Shown here: positions 1-64,000 of the stretch, piece after piece
Layout: each line of letters begins with the position of its first letter
Numbering within the stretch: position 1 is the first letter of the stretch
DNA from: Octopus sinensis
Taxonomy: Eukaryota
DNA: 64,000 nucleotides
Assembly (NCBI RefSeq): GCF_006345805.1
Contig: NC_043003.1
Coordinates: forward strand, 112,964,001-113,028,000
Reading direction: 5' to 3'
Program-made: the position numbers and the translations under genes
Notes under the pieces: model-generated
What the model saw: only the letters and a program-made list of their open reading frames with translations
Database searches by the model: none
Told to the model about the DNA's origin: nothing

Positions 1-14788: not shown

Positions 14789-15162
14789 GCGCAGGAGTGG
14801 CCGTGTGGTAAGTAGCTTGCTTACCAACCACATGGTTCCGGGTTCAGTCCCACTGCGTGGCACCTTGGGCAAGTGTCTTCTACTATAGCCTCGGGCCGAC
14901 CAAAGCCTTGTTAGTGGATTTGGTAGACGGAAACTGAAAGGAGCCCGTCGTATATATGTATATATATGTATGCGTATGTATATGTTTGTGTCTGTGTTTG
15001 TCCCCCCAACATCGCTTGGCAACCGATGTTGGTGTGTTTACGTCCACGCAACTTAGCGGTTCGGCATAAGTGGCCAATTGAATAAGTACTAGGCTTACAA
15101 AAAAGTCCTGGGGGCGATTTGCTCCAGCATGGCCGCAGTCAAATGACCGAAACAAGTAAAAG
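14789..15162 (+). mobile_element. SINE family C
   Basis: Head, body, internal (AT)n and tail all present. Confidence 0.9.
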
Positions 15163-15170
15163 ATATCTAC

Positions 15171-15202
<32 letters not shown>

Positions 15203-16734
15203 GTATCTATCTATCTTTCTATATATATATATCTATAATATATATATATATATAATATATATATATATACTGAGAGAGAGAGAAAGGGAGAGACAGAGAG
15301 ACTTAAGCGTGTGTGTGTATGTGTGTTTGTGCCTGTGTTTGTTCAGCCCCCGCTCCACCGCTTGACAACCAGTCTTGGTGTGTTTGCATAATTTAGCGGT
15401 CGTTCAAATGGGACCGATAGAATAAGTACCAGACTTTATAAAACAGTACTGGTTCGTTTAATTCCAATAAAAACTCTTCAAAGCGATTCCCCGGCATGGC
15501 CGCAGTCTAATGACTAAAGGAAGTGAAAGATAATAATGTATATTCTTCGATGCCAAAAAATTGTACGTAATAAAGCAAACCCAGCAATAAAGCAAACGTG
15601 GAGATTGAGTAAACATCCATTTCTCGTTCGAGTCTCTCAAACAATGAGGAAAGTTTAAAGTCCTTTGATTGGCAATTTTTTGGAATTTGCCTCACAAGGC
15701 AGTAATAACATCACCGCTTCAAAAGAATTCTGGTTAAGTAACTCATATAATCCATCATAATTTTTTTATTTTCCAGAATTTTCAGAAAAATGTTTCGAAT
15801 TTCTATTGTATAAACAGAAATTCTTGCGATTATGGAACAAGCAATTTTTTTCCTTTCATGCTTTAAAAAGCCACCAATCTTTAAAAGTTTCACTCTTTTT
15901 CGAATTTAAAAAAAAATCAGAGTTTAAAATACGGACTGCGTAATTTTTTGTTTAAATCCCTGCAGTGGACCACGTTGTGTGCATCATCATTCGATTAAAT
16001 GTGTTTATGGGGAGAAAAAATATTGAAAAACAGATACACGTCAGAGTGGCAGAGACACTAGAAGGTATCAAGTGATTGTGCAATGTGCTAAAAGCAACAG
16101 CTAAATCGCCTTTAAATCAAACACACAAAAAAGAAACTTTTGTTTAATTGTATAAATTACCGCACGTATAAAAAAAATTTGCAAAAATTTTCTGAAAAAT
16201 TCCAATGGATAAAAAAAATGTAATGAGAGCTTAAATGGGGTGCTTAAACTAGAATACGTTGACAGAGTCTCTGCTGGCTGGAAGCAAGCAGTAAAGAAAA
16301 TGCTATTCACTGCCTTGCTCTTTGTGACATCCAAGTTTTTCCTCTCGTCTCTCGTTCTCACCTCTTTTTTCGGAAACAATAATAAAATACGAACAAAATA
16401 ACACCTAAAAGAAGAAAAACTCTGCTTGCTTTGCCATTTACTCATTTGCTTAGCTCTCCTTTTCTCTCATTTGTTTTACTCTCCCTTCATGCTCCCTGCT
16501 TAAAGTGAAGAGGAGAGCAATTAATTCATTGCTTTTTTTTCTCACTAAGAAAACAGGATGTTTTTCCACTTAGACTTTTTAAATAATATCGATTGTTTAT
16601 GATTTATACTAAGAAATGAAGGAATGGAGAATACGATAATATATCACAAGGGCAATGAGGTTAGTGAAAATTATCAATAATTAATATTATATTACACAAA
16701 AATTATTCATCCGGGGAAAAAAGTAAAGCATGTA

Positions 16735-17043
16735 TTTGTTGTTTTGTTTGTTCCTTCTCGAGCCATGCCGGGCTCATAAGGGCCGGTTTCCCAGTTTCCT
16801 TGGCGTATAGGTTCCCCACCTGGATGGGACGCTGGTCCATCCATCGCAGGTGAGCTGCAATAGGAAAGAGTGAGAGAAAGTTGTGGCAAAGGAGTCAGCA
16901 GAAGTTCGCCATTACCTTCTGCCGGAGCCGCGTGGAGCTTAGGTGTTTTCGCTCATAAACACACACATCGCCCGGTCTGAGATTCGAACCCACGATCCCT
17001 CGACCGCTAGTCCGCTGCTCTAACCACTAGGCCATATGCCTCC
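16735..17043 (-). mobile_element. SINE family B with 8-bp TSD AAAGCATG
   Basis: Family match; AAAGCATG at 16725-16732 and 17044-17051. Confidence 0.9.
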
Positions 17044-17045
17044 AA

Positions 17046-17697
17046 AGCATGCAGTGCATGCGTTGCATACATACTCCTTTCGCTCCTGGTGGGTGTCAAT
17101 CTGAGGGCAGTACAATCTGTTGACACGTACCGAGAATGATAAAAATCAAACATCCAGTCAACACCATAGTGTTTGGAGAGATAAATTGTGATGGCGACGT
17201 TATGCCTCCATTCATCTTTCCACACGTCTTCAGACTCAACGCGGAGACCTACTTCAATTTCCTGCAGGAGGTAGTGCTGCCCTGAGTCAAGAAAGTGGCT
17301 AAGACCCTATGACTGGAAACAAGACTCTGCACCATGCCACACAAGCAAGAGAACTCAGTCATTGCAATCAGACAATTTCTGAGATTACATCACCCCTAAC
17401 ATCTGATTACCATTGTGGGATGCAGTTGAGCGAGAGACCAACAAAACTTGTAACACCAAAGATGAACTGAAGGCAAAGACTATGACAACATTCACCAACT
17501 TAAACAAGGAGACCATCCAGAAGAGTTGCAGGAGATTCCGAAGTCGCCTGGAGGCTGTGGTCGAACCCAATGGCGATTTTTTAAAATGAATTTACTCTTT
17601 AGTATTTTGTGTAGTTTTGGTAAATATATCGGTTAAAATGAGATGTCAGTTTTATTTTCAAATTTGCGTAATTTAGACGACAGTTTATTCACCGCAT

Positions 17698-17700
<3 letters not shown>
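17046..17700 (+). mobile_element. Tc1/mariner DD37D (maT-like) transposase C-terminal remnant with right end
   Basis: Manual translation KHPV..VFG...GDVMPPFIF...QDSAPCHTSKRTQ...AVERETNK...CRRFRSRLEAVVE; second copy at 62066-62908. Confidence 0.85.
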
Positions 17701-17757
<57 letters not shown>

Positions 17758-18320
17758 ATATATATATACGGAGAGAGAGAGAGAGAGAGCGGTAGGAATA
17801 GCTTTATAGGCGTATGTGCGTGAGAGCGAATGTGTATGCAAACATTTTCAAATGCTTGTATGTGCTTCATGTGCACCCGTGAGTGTGTAGGTGAACAAGC
17901 AGTTTGTGCATGTGCATTTGGTTTGGAAATCAATAACATAGTTAGGCAGCGTAAACAATTTATTGTAATTAAACCAATTAAAAGTTAAAAGCCACTTCAA
18001 AAGAGAATATTGAAAACGAAAGGAAGAGGTAAGAAGCACTCACGAGTTTATACACGCTCTCCTACACGCTCTCCTACACACACACACCACACACACACAC
18101 ACACACGCACACGCACACACACACACTAACTCAACACATAATATATACATATACATTAACATCTATTTGCATATATTGACACAAACACTCGTTTAATCCC
18201 TGTGTGCGACCGGGTGTGTGTATACGCACGCATACATATAACCTTCTGAAATTTGTGTGCCTGTGTGCGCAGATAGATAGATAGATAGATATATAGATAT
18301 ATAGATAGATATATATATAT

Positions 18321-18401
<81 letters not shown>

Positions 18402-19277
18402 GGGAGGGAGAGAGAGAGAGAGGTACTTATGAATCTGTATATATACACATATGCGTGTGTGAGTGTGTGTATGTACTTATATACGTTTCACTCATACAAA
18501 ACACTCCTGCATTTTCTATGTTGAAAGCATTTGACTTGCATTGGTCGACACAGATATTTCTACAGCTTTGTATAGCAATCATTGGACCTCAAATTCCGTG
18601 CATGCTTGTGTGTGTGTTTGTGTGTTTGTATGTGTTTGTGTGCAATTGTGCTCATGTGTAAGGGCGTGTGCGCGTGTGTATGTGCACCTGTGTACGCGCT
18701 CGTTTGCTCTAAATAGAAGGTGGGATAGATACTGTAGCTGTTTGTATGCAGGTATGTGCTGCACATTTCTTTAATTATCTTATTTTTTAGACTTAAATAA
18801 TAAATTGATTAATTGATCAATATTAAAGGCAAGAGTAATAACAATGACATTCTCACAATTATTCGTATTATTAATTATCCTTTCGTAGAACTACAATAAA
18901 CAGGTAAAAAAAAGAAACATCAGATACGACGGCATCAAGAAAAACAGCGACAACAGCCCTATTAATAAAGCAACAATGCCTTTGATTTCTGGTTATTGCG
19001 CTGTTTGATTACATTGGCCATGTCGAAACATCTATGATTCACTGGGAATTTGAATTAACTTTAATATTTAAACACTTCGAACTATTAAAAGATTTTTAAC
19101 TTAAGCAGTAAGACACAAAAATAGACCGAGAGAACATTCCTTTGTGTTTACCCTAGTTTTACAGTAACTTTTTCTATCCATCTGGAAGATTGAATATCAA
19201 GGTTGACCTTGGTGAAATTTCAAAACATCACGGTATCGGACAGTTATGTCGGTTTTAATATCAATATATATTTATAT

Positions 19278-19279
19278 TA

Positions 19280-19325
<46 letters not shown>

Positions 19326-19326
19326 A

Positions 19327-19390
<64 letters not shown>

Positions 19391-19408
19391 TAATAATAAT
19401 AATAATAA
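19278..19408. repeat. (ATT)n/(AAT)n tract at the 3' end of the Tx1-like LINE
   Basis: Directly visible. Confidence 0.95.
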
Positions 19409-20335
19409 ATTCTTTTATTGGCCACAAGGGCTGATAAAAATTAATTATAACATAAAGGGACAAAACACGGGACAAAAGTTACAAAGGGTTTTGTCCGTTT
19501 GTAAAAATCCGTGTAAAAACAGTGTAACAACGAAAAATTATAACAATGAAAAACTCCCAATAGGGGGAGGCGCTTCGAAAGGTTCCTGGTGTAAAAACCC
19601 GTAAAAGCCACGGGAGCCTGGTCAAAAATGAGGGTGGGGGTAGAGAGCCCCTTTCTTCTTTTGTAATACCTTTTTTTACAGGTGTATCCTCAGAATGGCT
19701 CCTTTCATATTGGCTATTCTTGCGACATATATCCACCTTTCAATAAACTTGCTATCGGACAGCACTTCCCTCTCTACTCTCATCTTCCTTTTCAAGTGAA
19801 ACTTGAAAAAGTTGATGAGGCCTGGGCCAAAGAGGAATGTGTCTGACCTTAGCCCTTTCAAACGGGTCCACCATACCACCTCTTTCGCTACAGCCACTAG
19901 GCAAAGGAAAACTGCCTTGCCCTCCCGGTTAAAGGAGGTCGGCGGGCAATCTTCTCTATGGATTCAGCTGATAGCCGGATCCGTCCTATTCGCGACAGTA
20001 GCTGTTCGACATAAACCCATAGTTCAGCAATACTTGGACACTGGACGAGTGCGTGCAGAACGGTTTCGTCGTCCTGGCAGCACCTCGGGCAGGTCCGGTT
20101 GACGGCACTTCCGTGCCGGTAGAGTTTATCTCGAACAGGCAGAGACCATCGGTAGCACTGCCAAGCGAGGGATCTCTGGAAATTATCCATTGGCCCCGGC
20201 CCGAAAATCCTTCCGAACAGACTACTCAGCTCGTTATCGTCAAGGCCTAGAGTTTCCCCTAGTACGTCGTCGCACTTTTCTTCCACTAACCCTCTATAGA
20301 ACGCTAGAGTGGAACTACTACCGAACATCGAAAAA
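19409..20335 (-). mobile_element. 5'-truncated Tx1/L1-clade LINE: ORF2 C-terminus (zinc-binding zf-RVT-like region) and 3' UTR
   Basis: AWQCYRWSLPVRDKL...CPRCCQDDETVLHALVQCP...W, then VAKEVVWWTR...; one frameshift near 19897; 3' end CAGCCCTTGTGGCCAATAAAAGAA. Confidence 0.88.
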
Positions 20336-20339
20336 TACC

Positions 20340-20500
20340 TTAGGAATGAGAACCCAGGTTCGAAATTTCCCCAAGACACCTGATGAAGGCTTGGAGGGTA
20401 TACAGCCGAAACGATGTGTAAACAATAAACAAGATGAAGACAAATATCCGTCAAATGTAAATAATGTACATAATTCCTCATCTCTTAAATATAGAACTGA
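20340..20500 (+). ncRNA. Short Penelope-LTR-like repeat containing a minimal type I hammerhead ribozyme core
   Basis: ACAC-CTGATGA-A-GGCT...AGCC-GAAAC-GAT-GTGT at 20376-20419; cleavage triplet non-canonical in this copy. Confidence 0.6.
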
Positions 20501-20633
20501 ATGACTATTATTATTTCATTTGCGTACAACAGATCAGACTGTTGGAAAAGAATCCTGACATCGTGCTACAAGTAATCTTAGATGCAGAGAAACTTCCTTA
20601 ACTACCCTAGCTATCTCGAATAATACTATTTTG

Positions 20634-21060
20634 GGATATTTTCGGTTTGAACGGCAGTTTTTTCTAGCGGTGTCATATGAAATTGTCACCCATAATTATG
20701 ACCCTAGTATCGATCTATTGCATTTCAATCTGTTTTAGGGTTAGGGTTAGTTAGGGTTAGGGGTGGGGGGAAGGGTATCTTTGTTTTCTTCACAAATGTA
20801 AATAAACCCAATCTGCTTCTTAAACGAGGGGCATATTCATACGGCACATAATGTTTTCAACTCAATAGACGTCACTGATTGGTTGAAATTGCAGAAATTG
20901 AAGAAAAAAAACAACAAATATCTTACAAACTATAGAATTTTCTCAATAAAGCCAAGAGAAAAAGATGTTTTATAAACACATTCTACCAGTATACGAAGTT
21001 TACAATTTTTTAGTTACCTAGAAATTATGTTAAAAACTGCCGTTCAAACCGAAAAGATCC
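20634..21060. mobile_element. MITE with ~28-bp TIRs and 8-bp TSD
   Basis: GGATATTTTCGGTTTGAACGGCAGTTTT ... AAAACTGCCGTTCAAACCGAAAAGATCC; TSD CTATTTTG at 20626-20633 and 21061-21068. Confidence 0.92.
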
Positions 21061-21304
21061 CTATTTTGTGCTGCACTAAACTAGGGTTAATGACTATTTC
21101 CATTATCCATCCGTTCGAGTTTTTAGGAATAGTTCCTAATGCAGCTATAACTACAGGGTTACATTTTACCCGCACTTTACATAGCTTCTGTAAATTCAAT
21201 GGCGAGGTCATGGTTCTTTACTCTCTTTGTCTGTACCTCTTATATTGACTTTTTCAACATGCGGGACTGTAAAGTCAATTATCTGGCACTTTTTATTTTC
21301 CCTG

Positions 21305-21728
<424 letters not shown>

Positions 21729-21934
21729 AATTAGGCCTTCTACTTCTAACACTTTGTCTGAATATTAAAGTCACACAAAGTCTGATATTTCTTGCTTTCA
21801 AACAACTTACGAGCTTCATGTTCATACCATTTACCAGTAATGGTCAAATCCTAGCATTCTACATAACTCCCAATGGATTACTTTCCCTAGGTTGTTATGT
21901 CTTTTCTTGTATTCTTTCTGAGCCAACATACATA

Positions 21935-22061
21935 GGCGCAGGTTTGGCTGTGTAGTAAGAAACTTTGCTTCTGAATAAGTGCATTCTACTATAGCTTTTA
22001 GCAGATCAAAGCCTTGTGAGTGGATTTGGTAGCCAGAAACTGAAAGAAACCCGTCGTATAT

Positions 22062-22108
<47 letters not shown>

Positions 22109-22205
22109 TATATATATATGTATGCATATATATCTATGTGTATGTGTGTAAGTGTCTTTGTATCAGCGTTTGCCATCCCCCTCCCCACCACCGCTTGACA
22201 ACTTG
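21935..22205 (+). mobile_element. Degenerate SINE family C
   Basis: GGCGCAGG...TTCTACTATAGC...CAAAGCCTTGTGAGTGGATTTGGTAG, internal (AT)n. Confidence 0.8.
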
Positions 22206-22799
22206 TATTTACTGCTTTCACTAGATTTGGACCATTTTGCTTTGACTTCCTTAATTTCCTCACCATTCTGATGTATTCTCAATTTTCTTTTTCATTTTGT
22301 TATAGTTAATACTGTGTTAGATTCTAACACTTCTTGATACTTATAACTCTATTCTTTCAGTAATTCTAATGTCTGGCCATCTGGTAATTTGATACCTTCA
22401 CTACTGTTTGTCTCTTTCTTATGACTAACATCGTGTGCTTATCCTTTCCAAATTCCATACCTACATTTTTGCTGAAGAGTATTATAGTTTGTATTGAAGA
22501 ATATATCTGTTTTTTTTTTTTTACTCTAACTAAAAAGCTTCAGATCATACATGTAGAAAAAATGGTTAGTTGTTTTCTTTACTATTTACAAATTTTTTGT
22601 TTAGAAATGCTACGAATATTTTACTGTATAAATGTGGACAGATAATTAAATATATATTGGATTTATTAAGTTGAAGTTACAATCGAGTAGTTGAAACACT
22701 TTCCCCAGGCATACATTGCTCCGAGAACAGTCACCATTATACGGAAAAGTGCCATCTATGACAGACCAGGCGATAGTGTAGTGAACGTTATTTCCCTTA

Positions 22800-23400
22800 A
22801 GACACCACATTAATTTGCGTAATGAGCTTTTCTTTTCTTTTATATTTAATAAAGTAGTGTGATTATGTATTTAGGTGTAAATTTTGTTGCGAAAGTGCCT
22901 ATGAAACGATATACATGTCCATGATTTATTACAGAACATTTACATATTGTGTTTTTCTTTAGACATTGGTTATTTATGGGGCAACAGTTACAGTTCCTAT
23001 TATTAAGCAATTCATTAAGTATATCGTTATAAAAGCGTCTTTTTATTGTATGAATGTTATTCTCTATTTGAAACATTGAGAAATTATCCCCCTTTCTATC
23101 TCGACCGAATAAAACAAAATATGTTAATACTCTCTCCTGATTAGATGCACGATTTATAAAGGCCATCCTAGATTGCTTTATAATCTCAAAATAGTTTTTT
23201 TAATGAAAATTTTACTGTATCCTTATTGAATACCCTACAATATATTCTTGATAGTGAAAATATTCATCTAATACTATTAAGAATTTACCTGGAATATATG
23301 TGGCTACACAGACTCTGTATGGGGCATTATGCCAGGTAATCTTGCTAATGTGTACCTTGCTTTCCATAAGTTTATTAACATAGTATAACTACTTGTCCGT
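22800..23400 (-). mobile_element. Penelope-like RT-linker/GIY-YIG remnant
   Basis: NCNCCPINNQCLKKNTICKCSV...YRFIGTFATKF resembles the CxC...CPxxxxCL...IYxxxV...YIG pattern. Confidence 0.65.
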
Positions 23401-23426
23401 ATATCTTTGCCTGTAATATTGCAAGA

Positions 23427-23820
23427 GGCGGCGAGCTGGCAGAAACGTTAGCACGCCGGGCGAAATGCTTAGCGGTATTTCGTCTGCGTTACGTTGTGAG
23501 TTCAAATTCCGCCGAGGTCGACTTTGCCTTTCATCCTTTCGGGGTCGATAAATTAAGTACCAGTTGCGCACTGGGGTCGATGTAATCGACTTAATACCTA
23601 TGTCTGTCCTTGTTTGTCCCCTCTGTGTTTAGCCCCTTGTGGGTAGTAAAAGAAATAGGTATTTCGTCTGCCACTACGTTCTGAGTTCAAATTCATCCAA
23701 GGTCGACTTTATCGATTAAATAAGTACCCAGTTACGCACTGGGGTCGATGTAATCGACTTAATCCTTTTGTCCTTGTTTGTCCTCTCTATGTTTAGCCCC
23801 TTGTGGGCAGTAAAATAAAT
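23427..23820 (+). mobile_element. SINE family A dimer (full unit plus 5'-truncated unit)
   Basis: GGCGGCGAGCTGGCAGAA head, GAGTTCAAATT B box; second unit starts GGTATTTCGTC at 23658. Confidence 0.92.
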
Positions 23821-24905
23821 ATTGCATGTAGTGTTGCTTCCATACCCAACGCCAGAATACTTTCTTCTCTATTTATTCTTACTTCCAGAGCCTGAAGCTT
23901 GTCCAATCTCTGGAATAACTGGATTAATTTCGAACCTTTCACATGAAATCACACAGTTATTTAGACAATCCCTTTTCTTCTGAGATAGTTAATATCCTTT
24001 GATATGTTGACTGCATTTATCTTACTTCATCTAATATTCTTTATATTAGCTACCCTATTACCATACCCCGTGGCGTAGCTAACTATTATCAAGATGGCCG
24101 ATGGTGCCCATATTTTACTGTCTATAGGTGTCTTTCCATTACCCTCCTTGGGGAATACATTGGATTTTTTCATTGTATACACTCCTAGACAAATCATCAT
24201 TACAGTATTCTTTTTTTCTGTCAGAAAATTATTTTGTAAGTTGGGAGACTAGATACTCTAAGGGACTTAACCATAATTAACGAATTAACTACGGATCTCG
24301 GATGATTAGATTTTCTATTGTCGTGCTAGAAGTTGTCATTAGGCTTACGGTACGGATGATAAAATCCAGTACTAAGGGCTAATGTAACCCGGTAACTTTA
24401 CATTACTATAGTCTTTCTCCAATGAGATAGTCCTAAGGTTTTGAAAAATGTAGTAAGTTTCTTCCTATTTTATTTCTCTTGCTAACTTACTACATTTATA
24501 AAATGTGAATAAAGTGTCGGCTTTATAGAGACCATCCTGTATCCCTGGGAATCCTTTATTGATGTGGTGTAACATATAAATTCCAGATAAGTTCGCGCCG
24601 AGTCACTAGAACCCATAGTTATGTAAAACTTGTTAGGTCTGTTTTTTGTTTCCTGCATATTAGCTCCCTTCAACTTCTATAGCAGTTATTTTAGTCGCTT
24701 AGATTATATCTATATTCCGCTTAGAGAATTTTGTGTTAAATTCTTTACGTCCCTGTAACATATTGGTTTGCTAAAAGAGTCCGATAGAATAGGTACCAGA
24801 CTTAGAAATACATATGACTAGCTCAACTAACTCATTTAAGGTGCGGCCTATGCCAGGCTGCAATCCAGAGACTGAAACAAGCCAAAGATAAAAAAACAAA
24901 GTATG

Positions 24906-24949
<44 letters not shown>

Positions 24950-26646
24950 ATATCTGTGTGCGTGCGTATGTGTGTGTTTGTTTGTATGTATATGTGTGTG
25001 TATGTGTGTGTTTGTTTGTATGTATATGTGTGTGTGAAAAGAATGAGAATTAAGGATATTAAGATTTGAAGTAAATGAGAAAAGCGGTGCAATAAGCCAT
25101 ATGTAAGATATTTCTCATTGTGTACATAAGATATGCATGCTTGTAGATGTGTGTTGGTGCGTATATATATATATGTATATATATATGTACGTGTGTCTGC
25201 GTCAGAATGTAAGAGGGCTGCAGATATACGTTGGAAACGTTGCCACAAATACTCGTGATTTTGTTCGCGTGAAAGAAAAATGCAACTGTGTGACTATCTT
25301 TCATCACTGTTTCATTGTGTGTGTATGGCCGTGTGATTGGCGAGTGTGTTTGTGTGCTTGTGTGTATGTGTGTCTATGCGTAAATAGAAATACCTCGACC
25401 TGACTGCATTTAAATTTGCTGATCTGTGAGTGTTTTTATGTTCGGCTTTGTAAAAGTGTGTATGTAAGGGTTTTTATAGAAGTGTACGTGAGAGTGTTGT
25501 ATATGAGTATATGTACGCTGTTTTATGTGTGCGCATGCATGTGTGTGTGTGTTTGTATGTGTGATTCTGAATATGTATGCTTGCGTGTACCTGTGTCTAT
25601 GTATATATATATATGTGTATGATATGTCTGTGCGCGTGCGCGTGTCCTCCGCAATTTTATTAAGATTTAGTCATGCACTGATTAACAAATCAAAACAGAA
25701 CTACACCAGTTCAGAGCTGCCGTTGCCGTTGGCGCCGGATTAAAAGCACTCACTCGGTTTCAGCTTGGGTGGTTTTTCCGATTGATGTTGCAGCAGTTCG
25801 TTCAGAGTTTATTGATTCCTTTTCATGAAAACCATTCTTGCATGGACAAGGGAACACTTAACCTGTGTGCTAACCACCACTGCCTAGTCCAACATCACTG
25901 CGGTCGGGTCTGTTTGACCATCCTAACTAAAGCACATGCTACTCTCTGCTCTCCACACACCATCACCCCTCATCTGCTCTTGCTGCTAATATCTCTACTA
26001 CCGCTGCAACCATCAACAACAATAACAACTAGAATACCATCATCACCACCACTACAGCCGCTACCAACTACAAATGCACCGCTACCCCCAAAGCAGTCAC
26101 TTAAACTAACTTCACCACGACCACCACTACTACAACCTTTAGCAGCTGCAGCAGCAACTCCCCCCCCGTTATCATCATTAATATTATTATACCATTACCA
26201 TTATACACAACAACAACACTAACCCTAACCCTACCCGTATCCTCAGCAAAAACTCCACCATCGTCATCATTGTTGTCATCACAGCTGTCGCCACCCGCTA
26301 ACCAATACAACTAATACCACTAAAATGAACAGAAACACCAAAATTCTCTCTTCTTCTCTAACACAGCCACAGCACTCGGCATCAATACATCACTACTAAC
26401 TGTACCACACATTCAACCATCACCGGCGCCATCATTAATATTAAAATCGCAACAGCTTTACTTTCACAACGCACTAACAACACCTCTCCCCACTAACATT
26501 TTCAGAACAATTAACACCAACATCAGTAGCAACACCATCAACACTACTGGTCGCGTCAGCAGCAACAGCAGCAGCAGCAACAGCAGCAGCAGCAACTTCG
26601 GTATCATAACGGCCATGTTTTATATATACAAAAGGAGTGAACAGCG

Positions 26647-26702
<56 letters not shown>

Positions 26703-26706
<4 letters not shown>

Positions 26707-26935
26707 GCGAAGACCTGGCATAAACGTTAGCAAGCCGGGCGAAATGCGTAGCGGTGTTTCGTCTGTCGTTACGTTCTGAGTTCAAATTCCGCTGAGGTCG
26801 AATTTGCCTTTCATCCTTCGGGATCGATAAATAAAGTACCAGTTTCGCACTGGAGTCGATGTAATCGACTTAAACCTGTTTTCTGTCCTTGTTTGTCCCC
26901 TCTATGTTTAGTCCCTTGTGGACAGTAAAGAAATA
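26703..26935 (+). mobile_element. SINE family A
   Basis: Family match over full length. Confidence 0.88.
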
Positions 26936-28470
26936 TATATCTATATCTATGTGAATGTCGTTAGAGTTAGTTTTTACAGGAAGTAAACATTGCTGTTTTA
27001 TTCGGATTCCAGGACTGTTAAATTACGTTGTATGTTTTATATAATGTACATTATCTTGGTTCGCTTCCTTTATGTTTTGAGCTAATATTAAACATAGGTG
27101 CATTTTTACCTTCTATTCTTGCCGGGATCGAAATGGTACCCACTAGTTTGTAAAATAGTAGTAGGACGCAAGAATGAATTGTAATGTAAAATGTGACCAC
27201 AATCCAAAGACTGAAACTAGTAGAATAATAAACGAGTAGAATTAATAAAAGTATAACTATCATTAACTGAATGCTTCTCTCTCTTTGATGATATTGCATT
27301 ATCGCTAACTCATACGGAATTGATTGTGGCGCTTGTATTTGCTTATGGAAACTTTGTGGGAATGAAATAAAAGAATCGATATAACATATTAGTTCTAGGT
27401 TCCTTCCACTCTGTCTTTTATCGACGTCAGCATCGTATTCCATCCTTTCAAGGCACAAGGTGATGGACTGGTGAAATTTGTATAGCGTTCTGTGAAATGA
27501 CTTTTTTCCCCAGCTCTTTGCGTTCTGACGACAACGCTTCTGCCAGCTTTTTTTCGAATTACGCTGCTGCCATGCATCATAAATATTTGCATTTATCTTG
27601 AGCATCATTGGTATTATGGAAAGGAAAGGCTTTCCTTAATGAGCAACTTAAATTAATCTTTAAAACAAAATCCTTGCCCAGAAATGCGCCTTGCATAGAG
27701 ACTCTTGTCTCATGTTGTGCTCTATGGTACCAAAAGACACGAGGAAACAGGGAATACGCAGAATGAATTCAGTTTTGTCAACCTTTATATCCACTTCTGT
27801 CGTATCAGACACAACTTTGTAGAAAATGTCTCTTTCTGCAATGTGTGTTTATCTGGATTTCGGATTGAAATTTGTCCATATGCTTTAAGAATATTTCCAC
27901 ACCTACATCTCACAAGTCTCTGAGGTTGCTTGGCAGGATATTGAATAGTCGCGGTCCCCTGAAACCCAAGCTGTTGCAGTACTAGGACCTTATTCGAAAT
28001 GGAGAAAACGGAATCTTTGCTATTATACAATTCCGTTCAATTCGGTGGTTAGTATAGCTTTAATTCCAAAGTTGGGAGCTGCATATCTTTCTCACCTTCT
28101 CTCCAGGGATTAGAGATACAGTCCTTCTAGCATCTCTCAGTAACTCATCTGCTTCACCGAATCGATCACCCTACTCACACCCCTCTATTCAATTCCATGC
28201 TCCTCTATTGACCATAATACCCCCACCCCACCCTCCGATACCAACCCAATTCCTTTGTCCCCCAACAACTACCTTTGACCACCTTCCCCCCTCCAGCTAC
28301 TGAACCACTCATTTCCCTCAAATAATAGTCATCCCTGTCTATCTCAACCTTTAACTCTATAGCCTTCATACAAACACAAAGATCATTTTTCACATACTAC
28401 CTTAACCACTCTTCTCCCTTCCTCCCACGCTCAACCTCTACTACTATCGCTAGCCTCATTATTAACCCTA

Positions 28471-28517
<47 letters not shown>

Positions 28518-29039
28518 TCTCCTCTCACTACTCTCTATGTAAACAGCCCCAACTCCTCTTTCTAATACACTTAGTTCTCTACAAAATCATTTCATCTTTA
28601 ATCTCCATTCTGTCAACACCTCAAATGTAAAATTATTCCCCGAAGACGGAGGCTGATGATATCCGATGATGAAATCAAGTTACAAGCATTATTTTGGACC
28701 ACGAAACCTCTAGAAACAGTTGTTGGACTCGTAAAACTCCTACTTAATTTCCACAATTCCTGATATTATTTCCTTTGTATGTAAGTCCAATTTTTTTATA
28801 TGTGTACATATGTACATTTTTTGCATTAAATGTATGAAATATTTTTTGCACATCGACCTGCCTAAACAGCCTGTCCTTACATTTACTCCTATAAATGTAT
28901 GTATAAATGTGTGTATACACACTCCTACATTTGTCAGCCGCATTGGTTGTTGAGATAACAGAAGGTGAGAGATTCTGTCAACAATGTGCGTAACTGTCGC
29001 GGCTCAGATTGCAGTTCGGACTACTAATTAGCAAAAAAA

Positions 29040-30340
29040 AAGAAGAAAACCCCAAATAAAACAGAGAAACAACCAAAGGCTCTTTCGAATTTGCAAAACC
29101 TTCAGGTGATAGTTGCAAAGCCTACAAGAGATAGCTGTAAAATACATCATCGAACTAAAGAAGAGATTTGCATATTTAAAGGATGAAGTCGATGAAAAAA
29201 TAAAAAAAGGAGTTAAAAACAAAAGGTGAGACTGCAAACGTAATATCTGGCAAAAATGAGGTTCTTGCAAAGAAGAATGGATCTCGGTTGAAACTTGACA
29301 AATGCAATGTGGCTGAAGCTGCATCAAAACGAAATGATTATAGAACCCTCTTCAGAATTGTGCAGGGCCTGACAAATCACTAACAGTAATTGTAATAGAG
29401 TACCACCCGACTGCTTATGACAGGGGAAATTGCAATCACAACATTCAGTGAAGTGCAAAACAATCCAAGCCGGACATCAACTTTAAAGCTTCGTGATGGA
29501 ATAGAAAATGGCACCAATGATTCAGAGGTACTCCTCAGCGATATAACGAGGGAAGAGATGATCGACGCACTCAAGGCTCAGAAGAATAAGAAATCCCCTG
29601 GATTAGATTCCATACCTGCTAATCTTCTAAAACATGATGGAGATGTTAGCATAGAAAAGCTGACAAAAATCGGAATGATAATCTGTAATAAACGGAAGAC
29701 ACATACCAAATGGTCAAGAGGAATGATAATCAAAATCTGTGGAGGTACATGGTCTAGTGTTTCGAGCAGCAGATTCGCGATCGAGGGATCGCGGGTTCGA
29801 ATCTCAGATCGGGCGATGTGTGTGTTTATGAACGAAACACCTAAGCTTCATGCAGCTCCGGCAGAAGGTAATGGCGAACTTTTGCAAACTCTTTCGCTAC
29901 AACTTTCTCTCACTCTTTCCTCCTGCATCTTGCAGCTCACCTGCGACGGCCTGGCGTCCCGTTCAGGTGAAGAACCTATACGCCAAAGAAACCGGGAAAC
30001 CGGCCCTTATGAGCCAGACATGACTCGAGAAGGAACAAACATAATCAAAATATCTAAGAAAGTGAACTTGCGAACTTGGTTAAATATAACTCTTCTAATT
30101 ATGGTGCGAAATATCATGAGCTGGTTGTTTCTGAAAAGATTGCAGAAGAAATTGGGCCACAAACTTGGAAGCGGCCAGTCAGGTTTTCGAACATGAAGAT
30201 CATGCAATGTACACATATTCACACCAGGGAACATCTTTGAGCAATCACTGGTGTATGGAAGCCCATTAGTGATAAATTATGTTGTCTTCAAACAGGGGTT
30301 TGATAGCGTACACTGCCAATTTCCTTGGCTGAATAGACAG
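29040..30340 (+). mobile_element. Decayed RTE-clade LINE (linker and N-terminal RT domains), split by a SINE
   Basis: REEMIDALKAQKNKKSPGLDSIPANLLK...W..GMIIKI | SKKVNL..W..ITLL...RL...QSGFR..RSC...FKQGFDSVH. Confidence 0.85.
29737..30040 (+). mobile_element. SINE family B with 11-bp TSD ATAATCAAAAT
   Basis: TSD at 29726-29736 and 30041-30051. Confidence 0.93.
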
Positions 30341-30545
30341 ACCCATAGTGTCATTGATCCCTAAACCAAAATCTTTAATTCGCTTTATCAACACTCAATT
30401 TTATGTGTAAAAATTGGATCAAGATTTGCCGAGTTCTTTTCAGGAGTGCAACATTCACAAGCTATTCGTCAAAACATGTAAACGCATATTTACGAATCAA
30501 ACCATCAACTACATAACAGCGGTTGCTTCTCTGAATATGTGTTAC

Positions 30546-30598
<53 letters not shown>

Positions 30599-30621
30599 TT
30601 ATTCTCTCTCTCTATCTTTTG

Positions 30622-30658
<37 letters not shown>

Positions 30659-31022
30659 AAAAATTAATAAATAAATAAAACATATGCATATATATACATA
30701 CATATATGTACGTACCTACCTCTACATGTATATATACATGCATGTATGAGTACAGGACACTAAAAAAACGTCGAACACAATGAGAAACGAAAACGTAAAC
30801 ACAAAACCAAGGAAATGGACATTTTTCTTAAACAACGAAAAAATAGAGTACAGGACATACAAAACAAGGAAAATTCCCCTTCTTCAGTCGCCTTTGTTTC
30901 ATCTACTCCACGTTTCGAAGGTCATATATATATATATATATATATATGAAGGACCCGTCTGTTTTCTGTGTTCGTCCCTTTGTGTATTTCATGTTCTTGT
31001 TTCTTTATATATAAATTTTATT

Positions 31023-31064
<42 letters not shown>

Positions 31065-31705
31065 GTGTGTGCACAAGTCACTGTGTTAACTGAGTATGCT
31101 GCATGCATCTACATCCATCTCTGATTCTGAGCAGTGTTGTGCAAAGTTTTCAGATTGGGTCAATGTTGTATATAAGCCTATCAGTATGTGTGAGTGGTTT
31201 TCTAGGGTTTATAACTAATTCTGATTGCATTTTTGTGTCTAATTCGTTGTGCTTTTCTATATATTTGTGTGTTTAAGGTTTATGTTATGCTAGTTTGTAG
31301 CTGTATGGAATTGACTCCCAACGAGTCAAGCGACCTGCTAAAATCTCTGAAATGAACTGCTTTTTTTTTTTAAATGTATGTCAGAGAGAACGAACACAGG
31401 CAAGCGTTTCCTCATATTCATATTTGTATATTTGTGAAGCAGAGAGAAAGTGGGTGTAGATGACACAGAAGTGTCTATAAAATCTATGTGGTAAGTCTCA
31501 GATCTGTAGACATTTACGGTTAAGTTGTTCTCTCAAACTGAAAACTTTCATGGAATGTTTTCCTTTCAAGTGATATGTCAAACAGAAAAACTCAAGTCTT
31601 GCAGCTGCCCAGTAATCATTCGCCTCGATGGACTCACACATCTTATATAAATAATACATGGGAAGCTTGCAGTTCCTTTCTATTTAACTGCCTGTCTATC
31701 ATTAC

Positions 31706-31762
<57 letters not shown>

Positions 31763-32176
31763 GCTGTTGTTGTTGTTGTTGCTGTCATCGTCGTTGTCAT
31801 GGCCGGGATTGTTTTTATTGTGTCTTGTTAAGTCTAGACGTGCGACGCACTGCTCCTGTCTTCCAGTGATCAAATGGGTTTCTCCGATTAGTGGAGGATT
31901 TTTTAATATTTATTTATTACAGATTTTCACGCGATTTGTTAGACGAAAAAACCCCCCAAAATACTAGGATCTGTTTTTGAATTGTTGTTTCCTCTTTGCT
32001 TTAAAAGAATACATCCAAAATATTTCTGACAATAATCCTTTCAATTTATTTCGTTTGCCATATTTCAAAATAGCTTTCTGTATTAGGATAGTAAGAAATG
32101 ATGCCCCACACAGCAGTTGGAGCACCAGCATATGCGAATATGTTCCCGGTTAGATATATGGGATAAAATGCATACT

Positions 32177-32577
32177 ATTTTACTTGTTTCAGTCATTTGA
32201 CTGTGGCCATGCTGGAGCACCGCCTTTCGTCGAGCAAATCGACCCCCAGGACTTATTCTTTGTAAGCCTAGTACTTATTCTATCGGTCTCTTTTGCCGAA
32301 CCGCTAAGTTACGGGGACGTAAACACACCAGCATCGGTTGTCAAGCGATGTTGGGGGGACAAACAATGACACGCAAACACACACACGCATATATATATAT
32401 ATATACATACATACGAGTGGCTTCTTCCAGTTTCCGTCAACCAAATCCACTCACAAGGCTTTGGTCGGCCCGAGGCTACAGTAGAAGACACTTGCCCAAG
32501 GTGCCACGCAGAGGGACTGAACCCTGAACCATGTGGTTGGTAAGCAAGCTACTTACCACACAGCCACTCCTGCCCCT
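32177..32577 (-). mobile_element. SINE family C
   Basis: Full-length family match. Confidence 0.9.
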
Positions 32578-33626
32578 ACCTATAAGCATTTATTTGAGAA
32601 ATGAGAAATAGTAAAAAGAAAATAAATTGAACCTGACGACAGTAAAAAAAACAAAAAGATAAGCGGAGAAACGAAAATTAATTTTCTGAGAAAAAATTAT
32701 TCTAGTGTATTTCGTAGAGAAAAACAACACTAAAACTTGAGCACGCCCCTCAAGTTTTGCCGAGAATAACTGGTAGTTGCAAAACACTTTGCTGAGCACT
32801 GCTCTCCAAATAAAACAACGCTTCTCTCTGATTCCTGGACATAGAAAACTTTCAGATAAAATCAATCAGATAAAAGCATCAGTAGGGTTACAAGTGACAT
32901 TTTTCTATTTTATGATGTATAGGTGACAACGGTTTCATATGTGAACAACTGAAGAATGTGTTCACCGATGAAGGGATTGGTTTTCCATCTATTGACCAGA
33001 CAAATTGACATTGAAATATTTACCAAGGTGAAGCAACAGAGAGATCATCATGCACCTGTGCATAAACTCATACCATAATATAGGGACCATAGTACTACAA
33101 AGTGACAGTTTTACGCTTGGGAAGTATATTGACCTCAACGTCGTTGTAACATTTGCATTGCAATATGAACAGGTTAGGCATAAAGAAATCACGAAAAATC
33201 CCTCGCGTTTTATGGGAGTTTTCAGTGTGAGAACAAAGGAGTAAATGAAATAAGTCCTAAGCAATGTGTGCAGGTGTATTCAGGTACCTGAGAAAGCCAC
33301 ACGAGAATATTTAACAATCAAACATTGTGGACGGTGATTTAGACACGGTCCGTTCTTACATCTCCGAATGATACCAAAACCACAAGAACAATACGGAGTT
33401 CTTCCTCAGTTTGCTCAAACTAAAGTAATGAGGTAGACAATACAGTGTTGGATGAACTCTTCTTGAACTTATATACACTTGAGAATCCAGAAAGCATTGA
33501 AAAAGAACACCAGCGGAACTCTCAAGCACAGCTTAAGTTCGTGGAGGCTCCGTTTCCAGGAGTACAACCATTGGAAAATATACTGAAAAACAGAACGAAA
33601 TATATCTTTGAAATGTAAACAATCAT

Positions 33627-33945
33627 AGGCGTAGGAGTGGCTGTGTGGTAAGTAGCTTGCTTACCAACCACATGGTACCGTGTTCAGTCCCACTGCGTGG
33701 CACCTTCGGCAACTGTCTTCTACTATAGCCTCGGGCCGACCAAAGTCTTGTGAGTGGATTTGGTAGACGGAAACTGAAAAAAGACACTTGCTCCAGCATG
33801 GCCACAGTCACATGACTGAAACAAGTAAAAAAAGAGAGAAAAAAAGAAGCTGATGAAAAGAAGTGTATCGTTATCCATAAATGCTAGATTAATACCAACT
33901 GAAATATGCCTGGGGCACGTTCGAACCCATAAGAAAGCCATTCAC

Positions 33946-34003
<58 letters not shown>

Positions 34004-34245
34004 ATATATAATATATGTATATATATATGTATGTGTGTGTATATGTTTGTGTGTCTGCGTTTGTCCCCCAACATCGCTTGACAACCGATGCTGGTGTGTT
34101 TACGTCCCCGTAACCTAGCGGTTCGACAAAAGAGACCGATAGAATTAGTACAAGGCTTACAAAGAATAAGTCCTGGGGGTCGATTTGCTCGACTAAATGC
34201 GGTGCTCCAGCATGGCCACAGTCACATGACTGAAACAAGTAAATA
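33627..34245 (+). mobile_element. Rearranged SINE family C (5' half plus duplicated tail, then 3' half)
   Basis: Head 33627-33785, tail copy 33788-33830, 3' half 34030-34245. Confidence 0.8.
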
Positions 34246-35471
34246 AAGAAGCTGATGAAAAGAAGTGTATCGTTATCCATAAATGCAAGATTAATACCAA
34301 TTGAAATATGCTTGGGGCACGTTCGAACCCATTTGAAAGCCATTCACTATGTTTTGTCATGACAAATGGTGTAAATACGCCAAAACTCTGCTCGCGGCGT
34401 CAACTAACTAGACTGTGAGATGCAGGCAGTTTGGACTGGTTATCTCCTCTTCAGTTACAAAAATCCAACAGGGTGCGCTGAGATCGTTTCTCTTACGATA
34501 TTTCAGTTATCGCACAATGTCTGGTAGCGTCAATTGGCGGATCACCGTAAAGAAATTACGGGCCTGCAGCGTTAAGCAGTGATGTGTATAAATGCAAGGT
34601 TATTTGCCAGTTCAAATATGCTTGGAATACGTTCGAAGTATTATTTACCACAGGAGGAAATCTGTGAATATGGGCAAAAAAGGTCAAATATAGGGGAGGT
34701 TTGTCTGAAAATTCTCTGTCACACTGACATTGTCATCGCAGAAAATGCAAGCATATAACTGACGCTCCTCTGCAAAGCATTTTTCACTGTGCCCCGAATG
34801 GCGCAATCAAAGGAAACCTTAGATGATGTGTGGCGTGATAGAATTTCTACTTATCAGTAAAAAAGGTAAAGGAGACTCTGAACTGAGTTTTTGAATCGAA
34901 AGTGGAGTAGAAGTGACAGGCAGAGTTGGTGCACTGCACTTTTACTCAAAGTCTTATACCGTAATATATAGACTAATGTAAGTTGACAGCCAGAGGCTTT
35001 GTGGGAAGTCGGTTGTTGGTTTATCACAAATATTTTCATTAAAATACATGTTGGCTGAAAATGTTGCGGTGATCAGTAGAAATATGCGGTTATATGGGTT
35101 CAAGACATGCATGCTGGCCTGAATTTCTCTGAAGATCACAGAGCTATCCTATCAAGTGCATAGCTCCGGTGAAGCAGAACCGGTAACAACAGTTGGGCAC
35201 AGACGTAACTTTTTCCAAAACACCACCGGTCATGGTTTACCGGATGACCGATGGGCTCACCTCGGTCGCAGCGCCGAGTGTTAACAAGCAGGATGCAGGA
35301 AGTCGGAGTGTGGTGGGGAGGGGACTGAAGTTGAGTTTATTTGAAGTTCTACTCCATTGAGGGAAGACAACGGAAACAAAAAGTTGATAGGCAGGAGTGA
35401 AAACATGTCGGAAAGTGTAAAATGAAAAGAGATGACATTGAAGATTGACAACAAACAGAGATATAAGAGAT

Positions 35472-35688
35472 AGAAACGTTAGCACGCCGGGCGAAATGCG
35501 TAGACGTATTTCGTCTGCCGTTACGTTCTGAGTTCAAATTCCGCCGAGGTCGTCTTTGCCTTTCATCCTTTCGGGGTCAATTAAATAAGTACCAGTTACG
35601 CACTGGGGTCGATGTAATCGACTTAATCCGTTTGTCTGTCCTTGTTTGTCCTCTCTGTGTTTAGCCCCTTGTGGGTAGTAAAGAAATA
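35472..35688 (+). mobile_element. SINE family A
   Basis: Family match. Confidence 0.9.
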
Positions 35689-36334
35689 GATATAAGAGAT
35701 ATTAACGAGTCAGGGACGACTTAATATTTATTGTCTTGCCAATAAACAACGCTGCCTTGAGTGATAAGATGGACATTTTCAAGTCTGATTATGATAATGA
35801 AATGCTAATTGAAAAGGAGGAAACAGGGCAGGCAAAATTAGGTGAAACCGTGACACTTTAAAGATGATGTTGTTAATGAATTTTCTCTCTTCCATAGAAA
35901 AGGATACTTGTTGTTGTCTATTGGTGTTCTGATTTCCATTAAGAGGAAAGGCAAACAAGCCGAGCTGTGAGCTGCTCCACGGCAACACAGGTTACGGTTC
36001 TTCTGCTGTGTATAGGCGACATGTGTTAATTGCATTATTGTCTCATTAAATTATACGGTTTTAATTAAGTTTTGCTTTATATATTCATATAAAATTGTTC
36101 GTCTATTTTTTTTTTTGTATTTTAAACAGTTTTATTTGTAAAATAAATTATAGTTAATACATTTTAATAAAATTAATTATTCAATAAATAAAACTGAAAT
36201 AATTAATAAGAAAAAAATTAAGTAAAATTAATTATTTAGGTTTTTTAATTATGCTACTGGCATCAGATATTGGACAGAAGCCTCGCTGAATTGTCTCAAA
36301 TATCAGAAAAATTAACATATTTAATATGTTACAA

Positions 36335-36369
<35 letters not shown>

Positions 36370-36501
36370 ATGCTACTGCTGCTACTGCTACTGCTACTAC
36401 TACTGCTGCTGCTACTACTACTACTATTACAACTACTACTACTACTGCTCCTGCTGCTGCCACTACTGCTGCGGCTAGTACTACTACTGCTGTTGCTGCT
36501 G

Positions 36502-36542
<41 letters not shown>

Positions 36543-36570
36543 GCTGCTGCTACTGCTGCTGCTGCTGCCG
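36335..36570. repeat. (CTA)/(CTG) compound trinucleotide repeat
   Basis: Directly visible. Confidence 0.95.
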
Positions 36571-36897
36571 GCTGCGGTGAGATATCGGAATTATTAGCGA
36601 GTCGAACAAAATGTTTAGCGGAATTTCTTCCGATTATTTGATCTTTGAATTCGTATTCCCCTGTAGTCGACTTTGCATTTCACCTCATCAGGAATGATAA
36701 ATAAGAACTCATCAAATACTGGGGTTGATAAAAAAATTGCTTTACCCATTCCCTTAAAACTGGTTTTTGTGCAAAAATTTGAAACCATAAATTACACCAT
36801 TACCATCATCATCATCATCCTCATCATAACCAGCCGAACACAGGAGTCGATGTGTCCCCTTCCCCAAATTTGCTGCCCTTGTGGCAAAATTTGAAAC

Positions 36898-36938
<41 letters not shown>

Positions 36939-36939
<1 letters not shown>

Positions 36940-37340
36940 GAAATACTCTCGGATAGTTCTTAATTACCTGTTATTCTTTACTTGAAAGCAGACAACAAAT
37001 CACCAAAGGTTTCAAGTAATGCCTTCTCCTGTGACTCAAAGAGACAATATCCTCCTTGGAATGCAAGCTGTACCTAACAATGACCTAATGAAAATTCACT
37101 GTAACTACGACTTGGATATTTCGCTACAATTTGTCCAAGTCCATATTTGTGCATTCAGGAATTCACGACGGAAATCGCCATGCAGTTCAATGTACCTGAC
37201 AACGTTTGCGAGATTTTTGCATTCTGTTCTCATATTAGTTACCCCACACAATCTCTGCGGCGACCAAACGGGAGACATTTTGATTGCTCAGAAATACTAA
37301 TGAGAGGGAGAAGTTCCTTGGAATATGCTTAGATGTCTAA
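36939..37340 (-). mobile_element. R4/Dong-like LINE 3' end (degenerate RLE C-terminus and 3' UTR)
   Basis: 3' UTR similar to 63327-63440 (GAAA.ACTCTCGGATAGTTC...CAAATCACCAAAGGTTTCAA); GTACIPRR parallels GTAHTLRR. Confidence 0.75.
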
Positions 37341-37830
37341 AGAAATCTGCCCCGATTTATCCATTTGTGACCTAACCGTCGTTAATGGGATAAGCAACTA
37401 CGAATGTTCAGTACTACTAATTCACCATCGAGATCCATATTTTCCTCTTAGTACATGCCGTTATAAAACAGCTCTGCAGGTCTGGCAGTTTAGAAGGCGC
37501 TGACTTCATAGTCCTCCATAAATATAAATGTACATGCTGTATGGTATATCTTTAAAAAAAAAAGATGCAATTTCGCTCCATCATGAAGAGTGAGGGATGA
37601 GGTTTCAAAATAAGTTAGTAACTTATTCAAGTCATGGCGCTGATGTAGCTGAATAATGAACTAACAAAAATGATCGCCACCTTGAATCACGATCTAAATT
37701 ATTTGTAACTGTAGAACTGAATTTGTTTAAACATGGTATAAATTATACGCTGTTTTCACAATTATCGGAAGCCAACCAACATATGAATCTTGAAATTTCA
37801 CCATATAAATTTCAAGATTGGTAGCCTTCC

Positions 37831-37952
37831 TTTGGACAGGTCCTGTGTGGTAGTCTTCACTTGGACAGGTCCTGTGCAGTAATCTTCCCTTGGACAGGTC
37901 TTCTGTTAAGCAGGTCCCCTATGGTAGTCTTACGTTGGGCAGGTCCTGTGCA
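37831..37952. repeat. ~29-bp minisatellite, about 4 degenerate units
   Basis: TTGGACAGGTCCTGTG..GTA.TCTT repeated. Confidence 0.8.
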
Positions 37953-39587
37953 TGACAACATTCTCTAGCCCTCTCTCAACACGACCTGGGAGAGGCCGGA
38001 CTCTCCCATGCCTCAGTTTAGTAGATTACTGACTAAACTTGGGATGAAAATTTGAGTGGTTTCTCTCGTTGCTTTTTTCAGAATATGGAGAAACCGAAAT
38101 ACATGGCATAAAGCCTCTCTGCCAACGCGCCAACGATTCTGCTATTCCCTCACTGAGCGCAACACGCCTCTAGGTCCTGGAATCGAACCTACGCTTTAGA
38201 GTTCGTGAGTGTTACACCTTAACCACTAGGCCAAGCGCTTCACATCATACTGACGTATACTGTACAATGCTTTAAATATAGACAATTATGAAATGTAAAT
38301 AAATTCTCATTTTTCAGATACGCACAAGCCCTGATTTTCGGAAGGTGATAAGTGGTAACTAATTAAAAATACCCATAATCTATCGAAAGTCCTGTCATTT
38401 TCAGTTGTATCGAATCTACGGACCACGTTTATTTGTACCAGGAAAGACAAGGTACGTATTTGTTTTTTATTTCAAACATTACGTAAACTTGAAGCCCATA
38501 CTTCTGGCTTGTATTGGTTTGAATTGTGATTAGAACATGGAATGTGAAGAAACCAAATTTGATGCGGTCTGCCATGTCTTTATGTGTTTAACAATGTTTT
38601 TATTTTATTTTTATCGTTACGCAATTTTCTTAGCATATTTATGCGAGCTTCTTGAAATGATTCAAGCCTGATATTTGTAGAAAAAGAGTGGAAGCTGACT
38701 GAATCGATTCTATTATATGAATGCTATTTAATTCATTGGAGAGATAAGAGGCAAAGTAGACCCCGGAGGGTTTTAAACTGTATAGAAGGACACAGAAGCA
38801 AATGCTGTTAGGCGATATGGCATCGGTGCCAAGTCATCGCGCAGCATATATATTAATATTCCCATTCACATGGCATTGTGCCAGTGTAATAAATCAATAT
38901 TGACTATGAATTTAAACATTAGTTTAGGAGGATAACAGTCGTTGTAGTCATTGCAGGCAAACTGTTATTCACTAAAATTTCAAAAAGTGGATTATGTTTG
39001 TGTGCCATGAAGGAAAGACAATTCTAAAATATCGAGCCGAGAATATTGACTGTAATATTTATGCTTAATAATTCATCTTTTCACAATATGAGGAATGAGA
39101 AATATAGTGAAAACCCTGGAAAACCAAATGATGTAGAGTAATCATTGACAAGCGTTAATCACCAGAGTAACACGATGACATCCCTTAATCACGGTAGCAA
39201 AAATTTATGTCGCCTCTAGTTTTCATACGATGTCAGATATTATTATCAGATACACAGGGGGAATTTAATAACTCAGAACAACGCAAAGACGCTTATGCTA
39301 TTTAGTATATTTATTATTATTAAGAAATACACGCACACACACATATATATATGTGCACATATATGCGTATATACGCACATAAATTCATACATACGTTGGA
39401 CAAAGATGCCTCCAAACCTCCACCTTGTGATGAAAATTGCGGACTCTGTTATACTAGTGAAGAAGAATACACTCACACCACCATCAGTTGGCCAAAATGA
39501 CTACGAGAAAGTAGCTGCCTCTGAGGCATGATATAGCTGCAAACAGAATGCTATACAACTCCCCCCCTACACGCTCATATATATTAT

Positions 39588-39648
<61 letters not shown>

Positions 39649-39675
39649 ATATTATAGTCAATATACTCTGCTCGA

Positions 39676-39830
39676 GGCGTAGTAGTGGCTGTGTGGTAAG
39701 TAGCTTGCTTATATACCACATGGTTCCGAGTTCACTCCCACTGCATGGCACCTTGGGCATGTGTCTACTATAGCCTCGGGCCGACCAAAGCCTTGTTACT
39801 GGATTTGGTAGACGGAAAATGAAAGAAGCC

Positions 39831-39865
<35 letters not shown>

Positions 39866-40055
39866 GTGTGTGTTTGTGCATCCAACATCGCTTTACAACC
39901 GATGCTGGTGTGTTTACATCCCCGTAACTTAGCGGTTCGGCGAAATATAGAATAAGTACTAAGCTTACAAAAATAAGCCCGGGGTCGATTTGCTCGACTA
40001 AAGGCGGTGCTCCAGCATGGCCAATGTCACATGACTGAAACACGTAAAAGAGTAC
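39676..40055 (+). mobile_element. SINE family C
   Basis: Family match. Confidence 0.88.
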
Positions 40056-40392
40056 ATGTACATATATATGTATGTATATATCTATATATATATGTATATT
40101 TATATACATATATATATGTGTGTGTGTATGTGGGTATGTATTTATATATATATATATATATATGGAAAATTGTAACGGTAGAAAATGCTAAAATAATTTT
40201 ATAAAAAACATTTCAGTATCGATTTCAGTCACTGAGACTTTTTCAACTGTAAATATGGAAAACAATTGAATTTTCGAAAAATTGAAAGAAAAGTTTTTTT
40301 TAAAGAATATTGTATAGTATTCAAATACAAGTGGCATTTTCTGCCTGTCTCTGTCTCTCTTGTGGGTTCGAGGTCGTTGTACATACATATAC

Positions 40393-40501
<109 letters not shown>

Positions 40502-40526
40502 CAATATACCGTTATATATATATAAT

Positions 40527-40848
40527 GAGGGCGCGTGGCTTAGTGGTTAGGGCACTCGGCTCATGATCGTAAGGTTGTGAGTTCGATTCCCGGCGACGCG
40601 TTGTGTCCTTGAGCAAGACACTTTATTTCACGTTGCTCCAGTCCACTCAGCTGGCAAAAATGAGTTGTACTTGTATTTCAAAGGGTCAGCCTTGTCACTC
40701 TCTGTGTCACGCTGATTATCCCCGAGAACTACGTTAAGGGTACACGTGTCTGTGGAATGCTCAGCCATTTGCACGTTAATTTCACAGCAAGCTGTTCCGT
40801 TGATCGTATCAGCTGGGACCTCGTCGTCGTAACCGGCGGAGTCTTTAA
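40527..40848 (+). mobile_element. tRNA-headed SINE with CORE-like body (family D)
   Basis: TGGCTTAGTGG A box, GAGTTCGATTCC B box, GTTGTGTCCTTGAGCAAGACACTT...TCCAGTCCACTCAGCTG. Confidence 0.8.
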
Positions 40849-40850
40849 AT

Positions 40851-40881
<31 letters not shown>

Positions 40882-40984
40882 ATATAATATATTATATTAT
40901 ATATATTTGTATAAATATATGTGTATATATATTATATATATATATATATAATATACATATGTTATATATATATATATATATATA

Positions 40985-41240
40985 TCTTTATATATATAAA
41001 ACTGAGAATGTGTGTCTGTCTGTCTGTGTGTTTCCCTAAAACTTGAGAACTACACAACCAATTTCATTCAAATTTTACACATGCCGTACTTAGGGTCCCT
41101 GTAGTTTCATGGGAAAAAAAATGTTCAACTTCTTTCCTAGAGCGAGCCCATAGCAATATCATATCTTCTCCACTATTTCAGTATTACGCGTTAAAAGTGA
41201 AACAAAAGTATTTCTCTATTTTATGTCAGATACTTTCACT
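40985..41240 (+). mobile_element. Helitron-like 5' end (3' end not identified)
   Basis: A|TCTTTATATATATAAAA then TGTCTGTCTG, as in 3028; right boundary approximate. Confidence 0.55.
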
Positions 41241-41494
41241 TTAACAATAAAAATAATAATAACAATTGAATTATATGTAGTAAATAATAATTAAAATAAA
41301 ACTAAAGTAACATAACAAAAGTAAAAATAGCAATTGGTATAAAATTGCATCAATGACTTGAACTTGAATAAGTGGTTTCACATGAATGGGAATAAATTAA
41401 AAATAAAATTAGCGTGCAGAAATGGAATAGTCCAGATGGATAATAAAAAAAATTAAATTAAAGAAAAGACTATTGTCTATAAAGTATACAATGT

Positions 41495-41706
41495 AGAGAA
41501 AAAAGAAAATATTGTGAAATATATGTGACGAAAATGTAAACTCTCGATTCCGGGGATCGAGTGGGCATTTACATCTCATTGTAAATATTCTTTCATATGT
41601 CATTTTTTACTTTTATTTTTTCCTTTTCTTGTCATTCGCTTTCTTATTTTAAGTTCCCCGATTGTATTGTCCCCTCTATGTTCGCCCCTTGTGGGTAATA
41701 ATAAAA
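41495..41706 (+). mobile_element. 5'-truncated ORF1-only element (3' UTR only; copy 0)
   Basis: Near-identical to the last ~210 bp of copies 1 and 2. Confidence 0.9.
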
Positions 41707-43494
41707 TCACCTGGCTCCAAGCTATACGTGTTGTTATCTGTGACTAGACAGTGAAGTTTTGTTCTGTGTGAAGTGATTAATATCGCGCGAGGCGTTTGCC
41801 TCCACGTGTGGAAACGTTCTGAAGAAGGTGAATTGACCCTCTAGTCATGGCGACTTACGCGGGGGTCACGGGAAAAAAAATAATGATTCGTCGATAATCG
41901 TGAAGGATGTTTTCTTTGAGAAGAGTAAACTCAAAGAATATGAAAAGCTCTTCAAAAGGGAGGGTGATAGCGTGAAGCTAATCCCCCCCGCGAAAGCAAA
42001 AGAGGACAAAGAAAACAAGACAGTGACAAATAGAACCAAGACAAAAATACGAAGAAACTGGCAAGAGTGGAGATAGCCGAAATCGAAAAATGTCTGGGAG
42101 ACATAATGGGGAAATCAACCTACGTGAGTAGAGGCAAGAAATTTGGTACGGTGGAGGTGAGATGTGCAACGGAAGAAATTGCAGCCTCACTGGCTACCAC
42201 TGTACTAAGAGCCGAAAAATTTATAATGTGGCCCTCATACAAGGGAAGAAGAGGGATCCGGGTTAAAATCCCGAATATACCCCCAGAAGTGAAAACAGAA
42301 TGGCTGGCAACAGCTATTCTAGGAGCAGCAGACAGAGGAAGTGGAGGTGGAATCCTTTAAGGAGTCCAAGGCGGTAAACTGGAGAGGATATGGGGTAGAA
42401 CTGTGTTTGATGGCCACAAAAGAGGACATTGAAAGGTTCCCCTACAGAATAGAAATTGAAGATGAGAAAACCCTCAGTGTAATTGTAGAGGAAGAAAAAA
42501 CGAAACTGTTACTTGTGCGGGACAAGGGGGCACATTAAAAAAGAGAGCCCGTTATACGAATTCGTAGCGGAGTGCGAGCAGGAACTTGAAGAAAAGAGAA
42601 TACGGTAAATGAAAAAGAAAACATAGAAAAGGAAACAAAACAACAAGAGAAAGGAAATAATAAGTCAATGAAGGAAAAAGAAATAAAAGAAAAAGAAAGA
42701 AATAGAACCAAAACAGAGTCAGGAAAAAAAAAAGGAAAAAGAAACAACAGGAAAAAAAACAAGAGAGAGATCAGAATCAAACGAAAAGAAAAGACGGCAC
42801 ACAAAAAGAAAAAGAAAAGGAACATAAAACACGAGAGAAAGAGAGAACAGACACAAGAACCAAAAAAGACAAGAGAAGGAAGAAAAAAGAAAAGAAGGCA
42901 AAAAGAGAGAAAGAGAGAAACAAAGAGAGGAGAACAAGGAAGAAATAAGCCCGAAAAGAAAAACGAAGGAAAACGTAGGACGGAAACAAGATTACTGCTT
43001 CTACAAGTTAGTAACCTTCCATTTCTGCCCTGAAATGAAAGACTTGACATGTAATACGGAGGGACATATATGGGTCAACAGGATGACCGATCAGTGGCAG
43101 GAGACTGCTCTAATCCCCGAAGAAAGAGTCGCTGAGTTCCTCAGAGCTGCCGGAGAGAGTGTAATATTTTACACGAGTGTTCGAGTGAGAGAGCGGCTGC
43201 CTGAGGGCTCAGTGATTGACTTTAGAGAATTGAAAGCTATTATGGAATACGTATAGAATTGTGAGAAGAGAGAGAAGAAAGAAGAGAAAAAAGAAAATAT
43301 TGCGAAATATATGTGACGAAAATGTAACCTCTCGATTCCGGGGATCGAGTGGGCATTTACATCTCATTGTAAATATTCTTTCATATGTCATTTTTTACTT
43401 TTATTTTTTCCTTTTCTTGTCATTCGCTTTCTTATTTTAAGTTCCCCGATTGTACTGTCCCATCTATGTTCGCCCCTTGTGGGTAGTAATAAAA
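41707..43494 (+). mobile_element. ORF1-only (gag-only) non-LTR-type element, copy 1 (1788 bp)
   Basis: Tandem unit with a 1788-bp period to copy 2; 140-nt 5' UTR, one long reconstructable ORF, 3' UTR, A-rich end. Confidence 0.85.
41847..43256 (+). CDS. Tx1/L1-type ORF1-like protein, ~470 aa if frameshifts are corrected
   Basis: MATYAGVTG...GTVEVRC...GVRVKIPNIPPEV...VIVEG.KPNCYLCGTRGHIKKESP, K/E-rich linker, ...IMEYV; ATG-to-stop span 1410 nt; several frameshifts, mostly in homopolymers. Confidence 0.8.
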
Positions 43495-45281
43495 TCACAT
43501 GGCTCCAAGCTATACGTGTTGTTATCTGTGACTAGACAGTGAAATTTTGTTCTGTGTAAAGTGATTAATATCGCGCGAGGCGTTTGCCTCCACGTGTGGA
43601 AACGTTCCGAAGAAGGTGAATTGACCCTCTAGTCATGGCGACTTACGCAGGGGTCACGGGGAAAAAAAATAATGATTCGTCGATAATCGTGAAGGATGTT
43701 TTCTTTGAGAAGAGTAAACTCAAAGAATATGAAAAGCTCTTCAAAAGGGAGGGTGATAGCGTGAATCTAATCCCCCCCCCCCGCGAAAGCAAAAGAGGAC
43801 AAAGAAAACAAGACAGTGACATATAGAACCCAAGACAAAAATACGAAGAAGCTGGCAAGAGTGGAGATAGCCGAAATCGAAAAATGTCTGGGAGACATAA
43901 TGGGGAAATCAACCTACGTGAGTAGAGGCAAGAAATTTGGTACGGTGGAGGTGAGATGTGCAACGGAAGAAATTGCAGCCTCACTGGCTACCACTGTACT
44001 AAGAGCCGAAAAATTTATAATGTGGCCCTCATACAAGGGAAGAAGAGGGGTCCGGGTTAAAATCCCGAATATACCCCCAGAAGTGAAAACAGAATGGCTG
44101 GCAACAGCTATTCTAGGAGCAGCAGAAGAGGAAGTGGAGGTGGAATCCTTTAAGGAGTCCAAGGCGGTAAACTGGAGAGGATATGGGGTAGAACTGTGTT
44201 TGATGGCCACAAAAGAGGACATTGAAAGGTCCCCTACAGAATAGAAATTGAAGATGAGAAAACCCTCAGTGTAATTGTAGAGGGAAGAAAACCAAACTGT
44301 TACTTGTGCGGGACAAGGGGGCACATTAAAAAAGAGAGCCCGTTATACGAATTCGTAGCGGAGTGCGAGCAGGCAGGAACTTGAAGAAAAGACGGAATGG
44401 AATGAAAAAGAAAACATAGAAAAGGAAACAAAACAACAAGAGAAAGGAAATAATAAGTCAATGAAGGAAAAAGAAATAAAAGAAAAGAAAGAAATAGAAC
44501 CAAAACAGAGTCAGGAAAAAAAAAGGAAAAAGAAACAACAGGAAAAAAACAAGAGAGAGATCAGAATCAAACGAAAAGAAAAGACGGCGGCACACAAAAG
44601 AAAGAAAAGAACATAAAACACGAGAAAAGAGAGAGAACAGACAAAGAACAAAAAGACAAGAGAAGGAAGAAGAAAGAAAAGAAGGCAAAAAGAGAGAAAG
44701 AGAGAAACAAAGAGAGGAGAACAAGGAAGAAATAAGCCCGAAAAGAAAAACGAAGGAAAACGTAGGACGGAAACAAGATTACTGCTTCTACAAGTTAATA
44801 ACATTCCATTTCTGCCCTGAAATGAAAGACTTGACATGTAATACGGAGGGACATATATGGGTCAACAGGATGACCGATCAGTGGCAGGAGACTGCTCTAA
44901 TCCCCGAAGAAAGAGTCGCTGAGTTCCTCAGAGCTGCCGGAGAGAGTGTAATATTTTACACGAGTGTTCGAGTGAGAGAGCGGCTGCCTGAGGGCTCAGT
45001 GATTGACTTTAGAGAATTGAAAGCTATTATGGAATACGTATAGAATTGTGAGAAGAGAGAGAAGAAAGAAGAGAAAAAAGAAAATATTGTGAAATATATG
45101 TGACGAAAATGTAACCTCTCGATTCCGTGGATCGAGTGGGCATTTACATCTCATTGTAAATATTCTTTCATATGTCATTTTTTACTTTTATTTTTTCCTT
45201 TTCTTGTCATTCGCTTTCTTATTTTAAGTTCCCCGATTGTATTGTCCCCTCTATGTTCGCCCCTTGTGGGTAATAATAAAA
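43495..45281 (+). mobile_element. ORF1-only element, copy 2 (1787 bp)
   Basis: Near-identical to copy 1; differs by scattered substitutions and indels. Confidence 0.85.
43635..45043 (+). CDS. ORF1-like protein, copy 2 (frameshifted)
   Basis: ORF pieces 43635-43826, 43816-44244 and 44822-45043 join into the same protein as copy 1. Confidence 0.8.
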
Positions 45282-47208
45282 TCACATGGAGGAAATCTAT
45301 CCACGTGTGTTGTGAGTTATTTTGTATGTGAAAATTGGAAAACAAAACTGTGTAAAAATTGTCAAAAAATTGAATCGCGCGAGGCGTTTGCCGCTACGTG
45401 TTTGAACTTTTATAGAGGTGTGTCGACCCTCAAGTCATGGAGACTTACGCGGGGGTCGCCACAACAAAAAGTGACGAGTCTCTTAGAATAAAAGAAGTGT
45501 CTTTAGAAAAGAACAATTGAAGGAATACGAGAAGTTCGTCAAAAGGGAGGGTGACAGCGTGAAGCTGGTCCCGCCTGTGGAAACAATAGAAGAGAAAAAT
45601 AACAAGACGATAACGTATAGAACGCAAGATAGAAACACGAGAAAACTGGTGAGAGTGACGATTGAAGAAATAGAGAAATGTCTGGGGGACATCATGAAAA
45701 AAGCGACTTTTGTAGACAGAGGAAAGAAATATGGTACGGTGGAGGTGAGATGCGCAACAAGGAAGTGGCGGCCTCATTGGCTTCCACTGTCCTGAAAGCG
45801 GAAAATTTCACCATGTGGCCGACGTATAAGGAAGACGAGGGGTACGGGTAAGAGTCCCAAAGGTGCCCCCAGATATTAAAACAGAAATGCTGGTAACAGC
45901 CATTATTGGGGCAGCAAAAGAGGAAGTAGAAATAGGGTCAATTAAGGAGACGAACGTTGTAAATTGGAAGGGATTCGGAGTAGAGTTGTGGCTGATGGCC
46001 ACAATGGAAGACATCGAAAGATTTCCCTTCCAAATAGAAATAGAAAACGAGAAAACAATTAGTGTAATAGTGGAAGGCAGAAAACCGAATTGCTACCTGT
46101 GCGGATCAAGAGGCACATAAAAAAGGAATGTCCGCTGTATGAATTCACAGCGGAGCAAAAAGAGACACAAAGTGGAGAGAAGGAAAACGAACACGAAGGA
46201 AAGAACAGCGAAAACAAGGAAAAGGAAATAACGGAGAAGAAACAACAAGAAAGGGAAGTAACAGCGCACTGAAGGAAAATGAAAACAAAGGGAAGAAGAT
46301 AGTAGAAAAGGAGCAAAATTCACAGGGTGCAGAAGTAGTGGAGAAGGAGCCAAGGCAGAAGCAAGAGAAAGAAAAGGAAAGTACATTAAAGGAAAGAGAA
46401 AAAGCAGGAAAAGAACAAGAGAAGGAACAGAACCAAGAGAAAGGAAAAGATGGTATGCAAAAGGAAAAGAAACAACAGGAAAGGAACTTAGGCACAGGGT
46501 AGAGAGAGGCAGACAAAGAGCCAAAAAGACAAGAGAAGGAAAAAGAAAGAAGAGAAAGCAAAAAGGAGAGAAAGAGAGAAACCGAGGGAGGAGAAAAAAG
46601 AGGAAGTAATCCTAAGAGAAAAACTAGAGAAAACGTAGGTACGAATAGAAAATTCAAATACTATGGAACGTGTGATCCATCACAGGCACTATGAGGAGAT
46701 GGAAGATTTAATAAACGTAACAAACGGATATACGTGGGTCAGGATGGGCACCGAATGGAAAGAAACAGGTGCACTCGTCCACGAGAACGACGCCGAGGCG
46801 TTCATCGAGGCAGCTGGCAAGAACGTGTCAAAACATATGAAATGCCGACTTACAAGGTGGCCTCGAACGATGGAAGTTTACTCAGATTTGGTAGACATAA
46901 TGGAGTATATATAAAAGAAAAGGTATTGTGAAAACTTTAATTTGGAAATGATAAAAAGAACTTTAAATTCTGAAAAAAAAAAAAAGAAATGTTGAACTTT
47001 GTAAAACTTTTGAAATGTATGTTGAAAATGTATAAAATGTTTTATTTGGAAAATATTGTTGACGAATAAAAAACAAATGACGAAATGTAACCGCTCGATT
47101 TCGGGGATCGAGTGGGCATTACACCACATTGTACAAACTTCATAATTCATTATTCATTTTCCCGATTGTATTGTCCCATCTATGTAGCCCCTAGTGGGTA
47201 ATAATAAA
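45282..47208 (+). mobile_element. ORF1-only element, copy 3 (diverged subfamily, ~1.93 kb)
   Basis: Same architecture and termini, many synonymous and conservative changes. Confidence 0.85.
45437..46914 (+). CDS. ORF1-like protein, copy 3 (frameshifted), with all four CX2CX4HX4C ligands if one base is restored
   Basis: METYAGV...KEYEKFVKREGDSVKLVPP...YGTVEVRCAT...VIVEGRKPNCYLCGSRG(H)IKKECP...IMEYI. Confidence 0.8.
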
Positions 47209-47213
47209 ACAAC

Positions 47214-47560
47214 ATGGAGGAAAGCACATTCGAAAAGTGCGACTATTAAAGATATCTAACTGGAGGCGGTAAATTCACCGCAATAGAAGCAAGGTTCGTG
47301 TCAACGGAGCGTGCAAGGGAGTACTCGACTCGAACTTGTAAAGTGGAAATATTTTACTTTTACCTTTATATCTGGGACGTAGGACGTGCCGGAAAAAAAT
47401 TTAAAATGCTCCCCCCCCGCCCCAGAAGTAGCGGTAGGGTGGATTGTAGCCACACTTCTATACAAGAGGGAGGACAAGATACAATTGATCGAAATTACAA
47501 GAGGCGGGCTAACAATTATAGTCTGTTATATATTTTGAGTATTATCACTACCGTTATCAA
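47214..47560 (+). pseudogene. Fragment of a more diverged Tx1-type ORF1 directly after the array
   Basis: MEESTFEKC..*RYLTGGGKFTAIEARF...AREYST and PLYLGRRTCR...PP.PEVAVGWIVATLL align by eye with EIEKC...RGKKFGTVEVRC and PSYKGRRGVRVKIPNIPPEVKTEWLATAIL. Confidence 0.7.
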
Positions 47561-47701
47561 GATATAACTTTGTATTTTGTATTTTATGTGTAGATGTATA
47601 TATATAGATGTACATGTAATATGTACACATATATATACACATATATACATGCACTAGCACTATGGCCCGTCGTTGCCGAGTCTTTAATGCTAGTATATAT
47701 C

Positions 47702-47766
<65 letters not shown>

Positions 47767-47770
<4 letters not shown>

Positions 47771-48105
47771 CTTTCGGTCATGACTGACCATGAATTGAAC
47801 CTAGAAAGTTACCCCTCCCAGGCACAAGTCCGGATAAGGTTGTTTTTTTATGGAAGACCAGCAGTCGCCCATGCATACCGGTCTCCCCTCACCACACCAC
47901 TAGTGTTATCCAAGGGAAAGGCAAAGGGGCCGATACAGCTTGTTACCTATGACGTCGCAACTCATTTCTTCAGCTGAGTGAACTAGAGCAACGTGAAATA
48001 AAGTGTCTTGCTCAAGAACACAACACGCAGCCCGATCCGGGATTGGAACTCACAACCTCACGATTGTAATCTCGACGCTTTAACCACTGAGCCATGTGCC
48101 TTCAC
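47767..48105 (-). mobile_element. tRNA-headed SINE with CORE-like body
   Basis: TGGCTCAGTGG / GAGTTCCAATCC boxes and TTCTTGAGCAAGACACTT body on minus strand; 3' half differs from 40527 copy. Confidence 0.8.
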
Positions 48106-48110
48106 AATCA

Positions 48111-48153
<43 letters not shown>

Positions 48154-48285
48154 GGCGATGGAGTTGTTCTGACTCTTATTTCTAGCAATGCTGGTACTAC
48201 CTAGCACCCTGTCACTTTAGTAATGATTATAAATTTGCTTTTAAGTTGTCAAATTGCTAATAAGCCACCCATATCATTTGTATGT

Positions 48286-48316
<31 letters not shown>

Positions 48317-48404
48317 CACACACACACACCACACACACACACACAGACAGAGTGCGTGTATGCATTTGTATGTGTGCTTCTTCCCCTACGGCTTGACAAA
48401 GAGA

Positions 48405-48642
48405 ATATATATTTCTTTACTACCCACAAGGGGCTAAATATAGAGGGGCCAAACAAAGACAGACAAACGGATTAAGTCGATTACATCGACCCCAGTGCGT
48501 ACCTGGTACTTTATTTATCGACCCCGAAAGGATGAAAGGCAAAGTCGACCTCGGCGGAATTTGAACTCAGAATGTAACAGCAGACGAAATTCGGCTACAC
48601 ATTTCGACCGGCGTGCTAACGTTTCTGCCAGCTCGCCGCCTT
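48405..48642 (-). mobile_element. SINE family A
   Basis: Full-length family match on minus strand. Confidence 0.9.
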
Positions 48643-48779
48643 TACAAAGAGAATAGTTTGTTAATATCCGTATAACTTAGCGGTTCGGCAAAAAAAAAGC
48701 TATCAAAGTAAATACCAGACTTAAAAATTAAGTATTGGTGGAGATTTGTTTGGCTAAACACTTCGGTGCTGTGGCTGAC

Positions 48780-49400
48780 CCTTCATCCTCATGGGTGCGA
48801 GACGTGCCGGTGCCTGAGATGGCTGTTGAGGCCAAGAGTGGAATAGAAGAACCAAAGGCATTTGTGGCAGGAGTGCGTTGGCACAAGGAAGTGTGAGTCA
48901 CTCTTTGTGTCCTTGACATTTGATCGCTGCCTCTTATTGTCTGTTATTTTCCATCAGGTCCATTCCTTTGACAATGACGTACCGCCAATTTGGGCCATCC
49001 TTGTCAATTGTCTCCCAGGAATTTGGGTCAATGGAGTAGCAGAAGAGAGTGACTTTGGACTGGTCTCAGATATGGAATTTGGGGGCCCGCATGATCTGGT
49101 ACCTGAGGCCGACTCAGTTGACGCGGGAAGCGCGTTGGAGGCATATGCATGATGTGTCCTACTGTCTGCGAAAAGAAGACTCCAATTGAAAAATCATCAC
49201 TGTTCTGTGGGTTGGCGTAAACAAGGCGGATCTCAGTTATATCTGAGATATCCAGCAACCAGCTGCAACCACTCCAGCCATATCCAGCAGTATGCCATAA
49301 TTTCCAGTGGTACCGCTGTTGAAGGCCGCTGGCCAAGTGCGTGGGCCCTGTGATGCAACACAAAATGCATCCTAAACAAAATTACGGGAAGGCCATGTGA
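48780..49400 (-). mobile_element. RTE-clade LINE 3' coding end with terminal C2H2-like finger
   Basis: GHIMHMPPTRFPRQ...IDPNSWETIDKDGPNWR...CHKC...LGLNSHLRHRH across frameshifts. Confidence 0.7.
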
Positions 49401-49652
49401 GGCGCTCTGCTTTCTTCCCTAGGCCTAGTATCGATAGTAAACATGGCAACGGAGCCACATGCTAGCGGCTTTCATGTGAAGATCGTCCTGTACATGTGTA
49501 TATATATATATGTGTGTGTGTGTGTGCAAATCTATTTATATATATATATATTATTGTCTGTATGTTGTGTGTGTATGTATGTAACATGTCTGCGTATGTA
49601 TTTATGTATATAGTTAACACGGGTTTATTTATATCTAGTTTTACATGAAAGC

Positions 49653-49700
<48 letters not shown>

Positions 49701-49728
49701 AGCATACACACACATACTCTCACACGCT

Positions 49729-49765
<37 letters not shown>

Positions 49766-50454
49766 CACACACACACACGAAAGCAAAATTCGCCGGTGCT
49801 TTAACTGTATATTTACAAGGAGGAGATTAAATAATATTTTTGGCAGTGGTAGTAAATGGAATTATATGTTTAAAACGTTGGCTTATTTTCTGTAGATTTC
49901 TCTGAAGACTTGAAAAGTGGTTGACAGAGATTGTCTGCCAAAATGATGAACCTTGGCTGTCATTAGTTAAGAACTGAAAGGCAAACAATTTCTGACCGTA
50001 TTTCATGTTGCTATTACACGTTGGTACTATTCTGGTCAACTTTAAGTATGTAGTTGGGTCTGAAGGATAAAGTAATTCGTCGCGTCGACTAAACTTGAGA
50101 TAACCCGGTGGAAGTCATTGACTTCTTATTCAGTGAAATGGTTGAAAGAATACATTTCCACAAAAACGGTTATATTTATAAGTACATGCATACACTTATA
50201 TGTCCATGTGTACGACTGTGTGGGGGTTGTACGTGTCTGTGTGCATATGTGTGCTTGTGTGTATGTGTATGTTTGTGTGTGTGTAAACTAAGATGCAAAA
50301 GAAATGCTGACACCAAAATCCCTTCACGTCGACGTTAACGTATTTTATGAAAAACTTTATTCATCAGAAAACTACAGATTTAGTATTTGTAACCTCGCTT
50401 ATATTTCCTTCTCTACTCACATTATTGTTATTATTATTTTTATTGTTTTAAGAC

Positions 50455-51190
50455 TGCGACCTGGTAGAAACGTTAGCACGCCGGGCGAAATGCTTAGTAG
50501 TATTTCGTCTGCCGCTACGTTCTGAGTTCAAATTCCGCCGAGGTCGACTTTGCCTTTATTCTTTCGGGGTCGATAGATTAGATACCAGTTACGCACTGTG
50601 GTCGATATAATCGGCTTAATCCGTTTGTTTGTCCTTGTTTGTCCTCTCTGTGTTTAGCCCCTGTGGGTAGTAAAGAAATAGGTATTTCGTCTGTCTTTAC
50701 GTTCCGAGTTCAAATTCCGCCGAGGTCGACTTTGCCTTTCATCCTTTCCAGGTCGATTAAATAACTACCAGTTACGCACTGGGGTCGATATAATCGACTT
50801 AATCCGTTTGTCTGTCCTTGTTTGTCCCCTTTATGTCTTGCCCCTTGTTGGTAGTAAAGAAATAGGTATTTCGCCCGTCACTACGTTCTCAGTCTAAATT
50901 CCGCCCAGGTTGACTGTGCCTTTGATCCCTTCGGAGACGATAAATTAAGTACCAGTTTAACACTAGGGTCGTTATAATCGACTGGCCCCTCCCCCGCCAA
51001 TTGTTGCCTTTGTGGCAAAGTTTGAAACCATTATTATTATTATTGTTAAGGCGTCAAGTTGGCAGAATCGCTAGCACGCCTGGTGAAATGCATGGCGGCA
51101 TTTCGTCCGTCTTTACGTTCTGAGTTCAGATTCCGCCGAGGTCGACTTGCCTTTCACCGATAAATTTAGTACTTATGATTACTGGGGTCG
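50455..51190 (+). mobile_element. Head-to-tail multimer of SINE family A (3 joined units plus one further partial copy)
   Basis: Units restart at GGTATTTCG at 50681 and 50865; new head near 51048. Confidence 0.92.
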
Positions 51191-51199
51191 ATTTAAAAA

Positions 51200-51500
51200 G
51201 AAAGGAAAAAAGAGAGTCACTTATTGTAATGTTTTTTTTTTTTTGCATTACACTTTTACACAATGTTACCGTGTTCTTTTCCGTAGGCTTTTCTTTCCAC
51301 TGATGAACCTAATCTGTTTTCTCTTTTTAGATAGACATTTCTGTGATATACGGTCCCTATTGATCGGCCTTTTTTTTTTTTCCACGATCCCTTCAGATCG
51401 GAATTCGACCCACTTTTTTTACACTTCTTCCCAAAAAGAAAAGCTCTACTTCGCGTTTTGTCCCCTCTGTGTTCAGCCCTGCGTGGCCAATAGAGAAACA
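51200..51500 (+). mobile_element. Probable Tx1-like LINE 3' UTR remnant
   Basis: T-rich UTR ending TTTTGTCCCTCTGTGTTCAGCCCTGCGTGGCCAATAGAGAAA, like the 19.4-kb LINE end. Confidence 0.55.
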
Positions 51501-51520
51501 TATCTGTCTGCCTGTCATCC

Positions 51521-51545
51521 ATCCATCCATCCATCCATCCATCCT

Positions 51546-51620
<75 letters not shown>

Positions 51621-51700
51621 GTCTATCCATACATACATACATACATACATACATACATACATACATACATACATACATACATACATACATACATACAGAT
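51521..51700. repeat. (ATCC)n-(ATCT)n-(ATAC)n compound microsatellite
   Basis: Directly visible. Confidence 0.97.
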
Positions 51701-52569
51701 ATATATATAGTAACCCATCAGTTTAATGTAAAATAGTTTTTTGATTGATTAAATATAATAAGCAAACAGCAACAACACACACAACACACACAACACACAC
51801 GCACACACAAACACGTACACACACACGTGTATATATATATATATATATATTCATGTATAAATATATATATATATATTTATATATATGCATATATATATAT
51901 ATAAATATAAATATAAGTATATATATATATATATTATATATATATACATATATACACATATACGTGACCACGCAGAATCGCTCGTTCATGCCAGATGCGT
52001 CGGCATACACACACTCTCTCTAACAACATACTATAACAATGCTTATAAACAAATTGCGAAATCTGAGACATTGACTTACAAAACCTTCACCAGATGAGAC
52101 GGCAAATCGGCAAATGTTAAATGATGATTTAGGAAATATTGCCATGAACTTCACAAAATATATAACAGCTGTTCATACTAAGATCATTTATTTTCGTTTT
52201 TAAGGCCCGTTCGTCCTTCTCTCCCTCTACTTTCTCCACTGTTGTTTCGTCTGCTCTATTTATTTGATAATAATCAGTTAAATTCCAGGTTTTTTAAGAA
52301 CCCAAGCCAGGTGGATGACTACTCAGATGCCTGAATTCAGATACAGTATATTATTTGTAGATTAGAGATACATTAACATTCCATATATTGTAACTCATTC
52401 CAGAAAAGATCTTATTTTAAAAATCACAGTAATAAAATAATAAATATACTTTTAGCATACAGTAGCAATTCGGCAAACTCGCACTCATACACTCACGCAT
52501 ATGTGTATACGAACATGTGTGTATGTATATCCATAATGCTTGTATGTACGTACGCGTATACATACATAT

Positions 52570-52837
52570 GCATATCAAATGTCTTTCTTCATCTAGAGAA
52601 ATATTTGAAAAGACTCCTCCATCTTATAATAAAACTTTACAGGATAGCGGCTTCACTGATGACTCTTTTATAACCCTCCATCTCCTCAACCATCTACTCA
52701 TCAGAGTAGGCACTGCAATAGTTTATGGCTTGTCCCGCTCTTTACCATAAATGTTCGGACACGTTAACAGACGATACTAATTTTTTTTATTAGACAATCA
52801 CTTTTTCATCAAACATAAAAATACGAAGGCATTTAAA
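52570..52837 (+). mobile_element. Penelope-like RT C-terminal/linker remnant
   Basis: CLSSSREIFEKTPPSYNKTLQDSGF...LWLVPLF...LLDNHF resembles LSS.E.IF....P.Y..AL..SG...IWFNPPF...LI..HF. Confidence 0.65.
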
Positions 52838-53236
52838 GGATCTTTTCGGTTTGAACGGCAGTGTTTTCTAGCGGTGTCATATGAAATTGTCACCCATAAT
52901 TATGACCCTAGAATCGATCTATTGCATTTCAATCTCTTTAAGTGTTAGGGTTAGGGGTGGTGGAAGGTTATCTTTTTTTCTTCACAAATCTAAATAAACC
53001 CAATCTGTTTCTTAAACGAGGAACATATTCATACGGCACAGAATGCTTTTTAACTCAATAGACGTCACTGATTGGTTGAAATTGCAGAAATTGAAGAAAA
53101 AAACAACAAATATCTTACAAACTATAGAATTTTCTCAAGAAAGCCAAGAGAAAAAGGTGTTTTATAAACACATTCTACCAAGTATACGAAGTTAAAATTT
53201 TTTTAGTTACCTAGAAATTATGTTAAAAACTGATCC
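52838..53236. mobile_element. Second copy of the 8-bp-TSD MITE; right TIR internally deleted
   Basis: Same body as 20634-21060; TSD CATTTAAA at 52830-52837 and 53237-53244. Confidence 0.92.
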
Positions 53237-54703
53237 CATTTAAAAGACACAAATAAAATCCCATGTTTGGAAGCGTCAAATGTGATTGGTATTTGCAGGC
53301 AAGAAAGTAAAATTTCGACGTTTCTAAAGTTTGTTTAGAAAATGTTGTCGCATTCAGATCGGTTTTGCTGTCAGTGATCTGTTTAGCTTAATGATAGAGT
53401 ACTCATTCGTTATTTGGTGGGTATGGGTTCGAGTCTGTTAGCCCACGCTGGATTTTTTTAATGTCTTTTATAAGGATAAATATCCAATCTTTCCCTGGTA
53501 TCCTTACAGCTTTACTACGTAGGAAATTTACTTTCTTTTCTGCAAAATACCAACCGTATTCGACGCTTACGAAGTTTGTATATACAAATATGTGCGTATA
53601 TGTGTGTGAACGTGCTTGTGTTGTATATTTTATATATGTATATATAATATTATATATATATATATATATATGAAGTTAATCCAAACAGAAAAAAACACAG
53701 AAAAAAACACAGCAACGTGAGGACGTGGAATAAATAAAGTATTATTGGACGCTCAGAAAAGAAGGGAAGAAGGAGGGTTTAACGTTTCGAGCGGAGCTCA
53801 TATATAATATATATATATATATATTATATATTATATATATATATATATATATATGCAGGTCCTTCTACCTATACTACAGGTATATTATTTTATTCATCCT
53901 TTCGAGATCGATAAATTAAGTACCAGTTGAGTACTGGGGTCGATGTGATCGACTGTCCCCCTCCCCACAAAACCAGGCCATGTGCCTATAGTAGAAAGGA
54001 TTATTGTTTTTTATTGACATTATTCTTATCTTCCTGCTCCTGCTCCTCCTCCTCCTCCTCCTACTCACTGTTGTTGTTATTATTTTTAGCATCACTATTA
54101 TTATAGTTATTATTACTATTTAGTCCCATACACAGTTGCTAGTTCAAGGCCATACACCACCAGTTGCATTCCCAGCTAAAAGTCTTGACCACACCCTGAC
54201 AACTGGTTCATTCCCTCATTTTTATGTGTCCCAAATTCTTGATTTTTTTTAATTGGCTACTTTTTCTTCCTTTCATTTGATTTTCAATGGAATCACGCAG
54301 ATTCACAATTCCATTTCATTTCAATATTATTTACTCGTACAACTTCTAGTCTCACTCATCCACAGTACCTCACTTTATATATCCTCTTTTTTTCTCTATC
54401 TTTCCTACTCCCTCACTCCTTTTATCCCCCTTTTCCCCTCCCTCTATATACATCCTCCTAACTTGGCAGCCAACTCACTGCTTTTACTATAAATTCTGAA
54501 ATATTTCCCTCAACTGCATCATATTTTGAAATGCTTTAACTGAGGAAGGTCTTACGTAATGGTTGAACTTCCTATTATATATTATGCTATTATGCGGAGC
54601 TGAAAATTATGTATTAAATTATTTCAAAACATCACCGTTTGGTCTGACTTCACTATTACAGTGTATGGATTGGTTTCTTTACATCCCAATAACGGTGGTT
54701 GTC

Positions 54704-55018
54704 GTGGAGGCACATGACATAGTGGTTTGAGCAGTGGACTTGCGGTCGAGGGATCGCGGGTTCGAATCTCAGACCGGACGATGTGTGTGTTTATGAGCGA
54801 AAACACCTACGCTCCACGCGGCTCCGGCAGAAGGTAATGGCGAACTTCTGCTGACTCATTCGCCACAACTTTCTCTCACTCTTTCCTCCTGCATCTTGCA
54901 GCTCACCTATGACGGACCGGCATCCCGTCCAGGTGAGGAACCTATACGCAAAGAAACCGGGAAATTGGCCCTTATGAGCCAGGCATGACTCGAGAAGAAA
55001 CAAACAAACAAAACAAAA
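54704..55018 (+). mobile_element. SINE family B with 11-bp TSD, nested in a family C remnant
   Basis: TAACGGTGGTT at 54690-54700 and 55021-55031. Confidence 0.9.
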
Positions 55019-55919
55019 ACTAACGGTGGTTCGGCAAAATAAACTGATATATTAAAACCCTTCAATATGCTGCTCTAGCATGGTCGCAATCCTACGACTG
55101 AAGCAAGTAAAAGAAATAAAAGTAATGAAAGACATACACGTACAGACACCCCTCTATATGATTCTGTGTGCATTGATGTATTACAGTTTGTTAACGAAAA
55201 GAAGATGTTATGTTGTGTCGAGTGTATTGTTTCTTTTGTCAGGAAATACTACAATGACTGTGTATCAAATCTAAATTGAGAACAATTTCGAGCTGCCATT
55301 TAAACAATAATTCCACAGAATAAATCAGATACATCAACACATGACACCACTCTCTGCAGAATTAATTTATAGACGTACAGAATGGGAATCAGGAAAAATG
55401 AGTAAGAAAACAACAGCCAAAATGGTCCATGAGAATAAACAATATAAAGATGATAGCAAAAAATACATTAATATCACCTTATTAAACCATTAAAATGAAA
55501 GAAAAGTGATAAAGATAATACCGCATTGAAAAGCGCCGACACCAATAAAATAATAATAAAAATGTTTTAACTTGTGTAATAATTGATGCGAAAATGTCTT
55601 GTTTTATATAGAAGTAGTTTCAAATATTTGATTTTGCATCTCTATGGTTTGTGAGATGGGCAAATTTTGCCACCAATGCGAATCATCTAGAGCTTTTTGA
55701 TAAAAATTTGGTTGAGTTAAAATGTTCAGATACACACACGTACACACACAAGCACGCGTGCACACACATGCAGATTAAATACAAATTTTCTGAGCAAAAT
55801 AACTCAAGATGCCCAGAGTTTTGAATTCGGAAAATAAGTGCAATGAAAATTCTAAGATAAATTCTTCATGTTTCTGGCATTGCACACACTCCCGCAAACA
55901 ACCAAACATACATTTAATA

Positions 55920-55946
55920 CATATGTATATATATGTATAATGTACG

Positions 55947-55977
<31 letters not shown>

Positions 55978-56295
55978 AATCTATATATATCTATATCTAT
56001 ATATATATATACTATCTATATATATTATATCTATATATATATATATATATCTATATTATATATATCTCTATCTATATATATATATATATCTATCTATATA
56101 TATATAATCTATCTATATATATATATATATCTATTATATATATATATCTATATATATATATATATCTACTATATATATATATATATCTATCTATATATAT
56201 ATATATCTATCTATATATATATATATATCTATATATATATATATATCTATATATATATATATATATCTATCGATATATATATATATATTCTATCT

Positions 56296-56364
<69 letters not shown>

Positions 56365-56874
56365 TTTACATAAATAAATAACGTGAAATACACGAAGGGG
56401 CGAACATAAGAGACAGACGGGTCATTCAAACCCTTCGTTCTTCAGTCAGAAACCGATTCCTCATCGCAGATTTCGGCTGTTTATTCTGAGATCCGCTCTG
56501 AATCGGCCAACCACAGAAGGAGAATGCAACGCAACAGAGACAACATGAAACGAAAAAAACTTTTTTGAAGACAGTAACGTTAAAAACATGGATGACACAG
56601 GCGACCTACGGCTTTGAGACAAAAGGAGACACAAAAACAATATCAGCAAGCGTGGAAAAATAATTACCTTTTCGGTGATGAGACAACATTTGAACAACCG
56701 CCGATGGCAACAGAATGGCTGAGGCAGCAAGTCGCAAGAGGTAAGAGAGAGAAAAGAGAGGGACCAGAGAGAGGGGACCAAGGAGGGTGGAAGGCGAGGA
56801 CAGAAGCAGTGACCAAGAGAGAGAGGGAGAGAAGGAATCAGAGAGGCTAGGAGAAATCGGCCAGCCACAGAAGG

Positions 56875-56918
<44 letters not shown>

Positions 56919-57115
56919 ATATATATACATATATATATATATCTATACATATTATATATATAATATATACATATATATATTATATACATATATATATTAT
57001 ATTACATATATATATATATACATATATAATATATATATATCCTATATATATATAATATATATAACATATATATATAATATATATATACACATATATATAA
57101 TACAATACATATATA

Positions 57116-57148
<33 letters not shown>

Positions 57149-57285
57149 TGTTATATATATATATATATACTATATTATACATATACATAATATATATATA
57201 CATATATATATATATCTATATATAATGTATATATATATATACATATATATATATATACATATATATATATATGTATAAGCCATAT

Positions 57286-57319
<34 letters not shown>

Positions 57320-57380
57320 TATATATAATTATATATATATATATATATACAACATATATATATATATATAATATTATATT

Positions 57381-57423
<43 letters not shown>

Positions 57424-57435
57424 ATATATATATAA
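55920..57435. repeat. Two long (AT)n-type arrays around a ~0.5 kb repeat remnant (56361-56877, possibly Penelope-derived)
   Basis: Directly visible arrays; internal CGGCCA(A/G)CCACAGAAGG direct repeat at ~56505 and ~56858. Confidence 0.85.
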
Positions 57436-60394
57436 TAGATGGATGGATGGATGGATGGATGGATGGATGGATGGATGGATATAGATGGATAGATAGATAG
57501 GTCAAGTCTGTGAACGGTTGAGCATTTGCTGTCATGTCTTATTCAACATTTCTTTATGAAGAATGTAGAAGAGGAATTAAAGAAATTTCCCTACGATTTC
57601 TAACTAGCAGTTTCATTTATGGCTTTCAAAATTTATATCTGCGAAATCTATTCTTTTCGCACCGTTCTCCTAATTAGTACCATTTCCATTAGTAAATGGC
57701 TGTATCGCTAGGGCAAAGAGCTGGAGGACTCAGATCATGCATTTATAATTTGAAGTCATGTACCGTATATTTTCTTTGTGCTACTTGAATCATTACCGAT
57801 CGGAATAAACGCTGAAGTTATGAAATTGCCTTACCAAGGCTTGTCAAGTGCGCACAAAGCAACTCAGCAGTTCTGTACACACTTACTCAGTACCTGAACA
57901 TTGATGGCATATAGAGATTTACTGAAAAGCTCCGATTAAGTGTAAAACGGATCCAACTACTGTCTGAATCCATTATGAAGGCCACCCGTCTGGATTTCTT
58001 TCATTAGTAATATTGGACAGTTTTTCTTTGTTCAGTTATCCACATCACTATTAATGCCATTAGAACAGAGTATAATAGACTTTGTATCAATTCATACTTA
58101 TTTTTCGTTTCATTCTTGCAAGTTCTTAAAATCAAAGTATTATCCAGAACATGCAGCCATGTAACCAAATTCTGCCTCCCCCTTTCTCTCTATCTCCATT
58201 TCTCTCCCCCTTTTCAATCTCAAAATACGAAAACTAATTCTTAAACAAGGAGTCAGAATAGAGTTATTTTGGTTTGATTGTGCAACGAATTGTAATTCCA
58301 AATTGTTAGGCCATTTTACATTCAAAATTCATATGCACATAAACATGATTTCTCTTTCCTTTCTTGCAGCGATATATAAAATAAATACCGAAACCTTTTA
58401 AGGCTTTCAACGACTATGTCCATTTCTATTCCATTACTAATATTACGGCAATATGATAGTTTAACAACTATATCTTTAAGGCAATGTTATAGACCATCAT
58501 CCTTCAAGTGAGGCAAGAATAACCAAACCATTAGAAAATCTAAGTATTTGTTAATATCTGTTATTGAAAGACATTGGGTCATGGAGTAGCAGCAGAGTTG
58601 AAAGACCAACTTTACACATGATCACTAATAAGGTAAAAATAACTGATGGTCGTACAAATATTGTTACTGGTTACTAGTTCTATTTGAAGAAATATTCTAT
58701 GCCCTGGAGGAGGGACATCATATCAATCATGCTTTCTTGCTTCGCACTATTCCAATTCCCTAAGATTAAATACCTTCATCATCTTCATGTGAAAATAATG
58801 ACATGTTTAATTTGCAACTAAGGACAGAGCCCTCTGAAGCCATTTCATTCTTATTCTAAATGAATATCGATAGTAATTTCTTTGCTGCATCACCTGTCTT
58901 CATTGCTTTCATTACATACTTTCACACCTGACCACATCTTGTTCTAAATTTGAAGCAGTTTTTCTGATGACTTACATTTATTGTATTTGAACAGCTTTTT
59001 CTTCTCAAACGCTCCCGTGTGTATCATGATATAAAATTTCTATTTACACGGTTTCTGTTTTAGATTCCTCGGTCGCTACTTCTTTAGTAACTAGGTTTCT
59101 ATATTACACCTGTTGCAGACTCATTGTTCGGAATTAAAGTGGAATATCAATCTTTTATATACATATCAAAAGATCGAATTTAGTAATTTAAAATTTGTTA
59201 CATCACAAATTTATTTCAAATAAATTCCAGTTATAAAAATGAACACATTCCACATAATTTTATTGAACATTTGCCCTTTCTAAATATGTGAGGTGAAATA
59301 CGTATAGTTCCTTGAGCTCGTCATAGTTTGTGCCTCAAAGAAGGTCAACCCTTGATCGTATGTATATATTTAGTAGCATATCATTGTTGAGGTTAACACC
59401 GGAAATAGGGGGTGCAACATGATAACCCTATATTTTGTTCATACTTCAAGAAGAATTATGACACCATACTAACCTAGCCGAGAGGCTTCTAAATTGCATA
59501 AAACTATTTTAAACTACAGCAACAATAGTGATAAATATGATGATGGTGATAATAATTCCGGAGATGCAGTACGAATTTTTGTCAGTGAACAGGTCGCGGT
59601 CTTATAGCGACGAAAATATTTTGACAAATTAAACTTAAATGTTGAAGTGAATCGAACGGCTTTTGTGTGTTTCTTAAATGCCTTACAAACACCTTCCACG
59701 CTGCAATTGTATTTTAAACTGCAACAAAATAAATGATTCTAGAGTTTGAAGGTGGAAGTTTTTTAACAACAAACTAGGCTCGATTCATTTATGTCAGAGT
59801 CTGACTATATATTGCGTATTTCATATCTCAGCAAAAAATTCCTAATGTGTGTGTGTGTATGTGTGTGTGTAACAGTGCTTATGCTAATATTTATGAGAAT
59901 ATGCGCAGATGTTGTACTAAAAGAATTAAACATTAATAAGAATCAAATATTAATAACCTTATACCGAATCTACTGTTAGATGGGTAAAGTTTCAACTTAC
60001 ACCCCACTTGGTATGCAACCAAGAACATTATCATTATTGTCAACAAGTCAATCAAGTTCACTTCCATTTCACACAAAAGTACGCTCGTCTGCTTCTCACC
60101 AAACCGTTTTGCCGTTAGAATGGCAGCTGATTTACGTGGTATTCATTACTTGCTAAAAATAACATATTTTTCAAATTCTTAATAAAAATTTCCAGTGATA
60201 CAAATATAAGTTCATGTCAGCCATTCCGTATTCAACACTAAGACGTTTTCTTACAAACATCAGGCTCCCCAATTTACTTGCTTTCTGATATTTTATGTAT
60301 ATTTTCAATCTCAAAGAAATACGAAACGGGATGGGAAGAAAAATTTTCAAACAAAGAAAACACGGAATTATTATCACCATCATCATATTTATCA

Positions 60395-60427
60395 CTATTG
60401 TTGTTGTAGTAGTAGTTGTTGTTGCTG

Positions 60428-60470
<43 letters not shown>

Positions 60471-60472
60471 TA

Positions 60473-60516
<44 letters not shown>

Positions 60517-60636
60517 GTAGTAGTAGTAGTAGTAGTAGTATTACTATTATTATTATTATTATTATTATCATTATTATCATTATTATTATTACTGTTATTA
60601 TTACTATTATTATTACTATTATTATTATTATTATTA
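60395..60636. repeat. (GTT)/(ATT)/(AGT) compound microsatellite
   Basis: Directly visible. Confidence 0.95.
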
Positions 60637-60850
60637 AGGCGAGGAGCGGCCAGAATTGTTGGTACGCCGGGCGAAATGCTTATCGGCATTTCGCCGGTCT
60701 TCCGTTCTAGGTTCTAATTCCGCCGAGGTCGACTTTACCTTTTGTGCTTTCGGTGTCAATAAAATAAGTACCAGTTGAGAGCTGAGGTCGCTGAAATCGA
60801 CTTATCCCCTCCCCAAAATGACTGGCCTTGTGCCAAAATTTGAAATCATC
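60637..60850 (+). mobile_element. SINE family A (alternative tail)
   Basis: Family head and body; tail CCCCTCCCCAAAA...GGCCTTGTGCCAAAATTTGAAA. Confidence 0.82.
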
Positions 60851-61740
60851 ACCGTTATTTTGTCCATTCTGAAAGATTCTCGAATAGTCCTTAATTACCG
60901 ATTATTCACTATTAAAGAACTAAAGCAATACCCCTTATTTTTTGAGCACCATGGAGTATTCGAGCGGTTCCAAGCAGTTCTGTTTTCTGCAAGTGCTCCA
61001 TCTTTGTTGCAGCCCCTATTTGTTCCATATACTTTTTCAAGATTTTTACTCTTATCATTGTGTATCTTTTAGACTTTTATTTATAGCTTTATCTACATCG
61101 AGTTCAGTCTTTAAAAAAACGTGTGTGTGTGTGTGCGTGCATATCTGTATGCATGTAAATGCACAGGAGCGCGAGCGGGTGTTTGTAGGTGTGTGTGTGA
61201 TTTGTGATCCCCGACACATTGCGTTCTTGCCTATAACACGTTCCTTCTCCAAAAATACTTCTCTGTCAATAAGTAGCACAATTTTGGGAAATTTATTGAA
61301 ACATAATACGGATCTATTCTAAAACGGGCACATATTTTCTTACAGCTCATCTGCATTGGCCTCACTGGAAACTGTTCTCCCTCGAGCAGCCACTAGAATT
61401 ATACAATTGGTTATGATGTTCCGTCTGTTTCATCTTCATCGGTGGGCCTACAGTCACAACCCGTGTTCAGGGATGTCCCCCACGAAACATATTTTTCTTT
61501 CAGCATGAGAATATTATTCTCCTTTAGCTAATAGACTCTTTCAATGTATTGTTTAACTCTTCCTTATTTGTCCGCCTGGGATTTCAAAGATATAGGTTAA
61601 GGGATTTGTCTACGTGTTCTTTGCGGGTGGGAACGCTACAAACTATGATAAATAGGTAGGGGATAAAACTTGAAATGAAAAAATAACAGAAACGCACACA
61701 CATTCATAAACACGCCTTTACAAATACATATATGGTCTGA

Positions 61741-61803
<63 letters not shown>

Positions 61804-62010
61804 ATATATAATATATATATATATACATATATATACACGCGCGTGTGTGCATATATATGCATGTACGTATGTGTATAAATATATAAGTATGCATATCTAT
61901 ACGTATATATGCAGTATGTATTTACACACACACACACCCATATATATATATATATATGTATGTATGTATGTATGTATGCATGTATATATGTATATATGTA
62001 TATATATATA

Positions 62011-62065
<55 letters not shown>

Positions 62066-62068
<3 letters not shown>

Positions 62069-62908
62069 GATGCGATGAATAAGATGCCGTCTAAATTACT
62101 CAAACTTGAAAATAAGACTGACATCTCATTTTAACAGATATACTTATCAAAATTATATCAAAATTTCTTGAAATACTGAAGAGTAAATCTTTTCAATCGA
62201 ATCGTCATTGGCTTCAACCACGGCCTCCATGTTACTTTTGTGGATGGTCTCCTTGTATAAACTGGTGAATGCTGCCATAATCCTTACCTTCAGTTCATCT
62301 TTGGTGTTTTGTTAGTCTCTCGCTTAGCTGCACTTCACTCATGATAATCAAGTCAGTTGCACTCTGTGGAGTTAGGTAGCCAGTATTTAGGAGTGATGTG
62401 GTCGCAAAAATTGTCTGACAGCCATGACTGGGTTCTCCTGCTTGTGTGGCATGGTGCAGAGTCCTCTTGCCAGACATGGGGTCTTCCAACAACCGCCCTT
62501 TTGACCTAGGGCAACACTACCTCCCGCAGGAACTTGATGTAGACCTCTGTGTTGAGTCTGAAGACGTGTGGGAAGATGAATGGAAACATAACGTCGCCAT
62601 CACTAGTGATGTTGACTGGATGTTTGATTTTTATCACTTTCGGTACAAGTACTCAGACTGCGCTGTCCTAAGTTTGACACCTAAACACTCTGAAATGTTC
62701 GTTCTGGAACTTCCGGCGTGAATGCCAAGCAGTACAGCATGTCGTTCTCAAATTTCTGGCAGAGCGAATTGTGCCATGGAACTGTTTTTCTCACAGATGG
62801 TGTGCAACTGACTCTAGTATAATGTTTGGTCGACAAAATCAGAAAGAAACAATGCGCATGCGCGAAATCAAATATATAAAATGCCCATAGTTTACCCATC
62901 GCACCCGG
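62066..62908 (-). mobile_element. Internally deleted Tc1/mariner DD37D-type element with both ends
   Basis: Reverse complement of the 17.1-17.7 kb transposase remnant; imperfect TIRs CAGGATGCGATGAATAA / CCGGGTGCGATGGGTAA in TA-rich flanks. Confidence 0.85.
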
Positions 62909-62916
62909 TGTGTGTA

Positions 62917-62991
<75 letters not shown>

Positions 62992-63084
62992 AATGTATCC
63001 ATTCATACATATACAGTTATGCAAAACTATATGTTTGTGTATGTATATGTTATCATTATTATTGTTGTTGTTATTATCGTTATT

Positions 63085-63300
63085 AAAGCGGTGAGCTAAC
63101 GCAATCGTGAGCACACCGGGCGAAATAAATAACAGTATATCGTCCGTCGGTACATTTTGAGTTGAAGTTCCGCCGAGGTCGAGTTTTCCCTTTGTGATTG
63201 GACGTCGATAAATTCAATACCAGTAAACACTGGGGTCGATGAAATCGACTTGCCCCGCCCCTCCAAATTTCAGGCCCTTGTGCCTTTAGTAGAAAAGATT
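63085..63300 (+). mobile_element. SINE family A (alternative tail) ending in (ATT)n
   Basis: Family match; tail GGCCCTTGTGCC...AGAAAAGATTATT. Confidence 0.82.
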
Positions 63301-63326
63301 ATTATTATTATTATTATTATTATTAT

Positions 63327-64000
63327 GAAAGACTCTCGGATAGTTCATAATTTAACGGTTCTTCTTTACTTGAAAGGAGGCAACAACAAATCACCAAAGG
63401 TTTCAATTAGTGTCTTCTCCTGTGATTCAAAGAGACAATACTCTCCTTAGAGTGTGAGCTGTACCCTGCAATCCTGTCTTCTGGATCACCTCGAGCCTGA
63501 CAACAGCCCCAATATTCTTAATATTTTTTTCAAAGCCCTTGGAAACTGCTCCTAATGCTCCAATTACCACCGGTATCACCGTTACTTTCCTCATGCCCCA
63601 TAACTTTCCTATCGCGTCCCATATTGGCTGGTATTTTCCAATCTTTTCTGTTTCCTTACATTTCACCCTCGAATCACCTGGTATTGCAACATCTATTATC
63701 TTTACTTCTTTTTCATCTGCCCAGAAAATAGCAATCCATCACAACCACATTCCTTTCTTTCGTTCACCTTCTTTCAGCAGTTGCATGATGACGACTGGGC
63801 CCCCGCTGCTTACCCGTGGGGCACACGCCAGGCAAGAAACCTTCATAAGGTGTTCCAGCCTCATTCACCTCTTTCTCATTTCTATTTTTATTTAACATTT
63901 CAGCACTCACGATGAGAGTTAAGGAATTTTAGACTGCATGACCACCAGTAATTTTTCCGTGTCACCATCACTGACAGGATCTCCACCCTAGGATATAGAA
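63327..64000 (-). mobile_element. R4/Dong-like LINE derivative: RLE C-terminus and 3' UTR joined to a probable 5' region
   Basis: KIIDVAIPGDSRVKCKETEKIGKY...LWGMRKVTVIPVVIGALG...QKT.L.GTAHTLRRVL. Confidence 0.85.

What the first reader, a model, noticed from the sequence alone, without database searches (positions are those of the whole stretch)
41495..47208. Head-to-tail array of ORF1-only (gag-only) retroelements with no RT or endonuclease
Seen: three complete units (1788, 1787 and ~1930 bp) plus a 3'-only stub, joined directly. Each has a short 5' UTR, one reconstructable ~470-490 aa ORF, a 3' UTR and an A-rich end, with no ORF2. Copy 3 is clearly diverged yet keeps the same architecture and termini, so this looks like a family and not a single deletion accident. 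Known: the VxVxNIPP...VxVEGxxPxCxxCxxxGHxxxxC layout is that of Tx1/L1-clade ORF1 proteins. ORF1-only non-autonomous elements are known as HAL1 in mammals, and gag-only tandem elements as HeT-A in Drosophila. Inference: a mollusc HAL1/HeT-A-like family that makes its own RNA-binding protein and borrows ORF2 in trans. I do not know of a description of it.
Basis: partly seen in the sequence, partly recalled or inferred. Interest (0 to 1): 0.9.

Follow-up and report, generated by a model that had tools for sequence, protein, structure and literature searches.

The report
Octopus ORF1-only LINE array
This stretch of octopus DNA holds three head-to-tail dead copies (plus a stub) of a mobile element that keeps only the RNA-binding gene of an L1-type LINE and probably borrows that LINE's copying enzyme. 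The kind is known from mammals and fly telomeres, but I found no description of it in a mollusc.

Summary
True units end at a 45-50 nt tail (...CCCCTTGTGGGTAATAATAAAA) at 41706, 43494, 45281 and 47209. The layout is a 212-bp 3' stub, then units A and B (97% alike), then unit C (about 70% to A/B, a different subfamily).

Each unit carries one ORF1 of about 470 codons and no RT or endonuclease. All three window copies are broken by about 10 one-base indels each.

Eight related loci were fetched from Octopus vulgaris: seven arrays and one solo copy. At least four subfamilies exist, and two copies have intact ORFs. dN/dS is 0.08-0.14 between subfamilies.

All seven arrays lie in the same Helitron-like carrier of about 1 kb. 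Each ends in one 5-kb L1-superfamily LINE. That LINE's ORF1 is 38% identical to the unit ORF, and its last 45 nt match the unit tail. The abundant octopus SINE shares the tail too.

Junctions carry 12-20 bp target-site duplications that follow the locus, not the subfamily. This points to repeated insertion at one nick, plus local duplication.

Verdict: a long-lived ORF1-only non-autonomous L1-type family, HAL1/HeT-A-like in logic. It is a new variant of a known kind. Trans-mobilisation is inferred, not shown.

The parts
40985..41494 (+). Left arm of a carrier element of about 1 kb with Helitron-like ends. It starts TCTTTATATATATAAAACTGAG directly after a (TA)n run.
   Evidence: The same 500 bp, 93-96.5% identical, precede the arrays at L001, L003, L004, L006 and L008, and in part at L002.
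41495..41706 (+). Stub: the last 212 nt (3' UTR only) of an A/B-type unit. It is joined to the carrier inside a shared stretch AGAGAAAAAAGAA.
   Evidence: 99% identical to the 3' UTR of the L008 unit. The junction reads LF...GTAGAGAAAAAAGAA|AATATTGTG. Intact carriers continue ...AGAAGATTTGAA|CACATGG.
41707..43494 (+). Unit A (1788 bp), A/B-type ORF1-only element. Junction/TSD copy TCACCTGGCTCCAAGC; ATG at 41847; stop at 43254-43256.
   Evidence: 97% identical to unit B. It has 10 frameshifting indels against the intact L001_u5 ORF.
43495..45281 (+). Unit B (1787 bp), A/B-type. Junction/TSD copy TCACATGGCTCCAAGC; ATG at 43635; stop at 45041-45043.
   Evidence: 9 frameshifting indels. 93-96% identical to O. 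vulgaris B-type units.
45282..47209 (+). Unit C (1928 bp), C-type subfamily. Junction/TSD copy TCACATGGAGGAAA; ATG at 45437; stop at 46912-46914.
   Evidence: About 70% identical to A/B and 93-94% to the C-type units of L003 and L004. About 11 frameshifting indels.
43445..43494 (+). 3' tail module, CCCGATTGTAYTGTCCCMTCTATGTTCGCCCCTTGTGGGTARTAATAAAA. It also occurs at 41657-41706, 45232-45281 and 47161-47209. It contains AATAAA, and no poly(A) follows it.
   Evidence: The last 45-47 nt are 89-100% identical to the 3' end of the partner LINE. A related tail ends the octopus SINE. The core GCCCCTTGTGGGTA occurs 10 times in the window against 0 expected.
43314..43366 (+). Conserved 3' UTR stem-loop (TGACGAAAATGTAACC-CTCGATTCCGGGGATCGAG-TGGGCATTTACATC). 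It also starts at 41526, 45101 and 47078.
   Evidence: A 16-bp consensus stem is kept in four subfamilies, with one compensatory pair. There is no Rfam match.
43570..43588 (+). Conserved 5' UTR motif ATCGCGCGAGGCGTTTGCC. It also occurs at 41782 and 45374.
   Evidence: Nearly invariant across the B, C, X and L005-type 5' UTRs, which are otherwise poorly alignable. Its function is unknown.
47210..47222 (+). Right-hand copy of the target-site duplication (CAACATGGAGGAA), at the start of the carrier's right arm.
   Evidence: The same 13 nt precede every unit and the LINE in group-1 arrays (window, L001, L002, L007, L008). Group-2 arrays carry CAATTCCAGTCT instead.
47210..47693 (+). Right arm of the carrier (RFa 47210-47511, RFb 47512-47693). 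It ends in a GC-rich hairpin, then TTTAATGCTAG, followed by T of (TA)n.
   Evidence: RFa plus RFb are 85-92% identical at L002, L007 and L008. Only RFb is present at L003 and L004.

Best explanation
The region is a dead, interstitial head-to-tail array of a non-autonomous, ORF1-only derivative of an octopus L1-superfamily (L1/Tx1-type) LINE. It lies inside a Helitron-like carrier of about 1 kb.

Anatomy of a unit (shown):
- a junction that copies the target site;
- a 5' UTR of about 140 nt with a conserved motif;
- one ORF of 467-474 codons: N-terminal region, RRM-like domain, CCHC knuckle, K/E-rich linker and a small C-terminal domain. This is the full layout of this clade's ORF1 protein;
- a 3' UTR with a conserved stem-loop and a 45-50 nt tail, also carried by a 5-kb autonomous LINE and by the abundant tRNA-derived SINE.

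How it most likely works (inferred):
- The unit is transcribed and its protein coats its own RNA.
- The LINE's ORF2 protein recognises the shared tail, as in stringent LINE/SINE pairs.
- ORF2p copies the RNA by target-primed reverse transcription at A-rich|(T)CA nicks, leaving 12-20 bp target-site duplications.

How arrays grow (partly shown):
- New copies of different subfamilies, and the LINE itself, enter again and again at the same nick, each time duplicating the same target bases.
- Unequal crossing-over then multiplies neighbours.
- The window's own array lacks the LINE. It has lost most of its first unit at a 13-bp microhomology, and all its ORFs are broken.
For: - Array and true borders.
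- No ORF2 in the array.
- ORF homologous to the partner LINE's ORF1 (38% over 231 aa, E 2e-48).
- Partner ORF2 has APE, RT and zf-RVT domains and best matches human L1 ORF2p (2.7e-58, against 5e-23 for R2).
- Shared 45-nt tail between unit and LINE (89-100%). Related SINE tail.
- Family depth: subfamilies B, C, X and L005-type are 70-73% alike. Intact ORFs of 467 aa (L001_u5) and about 474 aa (L006 X). dN/dS 0.08-0.14 with dS 1.3-1.6.
- RRM-like fold: AF2 pLDDT 89.9; best PDB matches are RRM-type domains of TAP/NXF1, IMP3 and UPF3B.
- TSDs: the solo unit at L005 is flanked by a 20-nt repeat matching at 19 of 20 positions. Junction bases follow the locus group and not the subfamily. In L006 four different elements (X, B, C, LINE) sit at one site, each with the same 11-12 nt. 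In L003 and L004 the LINE has an 18-19 nt duplication while the units have 12 nt from the same left border.
- Local duplication: neighbouring units are 99-100% identical and share private junction variants.
- Conserved UTR elements.
Against: - No transcript, protein or new insertion was observed, so trans-mobilisation by the LINE is inferred from the shared tail and from co-location only.
- All eight arrays (window plus seven) lie in one carrier family. Carrier arms are about as diverged between loci (93-96.5%) as the units are (93-98%). Much of the spread could therefore be carrier transposition or duplication rather than retrotransposition.
- Only one solo insertion outside the carrier was seen (L005).
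- The sampling is biased: loci were reached through annotated ORF1 proteins.
- The three nick sites share only A-rich|(T)CA, which does not by itself explain why one site was hit four times.
- The LINE is always the last member of an array and never has units after it. The simple re-insertion model does not predict this.
- The window's left junction shows no TSD.
Confidence: 0.72

Rival explanations
1. Mostly DNA-level history. A few ancestral insertions into a Helitron-like carrier were spread by transposition or duplication of the whole cassette. They were then expanded or contracted by unequal crossing-over, so the units behave today as a local satellite rather than as independent retroelements.
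For: - Every array sits in the same carrier, with 5'-TC, a 3' hairpin plus CTAG, and an A|T target.
- Carrier arms and units show similar divergence between loci.
- Adjacent units are 99-100% identical with private junction variants.
- L001 and L002 share an ordered series of unit types.
- Copy number varies from 1 to at least 8.
Against: - It does not explain how four different subfamilies plus the LINE came to sit at one nick, each with its own duplication (L006).
- It does not explain two different insertion sites with site-specific junctions.
- It does not explain variable duplication lengths from one fixed left border.
- It does not explain the solo L005 copy with a 20-nt duplication.
- It does not explain strong purifying selection between subfamilies.
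- It is complementary to the main explanation rather than exclusive of it.
Confidence: 0.3
2. One-shot arrays by template jumping. ORF2 protein starts on its own LINE RNA. At that RNA's 5' end it jumps to the tail of an ORF1-only RNA, and then to another, laying down [units]n-LINE in a single integration.
For: - In all 7 O. vulgaris arrays there is exactly one LINE and it is the 3'-most member.
- Arrays mix subfamilies (window; L006).
- The only truncated member of the window array is at its 5' end.
Against: - Each junction repeats 12-19 nt of the local target, and these bases follow the locus and not the RNA's subfamily. End-to-end jumps would not create that.
- Duplication lengths differ between the LINE and the units at one site.
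Confidence: 0.1
3. A composite multi-ORF1 LINE. The units are amplified 5' modules of the downstream LINE's locus, co-transcribed with it, and serve as extra or alternative ORF1 supply rather than as separate elements.
For: - The units always lie upstream of a LINE.
- LINE copies are 94-97% identical in ORF2 but only about 71% in their own ORF1 region, which suggests exchange of ORF1 modules.
Against: - Each unit ends in the complete tail that marks a retrotransposition terminus, and each has its own duplication.
- The window array and the L005 copy have no LINE.
- The unit ORF is only 38% identical to the LINE's ORF1.
Confidence: 0.08
4. A domesticated host gene cluster derived from LINE ORF1 (L1TD1-like), kept by host-level selection.
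For: - Low dN/dS.
- Gene models exist in the O. vulgaris and O. sinensis annotations.
Against: - Most copies are broken.
- The copies sit inside other mobile elements on at least six chromosomes.
- They keep LINE-type tails and duplications.
- No single conserved locus is evident.
Confidence: 0.04

Closest known systems
HAL1 (half-L1) of mammals
   Same: A non-autonomous L1-superfamily derivative that keeps ORF1 and lacks ORF2. It presumably uses ORF2 protein of a related LINE. It forms a family rather than being a single deletion accident.
   Different: - Different host phylum and ORF1 type: RRM-like domain plus CCHC knuckle, not coiled-coil/RRM/CTD.
- No poly(A) tail. It has a specific 45-nt tail shared with the LINE and a SINE.
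- It occurs in head-to-tail arrays.
- Sequence relationship to HAL1 was not tested and is not expected.
HeT-A with TART/TAHRE at Drosophila telomeres
   Same: Gag/ORF1-only elements under selection, diversified into lineages. They lie head to tail in mixed arrays with an autonomous relative whose RT they are thought to use. A recent survey shows repeated ORF1-only lineages there (10.1101/2025.06.09.658640).
   Different: - Interstitial and not terminal: the loci lie 12-157 Mb inside chromosomes of 73-225 Mb.
- Flanked by target-site duplications, so insertion depends on the endonuclease.
- L1 superfamily, not the Jockey clade.
- Arrays are short (1 to at least 8 units).
- No sign of a host function.
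Tx1L inside Tx1D of Xenopus, and other Tx1-clade site-specific LINEs (from my own knowledge of Garrett, Knutzon and Carroll 1989 and Kojima and Fujiwara 2004; not re-read here)
   Same: An L1-like LINE with APE, RT and a C-terminal zinc knuckle, and an ORF1 with a CCHC knuckle. It is found at a fixed position inside a DNA-transposon-like carrier, giving composite elements.
   Different: - Clade membership was not tested by phylogeny.
- Two different positions in the carrier are used, and one outside it.
- The ORF1-only partners and the arrays have no counterpart that I know of in Tx1.
Stringent LINE/SINE pairs that share a 3' tail (for example eel UnaL2/UnaSINE1; reviewed in PMC5786205 and PMC3747384)
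   Same: A specific 3' tail with a stem-loop, not poly(A), is shared by an autonomous LINE and its non-autonomous passengers.
   Different: One of the passengers here is protein-coding (a full ORF1) and about 1.8 kb long, not an RNA-gene-derived SINE.
Tandem TE dimers from double insertion at one site, later expanded by unequal exchange (McGurk and Barbash, 10.1101/158386)
   Same: Head-to-tail copies are separated by a target-site duplication, and near-identical neighbours then expand.
   Different: Up to four different family members plus the autonomous element share one site here, in a fixed order with the LINE last.

Membership tests
ORF1-only non-autonomous derivative of an L1-superfamily LINE (HAL1-like in kind) | The ORF is homologous to the ORF1 of an L1-superfamily LINE. 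| tested here: met
   38% identity over 231 aa (E 2e-48) to the ORF1 of the adjacent LINE. That LINE's ORF2 aligns over 865 residues to human L1 ORF2p at 2.7e-58.
ORF1-only non-autonomous derivative of an L1-superfamily LINE (HAL1-like in kind) | No reverse transcriptase or endonuclease lies within the unit. | tested here: met
   Three-frame translations. tblastn of ORF2 gives no hit in 41495-47209. Units are 1.76-1.94 kb at all loci.
ORF1-only non-autonomous derivative of an L1-superfamily LINE (HAL1-like in kind) | The 3' end is shared with an autonomous partner. | tested here: met
   The last 45-47 nt are 89-100% identical to the LINE's 3' end. The rest of the UTRs are unrelated.
ORF1-only non-autonomous derivative of an L1-superfamily LINE (HAL1-like in kind) | Copies are flanked by target-site duplications. 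| tested here: met
   L005 solo copy: 20 nt, 19 of 20 identical. Arrays: 12-19 nt repeated at every junction and in the flank. The window array has the right copy only; on the left there is a microhomology junction.
ORF1-only non-autonomous derivative of an L1-superfamily LINE (HAL1-like in kind) | It is a family under selection for the ORF, not a single deletion product. | tested here: met
   At least four subfamilies. dN/dS 0.08-0.14. Two intact ORFs.
ORF1-only non-autonomous derivative of an L1-superfamily LINE (HAL1-like in kind) | It is mobilised in trans by the partner's ORF2 protein. | not testable with these tools
   This needs a retrotransposition assay or polymorphism data.
HeT-A-type telomeric retroelement | Gag-only elements in head-to-tail arrays together with an autonomous relative. 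| tested here: met
HeT-A-type telomeric retroelement | Located at chromosome ends and added to ends without target-site duplication. | tested here: not met
   The loci are 12-157 Mb inside chromosomes of 73-225 Mb. Duplications are present.
HeT-A-type telomeric retroelement | Jockey-clade origin. | tested here: not met
   The partner ORF2 is closest to L1 ORF2p and carries zf-RVT.
Tx1 clade of the L1 group | ORF2 has APE, RT and a C-terminal zinc knuckle; ORF1 has an RRM-type domain and a CCHC knuckle. | tested here: met
   Pfam Exo_endo_phos, RVT_1 and zf-RVT. CCHC knuckle. RRM-like fold, with marginal Foldseek E-values of 1e-3 to 1e-2.
Tx1 clade of the L1 group | RT phylogeny places the element inside Tx1 rather than L1 proper. 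| not tested
   No reference set was at hand. A 2026 annotation lists 13 recently active 'L1-Tx1' families in O. vulgaris (PMC13282606) but does not name this one.
Tx1 clade of the L1 group | Sequence-specific target. | tested here: inconclusive
   Two exact positions in one carrier family are reused many times. Yet the three known nick sites share only A-rich|(T)CA.
LTR retrotransposon in an LTR-internal-LTR tandem array (considered because of a polypurine run before TG...CA) | Identical terminal repeats bound the array and each internal part. | tested here: not met
   O. vulgaris arrays begin directly with the 5' UTR, with no copy of the 212-nt segment before it. That segment ends in the LINE/SINE tail.
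Locus-restricted satellite | The unit is found only as one local tandem array. | tested here: not met
   Eight further loci lie on at least six O. vulgaris chromosomes, and one of them is a solo copy.
Helitron (the carrier, not the units) | 5'-TC, 3'-CTRR preceded by a GC-rich hairpin, and insertion between A and T. | tested here: met
   TCTTTATATA... follows (TA)n, and GACCCGGCAACGACGGGTC-TTTAATG-CTAG|T is conserved at the 3' end. The 5' end was seen at five O. vulgaris loci and the 3' end at four, plus both in the window. No Rep/helicase partner was sought, so this is a resemblance of termini only.

The most novel reading that the evidence does not exclude
A mollusc counterpart of the fly telomere system, but inside chromosomes. 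In this reading, an old and diversified lineage of ORF1-only retroelements homes to the junction beside its own or its partner LINE's tail. Homing might work because transcripts, whose AATAAA lies inside the tail, run on into the duplicated target bases and pair with that same target elsewhere. This would build ordered cassettes [ORF1-only]n-LINE within a Helitron-like carrier, which then spreads the whole cassette. The result would be a three-way partnership of a LINE, its protein-coding passenger and a DNA transposon.
Probability: 0.2. Interest if true: 0.78.

Novelty: new variant of a known kind. Interest (0 to 1): 0.58.

Why it matters
ORF1-only LINE derivatives that persist and diversify are known mainly from mammalian HAL1 and from Drosophila telomeres. 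In Drosophila, loss of ORF2 has been linked to the telomeric niche (10.1101/2025.06.09.658640).

A long-lived ORF1-only lineage under strong purifying selection, lying in interstitial arrays in a cephalopod, would show that this lifestyle is not tied to telomeres. It would also offer a natural system for asking what ORF1 protein contributes in cis when ORF2 comes from elsewhere.

Four further points follow:
- It identifies the likely LINE partner of the very abundant octopus SINE, through the shared tail.
- It documents exact re-use of an insertion site by several family members.
- It shows LINE copies with near-identical ORF2 but very different ORF1.
- On the practical side, these units are annotated as uncharacterised genes in the octopus gene sets and should be reclassified as repeats.

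Tried and rejected
- **LTR reading.** A polypurine run before TG...CA and a TGG after it looked like PPT, LTR and PBS. I rejected this because other arrays start without the supposed LTR and the segment ends in the LINE/SINE tail.
- **Hammerhead or Penelope-like/retrozyme reading.** I considered it because of the tandem layout and a GACGAAA...stem motif. Rfam gave nothing at gathering threshold or at E up to 10.
- **tRNA-like origin of the 3' hairpin.** ARAGORN found nothing.
- **Pfam on the ORF.** It gave only a weak zf-CCHC hit. Weak hits to STIV_B116, RES and others on the C-terminal domain were dismissed as noise.
- **First AF2 run.** The 380-aa protein with 16 sequences gave pLDDT 42.8 and was unusable. 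A 78-sequence alignment of the N-domain then worked.
- **ORF2 protein search to find more LINE loci.** It returned nothing closer than 59-61% identity, because the LINE is not annotated in O. vulgaris. It therefore gave no extra contexts.
- **C-terminal domain of the unit ORF.** BLAST found no similarity to ORF2 or to the LINE ORF1 C-terminus. A shared (A/S)EF(L/F)xxxG pattern was seen by eye only.
- **Orthologue of the window locus.** The closest locus, L008, has flanks only 90-94% identical, so the species or assembly of the window stays unknown.
- **Empty carrier copy.** None could be searched for, because no octopus genome DNA collection is available to the DNA search tools.

Full report
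**What is in the window**

Direct-repeat and BLAST analysis confirm a tandem structure between 41495 and about 47225. Two copies are spaced 1788 and 1787 bp and are 97% identical. A third copy is about 73% identical in BLAST (about 70% over the whole unit), and there is one short partial copy. The composition and the many copies of a tRNA-derived SINE mark the window as octopus DNA. All protein relatives come from Octopus.

**True unit borders**

Three independent observations fix the borders.

- The switch from 97% to about 70% identity lies exactly at 45281/45282, directly after ...CCCCTTGTGGGTAATAATAAAA.
- In O. vulgaris locus L001, eight complete units run from the first base after the left flank to exactly this tail. 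The other arrays behave the same way.
- The same 45-50 nt tail ends a 5-kb autonomous LINE (89-100% identity over 45-47 nt). A related version ends the octopus SINE. Its 14-nt core occurs 10 times in the window against 0 expected.

The layout is therefore:

| Part | Coordinates | Note |
|---|---|---|
| Stub | 41495-41706 | 3' UTR only |
| Unit A | 41707-43494 | A/B-type |
| Unit B | 43495-45281 | A/B-type |
| Unit C | 45282-47209 | a different subfamily |

The real 3' UTR continues for another 230 nt or so.

**The coding part**

Each unit has one ORF. The start codons are at 41847, 43635 and 45437, and the stops at 43254, 45041 and 46912. All three ORFs are broken. Against an intact 467-codon copy (L001 unit 5), unit A has 10 and unit B has 9 frameshifting indels. 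Unit C has about 11 against C-type copies. Most indels are single bases in homopolymers, so assembly error cannot be excluded for some of them.

The intact protein has an N-terminal region, a core domain, a CCHC knuckle, a long K/E-rich linker and a C-terminal domain of about 80 aa.

- Pfam sees only the knuckle.
- A profile search over 1.84 billion representatives finds 898 relatives at E <= 1e-3. The ten I looked up include octopod proteins (O. bimaculoides, O. sinensis, O. vulgaris, Argonauta hians) and unnamed entries from read-derived assemblies. No named entry came from outside the octopods.
- With 78 of these sequences, AlphaFold2 gives a confident model of the core (pLDDT 89.9).
- The best PDB matches to that model are RRM-type domains (TAP/NXF1, IMP3, UPF3B). 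The E-values are marginal, at 1e-3 to 1e-2.

**Related loci**

The nine first-round homologues are all O. vulgaris gene models. Fetching their contexts gave eight loci on at least six chromosomes (listed).

Seven of them are arrays of 1, 1, 2, 3, 4, 8 and at least 8 units. One, L005, is a solo copy.

Units fall into at least four subfamilies (B, C, X and L005-type) that are 70-73% identical to one another. Two copies are intact: B-type at 467 aa and X-type at about 474 aa.

Between the B and C types, dN/dS is 0.14 over codons 1-240 and 0.08 over codons 121-240, with dS 1.3-1.6. The ORF has therefore been kept by selection while the lineages diverged.

**The partner LINE**

In all seven O. vulgaris arrays the last unit is followed head to tail by one element of about 5 kb. 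That element has:

- its own ORF1, 38% identical to the unit ORF over 231 aa;
- an ORF2 of about 1130 aa with Exo_endo_phos, RVT_1 and zf-RVT domains.

ORF2 aligns to human L1 ORF2p over about 865 residues at 2.7e-58, against 5e-23 for R2. It is therefore an L1-superfamily LINE. Whether it belongs to Tx1 proper was not tested. A 2026 repeat annotation reports 13 recently active 'L1-Tx1' families in O. vulgaris and makes no mention of ORF1-only elements or arrays.

Units and LINE share only the 45-nt tail and weak coding similarity. The window array is the only one without the LINE, and no partner ORF2 lies elsewhere in the window.

**Junctions**

Every junction repeats a short stretch of the flank.

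- In the window and in L001, L002, L007 and L008, each unit, the LINE and the right flank begin with CA(C/A)CATGGAGGAAA or a locus-private variant of it.
- In L003, L004 and L006 they begin with CAATTCCAGTCT. That sequence lies 300 bp further along the carrier.

The junction bases follow the locus and not the subfamily. B-type and C-type units carry either leader, depending on where they sit.

In L006, four different elements (X, B, C and the LINE) occupy one site, each with the same 11-12 nt. In L003 and L004 the LINE is flanked by 18-19 nt and the units by 12 nt, measured from the same left border. The solo L005 unit is flanked by a 20-nt repeat and sits directly after the tail of another element.

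These are the marks of separate target-primed insertions that re-use one bottom-strand nick. The three nick sites share only A-rich|(T)CA.

Neighbouring units are often 99-100% identical and share private junction variants. Local duplication by unequal exchange has therefore also acted, as in the double-insertion model for tandem TEs.

**The carrier**

All arrays lie in the same element of about 1 kb (window 40985-41494 and 47210-47693). It is 93-96.5% identical between loci on the left arm and 85-97% on the right arm.

It begins TCTTTATATATA... directly after (TA)n. It ends in a GC-rich hairpin, seven bases and CTAG, followed by T. These are Helitron-like termini. No Rep/helicase partner was sought.

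Carrier and unit divergences between loci are similar. Part of the dispersal may therefore be carrier transposition or segmental duplication. I could not search for empty carriers.

**The stub**

In intact carriers the left arm ends ...GTAGAGAAAAAAGAAGATTTGAA|CACATGG. In the window it reads ...GTAGAGAAAAAAGAA|AATATTGTG, running straight into a unit's 3' UTR. The unit has the same AGAGAAAAAAGAA after its stop codon.

The simplest reading is a deletion of about 1.6 kb between the two 13-bp repeats. A 5'-truncated insertion joined at microhomology is the alternative.

**Conserved non-coding parts**

- The 5' UTR motif ATCGCGCGAGGCGTTTGCC is nearly invariant across subfamilies.
- The 3' UTR has a conserved 16-bp stem-loop with one compensatory change, followed by the tail. 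The stretch between them is variable.
- The tail contains AATAAA and is not followed by poly(A).

From this I infer that transcripts extend a little into the next junction and that reverse transcription starts internally at the tail. That would give a way to home to the same target. It is untested.

**Mechanism, with its status**

- *Shown:* the anatomy, homology to LINE ORF1, absence of ORF2, the shared tail, target-site duplications, family depth and purifying selection.
- *Inferred:* the unit's protein binds its own RNA; the LINE's ORF2 protein recognises the shared tail and integrates the RNA by target-primed reverse transcription; arrays grow by repeated entry at one nick plus unequal exchange.
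- *Unexplained:* why the LINE is always the single, last member of an array, and why one nick is re-used so faithfully.

**Rivals**

- DNA-level spread and amplification is complementary to the main reading and certainly explains part of the pattern.
- Template jumping from LINE RNA fits the fixed order, but not the target-derived junctions.
- A composite multi-ORF1 LINE is contradicted by each unit having its own tail and duplication, and by copies that have no LINE.
- A domesticated gene cluster is unlikely, since most copies are broken and sit inside other mobile elements.
- LTR, ribozyme and tRNA-like readings were tested and rejected.

**Comparison and novelty**

In logic the family resembles HAL1 and HeT-A. 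It is not a member of either.

- It is interstitial and makes target-site duplications.
- Its partner belongs to the L1 superfamily.
- It uses a specific tail instead of poly(A).

Its setting inside a DNA-transposon-like carrier recalls Tx1L in Tx1D. Literature searches found no description of ORF1-only LINE derivatives or such arrays in cephalopods. Repbase and Dfam could not be consulted.

I rate it a new variant of a known kind, of moderate to good interest.

Noticed in passing
window 50500-50983 and 23400-23820: The tRNA-derived SINE also lies head to tail. There are 2.6 copies with a 184-bp period, and a dimer, each with a 5'-truncated copy starting (ATAG)GTATTTCG right after the previous copy's tail. 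This is the same habit as the ORF1-only units and the LINE that share its tail.
   Followed up: partly
L002:14848-19760, L003:11202-16220, L004:11164-16331: The partner LINE copies are 94-97% identical over ORF2, but only about 71% (L002 against the others) or about 81% (L003 against L004) over the 5' UTR/ORF1 region. This suggests exchange of ORF1 modules between lineages.
   Followed up: partly
window 19718-20346 (-): A fragment encoding the C-terminal 210 residues or so (with the CX2C...H...C knuckle) of a related but different L1-type ORF2. It is 57-61% identical to the partner LINE's ORF2.
   Followed up: partly
window 29417-30196 (+): A 259-aa ORF with reverse-transcriptase-like N-terminal motifs (…KSPGLDSIPANLLK…) from another, unidentified retroelement.
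   Followed up: no
window 40985 and 47693; also 40810-40850: The carrier has Helitron-like ends. A second, similar hairpin-plus-TTTAAAT end followed by (TA)n lies just upstream of it. This suggests several such elements inserted into or next to TA microsatellites.
   Followed up: partly
L005:1000-1254 and L005:10000-10261: Another element family, with a coding part that was spliced into gene model P0003, ends in the same kind of tail (...CCCCT(T/C)GTGGGTAATAAA...). More families than the three studied may therefore use this tail.
   Followed up: no
window 41847-46914: The three window units carry about 10 single-base indels each, mostly in A or C runs, against only 3-5% substitutions. The O. 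vulgaris copies usually have far fewer. This may reflect homopolymer errors in the assembly the window comes from.
   Followed up: partly
window 1-138: 91% identical to L001:2528-2665, about 1.7 kb upstream of that locus's array. It is an unidentified repeat.
   Followed up: no
L003:6643-7317: The carrier's left arm is partly duplicated (positions 71-214 occur twice) at this locus and at L008.
   Followed up: no
protein database entries P0001-P0009, P0130-P0132: ORF1-only units and LINE ORF1s are annotated as uncharacterised genes in O. vulgaris and O. sinensis. One is named 'EPM2A-interacting 1-like'. Several gene models splice them to neighbouring sequence.
   Followed up: no
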